From: Promethearchaeia archaeon
Lineage (GTDB): Archaea > Asgardarchaeota > Lokiarchaeia > Sigyniarchaeales > SOKP01
Direction: 5' to 3'
Length of the DNA stretch: 32,000 nucleotides
Assembly (NCBI GenBank): GCA_046497275.1
Contig: JAWOFX010000092.1
Coordinates: forward strand, 5,682 to 37,681
Numbering within the stretch: position 1 is the first letter of the stretch; every line of letters starts with the position of its first letter. Under the pieces are notes generated by a model. It was not told the DNA's origin. It saw nothing but the letters and a program-made list of their open reading frames with translations, and made no database searches. Position numbers and translations under genes: made by a program. This document shows, one piece after another, positions 1 through 32,000 of the stretch.

Positions 1-1
1 G

Positions 2-463
2 AATTTATTTGTGGATTTTCCGTCAAATGATTATATTAAAATATCTAATGATGATCTTCTTACAACAGAATGTGATATCTTAATTCCTGCTGCAGTTGAA
101 AATCAAATAACCAAAGATAATGCGAACCAAATAGATTGTAAAATCGTTTTAGAGGGTGCTAATGGCCCCACAACTCCAGAAGCTGATGAGATCCTAAACC
201 AGAAGAAGATTTATGTTGTTCCGGATATTTTAGCAAACTCTGGAGGGGTTTGCGTAAGTTATTTTGAATATGTACAAGACACTAGCTCTTATTTCTGGGA
301 TTTAGAACGTATAAATAAGGAACTTAAGAAAATCATTACCAATGCATTTGAAGATGTTTGGAGAACATCAATAGAGAAGAATGTTTCTCTACGTATTGCT
401 GCATATATCCTCGCTGTTACTCGAGTCGCAAAAGCAATCGAATTTAGAGGCTTCTATCCCTAA
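2..463 (+). CDS. gdhA: Glutamate dehydrogenase (Glu/Leu/Phe/Val DH family), C-terminal fragment; 5' end lies outside the window
   Basis: Motifs CDILIPAAVENQI, EGANGPTT, VVPDILANSGGVCVSYFEYVQ and C-terminal RGFYP. The frame is open back to base 2. Confidence 0.95.
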   Translation, partial: NLFVDFPSNDYIKISNDDLLTTECDILIPAAVENQITKDNANQIDCKIVLEGANGPTTPEADEILNQKKIYVVPDILANSGGVCVSYFEYVQDTSSYFWDLERINKELKKIITNAFEDVWRTSIEKNVSLRIAAYILAVTRVAKAIEFRGFYP

Positions 464-570
464 GAATTCTTCTATAAAAGCAATCATCTCAGAACTGGAA
501 ATTATATATTCATATTATTATATTCTTTTTTTCATAATATGACAAAAATATAATTCAAAGAATTAAGAAA

Positions 571-1350
571 TTAAATATTCGTTAGTAAGGGTAATAAGTT
601 ATTTATTATCGAATTCATAGCGATGAATGATTTTGAATTCGTAGGAATTTCTATGATCGGCTTTCCTTTTAAATCATATTCAGAAATTATCTCATCCTCT
701 GGAATCTGACCGATTAGTGGTATATCTAAATTTTTTATATAATCTAAAATCAATCCATAATCTTTTTTAACTCTATTTAAAATCAATCCAATATATTTTG
801 AATGTGTGAACTTTTGAGCGGTTAGTTTGATTGATTTAACCGTTTCTAAGCTTCTAATAGTCATATCCGAAATGATAAGTATGACATCTACATTTCTGAT
901 TACTTTTCTATTAATTTGCTCTAAACCTGCTTCGCAATCAATTAAAATTATATCATAATCTTGAGATATTGAATCAATAACACTTCTGAGTAAAGTGTTT
1001 AAAGGACAGAAACATCCTTCGATATTTGGTTGACCAATGGAGAGTAATCCAAATCTCTTAGTCTCTTCAATTATATTGTAAACCTTATAATCAATTTCTT
1101 GAGCAATTTTATCAATTCGGAGAGTTTTATTAATAGATTTTTGTATAATTTCAGTTCTGAGATCCTCAATTGTGTTTTTAGGAATTAAATTCATCATATA
1201 ACTTAGATGGGGATGTGTTGGATCTCCATCTATTAATAATAGTTTCTTATTATATATCTCGATTAAAACTTTTGCCATGAGTGTTGTTGTTAAACTCTTC
1301 CCAGCACCACCTTTTCCATTAATAGATATTATTATTGATTTTTTAGCCAT
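571..1350 (-). CDS. cooC: CooC/AcsF-type nickel-insertion ATPase (MinD/ParA SIMIBI class)
   Basis: Deviant Walker A GKGGAGKS, LIDGDP, the CooC metal-binding CxC motif (EGCFCP) and DCEAGLEQINR. Confidence 0.88.
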   Translation of the reverse strand: MAKKSIIISINGKGGAGKSLTTTLMAKVLIEIYNKKLLLIDGDPTHPHLSYMMNLIPKNTIEDLRTEIIQKSINKTLRIDKIAQEIDYKVYNIIEETKRFGLLSIGQPNIEGCFCPLNTLLRSVIDSISQDYDIILIDCEAGLEQINRKVIRNVDVILIISDMTIRSLETVKSIKLTAQKFTHSKYIGLILNRVKKDYGLILDYIKNLDIPLIGQIPEDEIISEYDLKGKPIIEIPTNSKSFIAMNSIINNLLPLLTNI

Positions 1351-1366
1351 TTCTTATACCTTTATA

Positions 1367-2134
1367 CTATCTTTCTAATTCTTCTCTTTTTTTTAAGATT
1401 AATTGAATATTTTGACAAGATTTTAAATACGGACAGATCTCGCAAGTCCATGAATATTCACAGTCTATTCGTTTCTTCCAATTATTTACTTTATCTCTCC
1501 ATATACCGTCCACTTTTAATTGGATATCAGAAACAAGATTTAAAAAATCTTCAACAACACTTTTATCTGAATTAACCATAAAGATTTTTATTGAGTGAAT
1601 GAAGTCTTCGTATTTTTGTTTATATAGAAATATAAATGCTTTAGCAAGAAATTCAAATGAAAAATTTTTTTCAATTAATTCTTTACTAATACGACACCAA
1701 AATTTTCTTGGTATTGTTCTTTGAGATAATCCTTCGATACTATCCGAAATAATAGAAAATTGGCGAATTTCATCAAATAGAGGTTCTTTAATCTCTTTTA
1801 ATTGGATTAGAATAAATAATCCAAAATTGAGGTTTTTATCATTTCTCTCAAATATTTCATCTCCCAATAAATAGATAAAATCCCTATTATCATCCAATTG
1901 CTCTTGAGTTGGATAAATGAGAGAAAATGATTTCTTACCAATACCACCTAATTCTATTCCCAGTTCCTCTTTAAGCACAATATCTCTATGACTTCCCAAT
2001 TCTAATCTGATATCGGTACTTTTTAGAAATTTCTCCAAAGAATCATCGATTTCAAAAACTTTTAATTTTATTGAATACTTAGACTGTTCTTCAAAAAATT
2101 CAATTATACGTAAGAGGTGATCGTTAATATTCAA
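1367..2134 (-). CDS. Truncated acetyl-CoA synthase beta (CdhC N-terminal / AcsB middle domain)-like protein with a C-terminal 4-Cys motif
   Basis: ELGG..SFSLI, FGLFILI, EGLSQR, FWCRISKE and NFSFEFLAKA line up with the CdhC/AcsB pattern ELGG..AFEL / W.RISKEA..KGF. No A-cluster domain follows; it ends in CX5CX2CX5C. TTG start, 16 bp upstream of cooC. Confidence 0.7.
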   Translation of the reverse strand: MNINDHLLRIIEFFEEQSKYSIKLKVFEIDDSLEKFLKSTDIRLELGSHRDIVLKEELGIELGGIGKKSFSLIYPTQEQLDDNRDFIYLLGDEIFERNDKNLNFGLFILIQLKEIKEPLFDEIRQFSIISDSIEGLSQRTIPRKFWCRISKELIEKNFSFEFLAKAFIFLYKQKYEDFIHSIKIFMVNSDKSVVEDFLNLVSDIQLKVDGIWRDKVNNWKKRIDCEYSWTCEICPYLKSCQNIQLILKKREELER

Positions 2135-2241
2135 TCTGAATCAATTAGAATGATTTATATCATTAGTTTATTTAGAAAATAATTAAATATATATTAATTA
2201 AAGAACAATTAACTTTTATTAAATTTATAAGTATTAAAAAA

Positions 2242-2661
2242 ATGATTGATATTCAACACCCTAAGGATTTGCTTTCAGTTTCTATTAAAAATATTCTAAG
2301 TTATCGTCCCGATTCAGAAATGATTGAATTACTAAGAAATTATAATAAGAAAATCATAATAGAGTTAGAAAACTTTTATCCTGTAATGGTTATAATTCAA
2401 GATAAAAATATATCTTTTAATTTTGGAGAGAAAATTGGAAAAGCTGATTTAAAGATAAAAATGGATTTAAATACCCTATTGGACTTAGCTTATAAAAGAT
2501 TAGGACTAGTAAAGGCTGTACTAACTCGACGATTGAAAATTAAGGGAATTTATAAACTAAAGACTGTTCTGAGATTCAAAAAAATCTTTCTCGATACTTT
2601 AAAAATGCTTGCAGCAGATCCTAATCAAAACTATTATGAATTAAATAAAAACACCAGATAG
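2242..2661 (+). CDS. SCP2 sterol/lipid-binding domain protein
   Basis: ADLKIKMDLNTLLDLAYKRLGLVKAVLTRRLKIKG matches the SCP2 C-terminal signature (D.TI.......L..G.L....A...GKLKI.G); size 139 aa fits. Confidence 0.75.
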   Translation: MIDIQHPKDLLSVSIKNILSYRPDSEMIELLRNYNKKIIIELENFYPVMVIIQDKNISFNFGEKIGKADLKIKMDLNTLLDLAYKRLGLVKAVLTRRLKIKGIYKLKTVLRFKKIFLDTLKMLAADPNQNYYELNKNTR

Positions 2662-2665
2662 GTGA
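2660..2665 (+). promoter_or_regulatory. Shine-Dalgarno site AGGTGA for the FAD-oxidoreductase gene
   Basis: AGGTGA overlaps the SCP2 stop codon and lies 7 nt before the ATG at 2673. Confidence 0.7.
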
Positions 2666-2672
2666 ATGGAAT

Positions 2673-4154
2673 ATGACTACTATAAAAGATAACCAACGCT
2701 ATAATGGCTTAAGTAAGGAAGATGTATACAAAAAATTGATCCAAATATTTGGAGACTCAAATGTAAGCAAACGAGCTGTTGATTTATATCCTTATTCCTA
2801 TGATATGACAGAGTGCGAAGCTCATATGCCCGATTATGTGGTAATTCCAGAAAATTCTGAACAAATTATTGAATTAGTGAAGTTTTGTAATAAAAATATT
2901 ATTCCAATCGTACCCTATATCACTGGAAATAATGTAGGAGGGCTGACAATTCCTCAATATGGAGGAATTATATTAGATTTTAGTAAGAAAATGAATAAAA
3001 TCCTTCATATCAATGAGGATATGATGTATGCATTATTAGAACCAGGAGTCACTTTTGGTCAATTAAAAAAACACTTGGATGAAAAGTATCCTCACCTAAG
3101 ATATAGCTATCCTTATGCGCCACCTTATGCAGGTGTGGTAGGTAATGCAATTTTGAGCGGTATGAATAACTTGTCTTGTAAAATCGGTTCTATGGGTGAC
3201 TCTATTAATGGTTTAGAAGTTATAACTGCCGATGGAGAGGTTGCTAGAATAGGATCATGTTTTTATGGTGAAAAGGATGCAGATAAGGATAGCTGGTGGG
3301 CCAGATATCCAATGCCAGATTTAATGGGTACATTTGTAAATTGGCAAGGTATGACTGGATTAGTAACTAAATGTGCAGTTCAGCTTTGGTCAAATCCTCC
3401 ATACAAGAAAACTTTTCTCGTTTTAGTCAAGGGTTTAACAGATATTGCTCCAGTAATAAGAGAAATAGGAAAAACAGATGTGGTTGATGACGTTTCAGCG
3501 GTTAGTACAGAAGTGGTAAAAATGACCGTAGAGATTCCTGATCCCGAGAAATATCCGGGAGAACCTGATTTTGTTGCTCTTTTTCCGATATCTGGAAAAA
3601 CAAAAAAATTATTAGAAGCTAAAAATGAAATTGTGCTAAATAAAATAAACGAATTGAAGAACCAAGGGAAAAATATAATTGTAGCGGATGTAGATGAGTT
3701 CGCCAAAATTTTCAATTTACGTGTACGATGTCATTTAGATTTACCCGCAGTTCTATTATCTTTAGTTGAATATTCAGGTTTAACTTGGTTCGGCTCTTAT
3801 GCTCCAACACATAAGTTAGAAGAATTAATCCAAAAAATTGATGAAATTTTCCATGAATATGATGTACCATCATTTATCTATATGAAAATCATGAAATCAG
3901 GTCATTATGGCATTTTCAGACCTATTATACGCTATAATAAATATAAAGATGGCGAAGAAGAGAAAATCCATCAATTACTTAACGATATTACTGATTTTTG
4001 TCTAAGTAGGGGATGTATACCTTATAAAACACCCTCTTGGATGACGGAAAAAATGCGAAAGAAAATAAATCCAGGCTGGTTGAAATTATTTGAAAAAATA
4101 AAAAATTGTATGGATCCTAATAATATATTCAATCCAGGAAGGTGGAACACGTAA
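2673..4154 (+). CDS. FAD-linked oxidoreductase, VAO/PCMH superfamily (GlcD-like), substrate unknown
   Basis: PDYVVIPEN.EQI, GNNVGG, ILDFSKKMNKIL, EPGVTFGQL, GLEVITADGE, QGMTGLVTK and terminal MDPNNIFNPG. Confidence 0.9.
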   Translation: MTTIKDNQRYNGLSKEDVYKKLIQIFGDSNVSKRAVDLYPYSYDMTECEAHMPDYVVIPENSEQIIELVKFCNKNIIPIVPYITGNNVGGLTIPQYGGIILDFSKKMNKILHINEDMMYALLEPGVTFGQLKKHLDEKYPHLRYSYPYAPPYAGVVGNAILSGMNNLSCKIGSMGDSINGLEVITADGEVARIGSCFYGEKDADKDSWWARYPMPDLMGTFVNWQGMTGLVTKCAVQLWSNPPYKKTFLVLVKGLTDIAPVIREIGKTDVVDDVSAVSTEVVKMTVEIPDPEKYPGEPDFVALFPISGKTKKLLEAKNEIVLNKINELKNQGKNIIVADVDEFAKIFNLRVRCHLDLPAVLLSLVEYSGLTWFGSYAPTHKLEELIQKIDEIFHEYDVPSFIYMKIMKSGHYGIFRPIIRYNKYKDGEEEKIHQLLNDITDFCLSRGCIPYKTPSWMTEKMRKKINPGWLKLFEKIKNCMDPNNIFNPGRWNT

Positions 4155-5345
4155 ATGACTGAAATAAAAATTCCAGATAATATTATGGGAAAAGAATTTT
4201 TAAAACTTTCTTTTGACCATTGCATTAAATGTAGCACTTGTAAATATTCGTTTAAGGGTTTTACAGATTCATGTCCCTCGGGAAAATCATTCTTTTTTGA
4301 ATCTTTTTGGGCATCTGGAAAAATACGAACAACACGGGGCTTATTATTAGGTGAATTAGAATGGAATGAAGATCTAAAAGATGCGATTTTTGCTTGCCCA
4401 ACGTGCGGAGCATGTATGGATGCGTGCCAAGCACCTCACGCGGATTATATTGTTGATATTATAGAAACACTTAGAGAATTAGCAGTGAAGAATATTGGAC
4501 CTGCCCAAAACCAAGAAAAATTAGTTGAGAGAGCAACTAATCCAAAAATGTGGAATCCTTATGGTGAACCTAATTCCAATAACGAAGCGTTAAAGAAAAA
4601 ATATAATTTACCGGATAAGGCAGAATGGGTATATTATATTGGATGTACTTCTAATTATAGACAAAAAACATTAAGAGACTCAACTCTTAGGTTCTTAAAA
4701 AAAGCAGGAATAGATTTTACTTTGATTGATGAACATTGTTGTACAAGCCCTATGATTAGAACAGGTCAAATTGAAAATAGTAAAGAATTTATGCGATATA
4801 ACGTGGAAAAAATTGAAGAGGCTGGAGCAAATAAAGTCGTAACATCTTGTGCGGGGTGTTATAGAACTTTAAAAAAAGATTTTGAAAAATTTGGAATAGA
4901 TTATGATTTTCAAGTTTACCATACGGTTGAATTATTAAAAGAACTTATTGATTCTGGAAAAATTAAAATCAAGTCTAAATATAACAAGAAACTTACTTAT
5001 CATGACCCATGTCATCTGGGAAGACATATGGGAATTTACGAAATTCCTAGGGAAGTATATAAGAAAATCCCTGGTATTGAATTTCTTGAAATGGAAAGAA
5101 ATCGAAATCATTCTTGGTGTTGTGGGGCGGGAGGAGGAGTAAAAATTGGATATCCTGATTGGGCAATAGATATTTCAAAAGAAAGGTTAGAGGAAGCAAA
5201 AGAAACAGGAGCAGAAGTTTTATCCTCGACATGTCCCTTCTGCAAGACTAATTTGAGTGATGCTAACGAAAAATATGGCTTTAATCTTCAGGTCTTAGAT
5301 CTGGTGGAGATATTAGATTCACTCGAGATAGAAATAATAAAATAA
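4155..5345 (+). CDS. HdrD/GlpC/GlcF-like Fe-S oxidoreductase (two ferredoxin motifs + two CCG domains)
   Basis: CIKCSTC..CP, CPTCGACMDAC, YYIGC, HCCTSP, SCAGC, YHDPCHLGR, WCCGAGGG and CPFC. The ATG directly abuts the upstream TAA. Confidence 0.92.
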   Translation: MTEIKIPDNIMGKEFLKLSFDHCIKCSTCKYSFKGFTDSCPSGKSFFFESFWASGKIRTTRGLLLGELEWNEDLKDAIFACPTCGACMDACQAPHADYIVDIIETLRELAVKNIGPAQNQEKLVERATNPKMWNPYGEPNSNNEALKKKYNLPDKAEWVYYIGCTSNYRQKTLRDSTLRFLKKAGIDFTLIDEHCCTSPMIRTGQIENSKEFMRYNVEKIEEAGANKVVTSCAGCYRTLKKDFEKFGIDYDFQVYHTVELLKELIDSGKIKIKSKYNKKLTYHDPCHLGRHMGIYEIPREVYKKIPGIEFLEMERNRNHSWCCGAGGGVKIGYPDWAIDISKERLEEAKETGAEVLSSTCPFCKTNLSDANEKYGFNLQVLDLVEILDSLEIEIIK

Positions 5346-5347
5346 TT

Positions 5348-6538
5348 TTAATCTTTATTTTCATATTGCTCTTTGGCAATTAAATATTCAATTTTTTGTT
5401 CTAATTCCTCAAGCGTGAGTTCTTCAACTTTATCTTCATACCCCAATGCTTTTAATTTTTTTATTTTTTTTGCTCGTTCCTTATCTGCTTTTTTTTGTTT
5501 AAACTCTAAGAAACTTAAATGGTCTGTTTTAGCTCTCTGTTTTTTAATCTCATCTTCCGGAACTTTATTAAGTAATTCCTTCACATCGCTTATTTTTTCA
5601 AATTTTTCCTTCATCTCTTTCATAATCTGTATTTGAACACTCATAGACTTTGGATCTTTCTCCCCTCGAAATACTTTAGTTGTATTTGTATTACTCAGAG
5701 AGTATTTATTATTAACACCAGGTGCCGTGTTTACATTTGGAGGTGGATTTAATTGGTTGGGTGCCCCATATGAACCAGTCGGAGCTTGAAGATATACAGG
5801 GTTTGCAGGAGCGGATGATTTATTTAGTGCAATTTGCTTAATAGTTGAATTGAGTTCTTTTACTTGTTGCTTTAATTCCTTCAATTCCTTAAACCCTTGA
5901 CGAATCATAAAAAAAGTTGTATCCCATGTCTTATCACCTTTTATTTCTAATAATTTCTGAAATTCTGATTCTGATATTTCAATTTTTTTTAAAGTTATTT
6001 CTCGATTATTAGACTTCAAGGAATTTTTAATAATTTTAGAACTCGATCCTTTCATTAATTTCTGATTGTTTTTTCTTCTAGGTTGAGATGATTTATTTAC
6101 ACTTGTCTTCTTTTTATAAGAATATCTTGTTTTAGTTTCATAGACTACCTCTTCTTCTAATATTTCAAAAAATTCTCCATCATCAAATAGAATTTCAGAA
6201 AGTTGGAAAGATTTATTGATGAATATCTCTTCTCTATCCCCCGAATAATAATAAATTGTAAGTCTAATTACACGAATTTTAAGATCTTCAATATTACTTA
6301 ATTTATCCAATTCAATTGAAAAAATTAGGATATTTGCTGAAAAGTGAAAGTTTTTAATGGATAATAGAAATGGTTCTTGAATAATATTTGGTGCTCTCTC
6401 ATTCACTTTTAGCAACTCAAACTTAAGATTCATACTTTTTATAGTGTCGGGAATTAATCTATCTATCTCATCTTGATCCTTTCTGAATTTAAAAAGAAGT
6501 TTATTTTGATCTTCCCAACATAATTGTAAGAGTTGCAT
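5348..6538 (-). CDS. Hypothetical multidomain protein: internal RHH/antitoxin-like module, coiled coil, Pro-rich linker, charged C-terminal helices
   Basis: 396-aa ORF. KKIEISESEFQKLLEIKGDKTWDTTFFMI resembles small archaeal RHH/VapB-like proteins, followed by heptads FKELKELKQQVKELNSTIKQI and a Pro-rich stretch. Confidence 0.75.
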   Translation of the reverse strand: MQLLQLCWEDQNKLLFKFRKDQDEIDRLIPDTIKSMNLKFELLKVNERAPNIIQEPFLLSIKNFHFSANILIFSIELDKLSNIEDLKIRVIRLTIYYYSGDREEIFINKSFQLSEILFDDGEFFEILEEEVVYETKTRYSYKKKTSVNKSSQPRRKNNQKLMKGSSSKIIKNSLKSNNREITLKKIEISESEFQKLLEIKGDKTWDTTFFMIRQGFKELKELKQQVKELNSTIKQIALNKSSAPANPVYLQAPTGSYGAPNQLNPPPNVNTAPGVNNKYSLSNTNTTKVFRGEKDPKSMSVQIQIMKEMKEKFEKISDVKELLNKVPEDEIKKQRAKTDHLSFLEFKQKKADKERAKKIKKLKALGYEDKVEELTLEELEQKIEYLIAKEQYENKD

Positions 6539-6550
6539 ATCTCATTTAAC

Positions 6551-6608
6551 ATCCGATTTTTGTCGGATCCTTTCGAATGGAATATTCCTTTAGTTATCTT
6601 AGAGATAA
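6551..6608. promoter_or_regulatory. Cluster of three short inverted repeats upstream of the 396-aa gene
   Basis: ATCCGA-N6-TCGGAT (6551-6568), GGAATATTCC (6579-6588) and TTATCT-N3-AGATAA (6594-6608). The repeats are directly visible; their function is unknown. Confidence 0.3.
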
Positions 6609-6720
6609 GGAAAATTTAAATGAAGATGGTCTCTAAATTTATTATAAAATAAATCTTGAAAAAATAAGAAAGAATTGAGAATTAAATAATTGCAATAAAA
6701 AAAAGATTTTAAGATATAAT

Positions 6721-7728
6721 CTATGGAATAGCGGTAGAGTCCCACGGAATTGGTATGCTTAGGGTCACGTTGATTGAAATCCCTCCAAATTCAGTATCAA
6801 ATATTAAATTATAACTAAGATTTGCATTCGTGGTGGCCAAACCTTCTATATATGACGTATCCATGACAGCTGTAAGATTTTGATTAAAAACACCGTCAAA
6901 AGCCCCGATTGAAGTATAGTGATTAATCGCAGATTCTCCAATTTTAGTATCAGGAGGAAGGGCACTTCCATTATCACTTGAAGATACCCAAATTTCAGAT
7001 TTAAGATTTAGATTGGTAAGAGGATAGATCCCACCATTTGAAATATCATAAGTTAAAGTAAAATTTAATTCATCATCACCATAGTTCCCCGGGGGGGCCG
7101 TACCACCATCATCATAATCATAATCATACGAAACTAAATTTGGTCTTAACATTACTCCGCTGCCTATGAGACTGAGTATCCAACCTACTAATATAAGACT
7201 CAAAATAACACCTACTACTTTAAATAGGAGGCTTGGTCTCGCTCTTCTTTTATATTCTGTAGAATCTTTTGTTACTCCACGTAATTCAAACGCTTCAAAG
7301 AGATATTGGAGACTTCTTACTCCCGCTGATAATAATAATAACCAAGCGATAAATTGTAAGCCTAATGAAACGCTGAGTTGTTGTGTTGCAATAGAAAAGT
7401 TTCCTAAATCTTTATTTGGATTAAAACCACCAAAGATATAAAAAAGATAAACTCCAGAAAATACAGTTATTATGAACATAATAACTCTATTCTTTGCTGA
7501 ATCTTTTGGATAAGCTGCTTTCAAAACTGCCAGAAATACACCCACCAAACCAAATATTATTATACCAGTAATAAAAGCTTGACTAACTGTAAATATACCA
7601 TAAAAATCAAGTCCTAATAGAATACCAAGCGGAATTGCAATATAGAGGATAGCATAAATGATTCCATTGAGGATCATCTTACCTATTTGAATTTCCATTT
7701 TAGATTCAAACTCATATTTATTATTCAA
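6721..7728 (-). CDS. Membrane protein with about 5 TM helices and a C-terminal extracellular beta-sandwich (LEA_2/Ig-like) domain
   Basis: Five hydrophobic segments, then a beta-rich S/T/N/D-rich domain with five N-glycosylation sequons. Start is TTG 7728 or ATG 7698. Confidence 0.8.
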   Translation of the reverse strand: MNNKYEFESKMEIQIGKMILNGIIYAILYIAIPLGILLGLDFYGIFTVSQAFITGIIIFGLVGVFLAVLKAAYPKDSAKNRVIMFIITVFSGVYLFYIFGGFNPNKDLGNFSIATQQLSVSLGLQFIAWLLLLSAGVRSLQYLFEAFELRGVTKDSTEYKRRARPSLLFKVVGVILSLILVGWILSLIGSGVMLRPNLVSYDYDYDDGGTAPPGNYGDDELNFTLTYDISNGGIYPLTNLNLKSEIWVSSSDNGSALPPDTKIGESAINHYTSIGAFDGVFNQNLTAVMDTSYIEGLATTNANLSYNLIFDTEFGGISINVTLSIPIPWDSTAIP

Positions 7729-8066
7729 ATTTATATTATTGATACATTAAACCATATTCAGAGTAATAAATATGCGCATTTTATATCAAAAACAAATAGT
7801 AAATTCTAATAATAAGAAACATCAAATTATTATGATTTTTATTTAAAGTATAAAACTTTAAAATTTTTTATTTCCGTTCGTATAGAAAATACCATTTTTT
7901 AATGCTTTTACTTCTATACTGTTTAGATTTTATTTTTGATCGTAGGAATAAATATTAATTTCGTGTTCTTGATTATTTTTGGATTTATTTATAGCATTAA
8001 CAAACCATAAAGGCAAGTTATTTAAAATTACATCTTTTAATTTTCATTAGCAAATAAAGTAAAGAT

Positions 8067-8471
8067 GTGAGATTCATCAAACAAAAAACACATAATAAAA
8101 TAAATAATAATTTATGCGGTACCCCAATAGAATTAAAAGAGGGTTATAGTAAATTAAAACTGACTCCCAATAAAAAAATGGTTTTAGATGAGTCAAATTT
8201 AATACATGGAGGTTTCACATTTAGTCTTGCTGATTATGCTGCAATGTTGGCTGTTAACCACTCTAATGTTGTTTTAACAGAAGCAAATGTTCGGTTTATA
8301 AAACCAGTAATTTTGGGGGATATACTTATTGCAGAAGCTCATATTATGCAGAAAGAGGGAAAAAAAATTATAGTTGAAGTAAATATAAATAAGAATGGCA
8401 TTAATGTTTTTGAAGGTGAATTTAAATGTTATATTCCAGAGATTCACATACTCGGAGGGGAGATTATATGA
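8067..8471 (+). CDS. PaaI-type hot-dog thioesterase
   Basis: LIHGGFTFSLADYAAMLAVN and NVRFIKPV..GD.L.AEA motifs. Confidence 0.9.
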   Translation: MRFIKQKTHNKINNNLCGTPIELKEGYSKLKLTPNKKMVLDESNLIHGGFTFSLADYAAMLAVNHSNVVLTEANVRFIKPVILGDILIAEAHIMQKEGKKIIVEVNINKNGINVFEGEFKCYIPEIHILGGEII

Positions 8472-10204
8472 ATGGTGGTGAGCTAATTGGTCAAATTCTT
8501 AAAAAAAAAAGAGTTGATTTTATATTCACATTATGTGGTGGGCATATAGCACCAATTTTAGTTGGAGCCAAAAAACAAGGATTAAGAGTTATTGATGTGC
8601 GACATGAGCCTACAGCGGTTTTTGCAGCAGATGCAGTTTCACGACTTACGGGTATACCAGGTGTTGCAGTTGTTACAGCAGGTCCAGGAGTGACTAACTC
8701 GGTTACTGCTGTAAAGAATGCTCAAATGGCACAATCTCCACTAATTTTATTAGGAGGTGCAGCAGCAACAGTTTTACAAGGGAGGGGGGCCCTTCAAGAT
8801 ATTGAACAACTTGATTTATATAAATCAATTGTAAAATGGGAAACCTCGATAGAGCAGAATTGCGATATTGAACCGATTTTGAATGAAGCTTTTGAAGTTT
8901 CAATGTCGGGAATTCCAGGTCCGGTTTTTATAGAATGTCCAATCGACGTATTATATGAAGAAGAACTTGTTAGAGAATGGTATGGAAAACGTTCGAAATC
9001 TCAAATCAACTCTTTAAAACAGAAAGTGGTTAATTGGTACCTTCAGAGACATGTAGATAAGCTTTTTGCATGTTCAATTGATGATGTAAAAAATAAAGAA
9101 AATGAGGATATTGTACCATTTTCTGTCGATCAAGAACAATTACAGAAAGTTGCTTCTCAAATTAACAATTCAAAAAAACCCGTTTTGATATTAGGAAGTC
9201 AAGCCACAAAACGAGTTGAATTAGTTTATGAACTTGCAGAGGGATTGAAAAATTTTGGGGTACCTGTTTTTTTAGCAAGCATGTCAAGAGGGCTACTTGG
9301 AAGGGATCATCCTTCATATTTTCGTCATGGACGTTCAAAGGCGCTTAAAGAAGCAGATTTAATAATAATATGTGGAATGCCTTGTGATTTTAGATTAAAT
9401 TATGGAAGAGCACTTAATAAAGGAGCTTTCCATATAGCAATCAATAGAAGTAAAGATGATTTGACTAATAATAAAAAACCAGATATGGCAATTCAAGCCG
9501 ATCCCGCAACATTTTTAGTAGAACTTTCTAAATCATTCTCATTTGAAAGAGAAAAATGGTTTCAATGGTATGAGACTTTGAAAGAATGGGAAATGGGTGG
9601 TAAAGCCAAAATTGAAAGATTTGCTCATGTTGATACGGATTTTTTAAATCCATTAGCTTTTTTGAAGGAGATTTACAACTATATAGAGGATAATGTGATT
9701 ATAATAGGAGATGGTGGTGACTTCATTGCAACAACATCCTATATTATTAAACCACCAAAACCTTTATCTTGGTTGGATCCTGGTCCTTATGGCACATTAG
9801 GAGTTGGTGCTGGATTTGCATTAGCAGCTAAATTAGTGCATCCAGAATCAGAAGTATGGCTTTTTTGGGGTGATGGTGCAGCTGGGTATAGCATTGCGGA
9901 AATTGATACATTTGTTAGACATAGCTTGCCAATAATTTCAGTGATTGGAAATGATGCTGGCTGGACTCAGATTGAAAGAGATCAAGTAGAATATTTAGAC
10001 GATTCGGTTGGAACGAACTTGAAATTCACAGATTATCATATAGTAGCAGAGGGATATGGAGGAGAAGGATTACTATTAAAAAATAAGGCGAATATTTCCC
10101 GTGTGGTCAACCAAGCAAAATTATTAGCCAAAAATGGTTCTCCCGTACTTATCAATGCTCTTATGGGTAAGACAGATTTTCGAAAAGGCTCAATCTCAAT
10201 GTAG
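8468..10204 (+). CDS. ILVBL: ThDP-dependent enzyme of the ILVBL / 2-hydroxyacyl-CoA lyase 2 subfamily (acetolactate-synthase-like)
   Basis: [48 protein letters not shown], ThDP motif GDG...ND and C-terminal [10 protein letters not shown]. Start set at ATG 8468 (ATGA overlap with the thioesterase stop; GGAGG at 8454-8458). Confidence 0.88.
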
Positions 10205-10231
10205 CAAATTTTTAGTTTTATATCTATTTTC

Positions 10232-11140
10232 TTACTTTATATTTAAATTAAAAAAATTTATGGCATTTTGCGTAGTTTTTTCACTGACCAATTCTTGAGA
10301 AACACCATGGCTGTATGCGATAGCTGCTATAGAATATCGAGCATTAGCAGGAACATTAAATGGGCCTCGCTTATATGGATGTTGATAATAACTATCTGTT
10401 TCTGTTACTAGTGAATCTAAAGGGGAGACTTTAGTTGCATTTCTCCAATTTTTAAATCCATAAGAAGAACTAGGAACAGATAAAGTAAATCCCTTCTCAG
10501 GTAAGATTTTTCCATATTCTTTCGGGCCTGAAAAACAATGAAACATTACTTTTTTAAAATTAATTTTATAACCACTTAAAATTTTGAGTATTTCCTTAGT
10601 GGCTCCATCAGGTTGATTAAATCTATGGTTGGGGTGTTTTTTATCATATTCATGTTTAGCAGGATTTCGAACATGTAAGATATAGGGTTTATTAAATTCT
10701 TTTGTGATTTGGAATATTTTTTCTAATTCTTCAACTTGTTTATTTCTTTTTTCTAAGGTTTTCGCGTGATGAAAATCAAGCCCTATTTCACCTATTCCCA
10801 AATATTTTTCTTGATTATCTCGTATATAATTTATCCACTGCTTCCATATTTCATCATATTTATTCTTAGGTGTATAGGTCACGGTTTGTGGAGCCCATCC
10901 AGATGTGAAACCATAGTTTTCATCAACATTTTCCTTAAATTTTAAGGTCATTTTAAGTGTTTCCAAATCAATGGAGCTTGTAATTAAATAAAGTCCTCCT
11001 TTATCAAAATAATCTGAGAGTTGTTCTTTATCTGGTGGCAAACGATCGTTTTTTTTAGGGCGGGGAAAAGGTAGGTGGCAATGTACATCAATAAATTTTA
11101 AATCCTTTTTCGGCTCTGGAATATTGTCACTCTTAGACAT
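10232..11140 (-). CDS. tatD: TatD-family metal-dependent hydrolase/nuclease
   Basis: DVHCHL, GIGEIGLDF, LHVR, FHCFSG and ETDS; all metal ligands are present. Confidence 0.92.
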   Translation of the reverse strand: MSKSDNIPEPKKDLKFIDVHCHLPFPRPKKNDRLPPDKEQLSDYFDKGGLYLITSSIDLETLKMTLKFKENVDENYGFTSGWAPQTVTYTPKNKYDEIWKQWINYIRDNQEKYLGIGEIGLDFHHAKTLEKRNKQVEELEKIFQITKEFNKPYILHVRNPAKHEYDKKHPNHRFNQPDGATKEILKILSGYKINFKKVMFHCFSGPKEYGKILPEKGFTLSVPSSSYGFKNWRNATKVSPLDSLVTETDSYYQHPYKRGPFNVPANARYSIAAIAYSHGVSQELVSEKTTQNAINFFNLNIK

Positions 11141-11344
11141 AAAAAATTCTCTTTTCAGTTAAATTATCTAAAGAAATTATTATTAAATTAAATTCTTTTT
11201 GACTAATTGTATAAATTATTTCTCTAAGATTCTAGATATATACTTTTAAATCTTTTTATTTAACCATATTTATATATTCTAAGTTCAATCAATACTTTGA
11301 CTTGTTAATAAAACTAAAATTCATACTTATTAAATTAGAGCCAT

Positions 11345-11515
11345 ATGAAAGGCTTTAAAAAATTCTATGTGGCAGATAATGGAGTCGTGAAAATATATAT
11401 GGTCAATATTTTCAATGGTGAGGAAAAATTGATAAAAAAGATCCTAATATTGAATGAATTGTTTCTTACAAAATTGGAAAGCAAGGCTTTAGTCTTACCT
11501 TTTATTCATCGATAA
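11345..11515 (+). CDS. Possible small protein (56 aa), below the ORF-track cutoff
   Basis: Hand-translated ATG..TAA ORF MKGFKKFYVADNGVVKIYMVNIFNGEEKLIKKILILNELFLTKLESKALVLPFIHR fills otherwise empty space. No homology recognised. Confidence 0.25.
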   Translation: MKGFKKFYVADNGVVKIYMVNIFNGEEKLIKKILILNELFLTKLESKALVLPFIHR

Positions 11516-11571
11516 AAGATCATTTCATAATATAATTTTATAAAAATAAAATTTAAGAATAGTAAAATAAA

Positions 11572-11985
11572 ATGTTTGAAGAAATCTTTAATAAAATTGA
11601 AGAATTAAAAAATCTGGAAAAAGATATAGAACCTAAGATAGATGAGTTAAATAATCAAAGAGATAATGAATTACAAAAAATAAATCAAAAATATGAGGAG
11701 AAGATTTCTCACGTTTCAAATGAAGTAGAAACTTACCGGAAAAATTTGATGAAACTTATTTATGATTCATTTGAAAATGCAGTAATGAATGAGTTTGATG
11801 CGAAAAGAAGTACTAGCGAATACTCAATAACCCCTCAAATTAGAGAGTACAAAGAAGCGATGAAAAAAGTAGAATTCTTTCCTGAAAAATTAATTGAAAA
11901 ATTAGAGAAAGTCATTGCACAAGAAGAACCAATTGAAAATCTTGCGTATGATTTAGAAAAGATAGAAAGTCAATATTTCTCATAA
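11572..11985 (+). CDS. Hypothetical coiled-coil protein
   Basis: 137 aa, E/K-rich heptad pattern, ATG start after an AT-rich promoter-like tract. Confidence 0.8.
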   Translation: MFEEIFNKIEELKNLEKDIEPKIDELNNQRDNELQKINQKYEEKISHVSNEVETYRKNLMKLIYDSFENAVMNEFDAKRSTSEYSITPQIREYKEAMKKVEFFPEKLIEKLEKVIAQEEPIENLAYDLEKIESQYFS

Positions 11986-12197
11986 TTATCTCTTTTCCTT
12001 ATTTCTAGGATAATAAATGGAAGTATATCATACTTTCTTAGTTATATGAACATATTGAGCCTTAATTTAAATTTATTTAGAATTTTTTCTTTATAATCAT
12101 GAAAAACTGAATATAGTGTGAATATTACTTGATTTTATAATTATCTTTTAGGTGACCTAATTTCATAGAAATATAATTTTAAATTAGAGAAATTTTC

Positions 12198-12341
12198 ATG
12201 GAATTATTAGAGACAGAAATTGAGATATATAATAGTAAATTAAGATTATTAAATTGGTTATGGGATGAGATAAAGTTATATGATGATAATTTAAAACAAG
12301 AAATTAATCAAAAGGGTAAAGAATTGCCCATAAATCTTTAA
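12198..12341 (+). CDS. Possible small helical protein (47 aa)
   Basis: Hand-translated ORF MELLETEIEIYNSKLRLLNWLWDEIKLYDDNLKQEINQKGKELPINL; purine-rich, amphipathic, sits in a 480-bp gap. Confidence 0.35.
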   Translation: MELLETEIEIYNSKLRLLNWLWDEIKLYDDNLKQEINQKGKELPINL

Positions 12342-12465
12342 TTCATATAAAAAAACTAAAGTTTCAATTAAATTTCATTTATAAAATACTTAGATCCTCT
12401 AAAAATGATTTTTTATTTTTCAATTGATTTAAAAATAATTAGTTTCTTAGTTTTATTAAAAAATT

Positions 12466-13425
12466 ATGAAAAAAATGTCAAATTTATTGTCTAAGCTTCT
12501 TAAAAAACAATATATTCCACTTTATATATGTTTCATACTTACACTTCTTCTTTATGGTGTTATTTATTTAATTGCCGCTTTTCCAACTATTTTGGCTCCT
12601 TTGGGAATTCCCGAAGTATTCGTAGAAACCTTCGTTTTAATAATTCCTGGTCCATTATGGTCGGATATTATATTATTATATTTGTTTCCTTTATTAACTT
12701 ATCTCGGAATACAATATCTTAGTCCTTATTCTACATTATTTTATACAAAATCTCATAAATCTTTCTATATCTTAAGAACTAAACCTATTTACGGTATATA
12801 TCAAACTAAATCAGAAATAAGTGGTGCTAAATTATTACTCCGTTTATTAAAAGGAAGTTTTTTATGTTTTGTAATAGCTTCATGGTTTATACAAAGTGGG
12901 TTTCATCCTTATTTTCGAGATATGACAAGTGCGGATCCAGCATATGAAGCCTTATTTAGAACAGAAGCATTATTTCTAGCAACTTTCTTTTTTACTCCAT
13001 TAATTATTTTGATTTATTTTCCTCTATGGAATTTAGAAGATGCGGGTATAATTGCTTATAGAAAATTTAATAAGAAACGAAAAAACCCAGATATTGAAGG
13101 AGTAAATAGAATATTTCGAGATTTCATCGAATATTTTATAGGTTTTACAACTATATATGTTTATTTCAATCGTATATACAAGACATTTGTCTTTCTTCTG
13201 TATGAAAACCCCTATGGACCGGACTTTGCTGCGTTATTTATTCCAATACTTTTAATATTTCTTCCTTTCCTTATTTCTGGTTTATTTTCTATTCCAATGC
13301 TCCTATATGAAATAAAATTTAAAAAAAATATGAATCGAATTCATGTATATTTTGAAATGAAAGATTTTTCATATATAGAAATTCCCAATTTTGAGAATTT
13401 GGTTAAAGAAAGAGATATTAAGTAA
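12466..13425 (+). CDS. Hypothetical multi-pass membrane protein (about 6 TM)
   Basis: Alternating hydrophobic segments with a polar cytoplasmic motif WNLEDAGI..Y..RKNPDIEGV. Confidence 0.8.
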   Translation: MKKMSNLLSKLLKKQYIPLYICFILTLLLYGVIYLIAAFPTILAPLGIPEVFVETFVLIIPGPLWSDIILLYLFPLLTYLGIQYLSPYSTLFYTKSHKSFYILRTKPIYGIYQTKSEISGAKLLLRLLKGSFLCFVIASWFIQSGFHPYFRDMTSADPAYEALFRTEALFLATFFFTPLIILIYFPLWNLEDAGIIAYRKFNKKRKNPDIEGVNRIFRDFIEYFIGFTTIYVYFNRIYKTFVFLLYENPYGPDFAALFIPILLIFLPFLISGLFSIPMLLYEIKFKKNMNRIHVYFEMKDFSYIEIPNFENLVKERDIK

Positions 13426-13459
13426 TAATTCAATATTAAATTTATTTCTTTTTTTTCGG

Positions 13460-14761
13460 TTAGATTTTTAAAATTTCAGTATCTTCGTAGCCTTCTGCCA
13501 ATTTAGGTTTTATGAAATGAATTGAACTTAGATAAAAGGGGATTAAGCATAATTCTACAAAAATTGAAATTATGAATGGCGCTTTTAATCCTAAAAAATC
13601 AACGGCTAACCCTCCGAATAAAGGTCCTATAATAAATCCAAAACTTCTAAAAAATCTATATGCTCCCATCATTTTACCTCGATGACCAATAGAAATTCTA
13701 CTATAAATATTTTGCATTAAAATATTTCCAATATTTACTATTGCTGTATCAAATGTCAGGAGTAGTGAAAACAATATGATGTTATCAATATTGATTATTG
13801 CCCACGTAATAGAGGCTCCGATTATACTTATAATGAGTAATCCTAACGTTGGACTAATTCTATCAATGATATCTCCTAATTTAGGAGCAAGGAACATTGC
13901 GATAATACCACTTGGAATATAGGCAAGCATCGCAAATATAGTATTATCAACAATCTCTTCAATAACATAGACATTTAGGAAAGGTTTAGCAAGCGATCCA
14001 TTAATATTACTCAATAAAATAACCAAACAGAAAAACAGAATTCCTATTAAAATACTATTGTTTGTAATATTTCGATTATTATTCAAATCTTCTTTATTTT
14101 TCACAGAGAAATTATTTTTTTCTGTAGGGAATTTGATTTTTTCATCAACCTTATAATGGAAAAGAATGCCTGCATAAAAGTTAGAAATCCCATAAATCAA
14201 TATTGAACAATAAGTAAAAAAGAGATTATTTGGGAAAAAATAAATACCAATACCTAATATTCCAAAACCAAATAGTCCTCCTATAAATAATCCTTTTCCA
14301 ACAGCAGAATCTCTTTTTCCATATGCATGGGATCGATGATTTTTATTAGATTTCTCAGCAATGATGGTATCAAAAGGAATCCAAAAAAATCCTACAAAGA
14401 TTCCTATAGAAAATGTACCAATTCCAATATAAAAGAGAGATTTAAAGACAATAGCAAAATAAAGAATGAAATAAGCTATTCCTCTTCCGAAGGAACCCAG
14501 TAATATCAATTTAGTTCTAGATTTTATTTTATCGGTTAAATAACCTGTAAAAAATGTACTTATCAATAACCCAATAGTTTGAACTGAAAATATTAATCCA
14601 ACATCAAATCCAGATGCGTTTAATTCTTGTGTAGCGTAAATAGGGATAATGAATTCTAAAAAGAAAAACCCAAGACTATTAAAAATTACATTATTGATTA
14701 CAGATTTGAAATCATCGGTATATTTCTTCTCTTGGTTTTTATGTGTGTTTCTTATCTTCAT
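13460..14761 (-). CDS. MFS transporter
   Basis: About 12 TM; motif A GYLTDKIKSRTK in the first half, GDIIDRI in the second half, and HRGKMMG. Confidence 0.9.
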   Translation of the reverse strand: MKIRNTHKNQEKKYTDDFKSVINNVIFNSLGFFFLEFIIPIYATQELNASGFDVGLIFSVQTIGLLISTFFTGYLTDKIKSRTKLILLGSFGRGIAYFILYFAIVFKSLFYIGIGTFSIGIFVGFFWIPFDTIIAEKSNKNHRSHAYGKRDSAVGKGLFIGGLFGFGILGIGIYFFPNNLFFTYCSILIYGISNFYAGILFHYKVDEKIKFPTEKNNFSVKNKEDLNNNRNITNNSILIGILFFCLVILLSNINGSLAKPFLNVYVIEEIVDNTIFAMLAYIPSGIIAMFLAPKLGDIIDRISPTLGLLIISIIGASITWAIINIDNIILFSLLLTFDTAIVNIGNILMQNIYSRISIGHRGKMMGAYRFFRSFGFIIGPLFGGLAVDFLGLKAPFIISIFVELCLIPFYLSSIHFIKPKLAEGYEDTEILKI

Positions 14762-15089
14762 ATTCAGAGTAAATGTCAGATATATTTATCATAATAGTTA
14801 ATGTAAATTATATTTTTTTAAAAATTGATTAAAATCGATTTCAAAATCTTAATCATCATAATTAGAGATTTTATTTGGAAAGTTATTGATGAATTTCATT
14901 TATAACATTCGTGAAAGCACACTTTAACGCAGAAAGATATATATCTAAATGATATAGGAGTGATATATTCATTATTTTATAATTTGAAAAATGAAAACCA
15001 TGAATGAATAATCAAAAAATATTTGATACTGCTAATTTTTTTTAATTTACATGCTTTTATTTAAATAAGCATAGTTAAAATTATCGAGG

Positions 15090-17360
15090 GTGATTGCGAT
15101 TCCACTTACAAGAGTAGGTAAAAAGGATCTTGTGCCGATTATTCTGGTACTTTTACTCTTATTCGTCTCAATAGCATGTGCTAATATGTTAATTCCTTCT
15201 TATGCTGCTATAAAAGATGAATTTGGTATATCTGAATCCTTAATTGCAATACCAGATGCCTTTTTTGTGTTAGTTAGTGCGTTTTTCGCATTAGTTTGGG
15301 GATATTATACTGATAGAATAAATAGAACAAAATTAATCTTCGCTGGGGCATTTTCTTGGACAATTGGAATGCTTTTAACTGGATTTAGTATTAACTTGCC
15401 AATGATCATTTTTTCCCGTATGCTAAGTGGAGCGGGTTTAGGATGTGTGTTACCTGTGGGGTATTCCATTATTTCTGATGCGATCCCTCCAGATGAACGA
15501 TCTGGATGGTTCGGAATGCTTGCAATATTGAGTTCAGTTTCAAATGGTATAGGACAAGCACTATCATCATTTATTGGTCCTTTACTTACTTGGAGATTTC
15601 CTTTTTTCCTCTTGTCTGGAATAAGTTTAATAATTGTATTCTTTCTATTCTTTATTAAATTGCCCTATAGAGGGGCAAGTGAGATCGAATTAACAGAATT
15701 AGGGGATTTGAATCTTGAATATAGTTATAGAATTTCTAAAACTGATTTAAATGAAATAATTGGAAAAAAAACAAATCAATATTTGGTTATTCAAGGGTTT
15801 TTTTCCATCATTCCCGGTACAATTTTTATATATTTTTTAACCTCAATGTTTACTCTTATTTATTTTAATCCATTACCTCAAGAAATAAGACTTCAGACCG
15901 CTACTATTTTTGCAGGTTTGGTTGGAATAGGATATCTGTTAGGAAATATAATTCTTTCGGCACTTGGAGATTATTTATTTAAGAAAAATAAAAAAAATAG
16001 AGCAATACTAGCGACTATTTGTATGTTAGCTACAGTTCCAATCAGTTTATTAATGTTGTTCTTTATTCAGCCAATTGAATTAAATGCATTAGGAATAAGT
16101 TATCCATCTGTGATTTATCCCTCAGAAATTGCAACGTACTTATTTAGAACAATTGGCGCAATCTTTATTACCTATCCAAATTTTATTTTCTTTTTTATTT
16201 TTGCTTTGATTGGTTCAATTTTAAGCAGTGGTCCCGTCGCAAATAGAAATGCTGTTATGATTGACGTTAATTTACCAGAACATAAAGGAACAGCAGCCTC
16301 CTTATTCAACCTTTCAGAACAAATCGGAAAAGGTGTAACACTTCTAATCTCATTCCTACTGATTTCTTTACTGGGTAGTATTTACAGAATGATGATTTTT
16401 TCTGTATTTTTTTGGCTACCCGCAGGGGTATTATGGTTTTTAGCAAGTCGTAAAGTTGAAGAGGATATGGAAAAGAAATCAAAAATCTTAAAGGAAAGAA
16501 AACAGATCACTTTAATAGATTTTATTTTTGAACTTGAAATTCAAATGGACAGGGCAATACAAAAAATACAAGACTCTAAGTATTATATTAAAAAAGATAA
16601 AGAGAAATTTTTAGAGCTTTTAAATAACGCAATTGATATTCTAGAGAAATGTGAAAAACAATCTAAAGTAACAAGTATAACTAATATTCAAAATAAAACA
16701 AAAAAAATTAAAGAGAAAGCTAAACTCGTCAAAAATCAAGTGAAAGAGATTTATAAAGAACTTAAAAAGAAAGATATTCCAGAACAAAGAAGAAAAAGTC
16801 TTAATGAAGATTTAAACCAAATAAAATTATGGATGGGGGAGTGGGAAAAATCTACATTTGGCACTATTCAGACATATTATGAAGATGCGTATTTAAAAAT
16901 ATTAGAAGCAAGACTGTTAAGAAAAGTAAACTTTCTTGAGGCTTTATCTAAGATTCAAAATGCTATTAGCATTTATCATAGAGTTAAACATTTACTTAGT
17001 GAAAGGATTGATACGGTCGATAAGAAGAGTGATTTATCTGAAGAAGATTTAGTTGCCTATGAAAAAGAAATGGAATTACAGAAAAAATCTCGCGACGCTC
17101 TATGGGCAACTATACATCTCAAAAACCAAATCGATGATGTAATCTCAAAATTAGAAGAACATAATATTGATAAAAAGGATTTAAAAAAAATCTCTAATCT
17201 CACCTCTGAATATGATATAAATATTCATAAAGTAATATTAGATACCTTCGCTCAAGATAAAACAACAAAAAGAAAATTAAAATTAATCTTGGATGAGATC
17301 AATAAGAGTTTTAATGAATTCGACAAATTGTATGAATTGCAAGATCTTCAGGTGTTCTAA
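15090..17360 (+). CDS. Spinster-like MFS transporter fused to a ~300-aa cytosolic helical domain
   Basis: WGYYTDRINRTK, SRMLSGAGLG, IISDAIPPDERSG, ALGDYLFKK and DVNLPEHKGTA. Residues after about 452 are hydrophilic and helical. GTG start. Confidence 0.85.
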   Translation: MIAIPLTRVGKKDLVPIILVLLLLFVSIACANMLIPSYAAIKDEFGISESLIAIPDAFFVLVSAFFALVWGYYTDRINRTKLIFAGAFSWTIGMLLTGFSINLPMIIFSRMLSGAGLGCVLPVGYSIISDAIPPDERSGWFGMLAILSSVSNGIGQALSSFIGPLLTWRFPFFLLSGISLIIVFFLFFIKLPYRGASEIELTELGDLNLEYSYRISKTDLNEIIGKKTNQYLVIQGFFSIIPGTIFIYFLTSMFTLIYFNPLPQEIRLQTATIFAGLVGIGYLLGNIILSALGDYLFKKNKKNRAILATICMLATVPISLLMLFFIQPIELNALGISYPSVIYPSEIATYLFRTIGAIFITYPNFIFFFIFALIGSILSSGPVANRNAVMIDVNLPEHKGTAASLFNLSEQIGKGVTLLISFLLISLLGSIYRMMIFSVFFWLPAGVLWFLASRKVEEDMEKKSKILKERKQITLIDFIFELEIQMDRAIQKIQDSKYYIKKDKEKFLELLNNAIDILEKCEKQSKVTSITNIQNKTKKIKEKAKLVKNQVKEIYKELKKKDIPEQRRKSLNEDLNQIKLWMGEWEKSTFGTIQTYYEDAYLKILEARLLRKVNFLEALSKIQNAISIYHRVKHLLSERIDTVDKKSDLSEEDLVAYEKEMELQKKSRDALWATIHLKNQIDDVISKLEEHNIDKKDLKKISNLTSEYDINIHKVILDTFAQDKTTKRKLKLILDEINKSFNEFDKLYELQDLQVF

Positions 17361-17414
17361 AATCATGTTTATTAACACGTAAAAAAAGAAAAATGGGTGG
17401 AAGATTCTTATAAA

Positions 17415-17789
17415 TTAATTTAATAACGTGGAACATTCTGCCTTTAATAAAATTTTATAATTCTCTTTTTCTCCCTCCGATAGCTCTTTAATTGCCTTTC
17501 CTTTTGTATGATAATGATCTGGGTTTTCAATATCAAAACATAAGTTCATTAAAAATATTATACAGTTTTTAATGCTCTCATAATTGTCTGCTTCTTTATC
17601 TAAACGTTTCATTAATCTCATAAGATATTTAGAATTATATAACCATTTCTCTCTATTAAAATTGCTAAACTTATTATCTACAGATTTCTTGTAAAATTCT
17701 AGAATTTCGTCGATACACTTGTCCATTTTTACCAAAATATAATTCATTTTCATACAATTGTGATAAATGCAAGTTGTTAGATAGTGCAT
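17415..17789 (-). CDS. Hypothetical protein (true start may be a downstream Met)
   Basis: 124-aa ORF with several in-frame Met near the 5' end; no family recognised. Confidence 0.65.
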   Translation of the reverse strand: MHYLTTCIYHNCMKMNYILVKMDKCIDEILEFYKKSVDNKFSNFNREKWLYNSKYLMRLMKRLDKEADNYESIKNCIIFLMNLCFDIENPDHYHTKGKAIKELSEGEKENYKILLKAECSTLLN

Positions 17790-17930
17790 TTTATATAAAA
17801 AGATATCTATATTTCTAAAGTTCCTTTGAAAAATAGGAAATTCTTTTGATTCAATGATAGACTTGATCTAAGGAGCTTTAAAAAGAAAGAAGTCCTACTG
17901 TTTTAAGGAAGTAAAAATAGAAAAAAAAAT

Positions 17931-18479
17931 TTATACCGCGATTTTTTCTATAAATTGATCAATATCTTGTTCTAGATCTACTACATCCTCAATTTCTTTA
18001 ATTTCGCTACTCGCGAGTTTATTAAGAAATTCTTTCAAGAGTTTTTCTTTATCTTTATCTGTGGGAAATAAAAGAGAACTTTTATAATGCTCCCAGTCCA
18101 GGATGTTTGTGAATATTAAAAAAAGCGTTTCGATGTGTGAATATTCTATCAAACTTAATACTTTCTCTTTCGTGATAAGATCCTTTGTAGAATCTTTATA
18201 GAAGTTGCTAAGGTCATTATAATAATTAGTTAGTCTTGCGATATTTTCTAATTGTGTCTGCAAGGCTGCTTGATTGATAGGGCTGTCTTTATCTTGATAC
18301 ATGATTTCAAAATATTGTGAAATGAAGTCCTTAAGCTTCTGAAGTTTTTGCTGAAAGATCCTTGTCTTTACAATCCTTTCAAATAGCGGGCTCTCTTTAT
18401 ATTTATAGAATTTGAGCTCAAATTTCACAAGATCGAGTATATCGAAAAAGAGCTCGCGGACATTTATATCTTCAGCCAT
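17931..18479 (-). CDS. Hypothetical all-helical protein
   Basis: 182-aa ORF, ATG preceded by GAGGGG; no family recognised. Confidence 0.75.
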   Translation of the reverse strand: MAEDINVRELFFDILDLVKFELKFYKYKESPLFERIVKTRIFQQKLQKLKDFISQYFEIMYQDKDSPINQAALQTQLENIARLTNYYNDLSNFYKDSTKDLITKEKVLSLIEYSHIETLFLIFTNILDWEHYKSSLLFPTDKDKEKLLKEFLNKLASSEIKEIEDVVDLEQDIDQFIEKIAV

Positions 18480-18871
18480 ATATTTTACCCCTCTTATTTT
18501 TTTTTATTACAATAATATTTAAAATATTTTCCTATAAAAATAATATGCTATTGGTTTATAGATGATTTATAATCTGCTAAGTTCTTCTAATATTTCATTT
18601 AATAAAAAAGGTTGTTTGAGATGAAAAGATGAATCCTTGAAATTTAATTTACCGAATATTGAAAATTATATATTTATCTCTTTTACGACAAATATAACAT
18701 ACAAAATCAAAAAATACGACAAAATTTTAGTTTGTTCTAGCGCAACATAAAAACCAATAAGATGTATATATTTTAATATAAAATTAATGGTATATATGTT
18801 GAAAGGTATATACGAGGAAAATGTATTTATCTTTTTAAGAATAAGTTAAGGGGTTAGGGGTATATTTTTCC

Positions 18872-19477
18872 ATGCTTACTAGTAGAGAGAATAATAAAGA
18901 AAAGATTCGATCTGAGATTGCAAATATTTTTATGAAAATATCTTGTGAAAACACTGAGAGTAATGAATTAGCTGAAATTGCACGGCAGGCAGTTCAGAAA
19001 GAAAATCAAAAAGAATTTAATACTTCCTTAGAGCTTATTACGATATGGTTTCAATCTATTTTAGGTTTAAAAATATCACCTTCCGCAGGTAGATCTGATA
19101 ATCGAAAAATTGCTAATACATCATTAAAACAATTAATAAAGAAAGTTAATGACTTTCATGATTTTATCTCTGCAAATGAATTATATTTAGGTTTTCTTCC
19201 AAAAATTAAGCAACAATATATTCAGTTGATAAAGAGTTGTCCTGAAGCGAAAAAAATATTAAATGAATTCCAAAATAAAGGGCATAAGAATTTGCAAAAG
19301 TTAAATTTGATTGAAAGCGACTTTAAAATGTTTTTATATCATCTTGGGATATTTCCTAAAGATAATAAAATGAAAAATGAAGAGTGCCAAGAAAAACTAA
19401 GAATTATGGATTCTCTTATAAAAATGATTGTTTTACTCCATAAACCAATAGGAAATGTGAATTCAAGGTTTCAATAA
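18872..19477 (+). CDS. Hypothetical all-helical protein
   Basis: 201-aa ORF with AGGGG upstream, divergent from the previous gene; no family recognised. Confidence 0.7.
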   Translation: MLTSRENNKEKIRSEIANIFMKISCENTESNELAEIARQAVQKENQKEFNTSLELITIWFQSILGLKISPSAGRSDNRKIANTSLKQLIKKVNDFHDFISANELYLGFLPKIKQQYIQLIKSCPEAKKILNEFQNKGHKNLQKLNLIESDFKMFLYHLGIFPKDNKMKNEECQEKLRIMDSLIKMIVLLHKPIGNVNSRFQ

Positions 19478-19638
19478 ATTAATTTTCTTTTTCTTAAAAT
19501 AATATTTTAATTAACTCTCTAACTCCCAAATTGAGTTTTAATAGTTTTAAATACTCTTTATTATTTTGATTTGGGTTTATATAGTAATTTAAAAACCTTG
19601 GGTGAGACTTAATATAAAAAAATCAAAAACATAACCTA

Positions 19639-19773
19639 ATGAGATATAAACATTTTCCTGCTGTTTTTGTTAAAAGAAATAAAAAGAGAGAAAGAAATCA
19701 AAAAATCAACTCATTAAAAGAAATTGATCCAATCTTAGAAAAGAAAAAAGTATTTGAGACCTTTTTTAGATGA
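19639..19773 (+). CDS. Possible small basic protein (44 aa)
   Basis: Hand-translated ORF MRYKHFPAVFVKRNKKRERNQKINSLKEIDPILEKKKVFETFFR ends 29 bp from the convergent hydrolase stop. Confidence 0.28.
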   Translation: MRYKHFPAVFVKRNKKRERNQKINSLKEIDPILEKKKVFETFFR

Positions 19774-19802
19774 CCAGTGTAAGTAAGAGAGCAGATTCTT
19801 TT

Positions 19803-20660
19803 TTATTTCCTAATAAAATCTCGAATAGAAGAAACAACCAAATCTGGATCATCGTGCATAATCCAGTGGGAAGAATCTTTACTTTTTATCACTTTTAAAT
19901 CACTCACAAATTCAGAAAGACCTTCATAAACAATAGGTTTAATATAACTGTCTTTCATACCAATAATAACTAAGGTAGGAACTTCAATTTTACCTGTCCA
20001 GTCATCATAACGCCTATTGGCTCTATAATAATTCACAGAGGTTTCTAGGACTTTTGGCTGCGACCAAGCTTGAAGATACATTGCTTTATCTTCCTTAGAA
20101 AAAGCGCTTTTATTACGAGCATTTTCGAAAACTGAGAATCTAAGCATTTGGAAATTATTTTGTTTAAGAAGCTCATCGCTTCCCTCTTTGATTAATTGAG
20201 AGATATATCCACTTGCTTTTCTCTGTTTTTTATTATCCTTAATCTTTTGACGAAAGATTTTATAATGTGGTGCGTTTATGATGATTAATTTATTGAGTAA
20301 ATGTGGGTTTACTTCTGCAAAAGCCCAACTAATGAGACCCCCCCAATCATGCCCTACTAAGTTAAATTTATGTAGACCTAATTTTTCACTAAGATTCTTG
20401 ATATCCTCTACAAGAATTTTTAGATCATAATCATTAACTTGTTCGGGTTTGTCTGATAAATTGAACCCTTTCAAATCGGGAACGATTAGTCTAAAATCAT
20501 CTTTGAGTCCTTCTAAGATATTCTTCCAGCCATACCAAAAGTCAGGGAATCCATGTAATAAAATTAATGGATCCGCATCCTCTGGACCAACTAAAATAAC
20601 ATGAAGACTAATATCGTTTATTTTTATAAATCTTTCTTCAACATCAGAATTAAAATCCAT
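19803..20660 (-). CDS. Alpha/beta hydrolase, epoxide-hydrolase (EPHX-like) subfamily
   Basis: LHGFPDFWYGW, PDLKGFNLSDKP, Asp nucleophile GHDWGG, lid tyrosines (SGYI, NYYRA) and catalytic His in SHWIMHD. Confidence 0.88.
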   Translation of the reverse strand: MDFNSDVEERFIKINDISLHVILVGPEDADPLILLHGFPDFWYGWKNILEGLKDDFRLIVPDLKGFNLSDKPEQVNDYDLKILVEDIKNLSEKLGLHKFNLVGHDWGGLISWAFAEVNPHLLNKLIIINAPHYKIFRQKIKDNKKQRKASGYISQLIKEGSDELLKQNNFQMLRFSVFENARNKSAFSKEDKAMYLQAWSQPKVLETSVNYYRANRRYDDWTGKIEVPTLVIIGMKDSYIKPIVYEGLSEFVSDLKVIKSKDSSHWIMHDDPDLVVSSIRDFIRK

Positions 20661-20697
20661 TTTATAATTTCACCAGATTAATATCAAGATATAATTA

Positions 20698-21594
20698 TCA
20701 TTTAAATTTTTTCCCAAATAGAGTGGCTTTTCTATGAATTTTTAATATATGAATGGGAGATCGCATCATAAACCCCATATCATCCGAGATGCAGTTACGT
20801 AAGTCTAAAAACGTATTATAATATCTCTTTTCTTGTTTAAATTTTCTATTATTTCCATAAGCTAAATACCTTTTTATAATTTTATCCAAAATGACAGTAT
20901 CTTCATATACATAATAATTAAAGGTTCTTAATGACCACTTAACTGCTTCTAATTGATATTTAATGGCATTTAATGAGCGAAAAGGAGATATTAATAGAGA
21001 AAAAAAAGAAATCATTAAATTCATCACTAAGCTTTTTAAAATCTCCCAAGTTGGGATTTTTGGTCGTTCGATGAGTGTATTTATCGGAACACCATACAAA
21101 ATTTTATTACTATCAATTACATTATTAATAACTATTTTTCTTGGAGCAAATAACACACTAAAAACACGATTTACTTCAAACATCTTATGAAATAATAGCT
21201 TACAAAAATGGGATTCAAAGGTTAGAAAATGACTTACAAACATTCCTGTGGATTTTTGAATCGCAAATAGAACTTTTTTCGGAAGATTTTCATTTGCTTC
21301 ACGAAATTTATGCTTAATCTCTAATGCAGAGATATATTTCTCGCACTCCCTCATTATTGCTTTTGAGACATCATTGGAGACAATTATTAATAAATCACAG
21401 TCAGATATTGATTTGTTATCCTTCCTTTGTGGAACCTGACTTCCAAAAAGAGTTAGAGAGATAAGGTTTTTTAATCCAATCTTTTTTCTAATTATTTTAA
21501 AAATATTAATTATGTAATCTTGAGATTTTTTATTCAAATTTTCAATATTTGATTTTAATTTCCCAAGAGAATTTTTTACATTATCAGTTTCCAT
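20698..21594 (-). CDS. Pol-beta superfamily nucleotidyltransferase with a fused helical (HEPN-like) C-terminal domain
   Basis: LFGS...SDCDLLII gives the hG[GS]..DxD motif; the C-terminal half is helical and contains LRNCISD. Confidence 0.75.
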   Translation of the reverse strand: METDNVKNSLGKLKSNIENLNKKSQDYIINIFKIIRKKIGLKNLISLTLFGSQVPQRKDNKSISDCDLLIIVSNDVSKAIMRECEKYISALEIKHKFREANENLPKKVLFAIQKSTGMFVSHFLTFESHFCKLLFHKMFEVNRVFSVLFAPRKIVINNVIDSNKILYGVPINTLIERPKIPTWEILKSLVMNLMISFFSLLISPFRSLNAIKYQLEAVKWSLRTFNYYVYEDTVILDKIIKRYLAYGNNRKFKQEKRYYNTFLDLRNCISDDMGFMMRSPIHILKIHRKATLFGKKFK

Positions 21595-21695
21595 TTTAAT
21601 ATGAAAAGGTTATCATTGAAAAAAATGCTGCTAAAACTATTAAACTTTTCAAAGTTTAAAAAATAAAATAAGAGAAAATAAAAAATAAATCAGAT

Positions 21696-23705
21696 TTAAG
21701 CACGGTTTCCTACTCTATACCCTCTTGCGATTGCTTCAAGAGCGGTTTCAGGTTTTCTTGCGGAACCAATTTTTTCTACTTCAATACCTAATTTTTTAAT
21801 TGGTTTATAAAGTGCGTCATTTGATTTAACTCCAGTGGCATAATAGACGTGGTCTACATTATCTATAATTTTCTCTACACCTTCAGGATCTTCATACTTC
21901 ACATATTCATCTCCAATTTCCAAAACATTTACATTTGCTAATTTATCAACACCAAGTTTATCTACTTTATCTAATAGAACCCATTTGGTCGTCTTCCCTA
22001 AGATGGAACCAAATTTAGGTAATCTTTCCAAGACTGTGACTTTATTCTTGCCTTTATAGAGCATATCGAGTGCTACTTTAGGATCTAAAGCATCATAAAA
22101 GGTTAAGAATTTAAATTGTTCGAGGGATAATGAACCATATTCCGCAAGATAAATCGCTAATTCGATCCCCGTTGCACCTCCACCAATTATCACATTATTT
22201 TTTCCAACTGGAGCATCTTTAGTAAATACATCATTAGCCCAGAATACGTGAGGTTTATCAATTCCCGGTATCTTAGGTTTTATAGGCAATGAACCTGTAG
22301 CAAGAAATACCACATCAGGATCGAATTCTTTTACCATGTCTAATGTCACTTCCGTGTTCAAAACTGTCTTTATATCTAAACTTTGAATCCAATAAGTATA
22401 ATCTTCAATCATGCGTTTGAATTCATTTCTTCCAGGAGGGATCCAGATCGTATTAATGAGTCCACCGATTTTATCGTCTTTTTCAAAAATTGTTACATCA
22501 TGTCCTCTTTTTGCTGCAATCCGAGCAGACTCCAAACCTCCAGGACCAGCGCCTATAACCATGATTTTTTTCTTCTCTTCTAACGGATTTAATTCTCGTC
22601 TACTCTCATCAGCTGCTCTTGCATTTCTTAAACAAGTTATAGGTTTTAATGCAAAAACATTATCGAAGCATCCTTGATTACATGCCACACAGTGTATTAT
22701 AGAATGAAGAGCATTGTTTTTTGCCTTTTGGGGCAAATAAGGATCAGCAATTAAAGGTCTTCCCATACATATTGCATCAGCTTTACCCGCCATCAAAATT
22801 TCCTCAGCCAAGACTGGATCATTTATTCTATTAGATGAGAAAATGGGGATATTCACACGATTTTTTATTATTTCCGCTAAGTATGAATAAGCTCCCTCTG
22901 GAACGTCCATAGTTAGTTGAGGAACTTTCGTTTCATGCCATCCTCCCGTCACATTATAATAGTCCAAATATTCAGATAATTCTTCGGCCACTACTGCTTT
23001 TTCTTTATATGTATTACTTTCGGGAACAAAATCATCACCTGAAATCCTATAACCCACGACAAAATCATCAACGGTCGTTCTTATAAGGTCTAAAGTCTCT
23101 TTTGGAAATCTTAAACGATCCTCTAGATCTCCCCCATATTCATCAGTTCGCTTATTCGTCTTAGGAGAAATGAATTGATCCATCAGGTATCCTGCATTAG
23201 CACAAACCTCAACCGCATCAAATCCCGCTTTTTTTGCTCTTAAGGCGGCATCCGCGAACGCTTTTTGCTCTCGCTCTATATCTTCATCTGTCATTTTACG
23301 AGGAGTGGTGTTGCTAAAATTACTATACACTTCCGATGGCGCGATTGGTTGCTTCCCTATTATTTGCGGAAAAGCATAGGCTCCACCGTGATAAAGTTGA
23401 CAGCAAACTTTCACATCATCTCTTGTATTATGGACTGCGTCTGTAAATTCTCGTAATCCTGGGATAAATTTATCATCGTCAACCGCAATCATAGATGGTA
23501 ATCCCTTGCCATAAATATCTACATAACATCCTCCGATAATCAGCATCCCCGCACCTCCTTTAGCTCGCTCAACGTAAAAATCGATTAACCTTTGAGTCAT
23601 TGCACCTTGATCCGCAAGTCCAAGATGCATAGCAGGCATTATTATCCTGTTTGATACTTCTAAATTCTTAATGCTTAATGGAGTGAAAAGTTTAAAGAAT
23701 TTCAT
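21696..23705 (-). CDS. fadH: 2,4-dienoyl-CoA reductase FadH-like (OYE TIM barrel + 4Fe-4S + FAD/NADPH domains)
   Basis: NRIIMPAMH, GYLMDQF (Tyr), GWHE (His), NRINDP, CVACNQGC..TC, GAGPGG and IIGGGATG. Confidence 0.85.
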   Translation of the reverse strand: MKFFKLFTPLSIKNLEVSNRIIMPAMHLGLADQGAMTQRLIDFYVERAKGGAGMLIIGGCYVDIYGKGLPSMIAVDDDKFIPGLREFTDAVHNTRDDVKVCCQLYHGGAYAFPQIIGKQPIAPSEVYSNFSNTTPRKMTDEDIEREQKAFADAALRAKKAGFDAVEVCANAGYLMDQFISPKTNKRTDEYGGDLEDRLRFPKETLDLIRTTVDDFVVGYRISGDDFVPESNTYKEKAVVAEELSEYLDYYNVTGGWHETKVPQLTMDVPEGAYSYLAEIIKNRVNIPIFSSNRINDPVLAEEILMAGKADAICMGRPLIADPYLPQKAKNNALHSIIHCVACNQGCFDNVFALKPITCLRNARAADESRRELNPLEEKKKIMVIGAGPGGLESARIAAKRGHDVTIFEKDDKIGGLINTIWIPPGRNEFKRMIEDYTYWIQSLDIKTVLNTEVTLDMVKEFDPDVVFLATGSLPIKPKIPGIDKPHVFWANDVFTKDAPVGKNNVIIGGGATGIELAIYLAEYGSLSLEQFKFLTFYDALDPKVALDMLYKGKNKVTVLERLPKFGSILGKTTKWVLLDKVDKLGVDKLANVNVLEIGDEYVKYEDPEGVEKIIDNVDHVYYATGVKSNDALYKPIKKLGIEVEKIGSARKPETALEAIARGYRVGNRA

Positions 23706-23820
23706 ATCTTTTTCCTCTATTTATATTTTTATATTAATTTAATTTTAATTTATATTTTAAAATATATAATTGTATAATTTTGAAAACATGAATTTTCAAA
23801 TTAGAAAATTTTAGAATTTT

Positions 23821-24609
23821 TTAACGAAAATAAGAGTCTGTGCCTTTGTCTTTTTGATATTCTTTCATAAAATGATCAGCTTGCTCTTTAAATTTGTCAA
23901 GCATGTCTTCCATCTCCTCTATTTTTTTATCGAGCTCGGAATAATCCATTTCAATCGCAAAATAATCCTTTAACACAGTGACCAAAGATTTTGAAGCTTT
24001 TGGGTCGAGATTAATCATTCTTAGTGGCAAAGTTTCTGCTAATAAGCAAATTCCGGGAGCAAAATTATTTTTACCTGCCCATGCAGGCAATATACCATTA
24101 GCTCCAGCAATAACTCCACTCTCCATCACTTCCGTGTTTTCTAATTCTAAAAAACTTTCTGTAATCTTTTTATCTGTCCCAGAAACATAGACTGTAGGCT
24201 CTTCTTTATCCATGGACTTATCTGAAACCATAGCACCTGCGCTTAAATACATTCTAATATTTCCTTTTGTTAATTTGTCCATCTCCTCACAAAATTGTTT
24301 GGAAAATTCAAATACACCTTCTGGGGATTGGGGTTGATAATCACCTGTTAAAACAAAAATATCTCCGTTTTCACGACCTTTATAAAACAATTTTGCTGTT
24401 GGAATATCGAGAGCTCCCTCTTCTACTGAACTTTTGGGAGGAAAGTCAAAATACTGGATATCAAATACTAATTCCGCATTAATAGCATCTTTAATCGAAC
24501 TAATTGCTAATTTTCCCACTAATGCAATACCCGGCCAACCGATTAATACCGTGGGATTGTTTAATTTCTCTGGATCAAGTTCAAGTTTCTTCTCGAAATT
24601 TATATACAT
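23821..24609 (-). CDS. Proteasome assembly chaperone (PAC2) family protein
   Basis: LIGWPGIALVGKLA, GVIAGANGIL, GICLLAET and DPKAS..LV.VL, with a C-terminal coiled coil. Confidence 0.88.
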   Translation of the reverse strand: MYINFEKKLELDPEKLNNPTVLIGWPGIALVGKLAISSIKDAINAELVFDIQYFDFPPKSSVEEGALDIPTAKLFYKGRENGDIFVLTGDYQPQSPEGVFEFSKQFCEEMDKLTKGNIRMYLSAGAMVSDKSMDKEEPTVYVSGTDKKITESFLELENTEVMESGVIAGANGILPAWAGKNNFAPGICLLAETLPLRMINLDPKASKSLVTVLKDYFAIEMDYSELDKKIEEMEDMLDKFKEQADHFMKEYQKDKGTDSYFR

Positions 24610-24862
24610 ACATATTTTAATTTATCTATCTAATTTAACTTTATTTCTCTTAAACATAGTTAATGAATAAAAATATCGCAAAATCATCAATTCATTTTAA
24701 AAGAGGATTATAACTAAAATAAATGAAATTGTAATATAAATGGAGCCATTTATTCAAATCTCAAGGAAATATTAAAATCAAAACTTTGATGGATAATATT
24801 TAATATTTAATAATCTTTCTAATACATGAAATTTTATAGTTTGAAGGCGATTTCAAATTTCA

Positions 24863-25579
24863 ATGAATACTTTAGAATTTTTAAACGGATTTTTGAGTCT
24901 TATTTATGTTGGAATATCGTTATTGATTGGCTTAACTCTAATTTATTCATATTTTAAACGAAATGAAAAAATACTTATTTATATAGGTTTTAGTTTAATT
25001 GGAATTGTCACTCCATGGTATCCGAGTAGTATTTCATTTATCGTGGCGCTTTTTAATTATGGAAAAGGAATTCCAGAAGTATTATATTATATAATAGGAA
25101 ACGCATTCGGTCCTCTCTTCCTTTTTGTATGGTTGGTGGTTTTCACCAACTATTATTATCAAAAGTATAAGAAATATATATTAGGCGCCTCGATAATTTA
25201 TGGAATCGTATTTGAAATCATTTTTTTTACTTTATTAATATTGGATCCGTCAAATATAGCATATTATGAACCCCCCGTAAATGTCGAATTTACGGGTATT
25301 TATTTGATACTAGCGGTATCAGTTATAATGATTTTTTTTATCACTGGAATACTATTTTCTTATGGTGCAATTACTTGCCATAGACAAGAGGATAAGATAA
25401 AGGGCTTTTTTGTTTTTACCGCCTTTATATCTTACACCTTGGGAGCATTTTTAGATGCTGCAGTTCAACAAGATTATTTAAATTTAATAATCACCAGAAC
25501 GATATTAATTTCGGGAGCAATTGAATGGTATTTTGGATTTATTATGCCCAATTGGCTTAAAAAAAGAATCCTAAATTAA
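24863..25579 (+). CDS. Stand-alone 7-TM membrane protein, paralog 1
   Basis: Seven hydrophobic segments with short loops and no cytosolic enzyme domain; gap-free alignment to the next gene (136/237 identical by hand count). Confidence 0.85.
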   Translation: MNTLEFLNGFLSLIYVGISLLIGLTLIYSYFKRNEKILIYIGFSLIGIVTPWYPSSISFIVALFNYGKGIPEVLYYIIGNAFGPLFLFVWLVVFTNYYYQKYKKYILGASIIYGIVFEIIFFTLLILDPSNIAYYEPPVNVEFTGIYLILAVSVIMIFFITGILFSYGAITCHRQEDKIKGFFVFTAFISYTLGAFLDAAVQQDYLNLIITRTILISGAIEWYFGFIMPNWLKKRILN

Positions 25580-25772
25580 TCTTCCAAGAATTATAATTAT
25601 CATAGATTTAGGTATAAATAAGAGGCGTTTTATTCTTATGTCTCCCTAATAACATTATAACTATTTTTCACTCAATAACGATTATTTCACAGAAGAAGAA
25701 TAAAGTAAATTTAATAATAAGAAGTTTTATTATTTAGGTAATTCAGCATTTAATTCTGAGTGGTTTCAAAAT

Positions 25773-26486
25773 ATGGATGCTTTCACTATTTTAAATGGTA
25801 CTTTTAGTATAATATATGTATTTATTTCAATCTTAGTTGGAGGTACAATGATCGCAGCTTATTTTAAAAATAAGGAAAAGCTGCTACTTTTGGTTGGTTT
25901 GACATGGATTGGTTTAGTAATGCCATGGTATCCAAGTAGTATATCCTTTATCGTTGCTCTTTTCAATAATGGAGTAGGAATCTCAGAGATCGCATACTAC
26001 TTAATTGGGAATGTTGCAGCTCCGGTTTTTATTTTTATTTGGTTAATGGCGTTTACAGAATTCTTTTTTGTAGAAAAACGTAAGGTTATATTAGGAGGAG
26101 GATTAGTTTACGTAATACTATTTGAGGCTATATTTTTAATATTATTAATTCTGAATCCTAGTGGTATTGCCGACTTTGAACCCCCGATTAATGTAGATTA
26201 TAAAGGTCTGTATTTAATTCTGGCATTATCCGTCATTCTCATAGTATCTACTACTGGATTATACTTTTCATATCGGTCGATTAAAACAGAGAAGAGAAAA
26301 ACCAAAATAAAGGGATATTTCCTTTTGGCTGCGTTCATTTCATATACGATTGGAGCGATTCTGGATGCTGCTATCGCAAGAGATTATTTGCTCTTGATTA
26401 TAGCAAGGATAATATTGATTACAGGCGCAATAGAATGGTATTTTGGGTTTATAATGCCTAAATTTTTACAAAAAAGATTGGAATAG
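25773..26486 (+). CDS. Stand-alone 7-TM membrane protein, paralog 2
   Basis: Same topology; shares PWYPSSISFIVALFN, AFISYTxGAxLDAA and GAIEWYFGFIMP with paralog 1. Confidence 0.85.
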   Translation: MDAFTILNGTFSIIYVFISILVGGTMIAAYFKNKEKLLLLVGLTWIGLVMPWYPSSISFIVALFNNGVGISEIAYYLIGNVAAPVFIFIWLMAFTEFFFVEKRKVILGGGLVYVILFEAIFLILLILNPSGIADFEPPINVDYKGLYLILALSVILIVSTTGLYFSYRSIKTEKRKTKIKGYFLLAAFISYTIGAILDAAIARDYLLLIIARIILITGAIEWYFGFIMPKFLQKRLE

Positions 26487-26573
26487 ATGAATTCTGTAGA
26501 AAGAATTTTTGATTTTTAACAAAAAATTAGAAGATAATCAAGATAATACCTATGTATCACCATGGTATTACAC

Positions 26574-26582
26574 TTTTTTTTT
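26574..26582 (+). terminator. Possible oligo-T archaeal terminator after the second 7TM gene
   Basis: T9 run 88 bp past the stop codon, followed by TTATAATT at 26591-26598. T runs are common at this AT content. Confidence 0.3.
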
Positions 26583-26634
26583 ATCTTTGCTTATAATTTA
26601 TTCTTTAACTACTCATTTGATAATTAATTGAATT

Positions 26635-27165
26635 ATGTTAAGATCAACTCTTATTGATGAAACAATTAAGGTTTCTATTATAGGTTTCCCTGCGGTGGGT
26701 AAAACAACAATGACCAAAATGTTAGCCCAGAAGGAAACAACGAAGAAATATATTCCAACTGCTGGTTTTGATTTAAAGACTGTAGAATTCGGTCCTTACC
26801 GTTTGAAAATCTGGGACTTCGGAGGTCAAAAAAACTATATGAATAAATATTTAGAAGATTTCATTGTAGGATCAGATTTGATTTTCATTGTAACTGATTC
26901 TACCCCAAAAAATGTTCTGAATTCGAGGGAACTTATAGACCATGCTCGAGAAATTATGGAAGATGACTGTCCCATTATCGCAATAGCCAATAAACAAGAT
27001 TTATGTGAAACTGATGGGAGAATGAATCATAAAATGGTAGAGGATCTATTACATACAAAAACGGTTGGTTTGAGTGCTGTAGATCATCAAGAAAGATTGC
27101 GTTTAATAAATATTATAGAAAATGAATTAGAAAAAGTATTAAAAAGGAGGGATTTAAAAGAATGA
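26635..27165 (+). CDS. Small GTPase, Arf-related (Ras superfamily)
   Basis: G1 GFPAVGKTT, G2 PTAGF, G3 WDFGGQ, G4 ANKQD, G5 SAV. No Gly2 myristoylation site and no CAAX box. Confidence 0.95.
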   Translation: MLRSTLIDETIKVSIIGFPAVGKTTMTKMLAQKETTKKYIPTAGFDLKTVEFGPYRLKIWDFGGQKNYMNKYLEDFIVGSDLIFIVTDSTPKNVLNSRELIDHAREIMEDDCPIIAIANKQDLCETDGRMNHKMVEDLLHTKTVGLSAVDHQERLRLINIIENELEKVLKRRDLKE

Positions 27166-27728
27166 ATTTTGATAAAAATGAATTATTTGGTGCGGCCCTC
27201 ATAGGGTTTGATATGATTGATGGCCCGTTTCTCAAATGGAAAAAGGAATTTAAAGAGAAAACGGATATTGTCCAACTGGATGATTTCGCTATGAATTTTT
27301 ATTTATCATTTCGAGGGGGAAACTCGGGTAAAAAACCAAGAGCCATACTTTATGATAATTTTTACATAGTAGCTTTTCCGAAAGATCTTGAATTATGCTG
27401 TCTATTTATGAAACCAAAAAATATTGAAGCTAATATAAATAATTTGAATAAAATTGCATCTAGAATCATGTTAGAGATGGAAATTGACGAAGATAATGAA
27501 TGTGTTGAAGATGAAATTAGTGATGATTCTGATGAAAATACAGTAGAAGAGATTAAACGTCTCATTCTTAATATGTTAAATGATACGAAAATGAGTACCC
27601 CAGAGATGAGAAAATACTTTAAGCTTACCAATGCTGAGATTTGGAAAATTATGTCAGATCTTGAGAGTGCCAAAAAGGTAATGAGGGCAGGTAAGAAAGG
27701 GAGAGCTCAACTATGGACGACTCCATAA
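27162..27728 (+). CDS. Longin/uDENN-like domain + acidic linker + winged-HTH fusion
   Basis: N-terminal AALIGFDMIDGPFLKW resembles the F/W-D-x-x-x-GP hairpin that starts C9orf72/NPRL2-type longin domains, then a D/E-rich linker, then a wHTH pattern ending GRAQLW. ATGA overlap with the GTPase; AGGAGG at 27145-27150. Confidence 0.7.
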   Translation: MNFDKNELFGAALIGFDMIDGPFLKWKKEFKEKTDIVQLDDFAMNFYLSFRGGNSGKKPRAILYDNFYIVAFPKDLELCCLFMKPKNIEANINNLNKIASRIMLEMEIDEDNECVEDEISDDSDENTVEEIKRLILNMLNDTKMSTPEMRKYFKLTNAEIWKIMSDLESAKKVMRAGKKGRAQLWTTP

Positions 27729-27768
27729 TTCTCTCAAAATATTAAATTTTAACATAATTTTTATTTTT

Positions 27769-28592
27769 TCACACCTCTTTTAAGATTCGATCCTCCCAAT
27801 GTTTTTCTTTTAAAAATATGTTGGAAAAAACCATATAACAAATATCGGGTAGAGCTTTCTGATTGTATTTTAAAGTTATAAACCTAAGAATATGATTGAT
27901 TAAATAGATTGCTAGAAGTTCAATCTCATAAACCCCAATGTTTTTCAAATTTTCACCTGAGTAAGAAACATCCAGTTTATTCTGATTTTCATCGTATGTT
28001 AGTTCAATAAATATATTAGGAAATATTTCCTTGTTTATTTTCCATTCTCTGTCTTTAATCAACACTTTAGCCTCAAAAATTTTTTCTAATCTTATCTTAT
28101 CTTATCTTCTGGGTTTAAGAATGTAAGTGCGAGTCTTCTTTTTCTTAAGGTTTTTTGCATTAATTGGGTTTTTTCGTTATAAGAGGTGCTTAATGGAGTC
28201 TCATTTCTTAGTCTTCTCTCAATATAATTAATAATTATTTCGTTATATGAAAAAAGTTCTTTACCTGATATCAAATAAACCCGATCTCCAGAACAAAGAA
28301 ATTTTAATTCCCCTGCTGTATCTCCAAATTCACCTCCATAATAAAAATATGATATATGGATATTAACCTCCGGAAAAATTTCTAAAGTAAGGGTCCACTC
28401 TTCATCGAATCCGATATTTTCTATCATTGCTCCGAGGTCTTTTTTACTAATTTCTTCTATTACATCTATTTGAATATCTTTGAATAAAGGTGCTTTAGCC
28501 TTACTCATATCTATTAATTCTCGTTCGTGAGGTCCTCTTATACCAGTAGCATCAATTTGTCCGATAGTGAGAAATCTTCGTCTTTGAGTCAT
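27769..28592 (-). pseudogene. Frameshifted paralog of the 28659..29471 gene (split into ORFs 28092..28592 and 27769..28065)
   Basis: The two ORFs match the N- and C-halves of the neighbour. Removing one ATAAG unit restores a 272-aa frame that is colinear across the junction. Confidence 0.85.
28090..28108. repeat. Pentanucleotide tandem repeat (TCTTA)3 TCTT at the frameshift site
   Basis: Directly visible as tcttatcttatcttatctt; the premature TAA (28092-28094, minus strand) lies inside it. Confidence 0.95.
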
Positions 28593-28658
28593 TTTATCAT
28601 TATTTATGTTATAAATTAAGATTCAAGCAAAAATAAATTATTAAGAAAAAATAGGGTT

Positions 28659-29471
28659 TTATATTCTTCTATGTTTCCAATTTTTTTCCTTGGTCATCAA
28701 ACGTGAAAACATAATATAACAAATATCTGGAAGATCTTTCTCTGGGTGGTTTATCGTTATAAATCTAAGAATATGATTGATCAAGAAAATTGCGATTAAT
28801 TCAATATGATAACTTCCAATTTTTTCCAAATTATCACCTGAATAAGAAACATCTAAGTCCTTCTGATTTTCATCATATATTAGTTCAATAAATATTCCCG
28901 GAAATATTTCTTTTTTAAATTTCCATTCAGATGGGTTTTTCCATACATTCGCACCAATAAAATCTTGCAGATTTTCCTTATCCTCTTCTTTTAGCAAATT
29001 AAAAGGTTCTTTTCTCTGCTCTAAGACCTTTTTCATTAATTCTGTTTTTTCTTTATAATTTTTCTCAAATGGTTTCACTCCTTTAATTTGCCTTTCTATG
29101 AAATCCATAACTACATCTATATATGTAGCAATATCTTCCCCAGGAACCCAATATACTCTTTCACCAGAGAATAGGAATTTGAATTCAGCTTCAATATCTC
29201 CACCAAATTCATCTCCAATATATGTATAGACCATGTGAATATTTACTTCAGGAAACATCTCTTTCGTAATTGTCCAGTCCTCACTAAACCCAATATTTAC
29301 GAGTTCTCCTCCAATATCTTCTTTAAGAATCTTTAGAAGACTCTCTCTTTCAAGATCTATAAAATTATGATATTTTGCATTACTTATATCTTCTAATTCC
29401 TTTTCATGTGGACCTCTAACACCAGTAGCATCAATTTGACCTACGGTAAAAAATTTTCTTCTATCTGCCAT
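28659..29471 (-). CDS. Hypothetical protein with two internal DUF3786-like repeats
   Basis: Two copies of W.I/F.KE.FP.V/I.I.L/M.Y...SG...E...I.R.I. The first copy (FPEVNIHMVY..GDEF...EFKFLFSG....PGEDIA) resembles DUF3786. Confidence 0.7.
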   Translation of the reverse strand: MADRRKFFTVGQIDATGVRGPHEKELEDISNAKYHNFIDLERESLLKILKEDIGGELVNIGFSEDWTITKEMFPEVNIHMVYTYIGDEFGGDIEAEFKFLFSGERVYWVPGEDIATYIDVVMDFIERQIKGVKPFEKNYKEKTELMKKVLEQRKEPFNLLKEEDKENLQDFIGANVWKNPSEWKFKKEIFPGIFIELIYDENQKDLDVSYSGDNLEKIGSYHIELIAIFLINHILRFITINHPEKDLPDICYIMFSRLMTKEKNWKHRRI

Positions 29472-29505
29472 TTTTAAAAAAATTCAGTTTTGTATTTATC
29501 TAGAA

Positions 29506-30840
29506 TTATTTTTCCTTTTTTTTGAATTTTCCTACAAAAAATCCTTTAGTTGCGTGTTTTGCTGGAAACAATCTTCCCGTACCGTCGAGAATTTTCCCAT
29601 TAATCTTGTAAGAAGGGTGAAAGAATTCGGGTAAATCTAAAGGAATAAGTTCATCAAGGAATTGTTTTATTTGCAACTCTCCTTCTTCAGCATAAAGACT
29701 GCATGTGGAATATACTAAAATACCTCCAGATTTTAACATATTTATTGCTGAATTAAGTAATTTTTCTTGCAATGTGATATTTTGATAAAGAAAAGACCTA
29801 TTTTGCCTCCATTTTAATTCTGGATTTGAAGAGAATGTACCACTTCCACTACAAGGAGCATCTAAAAGAATTGTATCAATTTGAAGGTTTTGTCTCAAAG
29901 GAAAATCGATGCTGTCTGTATTTAAAATATTAATATCAGAAATTTTGTAAAAATCCAATAGATTAACCATCTCAAATACTCTTGATAAATTGAAGTCCGA
30001 CGCGATGATTTTATTACTATTACTAGTGAGATTAGATAAAAGGATTGTTTTAATTCCTGGCGCAGCGCACATATCTAATATGATTCCTTTTTCAGCATTC
30101 GCTAACAATTGAGCAATGACGACAGATCCTTTATCTAATAATAAGATATTACTTTTTTTATAGAAGTTGGTCTCTAGTATTTTTGATATATTTTTATAAG
30201 AAATTGTCAGTAAGGAATCTATTTTGTTTGACTCTTTATATAAAATATTAGAATGTGTAAGATACTTTTTTATTTGTTCCTTTATTTCTTGAGATTGTTT
30301 ATGTTTAATAAGGAACAATCCAATATCTAAATCTTCTTGATTGTTCATCGCCTTTATATTTTCTAATAGGAAGTTTTCTGACATATAGGGCAGAAGCCTT
30401 TTCAGAAAAAAAGTTGGAATCGCTTTTTTAATACTTCTTTTTTCTAGTTTAGATTTATTTTTAAGAGCCTTTTTCCATGAGAATGTTGTAAGTTTATTAT
30501 AAAAATCGATAATTTGTTCTTTTTTCAACTCAGATTTCCTTCCTCGGAAAAATGGGGCAAAATCTTTAAGAATTTTTTGGAGTGAGGTTTGTTCCCAAAT
30601 ATACTGATAAATTAACAATAAATAAAAACTCTTTTTCCCCAAACTAATTTTTTTTTTATATTTTAAGGCACTTATAGTTGAACTTAATATAAAGTTAATT
30701 TTATTCCAGAATTTAATTATTTCCATATAATAATGAAACGCAACTCTGTCTTTACGAATGGATTCTGTTAAAGAGGTGTATTTTTCCTCCAGAAACTGCT
30801 TAAGGTGAGATATTAATCTTTCCAAAGTTGCTTGATTCAT
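29506..30840 (-). CDS. RsmB/NOL1/NOP2/Sun (NSUN) RNA m5C methyltransferase
   Basis: ILDMCAAPGIKT, LLDAPCSGSG (motif IV Cys), LVYSTCSL (motif VI Cys) and GFFVGKF. Confidence 0.93.
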   Translation of the reverse strand: MNQATLERLISHLKQFLEEKYTSLTESIRKDRVAFHYYMEIIKFWNKINFILSSTISALKYKKKISLGKKSFYLLLIYQYIWEQTSLQKILKDFAPFFRGRKSELKKEQIIDFYNKLTTFSWKKALKNKSKLEKRSIKKAIPTFFLKRLLPYMSENFLLENIKAMNNQEDLDIGLFLIKHKQSQEIKEQIKKYLTHSNILYKESNKIDSLLTISYKNISKILETNFYKKSNILLLDKGSVVIAQLLANAEKGIILDMCAAPGIKTILLSNLTSNSNKIIASDFNLSRVFEMVNLLDFYKISDINILNTDSIDFPLRQNLQIDTILLDAPCSGSGTFSSNPELKWRQNRSFLYQNITLQEKLLNSAINMLKSGGILVYSTCSLYAEEGELQIKQFLDELIPLDLPEFFHPSYKINGKILDGTGRLFPAKHATKGFFVGKFKKKEK

Positions 30841-30907
30841 TAGATATGGATAAATTAAGACATATTGGGATACATTCTAAAAAATTAATAAAAAAAAGGT
30901 ATAGAAG

Positions 30908-31999
30908 TTAATTAAAACCTATTATTGCATTTTGAAAATCTATTAGGTAATTTTGTTTTTTCAATTCAATTATTGTACTGATTACTTTATCTCTTGGTTC
31001 ATCCCTTCCAGCTAGTCCAAAACTCAGTAAATCTGAGAAAAAGAAATATTCCTTCTCTGTTTGAATTTGAGAAGCCACTTCTAGTAGATTTTTTTCTAAG
31101 GTATCTAAATCATCAATCTCTTTATCTTGATTCAGTTTTAAAGGATACATTAGAGAAATGTTAAAATATTTCTCAACTAATTTATCTGCACCACTAAACA
31201 CAGAAGTATCTCCTTTAAATGTAGCAATATACTTTTCATATCTCTGTTCAAATTCATTTATAAAATCTACTTGTTGTTTTTTAATGTATTCAGAGGGTTT
31301 TTCCTCAGCAATTAAGGCTCCTCTCACATGATCTCCGTCTGCTAAAATTATATGAAAATCATAGTAATCCATTTCAAATCCTTTCTGTAATTTCGTGCTG
31401 TCTCCTTTTTTAAATTCTTTTTTGAATGATGAAATAGCATGAAGAAACCCACTAATCAAATCAGGATCTAGTCCCTCGGATGAAATTTTTTGAGTGTAGA
31501 TTGCAACACCAATATCTTTATGAATAATCATAATATAAGATAATTTGAGTAGATCTTCAAGTATTTGAGCATCCTTTTTCCATTTTTGCTGCAATCGCTC
31601 AATCTTTTTGTGTCTGACCACCACATATAGTCCGATGGCTGCCATAATTGCGATGATTGCAGGACTTAACTCTATCAATGTATCTAAAAATATAGTAAAA
31701 GAATTAATTACACTAAATCTTGTCGAATACGTTTCTGAAATTGCGTATACATCCTCTTCAGCACATTGAACCCGAATTGAATAGCCACGTCCTGTAGATT
31801 TTAGATTTAAATTAATTGAAGCAATTCCATTCTCACCAGTAATGGTTTGAAATTCATCTACAATATTATTATTTGGATCCAATATCTGGAAATATATATC
31901 TAGATTTGACACAGCGGTACTATTATTTATGGTAACATTCACTGAAAAGAATTGATTGCCCGCCATATACTCCGATTGAAATTCTGTGATAAATTGTAT
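30908..31999 (-). CDS. Partial single-pass membrane protein: extracellular Ig-like domain(s), TM, cytosolic longin-like domain and wHTH-like tail; 5' end outside the window
   Basis: The frame stays open to the window edge (IQFITEFQSEY precedes the listed Met). TM SPAIIAIMAAIGLYVVV is followed by RHKK, then YIMIIHK..GVAIY / DLISGFLHAISSF / RGALI of longin type. Confidence 0.85.
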   Translation of the reverse strand: MQFITEFQSEYMAGNQFFSVNVTINNSTAVSNLDIYFQILDPNNNIVDEFQTITGENGIASINLNLKSTGRGYSIRVQCAEEDVYAISETYSTRFSVINSFTIFLDTLIELSPAIIAIMAAIGLYVVVRHKKIERLQQKWKKDAQILEDLLKLSYIMIIHKDIGVAIYTQKISSEGLDPDLISGFLHAISSFKKEFKKGDSTKLQKGFEMDYYDFHIILADGDHVRGALIAEEKPSEYIKKQQVDFINEFEQRYEKYIATFKGDTSVFSGADKLVEKYFNISLMYPLKLNQDKEIDDLDTLEKNLLEVASQIQTEKEYFFFSDLLSFGLAGRDEPRDKVISTIIELKKQNYLIDFQNAIIGFN

Positions 32000-32000
32000 T

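Follow-up and report, generated by a model that had tools for sequence, protein, structure and literature searches.

An ILVBL/HACL2-type ThDP enzyme coupled to a hotdog-fold thioesterase in a Lokiarchaeia genome: a predicted 2-hydroxyacyl-CoA lyase or synthase

The animal enzyme HACL2/ILVBL has recently been assigned to alpha-oxidation, as the 2-hydroxyacyl-CoA lyase 2 of the ER (Kitamura et al. 2017, PMC10398889); for its prokaryotic relatives the name 'acetolactate synthase' persists. A gene of this kind lies within a 32,000-nucleotide stretch of a Lokiarchaeia genome (contig JAWOFX010000092.1; the whole stretch is called the window here), where it overlaps a gene for a thioesterase. The locus raises the questions of whether this ThDP enzyme is a biosynthetic acetolactate synthase (AHAS) or acts on CoA thioesters, what the thioesterase contributes, and whether the archaeal gene says anything about where eukaryotic ILVBL came from.

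The gene pair and its neighbourhood

Both genes lie on the forward strand. The upstream one (8067..8471, GTG start) encodes a 134-aa acyl-CoA thioesterase of the hotdog fold (4HBT/PaaI-type, PH1136-like), and the downstream one (8468..10204) a soluble 578-aa ThDP enzyme of the ILVBL/HACL2 type, predicted to be a 2-hydroxyacyl-CoA lyase or synthase. The GTG start at 8067 is supported because the alignment of the thioesterase to PH1136 begins at residue 4. The start of the ThDP gene was placed at 8468 rather than at 8426, where a program-made list of open reading frames had begun it, because all homologues open with M-(N/H)-GG at the equivalent position, a database entry of identical sequence has 578 aa, and a Shine-Dalgarno-like run, GGAGGGGAG (8454..8462, forward strand), lies 5 nt ahead of the ThDP ATG, still within the 3' end of the upstream gene. 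We infer a role for this run in the translational coupling of the ThDP gene. The two genes share the nucleotides ATGA at 8468..8471 on the forward strand (ATG of the ThDP gene at 8468-8470, TGA of the thioesterase gene at 8469-8471), as an earlier note on this DNA had pointed out. The overlap is not a product of chance, since of 18 bacterial loci encoding both proteins, 10 show a 4-nt overlap (ATGA or GTGA) and the remaining eight are nearly as tight, with genes at most 11 nt apart or overlapping by 14 nt; the coupling is conserved across phyla.

The thioesterase matched Pfam PF03061 (4HBT) at 6.7e-10 (39.6 bits, cut-off 20.6), TIGR00369 with 37.7 bits (cut-off 36.6) and, over its full length, PH1136 (PDB 1ixl) at 1e-35. 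For PH1136 itself no named or assayed function was found, and its PDB label is hypothetical protein. The segment HGGFTFSLAD aligns with HGGQLFSLAD in E. coli PaaI, so that the HGG...LAD catalytic motif is common to both, and the HGG...D motif, missing from the non-catalytic relatives Cj0977 and HP0420, is intact. We take the PaaI-type catalytic positions to be those numbered G53 and D61 (Song et al. 2006). The protein nevertheless scored below the PaaI equivalog cut-off (46 versus 118.9 bits), and its partner is a ThDP lyase instead of the phenylacetate pathway that PaaI serves. Identity with FapR, the malonyl-CoA-sensing regulator, was rejected: the score was 64.8 bits against 183, the hotdog part alone matched (profile positions 81-183), and the HTH of FapR, looked for by profile, was absent.

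In other genomes, neighbour genes were assigned by targeted tblastn, because a crude clustering of neighbouring ORFs gave noisy results where GC content was high. An orthologue of the thioesterase was found directly upstream of the ThDP gene at 20 other loci in four phyla, and the thioesterase-lyase pair occurs in Acidobacteriota, Myxococcota, one Spirochaetota bin, and Lokiarchaeia. The flanks examined in the closest bacterial relatives (Desulfosalsimonadaceae/Desulfobacterium) held no thioesterase beside the ThDP gene. At about ten loci, spread over at least five phyla, acyl-CoA synthetase (ACS) genes lie within 6 kb, and one 1152-aa protein is a fusion of ACS with an ILVBL-like enzyme.

Two further associations were considered and rejected. 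At the Acidobacteriota loci a YdiJ-like D-2-hydroxyglutarate dehydrogenase and a P5C dehydrogenase adjoin the pair. The latter, an aldehyde dehydrogenase but not one for fatty aldehydes, scored 798 bits against an equivalog cut-off of 614 and is confined to this one phylum; its place next to the lyase was not taken as a sign of alpha-oxidation. Similarly, a fused FAD-oxidase/Fer4/CCG gene adjoins the pair at eight Acidobacteriota loci, and the window carries a FAD-oxidase/CCG (GlcD/HdrD-like) operon at 2673-5345. A functional tie between the pair and this operon was not retained, since the Acidobacteriota protein is YdiJ-like and about 24% identical to that of the window, and in Lokiarchaeia the operon and tatD remain adjacent with or without the pair.

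The ThDP enzyme among its relatives

All three ThDP domains were found in the enzyme. Its best NCBIfam model was PRK05858 (401 bits), followed by actinobacterial HACL (292) and AHAS (232), all of them under cut-off. Against TIGR00118 (AHAS) it reached 229-232 bits for a cut-off of 538, the weakest AHAS match among the seven full-length ThDP paralogues of the genome, and no protein of the genome exceeded the AHAS cut-off. Oxalyl-CoA decarboxylase (OXC) models gave 185-207 bits against cut-offs of 557-739, below the HACL models. Among solved structures, the best sequence matches were HACS/HACL, with about 206 bits against 155 for the best AHAS, and the top matches listed for the predicted fold, to about rank 40, were all HACS, AcHACL or OXC. 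After prokaryotic relatives, the closest representatives were eukaryotic HACL2/ILVBL proteins (42-46% identity, 460-510 bits). The earlier note had reported no small-subunit gene (ilvN/H) nearby, and this extends to the whole genome, in which the best TIGR00119 match reached 20 bits (cut-off 56.9). Judged from its sequence, the enzyme does not belong to the biosynthetic acetolactate synthases (IlvB/IlvN).

The four motifs on which the earlier note had based its assignment to the ILVBL/HACL2 type, including the insert, WLDPG..GTLGVG and the C-terminus, were all recovered and align with the eukaryotic ILVBL/HACL2 proteins compared, which came from Trichinella, Mastigamoeba and Nonionella and included no human sequence. 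They presumably match the motifs of human ILVBL as well. The insert of about 40 aa (WYLxxHxxxLF, residues about 166-220) lies between the Pyr and middle domains and occurs likewise in Mastigamoeba, Trichinella and other eukaryotes; in the alignment, a true IlvX/PRK05858 protein, the IlvX-like outgroups and the AHAS-like paralogues of the genome all lack it. The C-terminal tail (D/E)FR(K/E)GSIS(M/V/L) reads DFRKGSISM in the window enzyme, GFRDGSISL in Trichinella and KFREGSISL in Nonionella, and is absent from the same IlvX/PRK05858 protein and the AHAS-like paralogues. The WLDPG..GTLG segment is kept in the IlvX-like outgroups too.

By alignment, H26, T76 and Q110 correspond to H44, T88 and Q128 of AcHACL. 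With human residue numbers taken from Table 1 of PMC13327070 and mapped through the eukaryotic sequences, Q110 falls at human Q161 and I502 at human HACL2 I554, that is, at the site of the proton-relay glutamate (AcHACL E493, IlvX E472). Membership in the mycobacterial IlvX/PRK05858 type was rejected on this replacement and on the score, since 401 bits is below the cut-off of 587 although that model was the best. In ApbHACS, the counterparts of R289 and R572-K573 are the acyl-CoA-binding R260 and the lid residues R545/K546, respectively (PMC11271303); R289 and R572-K573 are nearly invariant across the HACL2-like clade.

By sequence and fold, the best solved-structure matches were RuHACL (6xn8), ApbHACS (8vza/8vzc) and OXC. 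The catalytic Gln, an acyl-CoA-binding Arg and the lid Arg-Lys are common to bacterial HACL/HACS and the window enzyme, but identity in the fold alignments is only 22-25%, and the window enzyme has a shorter lid and the extra insert. Moreover, the acyl-CoA-binding R400 of ApbHACS is Ser424, and its ADP-binding R156 and R276 are Ile149 and Pro304. The absence of these ADP-site arginines, together with OXC scores under cut-off, excludes the enzyme from the OXC/HACL1-HACS subfamily; the arginines are also missing from AcHACL (7pt1), an actinobacterial 2-hydroxyisobutyryl-CoA lyase. With eukaryotic ILVBL/HACL2 the enzyme shares the insert, the FR(K/E)GSIS tail, Gln110 and Ile502. It differs in its operon with a thioesterase, in its anaerobic host and in its N-terminus, where the eukaryotic proteins have 30-55 extra residues with a hydrophobic stretch while the window enzyme starts with MNGG and has no anchor. 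The N-terminal membrane anchor is thus a eukaryote-specific addition.

These results also bear on whether the enzyme could be a CoA-independent carboligase or decarboxylase of 2-oxo acids (acetolactate/acetoin-type), with a thioesterase that is functionally unrelated or only co-regulated. The top NCBIfam model carries the name acetolactate synthase, canonical AHAS is missing from the genome, and mouse genetics and overexpression tie mammalian ILVBL to pyruvate-derived dimethylglyoxal (PMC11237006). We nonetheless consider such an activity quite unlikely, given the low AHAS score, the lack of IlvN, the near invariance of the predicted CoA-binding R289 and R572-K573 lid, the conserved hotdog acyl-CoA thioesterase partner, and the ACS neighbours and fusion; PRK05858-type proteins are, furthermore, considered putative HACLs (PMC13327070).

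Phylogeny and history of the cassette

In a quick IQ-TREE analysis (LG+C20) the window enzyme and eukaryotic HACL2 fell together in a clade of 65 sequences (SH-aLRT 99), and a larger FastTree united them as well (support 100). IlvX-like outgroups fall outside this clade, and in the FastTree the AHAS-like paralogues of the genome join the outgroups. Branching with AHAS, the outcome that the earlier note had named as contrary to its assignment, was not seen, and profiles, insert, tail and tree together bear out an enzyme of the ILVBL/HACL2 type.

The same analysis did not uphold the special relevance to the origin of eukaryotic ILVBL that had also been proposed. The window copy groups with Desulfosalsimonadaceae/Desulfobacterium (SH-aLRT 100), nested in a Desulfobacterales clade (99), and has no specific sister relationship with the eukaryotic HACL2 proteins, which form their own clade within the basal polytomy of the tree. 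A single Asgard clade was rejected by the AU test (p = 0.0025). Nor did a special affinity between Asgard archaea and eukaryotes find support: the best 120 listed matches of the deep-branching Asgard copy L005 were all bacterial or Loki proteins, at 48-53% identity. The link between the window copy and the origin of the eukaryotic gene is accordingly weak, and that an Asgard archaeon carries an ILVBL-like gene is, for this copy, no evidence of an archaeal origin. Eukaryotic ILVBL may derive from one of the deep-branching Asgard copies (families f14 and f25) and not from bacteria, with the present tree favouring neither source.

Within Lokiarchaeia, the thioesterase-lyase cassette adjoins tatD in three genomes of two genera and is missing from the same site in three genomes of the same genus. 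Its divergence (62-74%) resembles the 67-68% found for tatD, and the topology of the ThDP tree recurs among the four Loki thioesterases. A recent horizontal transfer into the window genome was rejected on the tatD site shared by two genera, the tatD-like divergence and the matching thioesterase topology, and these observations, with the same-site absences, indicate an old transfer followed by losses. The cassette is therefore an old accessory beside tatD in Lokiarchaeia, patchily kept.

Predicted reaction and its alternatives

A role as a CoA-thioester lyase or synthase is well supported by inference for the predicted ThDP enzyme, because the pair recurs across phyla, with frequent ACS neighbours and one fusion. 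No assayed member of the prokaryotic HACL2-like clade was found in the literature searched. In the reading that we favour, and to which we give somewhat better than even chances, the bicistronic, translationally coupled cassette comprises a ThDP enzyme that binds and cleaves 2-hydroxyacyl-CoA and a thioesterase that frees CoA. The soluble prokaryotic enzyme of the ILVBL/HACL2 branch would most likely bind 2-hydroxyacyl-CoA and cleave it between C1 and C2 to yield formyl-CoA and an aldehyde one carbon shorter. The PaaI/PH1136-type thioesterase would probably hydrolyse one of the CoA esters of this pathway, formyl-CoA or excess substrate ester, and release CoA. In an anaerobic host, amino-acid or 2-oxo-acid fermentation would be a likelier source of 2-hydroxyacyl-CoA than O2-dependent 2-hydroxylation of fatty acids; the genome encodes at least six strong members of the 2-hydroxyacyl-CoA dehydratase family, one family-III CoA transferase and aldehyde dehydrogenases. 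The alpha-oxidation-like module suggested by the earlier note is plausible in view of the conserved predicted acyl-CoA-binding residues, the ACS neighbours in at least five phyla and the ACS-ILVBL-like fusion.

The enzyme could instead work in the synthase direction, joining formyl-CoA and an aldehyde to 2-hydroxyacyl-CoA, from which the thioesterase would release the free 2-hydroxy acid and so pull the reaction forward. In favour of this direction are the reversibility of HACL/HACS reactions and the efficient synthesis catalysed by bacterial homologues (PMC11271303; PMC13327070). Tight translational coupling would also suit a thioesterase that hydrolyses the product and is made in a fixed ratio to the lyase, and the family-III CoA transferase could convert formate to formyl-CoA. 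However, no formyl-CoA- or aldehyde-forming gene is linked to the cassette in Lokiarchaeia, the ACS neighbours and the fusion fit the activation of an acid substrate and hence the catabolic direction, and no such natural pathway was found in the literature searched, so that we rate synthesis as quite unlikely. Another CoA thioester as substrate, with oxalyl-CoA decarboxylated or a branched or dicarboxylic 2-hydroxyacyl-CoA (2-hydroxyglutaryl-CoA) cleaved and the thioesterase as a PaaI-like safety valve, would agree with the sister relation of the OXC and HICL subfamilies, with the dehydrogenases beside the Acidobacteriota pair and with the action of PaaI on the substrate CoA ester of its pathway (PMC4498308), yet is quite unlikely given that OXC models score under HACL models, that the ADP-site arginines of OXC/HACS are absent, and that the Acidobacteriota context is limited to one phylum and was not found in Lokiarchaeia.

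Beyond cleavage of 2-hydroxyacyl-CoA, the favoured function, the cassette might serve Lokiarchaeia and many bacteria as a natural module of anaerobic C1 metabolism, an idea that we put forward as unlikely. It would either release formyl-CoA from 2-hydroxyacyl-CoAs that stem from amino acids, and with it formate as a syntrophic electron carrier, or run in reverse as a native formyl-CoA elongation drawn forward by product hydrolysis.

For the family, the phylum-spanning prokaryotic clade with all HACL2 signatures, which comprises at least 599 loci in species-representative genomes, corrects the annotation 'acetolactate synthase'. The conserved coupled thioesterase, often accompanied by an acyl-CoA synthetase, defines a testable module of two or three enzymes that would act in the 2-hydroxyacyl-CoA and formyl-CoA metabolism of anaerobes, and soluble HACL2-like enzymes may be of interest for one-carbon biocatalysis.

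A thioesterase gene coupled to a HACL2-type enzyme

The thioesterase gene (8067-8471, plus strand, GTG start, 134 aa) and the ThDP enzyme gene (8468-10204, plus strand, 578 aa) lie in low-GC DNA (window GC ~29%) of a Lokiarchaeial (Asgard) genome of 3.85 Mb that is 98.9% complete. The stop codon of the former and the start codon of the latter share an ATGA overlap (ATG 8468-8470, TGA 8469-8471). The mechanical ORF list opens the ThDP gene at 8426; we place its true start at 8468, because all homologues open with M-(N/H)-GG there, the identical database protein has 578 aa, and the run GGAGGGGAG (8454-8462, read from the sequence) sits 5 nt 5' of this ATG. Since an AT-rich spacer of 338 bp, with TTTAAAAT (8021-8028) as a candidate archaeal TATA box, precedes the pair and a convergent tatD gene (10232-11140, minus strand) follows it, the unit consists of these two genes. 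GC reaches 34% in the cassette region (8001-10000) versus 28-29% in both flanks, a value not unusual for the window, in which 22001-24000 reaches 36%.

Three ThDP domains were found in the ThDP enzyme, which scored highest against the NCBIfam model PRK05858 (401 bits), followed by the actinobacterial 2-hydroxyacyl-CoA lyase (292 bits) and biosynthetic AHAS (232 bits), and lies below the cut-off of each. Its best PDB sequence matches were 2-hydroxyacyl-CoA lyases/synthases (8vz*, 7pt1, and 6xn8; ~206 bits, against 155 bits for the top AHAS), and Foldseek with its AlphaFold2 model (pLDDT 83, pTM 0.85) returned HACS, AcHACL, and OXC at all ranks to ~40, AHAS appearing only after. It is also the poorest AHAS-model match among the seven full-length ThDP paralogues of the AHAS/POX superfamily in its genome. 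None of the seven reached the AHAS cut-off and no IlvN small subunit was found anywhere in this genome; branched-chain amino-acid synthesis is either missing from it or run by a divergent enzyme.

Among 1.84 billion cluster representatives, the top nine matches were prokaryotic (47-52% identity), followed by proteins of 600-650 aa with N-terminal extensions of 30-55 residues (42-46% identity, 460-510 bits). Look-ups identified these as eukaryotic (including Trichinella, Nonionella, Mastigamoeba, and Ploeotia), the Trichinella match being named 'acetolactate synthase-like protein / 2-hydroxyacyl-CoA lyase 2'. The ILVBL-type motifs that the earlier note had pointed out are present in these retrieved sequences: aligned with the window protein, they share a ~40-aa insert after the Pyr domain (WYLxxHxxxLF), a KNAQMAQSP segment, and a (D/E)FR(K/E)GSIS C-terminus. 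Both the insert and the FR(K/E)GSIS tail are absent from the PRK05858/IlvX protein P0204 (730 bits) and from the AHAS-like paralogues of the same genome; WLDPG..GTLG is not diagnostic, since IlvX-like outgroups also carry it. The shared insert and tail, the sub-threshold AHAS score, and an ILVBL-type clade with SH-aLRT 99 bear out the assignment to the ILVBL/HACL2 type.

Alignment to ApbHACS and published residue tables mapped the catalytic Gln to Q110 (ApbHACS Q117, AcHACL Q128, human HACL2 Q161) and the active-site residues AcHACL H44 and T88 to H26 and T76. The proton-relay site is I502 (AcHACL E493, IlvX E472, human HACL2 I554), the human enzyme likewise having Ile there (PMC13327070). R289 matches the acyl-CoA-binding Arg (ApbHACS R260), and R572-K573 match the lid residues R545/K546, which touch acyl-CoA in ApbHACS (PMC11271303). 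The second CoA-binding Arg (ApbHACS R400; here S424) and the ADP-site arginines (R156 and R276; here I149 and P304) are not conserved. Across the ILVBL-type rows having a residue there, H26, Q110, and R572 are invariant; T76, R289, I502, and K573 show only occasional substitutions.

The thioesterase has a 4HBT hotdog domain and matches Pyrococcus PH1136 (1ixl) over its full length (1e-35), with weaker matches to Cj0977, HP0420, PaaI, and the FapR effector domain. Its HGGFTFSLAD aligned with HGGQLFSLAD of E. coli PaaI, a stretch holding the backbone Gly and catalytic Asp, which we take to be numbered G53 and D61 (Song et al. 2006). The HGG...LAD motif is absent from Cj0977 and HP0420. Judged from its sequence, the protein is likely a catalytically competent acyl-CoA thioesterase.

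Gene neighbourhoods in other genomes

A scan of species-representative genomes confirmed at least 599 loci as ThDP-enzyme relatives, in Thermodesulfobacteriota, Acidobacteriota, Chloroflexota, Bacteroidota, Myxococcota, Planctomycetota, and others. Among 80 of these plus the Asgard loci, a PH1136-like thioesterase lies directly 5' of the ThDP gene at 20 other loci (Acidobacteriota, Myxococcota, a Spirochaetota bin, and three Lokiarchaeia). Ten of the 18 bacterial pair loci have an ATGA/GTGA overlap; in the remaining eight the genes are separated by at most 11 nt or share 14 nt. The coupling first read from the window thus holds at other loci as well.

Acyl-CoA synthetase genes occur within 6 kb at ~10 loci from at least five phyla, and in the fusion P0128 (also P0314 and P0315; 1137-1152 aa) an N-terminal AMP-binding acyl-CoA synthetase is joined to a C-terminal ILVBL/HACL2-like ThDP enzyme with 48% identity to the window protein. 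This fusion is a Rosetta-stone link from substrate activation to lyase, and with the synthetase neighbours it suggests that the substrates are CoA thioesters formed from free acids.

A conserved Acidobacteriota cluster (loci L097, L077, L066, L080, L081, L101, L063, L087, and L069) combines P5C dehydrogenase, a divergent YdiJ-like gene (940 aa, FAD/4Fe-4S/CCG dehydrogenase), thioesterase, and ILVBL-like enzyme. Two of its genes were set aside as support, both being confined to one phylum: the upstream 'ALDH' is a P5C dehydrogenase (TIGR01236 equivalog), and the FAD/FeS/CCG gene is YdiJ-like (D-2-hydroxyglutarate dehydrogenase-like). The cluster suggests that the substrate in that phylum may be related to glutamate or 2-hydroxyglutarate.

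Evolutionary history of the pair

FastTree (174 rows) and an IQ-TREE LG+C20 quick tree (73 rows) gave the same picture. The window protein clusters with three other Lokiarchaeial copies, and this group is sister to Desulfosalsimonadaceae/Desulfobacterium (SH-aLRT 100) within a clade made up mostly of Desulfobacterales (99). Further Asgard copies, of families f14 and f25, form separate branches near the base, and 13 eukaryote-like rows make up a single clade (96) that shares a polytomy with them, Bacteroidota, and others. Constraining all nine Asgard rows, a group chosen after the first tree was seen, to a single clade cost 71 log-likelihood units and was rejected (p-AU 0.0025). The suggestion that this locus bears on the origin of eukaryotic ILVBL is not supported for the window's copy, for which the trees revealed no particular link with its eukaryotic counterpart; when a deep Asgard copy served as query, the best 120 matches listed likewise showed no eukaryotic affinity. 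P0133, from the euglenid Ploeotia sp. (EukProt; N-terminal extension), paired in FastTree with P0123, a metagenomic protein of prokaryote-like length; in IQ-TREE the two branch separately from the basal polytomy and not within the main eukaryotic clade, and P0133 may reflect contamination or a separate acquisition.

The ThDP gene occurs in only 10 of 201 sampled Asgard genomes, among them three of the 40 others from the window's own family. The cassette adjoins tatD in the window's genome (G000), G183, and G210, which represent two genera of this family, with the divergence of the cassette (62-74%) resembling the value for tatD (67-68%). Three same-genus genomes keep tatD and the neighbouring membrane-protein genes and are missing the cassette. 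A tatD-family hydrolase (61-70% identity) is present in 33 of 41 family genomes, G000 included, and tatD is a stable anchor of a variable cassette site. Between an FAD-CCG operon and the cassette lie genes for two membrane proteins that have no Pfam domain (396 and 335 aa; minus strand, 5348-7728); in a comparison of loci L102-L104 the 335-aa gene is absent in G212 and is matched twice in tandem in G215, which makes the interval variable within the genus.

The four Lokiarchaeial thioesterases group as one clade, whose internal branching order matches that in the ThDP tree. In the simplest scenario, Desulfobacterales-like bacteria and an ancestor of this Lokiarchaeial family exchanged the gene or pair long ago, and within the family it was then inherited vertically and repeatedly lost. 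We infer a bacteria-to-archaea direction because the Lokiarchaeial copies nest inside the Desulfobacterales clade.

Predicted role

In mammals, alpha-oxidation of 2-hydroxy fatty acids proceeds from acyl-CoA synthetase through HACL to aldehyde dehydrogenase (PMC10398889). An alpha-oxidation-like function, as predicted in the earlier note, is plausible for the cassette. In this anaerobe, 2-hydroxy fatty acids made by O2-dependent hydroxylases are unlikely. Substrates could plausibly be 2-hydroxyacyl-CoAs out of amino-acid or 2-oxo-acid fermentation, because 2-hydroxyacyl-CoA dehydratase-family genes (at least six strong ones), one gene for a family-III CoA transferase, and two to three for aldehyde dehydrogenases are present in the genome. 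The ThDP enzyme might instead use a different CoA ester or run in the reverse, synthase direction. It might also be a CoA-independent carboligase, as mouse ILVBL has been tied to pyruvate-derived dimethylglyoxal (PMC11237006); the synthetase fusion and the retained acyl-CoA-binding Arg speak against that reading. For the thioesterase, the target could be formyl-CoA, 2-hydroxyacyl-CoA, or another ester, since PaaI acts as a safety valve that hydrolyses the substrate CoA ester of its pathway (PMC4498308).

Our literature search found no paper linking Asgard archaea and HACL and no description of a dedicated hotdog-fold formyl-CoA thioesterase, and the papers searched held no characterisation of prokaryotic HACL2-type enzymes. 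Rather than representing a novel type of system, the cassette joins a known kind of enzyme to a conserved, undescribed partner.

Follow-up and report, generated by a model that had tools for sequence, protein, structure and literature searches.

The Arf-like GTPase and the longin-winged helix protein (hereinafter LWH) encoded by adjacent genes of this Promethearchaeia archaeon form a unit that is conserved across Lokiarchaeia and for which a complex is predicted; the genes for two seven-transmembrane (7TM) proteins that precede them are lineage-specific neighbours. The best reading of the locus, and one that we consider probable, is that of an autonomous, probably autoregulated transcription-factor module gated by the GTPase, with the 7TM genes as separate transcription units that the module would not require.

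In the window, i.e. the whole 32,000-nucleotide stretch of DNA that was analysed (GCA_046497275.1 JAWOFX010000092.1:5682-37681), all four genes are found on the + strand, in agreement with the co-orientation claimed by the original prediction: TM1 (24863..25579; 238 aa), TM2 (25773..26486; 237 aa), the GTPase (26635..27165; 176 aa) and LWH (27162..27728; 188 aa). That prediction had further tentatively joined them into a path leading from a 7TM sensor through the GTPase to a DNA-binding output. The half of the path comprising the GTPase and the longin-winged helix protein is supported by synteny, the predicted complex, the winged helix-turn-helix (wHTH) families matched by orthologs and the repeats upstream of the pair, whereas the 7TM input is not, with the 7TM genes adjoining the pair in only 9 of 44 genomes.

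The Arf-like GTPase and its longin-winged helix partner

The GTPase gene lies directly upstream of the LWH gene in all 44 related genomes examined, which represent seven families of Lokiarchaeia (30 of 30 loci and 14 more genomes from six other families), and the two genes either overlap or are separated by a few tens of bases. LWH is single-copy in the genome and was found in 56 of the 61 genomes of the class. In the locus under study the stop codon of the GTPase and the start codon of LWH overlap as ATGA, consistent with the translational coupling that had been proposed for them.

The first gene of the pair encodes a GTPase that is indeed intact, with a G1 motif of the form GxPxVGKT (GFPAVGKT), the switch-I threonine Thr42, the G3 motif WDFGGQ (containing Gln65) and the G4 motif NKQD. 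It matches the Pfam Arf family (PF00025) with 66.5 bits against a cut-off of 22.3 (E 2.7e-18) and also passes for Roc and Ras. Across 19–20 orthologs the invariant residues are GxPxxGKT, T42, WDxGGQ with Q65, TDSxPxNVL and ANKQD, and the spacing from Thr42 to Asp61 equals what we take to be the spacing from Thr48 to Asp67 in Arf1. Searched against the PDB, the ortholog profile has nothing but Arf/Arl proteins and Asgard ArfRs among its 60 best matches (3e-23 to 7e-19). The resemblance to the Asgard ArfRs (PDB 8OUK, 8OUL, 8OUN; 10.1101/2024.02.28.582541, PMC11914678) is evident in profile matches to Arf/Arl proteins and the solved ArfRs at 1e-19 to 1e-23, and in the presence of the PTxGF and WDxGGQ motifs. 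Unlike the ArfRs, the GTPase carries the family-specific TDSTPxNVL motif, lacks a recognisable N-terminal amphipathic helix and is the operon partner of a longin-wHTH protein; GTPases of MK-D1 generally lie outside operons with roadblock or longin genes (Tran et al., PMC10933270). As for the amphipathic helix, which in Arf proteins is coupled to the interswitch toggle, about 11 poorly conserved residues without an amphipathic pattern precede the first β-strand, in a comparison in which the start codons of some orthologs are uncertain. Because this helix is not seen, we term the protein Arf-like rather than a canonical Arf.

In the structural model of LWH (pLDDT 79), an N-terminal β-β-α-β-β-β-α domain (aa 8-113; nt 27183-27500) is joined through an acidic linker to a winged helix at the C-terminus (aa 124-188; nt 27531-27725), which bears out the longin-like/wHTH composition originally suggested. 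The secondary structure elements of the N-terminal domain assigned by DSSP (E8-17, E21-29, H39-51, E61-63, E68-74, E77-83 and H89-113) follow the longin topology, which has no N-terminal helix. Its fold matches include TRAPP Trs23/Bet5 (Z 9.8; 105 residues, rmsd 2.6) and Mon1-Ccz1 (Z 9.8), as well as MglB (Z 9.1–9.2), LAMTOR, CPLANE, COPI ζ/δ, AP σ and, in the Foldseek list only, chains of GATOR1; at the sequence level no longin match was recovered from Pfam. At the start of the second strand is a Gly21-Pro22 dyad that is invariant in 20 of 20 orthologs. A GP motif in this position is typical of the GAP longins FLCN, SMCR8, C9orf72 and NPRL2, and has also been reported for Asgard longins that are not yet matched to a GTPase (PMC12290439). 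The motif is the single feature suggesting a specific relationship of LWH to the GAP longins; the absence of FLCN and SMCR8 among the listed fold matches of the N-terminal domain counts as no evidence against such a relationship. Two candidate arginine fingers fall in the modelled interface with the GTPase, namely R51, which 15 of 20 orthologs retain while 2 carry Lys and 3 Asn/Gln, and R133, which is retained in 15 and replaced by Asp/Glu in 5.

The C-terminal domain is assigned as a wHTH because both its fold and the sequences of its orthologs match such domains. Its best structural matches are to ArsR/PH1932 (Z 10.8), Z-α (10.5) and NolR (10.3), over 60–63 residues with an rmsd of 1.6–2.5, and the LWH profile matches an Lrs14-like protein in the PDB (1.6e-4). 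In Pfam the C-terminal domains of orthologs retrieve HTH_DeoR (1.2e-8), HTH_11 (9.8e-7) and HTH_5 (1.9e-5), and also ArsR, GntR and MarR; for the LWH of this locus itself Pfam yields no HTH family at E ≤ 1, and its sole NCBIfam match, to SdpR (E 0.002), falls far short of the model cut-off. The basic residues K162, R175, K178 and R181 of the recognition helix and wing are conserved and are not among the residues named in the modelled GTPase interface. Binding of Z-DNA was considered and rejected despite the high-ranking Z-α folds, as the positions of what we presume to be the key Asn and Tyr of ADAR1 Z-α are occupied by Trp and Ser. Two other proteins were likewise set aside as a second longin-wHTH protein after comparison with the LWH profile by hhalign: the receptor-like protein encoded at 30908-31966 (E 0.58) and a 366-aa protein beside a 7TM paralog on contig C118 (E 0.43).

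A model of the complex with two LWH copies and one GTPase scores 0.80, against 0.02 for the best of three controls; in a calibration whose alignments and riding ligands differ from those used here, 58 of 80 solved complexes and 2 of 110 mismatched pairs attained this mark, and, as solved longin/roadblock-GTPase complexes exist, the score may partly reflect likeness to them. At least 70% of the contacts are common to the runs, and the partner pLDDT is at least 82. One LWH copy contacts residues 18-20, 36-47 and 65-68 of the GTPase through residues 16-23, 44, 47-48, 51-55 and 76, and the second copy contacts GTPase residues 18-20, 39 and 88-96 through residues 126-142. In particular, LWH residues 20-22 of the GP loop touch GTPase residues 65-67, on switch II beside the catalytic Gln.

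Direct repeats upstream of the operon

The 7TM genes are separated from the GTPase by the 148-bp gap that had been noted, containing a T9 run (26574-26582) and the TATA-like TTATAA (26591-26596). This gap holds a conserved element and not just a terminator. It contains, at 26544..26571 on the + strand, an operator-like array of three direct half-sites, TAATAC-N5-TATCAC-N5-TATTAC, with a period of 11 bp. The triple TAWYAC array at this spacing occurs once in the 3.85-Mb genome, with 0.08 occurrences expected from base composition. A TAWYAY-N5-TAWYAY pair falls within a 38-nt positional window in 31 of the 44 genomes, whatever the upstream gene, where the background rate is 0.023 per 200 nt; in the remaining families variant 11-bp repeats are visible by eye. 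Within the otherwise divergent spacers of five genera, ATATCAC...TATTAC stands out as an invariant island. A genome-wide search with a two-half-site pattern gave matches too few and too degenerate for a regulon, of which that of the closest paralogous GTPase (C83) was retained: its gene is preceded, at a distance of 85 bp, by similar repeats with a T-run after them.

A T-run also directly follows the repeats in most orthologous loci of family f1. Judged by its sequence, the T9/TTATAA segment (26574..26596, + strand) is presumed to serve the GTPase-LWH operon as its core promoter, and the T-run may in addition terminate transcription of TM2. Scans for sigma-70 promoters and intrinsic terminators, using bacterial models that are not applicable to archaea, gave results at chance level. 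The gap folds only modestly better than shuffled sequences (z -2.2), and an Rfam search of 24400-28100 returned nothing.

The 7TM genes and their distribution

TM1 and TM2 are stand-alone paralogs (58% identity over 236 residues, E 3e-93) with seven hydrophobic segments each and, as originally noted, without a kinase or cyclase domain, for which they offer no room; K/R-rich loops suggest an N-out/C-in orientation. The model of TM2 (pLDDT 94, pTM 0.88) comprises seven transmembrane helices, a β-hairpin at residues 133-143 and a short C-terminal helix. Neither protein gave a usable match in Pfam or NCBIfam, and none of 31 members of the family matched HisKA_7TM (PF16927, at E ≤ 1) or any other Pfam entry. 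The fold of TM2 nevertheless resembles that of the HisKA_7TM modules of histidine kinases, HD-GYP and GGDEF proteins: in the ESM Atlas, kinases and HD or GGDEF proteins bearing this module match at TM-scores of 0.65–0.71 (rmsd 3.7–4.4 over about 220 residues), a resemblance only, with 89–93% of the members of the matching clusters carrying PF16927 and the names of AFDB clusters in agreement. Unlike these modules, the 7TM proteins carry no fused output domain. More loosely, TM2 resembles class C, adhesion and Ste2 GPCRs, which are the weak matches obtained from the PDB (Foldseek E ≥ 3e-3; VIA Z up to 11.9 and rmsd 4.4–4.9 Å, where the caution level for helical bundles is 13, placing the similarity below the informative level); the orientation deduced from charges is shared with the HisKA_7TM modules and eukaryotic GPCRs, but no linkage of the 7TM family to G proteins was found.

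The family is known only from Promethearchaeota-type MAGs and has 1 to 38 copies per genome. One genome (G050) has a single weak member. A 7TM gene lies upstream of the GTPase-LWH pair in 9 of the 44 genomes, belonging to four genera of one family. The adjacent copies of genera g1, g11 and g13, with TM1 and TM2 grouping together, form one clade (support 94/84), which suggests a single ancestral insertion with subsequent losses; they are always co-directional. We propose that a single entry of a 7TM gene into the slot between the operon and a PAC2 gene, in one family of Lokiarchaeia, was followed by duplication in the present genus and repeated loss elsewhere. In other genera the slot is occupied by unrelated genes, including those for DUF2070, an EI24/CysZ-like protein or a nucleotidyltransferase.

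A candidate GTPase-gated transcription factor and its alternatives

The synteny, motifs and folds shown here, together with the complex predicted for the pair and the conserved DNA element, lead us to infer an operon with its own promoter, a GAP or effector activity of LWH, and its binding to the repeats with consequent autoregulation. LWH, probably as a dimer, would clamp the nucleotide face of the GTPase. In the model its Gly-Pro loop is set against switch II and Gln65, its residues 44-55 against switch I, and the first wHTH helix of the second copy against the P-loop and the TDSTPxNVL motif. The nucleotide state of the GTPase would gate the action of the winged helix, and LWH would act on GTP hydrolysis in the manner of the GP-motif longin GAPs. 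The likeliest DNA target of LWH would be the TAWYAC array upstream of the promoter of its own operon, where it would constitute an autoregulated G-protein/transcription-factor switch.

Small GTPases and longin/roadblock proteins each number in the dozens in Asgard genomes. Pairing a GTPase with its regulator by gene order has been described as difficult (PMC10933270), and the question has been raised of which partner the GAP-like Asgard longins with a GP motif have (PMC12290439). The present locus offers a concrete matched pair that is single-copy, class-wide and translationally coupled, with a confident model of the complex and a putative target on DNA. Nucleotide-dependent binding of the winged helix to the upstream repeats, if it occurs, would place a transcription factor under the direct control of a small GTPase. 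To our knowledge no such arrangement is known for Arf-type GTPases.

With the GP-motif longin GAPs (FLCN-FNIP, C9orf72-SMCR8, GATOR1 NPRL2/3) LWH shares the Gly-Pro at the start of the second strand, predicted to lie at the catalytic pocket of an Arf/Rag-type GTPase. It differs from them in having a DNA-binding-type wHTH in place of a DENN, TINI, NPRL-type or other C-terminal domain, in the lack of a clearly conserved Arg finger and in being probably a homodimer rather than a heterodimer. Fusions of NPRL2-like longins to prokaryotic signalling domains in Asgards have already been noted (Liu et al., 10.1101/2020.10.19.343400), and, in contrast to the Asgard longin look-alikes, for which the partner was left open (PMC12290439), LWH has its partner GTPase in the same operon. 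MglA-MglB and the actinobacterial conservons (CvnA-D; PMC4316618, PMC13343842, PMC13621833) likewise place a small Ras-superfamily GTPase beside a regulator of the roadblock/longin superfamily, and the conservons, which also encode a membrane sensor, are the closest known analogue of the sensor-GTPase-regulator idea. However, the GTPase of the present locus is Arf-like (WDxGGQ) rather than MglA-type, and its regulator has the longin topology and a wHTH fusion. Of the conservon set (sensor histidine kinase, MglB-type roadblock protein, DUF742 protein and MglA-type GTPase), the locus has neither the kinase nor the DUF742 protein, and its membrane protein does not share in the conservation of the pair.

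The pair might instead constitute a cytoplasmic or membrane switch in polarity or trafficking of the MglA-MglB, Rag-Ragulator or TRAPP-Rab type, with the wHTH mediating dimerisation or protein-protein contacts, as it does in ESCRT-II and cullins, without a role on DNA, and with the repeats bound by another regulator. Longin/roadblock platforms normally regulate trafficking or polarity GTPases (PMC3747258, PMC10933270), the N-terminal domain finds its best matches in such proteins (TRAPP, Mon1-Ccz1, MglB, LAMTOR, CPLANE), and, given the contact of the first wHTH helix with the GTPase in the model, the winged helix could be a protein-binding element; a different factor might occupy the repeats. 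We nonetheless regard this as rather unlikely, as the orthologous C-terminal domains match DNA-binding families (HTH_DeoR above all), the four conserved basic residues are absent from those named in the interface, conserved direct repeats precede the very operon that encodes the wHTH protein, and the GTPase is without an obvious amphipathic helix for membrane binding. Alternatively, anything beyond the GTPase-LWH operon might be inherited gene order devoid of functional meaning, with the repeats being an unusual core-promoter architecture rather than an operator bound by a factor. Synteny in this region does have strong inertia, with the order PAC2, slot, GTPase, LWH and a convergent 270-aa gene kept throughout family f1, and the repeats abut the T-rich and TATA-like region. 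Yet generic promoter elements would recur throughout the genome, whereas the half-site array is unique in it, has a helical period of 11 bp, keeps its position across families with otherwise unalignable spacers and has a related counterpart before the closest paralogous GTPase, which makes this explanation quite improbable.

The module favoured here also has to be weighed against the idea that the 7TM proteins are its membrane sensors, acting in a GEF-like manner on the Arf-like GTPase, as GPCRs do on G-α, with the longin-wHTH protein as output, at least in lineages that keep the 7TM genes. The co-orientation of all four genes, the likeness of the 7TM fold to sensor modules of histidine kinases and cyclases and more weakly to GPCRs, the N-out/C-in pattern suggested by the positive-inside rule and the single co-directional clade of adjacent copies would all accord with it. 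Against it, the 35 genomes that lack an adjacent 7TM gene, G050 included, keep the pair intact; unrelated genes otherwise fill the slot; the operon is preceded by a conserved element of its own, and TM2 by contrast is followed by a T9 run; and the predicted cytosolic loops of the 7TM protein are only 6–8 residues long. Moreover, when 30 7TM loci were sampled from five other genomes, 1 had a GTPase domain within 1.5 kb, which is about the chance level. A second 7TM paralog of the present genome (contig C118) does lie 121 bp from an Arf/Rag-like GTPase gene, but the two are convergent and not co-transcribed. A 7TM input is accordingly improbable, and it is more doubtful still that, in lineages keeping the adjacent clade, signals would run from the 7TM protein through the Arf-like GTPase to the longin-wHTH factor at the TAWYAC repeats as a complete receptor-to-G-protein-to-DNA pathway in an Asgard archaeon. 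The locus thus cautions against inferring GPCR-like signalling from the adjacency of 7TM and GTPase genes in these genomes. A lineage-specific 7TM-GTPase link may still exist, because four genera preserve the position and orientation of the adjacent clade and because at 2 of the 13 7TM loci in the present genome a GTPase gene is no more than 300 bp away, where 0.32 such loci would be expected (P ~0.04).

Conservation of the GTPase-LWH gene pair

The four co-oriented ORFs of the original prediction were recovered at the coordinates that it had assigned. These are two tandem seven-transmembrane (7TM) genes, TM1 (24863-25579, + strand) and TM2 (25773-26486, +), an Arf-like small GTPase gene (26635-27165, +), and a fourth ORF on the same strand that encodes a longin plus winged-helix (wHTH) protein, here termed LWH. 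The GTPase is indeed intact, passing the Pfam Arf, Roc and Ras models with complete G1-G4 motifs, and its stop codon overlaps the LWH start in an ATGA. The 148-bp gap between TM2 and the GTPase, with its T9 run and TATA-like box, is likewise present.

The window makes up the final 32 kb of a 37.7-kb contig, and the labels of close homologs (Promethearchaeota or Lokiarchaeota archaeon) mark the genome as a Lokiarchaeial MAG. LWH occurs as a single copy in this genome (3.85 Mb, 188 contigs) and was found in 56 of 61 genomes of the class. A GTPase ortholog lies directly upstream of LWH in 30/30 loci compared, mostly overlapping it or at a distance of a few bases. Another 14 genomes, drawn from six further families, show the same arrangement, which makes the two genes neighbors in 44/44 genomes. 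As the genomes compared are related and not independent, these counts are to be read as conservation and not as formal statistics. In the family to which the window belongs the gene order is a PAC2 gene, a variable slot, the GTPase, LWH and a convergent 270-aa gene. The slot is occupied by a 7TM gene in only 9/44 genomes, namely 4/7 in the window's genus (one merely a fragment), 3/3 in genus g11 and one each in genera g7 and g13, and in three of the 7TM-negative genomes the sequence available upstream is shorter than 700 bp. No 7TM homolog was found within 6 kb of the pair in the other families. Other genomes have in this slot a nucleotidyltransferase, a DUF2070 membrane protein encoded in the same direction as the GTPase, or a divergent gene for a six-TM protein, which is EI24/CysZ-like in one genus and lacks a Pfam match in another. 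The DUF2070 protein (630-640 aa) is encoded directly upstream of the GTPase in three other genera (L046, 7437-9368; L047, 3908-5803; L048, 7489-9408), and thus represents a second, unrelated multi-pass membrane protein at the same position.

The left border of the slot, conserved within the family, is formed by the PAC2-family protein (proteasome assembly chaperone-like; Pfam PF09754, 2.3e-27), encoded divergently from TM1 at 23821-24609 (-). On the other side, 27769-29471 (-) contains three ORFs of one unnamed family without a Pfam match. The full 270-aa copy (28659-29471, -) is the convergent neighbor of LWH, conserved in this family only, and the 166-aa (28092-28592, -) and 98-aa (27769-28065, -) partial ORFs represent a split second copy, as they jointly match the N- and C-terminal halves of the 270-aa protein.

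The predicted GTPase-LWH complex

All of the best 60 PDB matches of the GTPase ortholog profile are Arf/Arl proteins or solved Asgard ArfRs. Its invariant residues include WDxGGQ (Gln65) and a family-specific TDSTPxNVL motif; no N-terminal amphipathic helix is recognizable in it, for which reason we call it Arf-like. The window's LWH has no Pfam match, and its family of about 500 sequence clusters includes none with a telling name or a Pfam domain. The structural model (pLDDT 79) bears out its description as a longin-like/wHTH protein, with a β-β-α-β-β-β-α domain (residues 8-113) and a winged helix (124-188) joined by an acidic linker modelled with low confidence. In fold, the N-terminal domain matches GTPase-platform longins and roadblocks, namely Trs23/Bet5, Mon1-Ccz1, MglB, LAMTOR, CPLANE, the COPI and AP small subunits and GATOR1. 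Gly21-Pro22 of LWH is invariant and sits at the start of β2, matching the position of the GP motif in GAP longins. According to a 2025 study, this motif is present in the GAP longins FLCN, SMCR8, C9orf72 and NPRL2, missing from longins that are not GAPs, for instance adaptins, TRAPP subunits and DENND proteins, and also found in Asgard longins, whose partner GTPase the study left open (PMC12290439).

A model of two LWH chains with the GTPase, GTP and Mg scored 0.80, against 0.02 for the best control. This mark is reached by 58/80 solved complexes vs 2/110 mismatched pairs, a calibration from which our own alignments and the riding ligands deviate, and resemblance to solved longin-GTPase complexes can inflate the score. 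The runs had at least 70% of contacts in common, with partner pLDDT of at least 82. One LWH chain of the model covers switch I and switch II with its GP loop and residues 44-55, and the second chain places its first wHTH helix on the P-loop and the TDSTPxNVL motif. The predicted complex supports binding of LWH to the GTPase, and we consider it very likely that the pair forms a physical and functional unit.

Small GTPases paired with a roadblock or longin regulator are a kind of system already known, as in MglA-MglB, Rag-Ragulator and the FLCN and GATOR1 complexes. The actinobacterial conservons combine such a GTPase-regulator pairing with a membrane kinase (PMC4316618, PMC13343842, PMC13621833), and fusions of Asgard longins with prokaryotic signalling domains are already on record (10.1101/2020.10.19.343400). 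New here are the combination of a GP-motif longin and a DNA-binding-type wHTH in one protein, the strict class-wide operon pairing of this protein with an Arf-like GTPase, and a conserved putative operator upstream of the pair. The class-wide pairing contrasts with an earlier statement that MK-D1 generally lacks operons of this type (PMC10933270).

Further along the window, a 352-aa protein (30908-31966, -) has a β-rich N-terminal part, a single TM segment and a tail in the cytosol; a comparison with the LWH profile was not significant (hhalign E 0.58). Window and contig both end just beyond this gene.

The 7TM family and its relation to GTPases

TM1 and TM2 were rightly described as stand-alone 7TM paralogs: they are 58% identical along their full length, with seven hydrophobic segments each and no room for an additional domain. 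Their K/R-rich loops after TM helices 1, 3, 5 and 7 suggest an N-out/C-in topology. The TM2 model (31 family members; pLDDT 94, pTM 0.88) has seven TM helices, with a β-hairpin in the loop between TM4 and TM5 and a short helix at the C-terminus. None of the 31 members has a Pfam match. The modelled fold resembles the HisKA_7TM sensor module (TM-score 0.65-0.71), which in bacteria and archaea is fused to kinase, HD-GYP, GGDEF or GerE outputs, whereas the present family is stand-alone; among solved structures GPCRs alone matched, at uninformative levels. "Sensor-like" and "stand-alone" is a fair description of the predicted proteins. Clusters of 7TM and GPCR-like proteins in Asgards have been reported earlier (10.64898/2026.10.28.762692).

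Labelled homologs are solely Asgard (Promethearchaeota, Lokiarchaeota and Hodarchaeota). The family undergoes rapid expansion and contraction, with 14 copies in the window's own genome and 22, 38, 4, 2 and 1 in five others (G006, G028, G030, G044 and G050; range 1-38), and tandem pairs are common. A few copies carry internal stop codons. Maximum-likelihood analysis of 51 members unites TM1 and TM2 with the GTPase-adjacent 7TMs of genera g1, g11 and g13 in a single group (support 94/84), TM1/TM2 being a duplication within g1. The adjacency of 7TM and GTPase therefore arose once and was followed by several losses, through which the GTPase-LWH pair remained intact.

The original prediction had suggested the 7TM proteins as a possible sensor input of the GTPase. 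Beyond the patchy occupancy of the slot, only 1/30 sampled 7TM loci in five other genomes had a GTPase-domain match within 1.5-kb flanks, a weak one, roughly as often as chance would give. In the window's own genome, where 55 Ras/Arf-type GTPases are encoded, 2/13 7TM loci lie less than 300 bp from a GTPase gene (0.32 expected, P about 0.04) and four within 5 kb (1.7 expected, P about 0.08), a marginal excess that is not reproduced in relatives; the second of the two close loci, on contig C118, is in convergent orientation. A G-protein link of the family is not supported, and the 7TM genes are probably not a dedicated part of the GTPase-LWH unit.

At the C118 locus (L051, C118:52000-63000) the 7TM paralog converges with a 217-aa Arf/Rag-like GTPase, and is preceded on its own strand by a 366-aa protein, an EamA transporter, a VTT/DedA protein and a Ras-like GTPase. 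The 366-aa protein has no Pfam match, and its N-terminus (IIYWNKSTGPEQIIQYPP) also contains a GP.

The upstream repeat element and a possible mechanism

Alignment of the upstream regions of orthologous GTPases revealed a single island, ATATCAC, 4-5 bases, TATTAC, in an otherwise unalignable spacer; in the window's family a T-run comes next. The window's version is an operator-like TAATAC-N5-TATCAC-N5-TATTAC (26544-26571), with three half-sites at an 11-bp period, and this triple occurs once in the own genome vs 0.08 expected. A half-site pair is found in the same 38-nt positional window in 31/44 genomes, including four from distant families (background 0.023 per 200 nt), and the remaining families show, by eye, variant 11-bp repeats. 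The element is kept regardless of the identity of the upstream gene. Given this conservation, the repeats and T9 run of the gap that the original prediction had counted against itself are best read as a putative operator and core promoter, and the gap as the regulatory region of an independent GTPase-LWH unit. The C-terminal domains of LWH orthologs match DNA-binding wHTH families (HTH_DeoR, 1.2e-8; HTH_11; ArsR; GntR; MarR) and carry conserved basic residues in their recognition helix and wing, making LWH the obvious candidate binder of the TAWYAC repeats.

Of the proposed pathway from 7TM sensor through GTPase to DNA-binding output, the latter half is supported by the conserved pair, the predicted complex and the wHTH matches; the 7TM input is not supported. 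The translationally coupled GTPase-LWH pair is conserved, the complex is confidently predicted at the nucleotide face, and the direct-repeat element at the putative promoter is both conserved and genome-unique. LWH might act as a GAP and/or effector of the GTPase, whose nucleotide state would gate DNA binding by the winged helix, and the operon might be autoregulated via the repeats; this gated, autoregulated transcription-factor mechanism we put forward tentatively, as a possibility somewhat short of even.

Within the own genome, the stand-alone protein most closely paralogous to the GTPase (157 aa; region C83:21780-22351) has a CDSTEKNV motif. About 85 bp upstream of its gene are TATWAT-type repeats with 11-bp spacing followed by a T-run, which look similar to the window's operator-like element and may indicate a regulon common to both.

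Follow-up and report, generated by a model that had tools for sequence, protein, structure and literature searches.

A conserved Lokiarchaeial operon of a soluble Arf-like GTPase and a partner with predicted longin/roadblock and winged-helix domains

The window, a 32,000-nucleotide stretch of DNA analysed here, contains a Lokiarchaeial (Asgard) two-gene operon in which the gene for a soluble Arf-like GTPase is followed by that of a partner protein with a predicted longin/roadblock-type N-terminal domain (N-domain) and a C-terminal winged helix (Table 1). We consider the chances about even that the two genes form a switch module conserved in Lokiarchaeia and their Asgard relatives, that is, a DNA-bound regulator which would be switched by the GTPase and tied to cell division. 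The reading draws on the strict pairing of the genes, on the modelled folds of the partner, and on a promoter element that the operon shares with ftsZ genes.

Arrangement and conservation of the two genes

The preliminary description noted a 4-bp ATGA overlap between the two genes and an AGGAGG site ahead of the second. Both are present as described, and the overlap indicates probable translational coupling of the GTPase and its partner. Among 28 distinct orthologous loci a 4-nt overlap occurs in 14, and all intergenic gaps fall within -29 to +52 nt. Salt-lake metatranscriptomes contain contigs for both genes, and the GTPase/partner junction is bridged by RNA-library contigs X2 (26873-27407) and X3 (27122-27318). 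One metatranscriptome contig starts at position 26607, which hints weakly that transcripts begin ~25–30 nt downstream of the T-run. Two 7TM genes are found upstream of the pair. They adjoin it in ~7 of 20 same-family loci and in 0 distant loci, and in three of four runs the RNA contigs leave them unjoined to the GTPase gene; a 7TM–GTPase signalling locus was rejected on these grounds.

Table 1. Features of the operon, with positions in the window
Feature	Position	Strand	Remarks
Phased TAWTAY element, 11-nt spacing	26544..26575	+	Begins 92 nt ahead of the GTPase start codon
T-run and TTATAA stretch	26576..26597	+	Possible TATA/BRE region, judged from the sequence only
GTPase ORF	26635..27165	+	176 aa
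AGGAGG ribosome-binding site for partner	27145..27150	+	Inside the GTPase gene; 11 nt before ATG at 27162
ATGA start/stop overlap	27162..27165	+	GTPase TGA 27163-27165, partner ATG 27162-27164
Partner ORF	27162..27728	+	188 aa; stop codon included in coordinates
Partner N-domain, residues 1-112	27162..27497	+	Predicted longin/roadblock-superfamily fold, AlphaFold model m68620c17ee18
Acidic low-complexity linker, residues 106-124	27477..27533	+	pLDDT < 50 at residues 109-124
Partner C-domain, residues 125-188	27534..27728	+	Predicted winged helix-turn-helix; stop codon included in coordinates

The pair is single-copy and occurs in 61 of the 68 genomes of the window's own family, as well as in other Asgard families. 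Outside its own family only the GTPase and partner genes stay adjacent, and the other neighbouring genes differ. Partner homologues number 499 at E <= 0.01, and the best 120 of these are at least 68% identical. The GTPase gene lies directly upstream at every locus where the partner matches at E < 1e-30, except for one cut by a contig end (L002) and one with no adjacent GTPase (L032). Neither the partner nor the orthologous GTPase is present in three genomes. Two further genomes, both near-complete (G071 and G077), seem to be without the partner, but there the contig stops directly behind the GTPase gene, and the absence is attributed to an assembly break. Standalone relatives of the N-domain (~130 aa), found in other Asgard families, have no adjacent GTPase. 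No fusion of GTPase and partner was found among the longer proteins examined, which is weak evidence. The pair is present in a single-contig genome (G210) that we take to be MK-D1, and the operon appears to be present in this cultured organism.

Among all GTPase families in Pfam, the first protein matches Arf best (PF00025; 66.5 bits against a cut-off of 22.3, E 2.7e-18). Its closest solved relative is Arl3 (E 1e-15), with Arf1, Arl2 and Arl8 also among the nearest structures. The Arf G-motifs PTAGF (switch I), WDFGGQ (switch II) and NKQD are kept in 20 orthologues, and the residues invariant in this set include G17, P19, G22, K23, T42, D61, G64, T87-D88-S89 and N119-K-Q-D122. The GTPase also has an invariant TDS(T)PxNVL patch. 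The catalytic Gln, correctly described at the outset as retained, is Gln65 of WDFGGQ; two distant orthologues have His instead. The MglA-type G3 motif, TxxGQ without the conserved Asp (PMC4316618), is absent, D61 being invariant in WDFGGQ. The first strand begins after only ~10 residues (MLRSTLIDET), and the sequence contains no N-terminal amphipathic helix, Gly2, CaaX or lipidation motif. Since the amphipathic helix and Gly2 are missing, the protein is named 'Arf-like' rather than a canonical Arf. By its sequence alone, it is a soluble GTPase without a membrane anchor.

Predicted domains of the partner protein

The AlphaFold model of the partner has the order given in the preliminary description: a beta-beta-alpha-beta-beta-beta-alpha N-domain, then a linker, then a winged helix. 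Strands of the modelled N-domain (pLDDT 83, pTM 0.71) cover residues 8-17, 21-29, 61-63, 68-74 and 77-83, and its helices cover residues 39-51 and 88-112. Structural neighbours identified with VIA include dynein LC7 (Z 8.3, rmsd 2.5, 72 residues aligned), TRAPPC, LAMTOR4 and zeta-COP (Z 8.2), and MglB (Z 7.8, rmsd 2.9, 77 residues aligned). Almost all of the top 50 are roadblock/longin proteins (Z 7–8.3), which are binders of small GTPases; LAMTOR5, delta-COP, AP mu/sigma, Mon1-Ccz1, NPRL2, C9orf72-SMCR8 and DENND1 are also among the neighbours. When Foldseek was run separately on the N-domain, as had been proposed, every match was a longin, roadblock or DENN protein, yet weak (E at least 4e-3).

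The N-domain had been described as a mini longin/uDENN domain. The model supports its placement in the longin/roadblock fold class, but within that class longin is not separable from roadblock, as the Z-scores are tied within 1. The element order and the N-terminal start are longin-like, but the model has a single long C-terminal helix, where the longin order (beta-beta-alpha-beta-beta-beta-alpha-alpha) has two. Longin structures align to the N-domain from their own residue 1, with the C-terminal helix outside the aligned part. Roadblock structures align from their own residue 10–25, i.e. past their first helix; this N-terminal helix is missing in the N-domain, where only seven residues precede strand 1, and the roadblock order alpha-beta-beta-alpha-beta-beta-beta is not matched by the model. 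At the level of sequence profiles no link was found to either longin or roadblock. The partner matches no Pfam family at E <= 1, including Longin, Sybindin, Sedlin, NPR2 and Intu_longin, and no PDB sequence (phmmer, family profile). Aligned profile to profile (hhalign) against two roadblock families encoded in this genome, the N-domain gave no signal, and a feature search of the ESM Atlas with the N-domain returned sub-threshold leads only (0.79). One of the ESM Atlas leads is a Promethearchaeota cluster with NPR2 in 19% of its members.

The invariant residues of the N-domain are F16, G21, P22, Y47, F50, G53 and P59. The beta4-beta5 loop was described as free of Arg, and this is correct for the partner in the window (residues 73-77, PKDLE). 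It does not extend to all homologues: of 130, 70 carry Lys at position 74 and 46 carry Arg, and the loop is therefore basic across the Lokiarchaeial clade. R51, R60 and K/R74 are kept within this clade only, and are replaced in distant homologues. No Arg, and thus no candidate catalytic Arg, is invariant across the whole partner family, which makes a classical arginine-finger GAP unlikely and fits the earlier remark that such a finger looks absent. A complex prediction from the GTPase alignment, GTP, Mg and the N-domain alignment scored 0.08, compared with a reference value of 0.32; as the tool passes no judgement at this score, the result counts neither way.

The linker is acidic throughout the homologues, with varying sequence and length. 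The winged helix expected at the C-terminus is clear in the model, with helices at residues 125-139, 146-153 and 157-169 and strands at 174-179 and 182-186. In VIA it aligns with PH1932 (2cwe) at Z 10.8 (rmsd 2.0, 62 residues aligned), and with ArsR/SmtB, MarR, IclR and Z-alpha domains at Z 9–10.5. Z-DNA binding was considered and dropped, as Trp and Ser occupy the positions equivalent to Asn173 and Tyr177, the contact residues of ADAR1 Z-alpha. The winged helix in the window matches no Pfam HTH model, and its third helix is not strongly basic. Among 31 members of the partner family, matches were obtained to HTH_27 in eight, HTH_11 in six (best 7e-8), HTH_5 in three (1e-7) and HTH_DeoR in three (1e-7), and the S..TIRRYL..L...G pattern usual for HTH domains is present in distant members.

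The C-terminus varies by lineage, and the winged helix may be replaced by a different helical domain (L003, L031 and L039), a poly-Arg tail (L030) or a basic tail. The alternative helical domain carries a GLGxKR motif. Searches for a helix-hairpin-helix gave a weak hint to the Pol X HhH region (E 0.71) and were otherwise empty; this identity was dropped in favour of the neutral description used here. By sequence and model, the winged helix, poly-Arg tail and basic tail all point to nucleic acid as the probable ligand. The N-domain stays beside the GTPase where the C-terminus is the different helical domain or poly-Arg, which argues that the N-domain is the GTPase-linked part.

Two other readings of the partner bear on these domains. 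Winged helices are also able to mediate protein–protein contacts, as in ESCRT-II and cullins, and the pair could be purely of the MglA/MglB type: the partner would be a dimeric GAP, GEF or scaffold, its winged helix would serve dimerisation or protein contacts only, with no role at DNA, and the shared promoter element would reflect mere co-expression of the pair with division genes. The presence of MglB, LAMTOR proteins and Mon1-Ccz1 among the structural neighbours is consistent with this, as are the operon coupling, typical for MglA/MglB, and the character of the winged helix in the window (no Pfam DNA-binding match, third helix not strongly basic). However, distant partners match DNA-binding HTH families at E ~1e-7 and carry the HTH pattern, and a poly-Arg or basic tail in place of the winged helix fits nucleic-acid binding rather than a specific protein contact, so we regard this reading as unlikely.

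The second is suggested by the best Foldseek match of the full-length partner model, which is CodY (GAF plus winged helix, E 1.8e-3). The partner would then be an ordinary one-component regulator, in which a GAF-, PAS- or profilin-like N-domain senses a small molecule and controls the winged helix, and the GTPase is co-expressed with no contact. The group of standalone N-domains without an adjacent GTPase and the lack of GTPase–partner fusions agree with it. However, the N-domain alone has roadblock and longin proteins as neighbours, not GAF or PAS, and the coupled adjacency to one GTPase orthogroup persists across families while other neighbours change. This explanation appears very improbable.

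A promoter element shared with ftsZ genes

An element of phased TAWTAY units (consensus ATAATAYnnnGATATTAY) precedes the operon by ~80 nt in many genomes, and likewise ftsZ1, ftsZ2 and a roadblock gene. A promoter element common to this operon and ftsZ genes is new. Together with the lineage-dependent C-termini of the partner, it gives substance to the earlier suggestion that the partner may be a transcription regulator. The copy in the window, with the core ATAATACCTATGTATCAC followed by a third unit GGTATTACAC, is a weaker variant (16.3 bits with the full matrix, 17.6 bits with the core). At loci of the same family the element is located at -63 to -95, with held-out loci scoring 31–40 bits, and it is also found at loci of other families of the class (L001, L034 and L035). 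The operon keeps it at its upstream side even in genomes whose partner shares no more than 30–35% identity. The MK-D1 operon has a degenerate element, and L031 and L039, with the alternative (HhH-like) C-domain, show a moderate core match (12.0 bits).

In about 20 of 28 genomes the core stands at about -80 of ftsZ1; it also occurs upstream of ftsZ2 in 12 of 12, where the distance is less certain, and upstream of the roadblock gene in 8 of 11. Orthologues of an SH3 gene, used as a negative control, score between -1 and 7 bits. The ftsZ-linked element was found in three lineages (f1, f3 and f4) and in degenerate form in a fourth (f2), all with a winged-helix partner. It was not found in two lineages whose partner has other C-termini, a pattern confounded by phylogeny. 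When this whole genome was scanned with the full matrix and with the core matrix, sites were not clearly more frequent than with column-permuted matrices. A regulon, if there is one, must therefore be small, and it is conservation at orthologous promoters that speaks for the element. The genome has 30% GC, at which spacer-length controls for a simple palindrome are uninformative. A strong site before a tandem-SH3 gene (contig C83) is unconserved in orthologues and was set aside as chance or lineage-specific.

In the preferred reading of the operon as a GTPase-switched, DNA-bound regulator, the first gene would supply the soluble, anchorless Arf-like GTPase, for which the longin/roadblock-type N-domain of the partner would be the docking platform. 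The C-terminal winged helix would put the complex of the two on DNA, and the platform would read the nucleotide state of the GTPase and thereby alter the action of the DNA-bound partner. The partner may also modulate hydrolysis or exchange of GTP in the manner of MglB acting on MglA, which needs no arginine finger. Its likeliest target would be the 11-nt-phased TAWTAY element before its own operon, and because this element also precedes ftsZ1, ftsZ2 and the roadblock gene, the module would be tied to cell division. We infer that the GTPase binds the partner, that the partner binds DNA, and that the partner rather than another factor occupies the element.

Alternatively, the operon could be a target only. 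Another regulator, e.g. a CdrS-like ribbon-helix-helix protein, would then bind the element at ftsZ1, ftsZ2, the roadblock gene and the operon, and the winged helix of the partner would bind something else, or DNA non-specifically. Two CdrS-like genes are present in this genome (contig C46, 11775-12071 and 13536-13826), and in two other Asgard families such genes immediately precede ftsZ. The poly-Arg and basic tails seen elsewhere favour non-specific over sequence-specific binding, and L031 and L039 retain their core match with a different C-domain. Against this, the partner is the only product of the element-bearing genes with a DNA-binding fold, the element stays with the operon in families whose partners share only ~30% identity, and its occurrence at ftsZ is limited to winged-helix-partner lineages, with the same confounding by phylogeny. 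We consider a target-only operon somewhat unlikely.

A small-GTPase-gated transcription factor in the full sense, with a longin/roadblock dimer binding TAWTAY at the operon, the ftsZ paralogues and the roadblock gene, is put forward only tentatively. If this is correct, an Arf-like GTPase switch would directly set the expression of cell-division genes in Lokiarchaeia. It would also mean that a Ras-superfamily switch is wired directly to DNA via a longin-type platform, of which no description was found for any domain of life.

Comparison with known systems

Asgard archaea have large families of eukaryote-like small GTPases, whose native regulators and effectors are still to be established; this includes the regulators of their Arf-family proteins, the AArfs (PMC11914678). 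The pair described here, strictly conserved, single-copy and probably translationally coupled, provides a defined combination of GTPase and platform for reconstitution, and a candidate native partner of an Asgard Arf-like GTPase. With its platform fused to a probable DNA module and its promoter element in common with ftsZ1 and ftsZ2, the pair suggests that the site of action of some Asgard small GTPases is the chromosome, gene expression or division rather than membranes, which would bear on the role of these switches before eukaryotic membrane traffic.

The GTPase is Arf-like by HMM, as are the AArfs of the same organism group. Those studied attach to membranes via N-terminal helices (PMC11914678), whereas the present protein has no membrane-binding N-terminal helix. 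GTPase genes of MK-D1 generally lie outside operons with roadblock or longin genes (PMC10933270), and the pairing of GTPase and regulator is therefore hard to predict. The pair is an exception to this, and one that is invisible to sequence-based domain searches. Solved MK-D1 roadblock proteins (PMC10933270) are structural neighbours of the N-domain at Z 7.0–7.6.

As in MglA/MglB of Myxococcus and Thermus and other prokaryotic operons that combine a small GTPase with a Roadblock/LC7 protein, among them the actinobacterial conservons (CvnB/CvnD), the gene for a small Ras-superfamily GTPase lies beside that of a protein with a roadblock-type sheet, and, as in MglB systems, the regulator has no arginine finger. 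Unlike in MglA/MglB, the GTPase is Arf-like with Asp in DxxGQ, and its gene comes first. Unlike MglB, the partner has no N-terminal roadblock helix and no Robl_LC7 sequence signal, and its C-terminus is a winged helix. In bacteria, the MglA genes of Group 3 adjoin one for an uncharacterised protein in which a predicted receiver-like N-domain is joined by a variable linker to a winged helix at the C-terminus, and for this neighbour Wuichet and Sogaard-Andersen proposed in 2014 a link to transcription (PMC4316618). The two arrangements, compared by description, are alike in placing a small GTPase beside a protein with a conserved N-domain, variable linker and winged helix; they differ in that the N-domain of Group 3 is receiver-like, the GTPase MglA-type and the host bacterial.

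The eukaryotic longin regulators TRAPP, Mon1-Ccz1, DENN, FLCN-FNIP, NPRL2-NPRL3 and C9orf72-SMCR8 partner Arf, Rab or Rag-type GTPases (PMC12290439). Like them, the modelled N-domain begins with a beta hairpin, and they are among its structural neighbours at Z 6.6–8.2. Unlike them, the partner has one C-terminal helix, no conserved catalytic Arg and no evident gene for a heterodimer partner, and its longin-type domain is fused to a predicted DNA-binding domain. We know of no eukaryotic longin protein with such a fusion. In its logic only, the arrangement may be compared with Ran-RCC1: although RCC1 is a beta-propeller of unrelated fold, there too a small-GTPase regulator is tethered to DNA or chromatin, and the state of the GTPase reports on the chromosome.

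Conservation of the gene pair

The pair consists of two ORFs on the plus strand. Both ORFs, as well as the 4-bp ATGA overlap between them and the AGGAGG site proposed in the preliminary description, are borne out by the sequence. Among all GTPase families, the first gene product matches Pfam Arf best (66.5 bits; cut-off 22.3), and its nearest solved structures are Arl3 (E 1e-15), Arf1, Arl2 and Arl8. PTAGF, WDFGGQ and NKQD are present. Because the sequence contains no amphipathic N-terminal helix, Gly2 or C-terminal lipidation motif, the protein is read as a soluble Arf-like switch. Two features are invariant among the orthologues: a TDS(T)PxNVL patch following switch II, and a proline that corresponds in position to Ras Gly12 (20/20). 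In two distant orthologues, switch II Gln65 is replaced by His (WDLAGH, FDLAGH); both of these have partners without a winged helix.

Features of the gene pair, its surroundings and related loci (positions are those of the window unless a contig or locus is named; G000 is the window's genome)
Feature	Position	Strand	Description
Paralogous membrane genes	24863-26486	+	Two multi-pass (7TM) genes upstream of the pair
Promoter element, window copy	26544-26575	+	Variant: third unit differs, then T-run
GTPase ORF	26635-27165	+	176 aa; ORF reading
Bridging RNA contig, one run	26873-27407		Spans the gene junction
Bridging RNA contig, another run	27122-27318		Spans the gene junction
AGGAGG	27145-27150	+	Sequence
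ATGA	27162-27165	+	GTPase stop/partner start overlap; sequence
Partner ORF	27162-27728	+	188 aa; ORF reading
Partner N-domain elements	Strands 8-17, 21-29; helix 39-51; strands 61-63, 68-74, 77-83; helix 88-112		Residues; AlphaFold2
Split paralogue and intact 270-aa gene	27769-28592, 28659-29471	-	Downstream of the pair
Element copy, 18.8 bits	14935-14966	-	Between divergent transporter genes 13460-14761 (-) and 15090-17360 (+)
Element upstream of ftsZ1	G000 contig C34 16783-16840		L040/L043
Element upstream of ftsZ2	G000 contig C111 2235-2266		L112
Element upstream of roadblock-like gene	G000 contig C136 14147-14178		L041/L090
Core site, 17.9 bits	G000 contig C128 ~9160-9290		Precedes a 255-aa ORF by 124 nt
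CdrS-like genes	G000 contig C46 11775-12071, 13536-13826		Ribbon-helix-helix
GTPase orthologues, Gln65 to His	L003 2995-3474; L030 3283-3765		
GTPase orthologues at contig ends	G071 contig C11 37-558; G077 contig C62 59-577		One genus; assembly breaks where the partner should start

The partner has no Pfam family and no significant sequence match in the PDB. It has 499 homologues at E <= 0.01; the best 120 of the 499 are at least 68% identical, and all named ones among these 120 come from Lokiarchaeia/Promethearchaeota assemblies. The family comprises just 28 clusters in 1.8 billion cluster representatives, and is thus narrow and highly constrained. A profile search with the N-terminal domain (N-domain) covered 301 genomes of the phylum and matched in 89 of them, almost always with a single copy. 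The window's own family contributes 61 of its 68 genomes and the sister family 6 of its 7; several further families contribute as well.

Where the partner matches at E <1e-30, an Arf-like GTPase gene lies directly upstream on the same strand at all loci except L002, which is cut by a contig end, and L032, which has no adjacent GTPase. The gap between the genes ranges from -29 to +52 nt, with the 4-nt overlap in 14 of 28 distinct loci. Five genomes of the window's family seemingly lack the partner. Three of these also lack the orthologous GTPase, and in the other two (G071 and G077) the contig stops directly past it, so that the partner looks missing though the locus exists.

The genes flanking the pair have no Pfam family. 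A homologue of the upstream 7TM genes adjoins the pair in ~7 of 20 loci of the window's family and at no distant locus. Downstream, 98-aa and 166-aa ORFs jointly match the adjacent intact 270-aa ORF and hence represent a split paralogue; the intact gene is convergent with the pair in nearly all same-family loci, and not in distant ones. As both neighbours are kept within the family alone, conservation over larger distances is confined to the pair.

Contigs from salt-lake metatranscriptomes match both genes at >=99%, and two contigs from separate runs bridge the junction. These agree with co-transcription of the pair, short of proof, since DNA may be present in the libraries and contigs are not individual transcripts. 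Between the 7TM genes and the GTPase gene, the contigs of three of the four runs leave a gap.

Predicted structure of the partner

The full partner was modelled with AlphaFold2 from an alignment of 31 homologues. The model matches the beta-beta-alpha-beta-beta-beta-alpha order and C-terminal winged helix-turn-helix expected from the preliminary description, with a disordered acidic stretch (pLDDT <50 at residues 109-124) in between. Residues 125-188 (C-domain) form three helices and a wing. In this model the C-domain is a winged helix, closest to PH1932 (Z 10.8, rmsd 2.0, 62 residues) and also similar to ArsR/SmtB, MarR, IclR and Z-alpha domains (Z 9-10.5).

The N-domain modelled by itself (pLDDT 83, pTM 0.71) has structural neighbours that are remarkably uniform in kind. 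Those of roadblock type are dynein LC7 (Z 8.3), LAMTOR4/5 (8.0-8.2), MglB (7.7-7.8), MP1/p14 (7.7) and the solved roadblocks of the cultured Asgard archaeon MK-D1 (7.0-7.6). Those of longin type are TRAPPC and zeta-COP (both 8.2), AP mu/sigma (7.4-7.6), NPRL2 in GATOR1 (7.5), Mon1-Ccz1 (7.4), BLOC-3 (7.2) and C9orf72-SMCR8 (6.6). Foldseek returns the same families and DENND1, weakly (E >= 4e-3, TM ~0.5), and an ESM Atlas shape search adds Sybindin/Sedlin, delta-COP, Intu_longin_1 and DENND11. As Z ~8 is middling in absolute terms, the fold argument leans on the consistency of these lists. Longin matches align from their residue 1, roadblock matches only past their first helix; the order of elements and the N-terminal start are longin-like, with just one C-terminal helix. 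Given this single helix and the tied roadblock and longin scores, the N-domain is filed under the roadblock/longin superfamily and not under longin proper. The earlier assignment to a mini longin/uDENN domain holds for the superfamily fold, short of separating longin from roadblock.

Within the N-domain, F16, G21, P22, Y47, F50, G53 and P59 are invariant. R51 and R60 are conserved solely within the Lokiarchaeial clade. In the beta4-beta5 loop, the window protein has Lys at position 74, where 130 homologues show Lys 70 times and Arg 46 times. With no Arg invariant in all members, the absence of an arginine finger noted previously stands, and a classical arginine-finger GAP mechanism is unlikely to hold across the family. 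The partner could position the GTPase's own catalytic residues in an MglB-like manner, or could be an exchange factor, effector or scaffold.

The C-terminus varies between lineages. The Lokiarchaeial class carries the winged helix. In distant partners the recognition helix (TIRRYL...L...G) resembles that of a classical DNA-binding HTH, and these match HTH_11, HTH_5 and HTH_DeoR at ~1e-7. Two further Asgard families have instead another kind of helical domain, ~70 residues long, which contains a GLGxKR motif and is of putative helix-hairpin-helix character. In one family the N-domain is followed by ten arginines, and in another by a basic tail. The C-terminus thus varies yet looks consistently nucleic-acid-directed. 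Partners with the alternative helical domain or the poly-Arg end still have the GTPase next to them (the partner with the basic tail is the one at L032), and this adjacency despite C-terminal change marks the N-domain as the GTPase-linked module. More distant standalone N-domains (~130 aa) in other Asgard families (L026-L029, L037, L038) have no adjacent GTPase. These relatives carry a conserved C-terminal SCLRSL helix; those at L027 and L037 are flanked by a divergent gene for a 143-aa protein that faintly matches Intu_longin_1 (E 0.13).

A phased promoter element

A conserved promoter element ahead of the operon is new in this analysis. Orthologous loci share TAWTAY units with 11-nt phasing ~63-95 nt ahead of the GTPase start (consensus ATAATAYnnnGATATTAYnnnGATTCATATT), and conservation stops at the flanks. 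Loci that did not contribute to the matrix score 31-40 bits. Other families also carry the element, at L001, L034 and L035, where the partner is only 30-35% identical; at L004 it is weaker, and in the family of MK-D1 it is degenerate. Two alternative-C-domain loci have a moderate score (12 bits), and no element was found at another such locus or at the poly-Arg locus.

In the window's genome the motif shows no clear excess over column-permuted matrices. Outside the operon, its best intergenic copies precede particular genes by the same distance, and they are conserved in orthologues. At ftsZ1 (identified by Pfam Tubulin and FtsZ_C), ~20 of 28 genomes have a core of >=13 bits at -77 to -94, and two more families carry the element at -77. 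It is found at 12/12 ftsZ2 loci, as three to four phased units at a less certain distance from the start codon, and at 8/11 loci of a roadblock-like gene; at ftsZ1 and the roadblock-like gene it lies ~80 nt before the start codon. As a negative control, orthologues of an SH3 gene with a strong site in the window's genome score -1 to 7 bits at best. The copy between the transporter genes is ~175 nt from the start of the minus-strand gene. The 255-aa ORF on contig C128 has an N-terminus (MIRDVLIIKDGLPMF...) that looks like another longin/roadblock-type hairpin.

No such element occurs at ftsZ in two lineages whose partner has no winged helix (L074 in G041, L075 in G007). In both, a ribbon-helix-helix gene, labelled CdrS-like from its sequence alone, lies directly upstream of ftsZ. 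Such proteins, also encoded in the window's genome, are alternative candidates for binding the ftsZ promoter element. That the C-domain of the partner, rather than a CdrS-like factor, binds the phased element is a tentative, rather doubtful proposal.

The pair and known GTPase systems

The evidence best supports a GTPase-platform pair in which the platform protein would sit on DNA. The GTPase and partner probably bind each other directly, and the partner may sense the nucleotide state; it also seems fairly likely that the C-domain binds DNA. The module is real, conserved and uncharacterised, and the pair was not found described in the literature searched. The native regulators of Asgard GTPases are unknown (PMC11914678), and GTPase genes in MK-D1 generally lie outside operons with roadblock or longin genes (PMC10933270). 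The pair has its GTPase-plus-roadblock logic in common with MglA/MglB-type operons and actinobacterial conservons, and the N-domain its fold in common with eukaryotic longin GAP and GEF complexes (PMC12290439). In bacteria, the gene next to Group 3 MglA encodes a protein in which a variable linker joins a receiver-like domain to a winged helix (PMC4316618). In none of these systems does an Arf-like GTPase occur together with a longin/roadblock-type domain that is fused to a DNA-binding module. The pair offers a concrete, testable link of GTPase-plus-roadblock/longin logic to DNA and cell-division genes.
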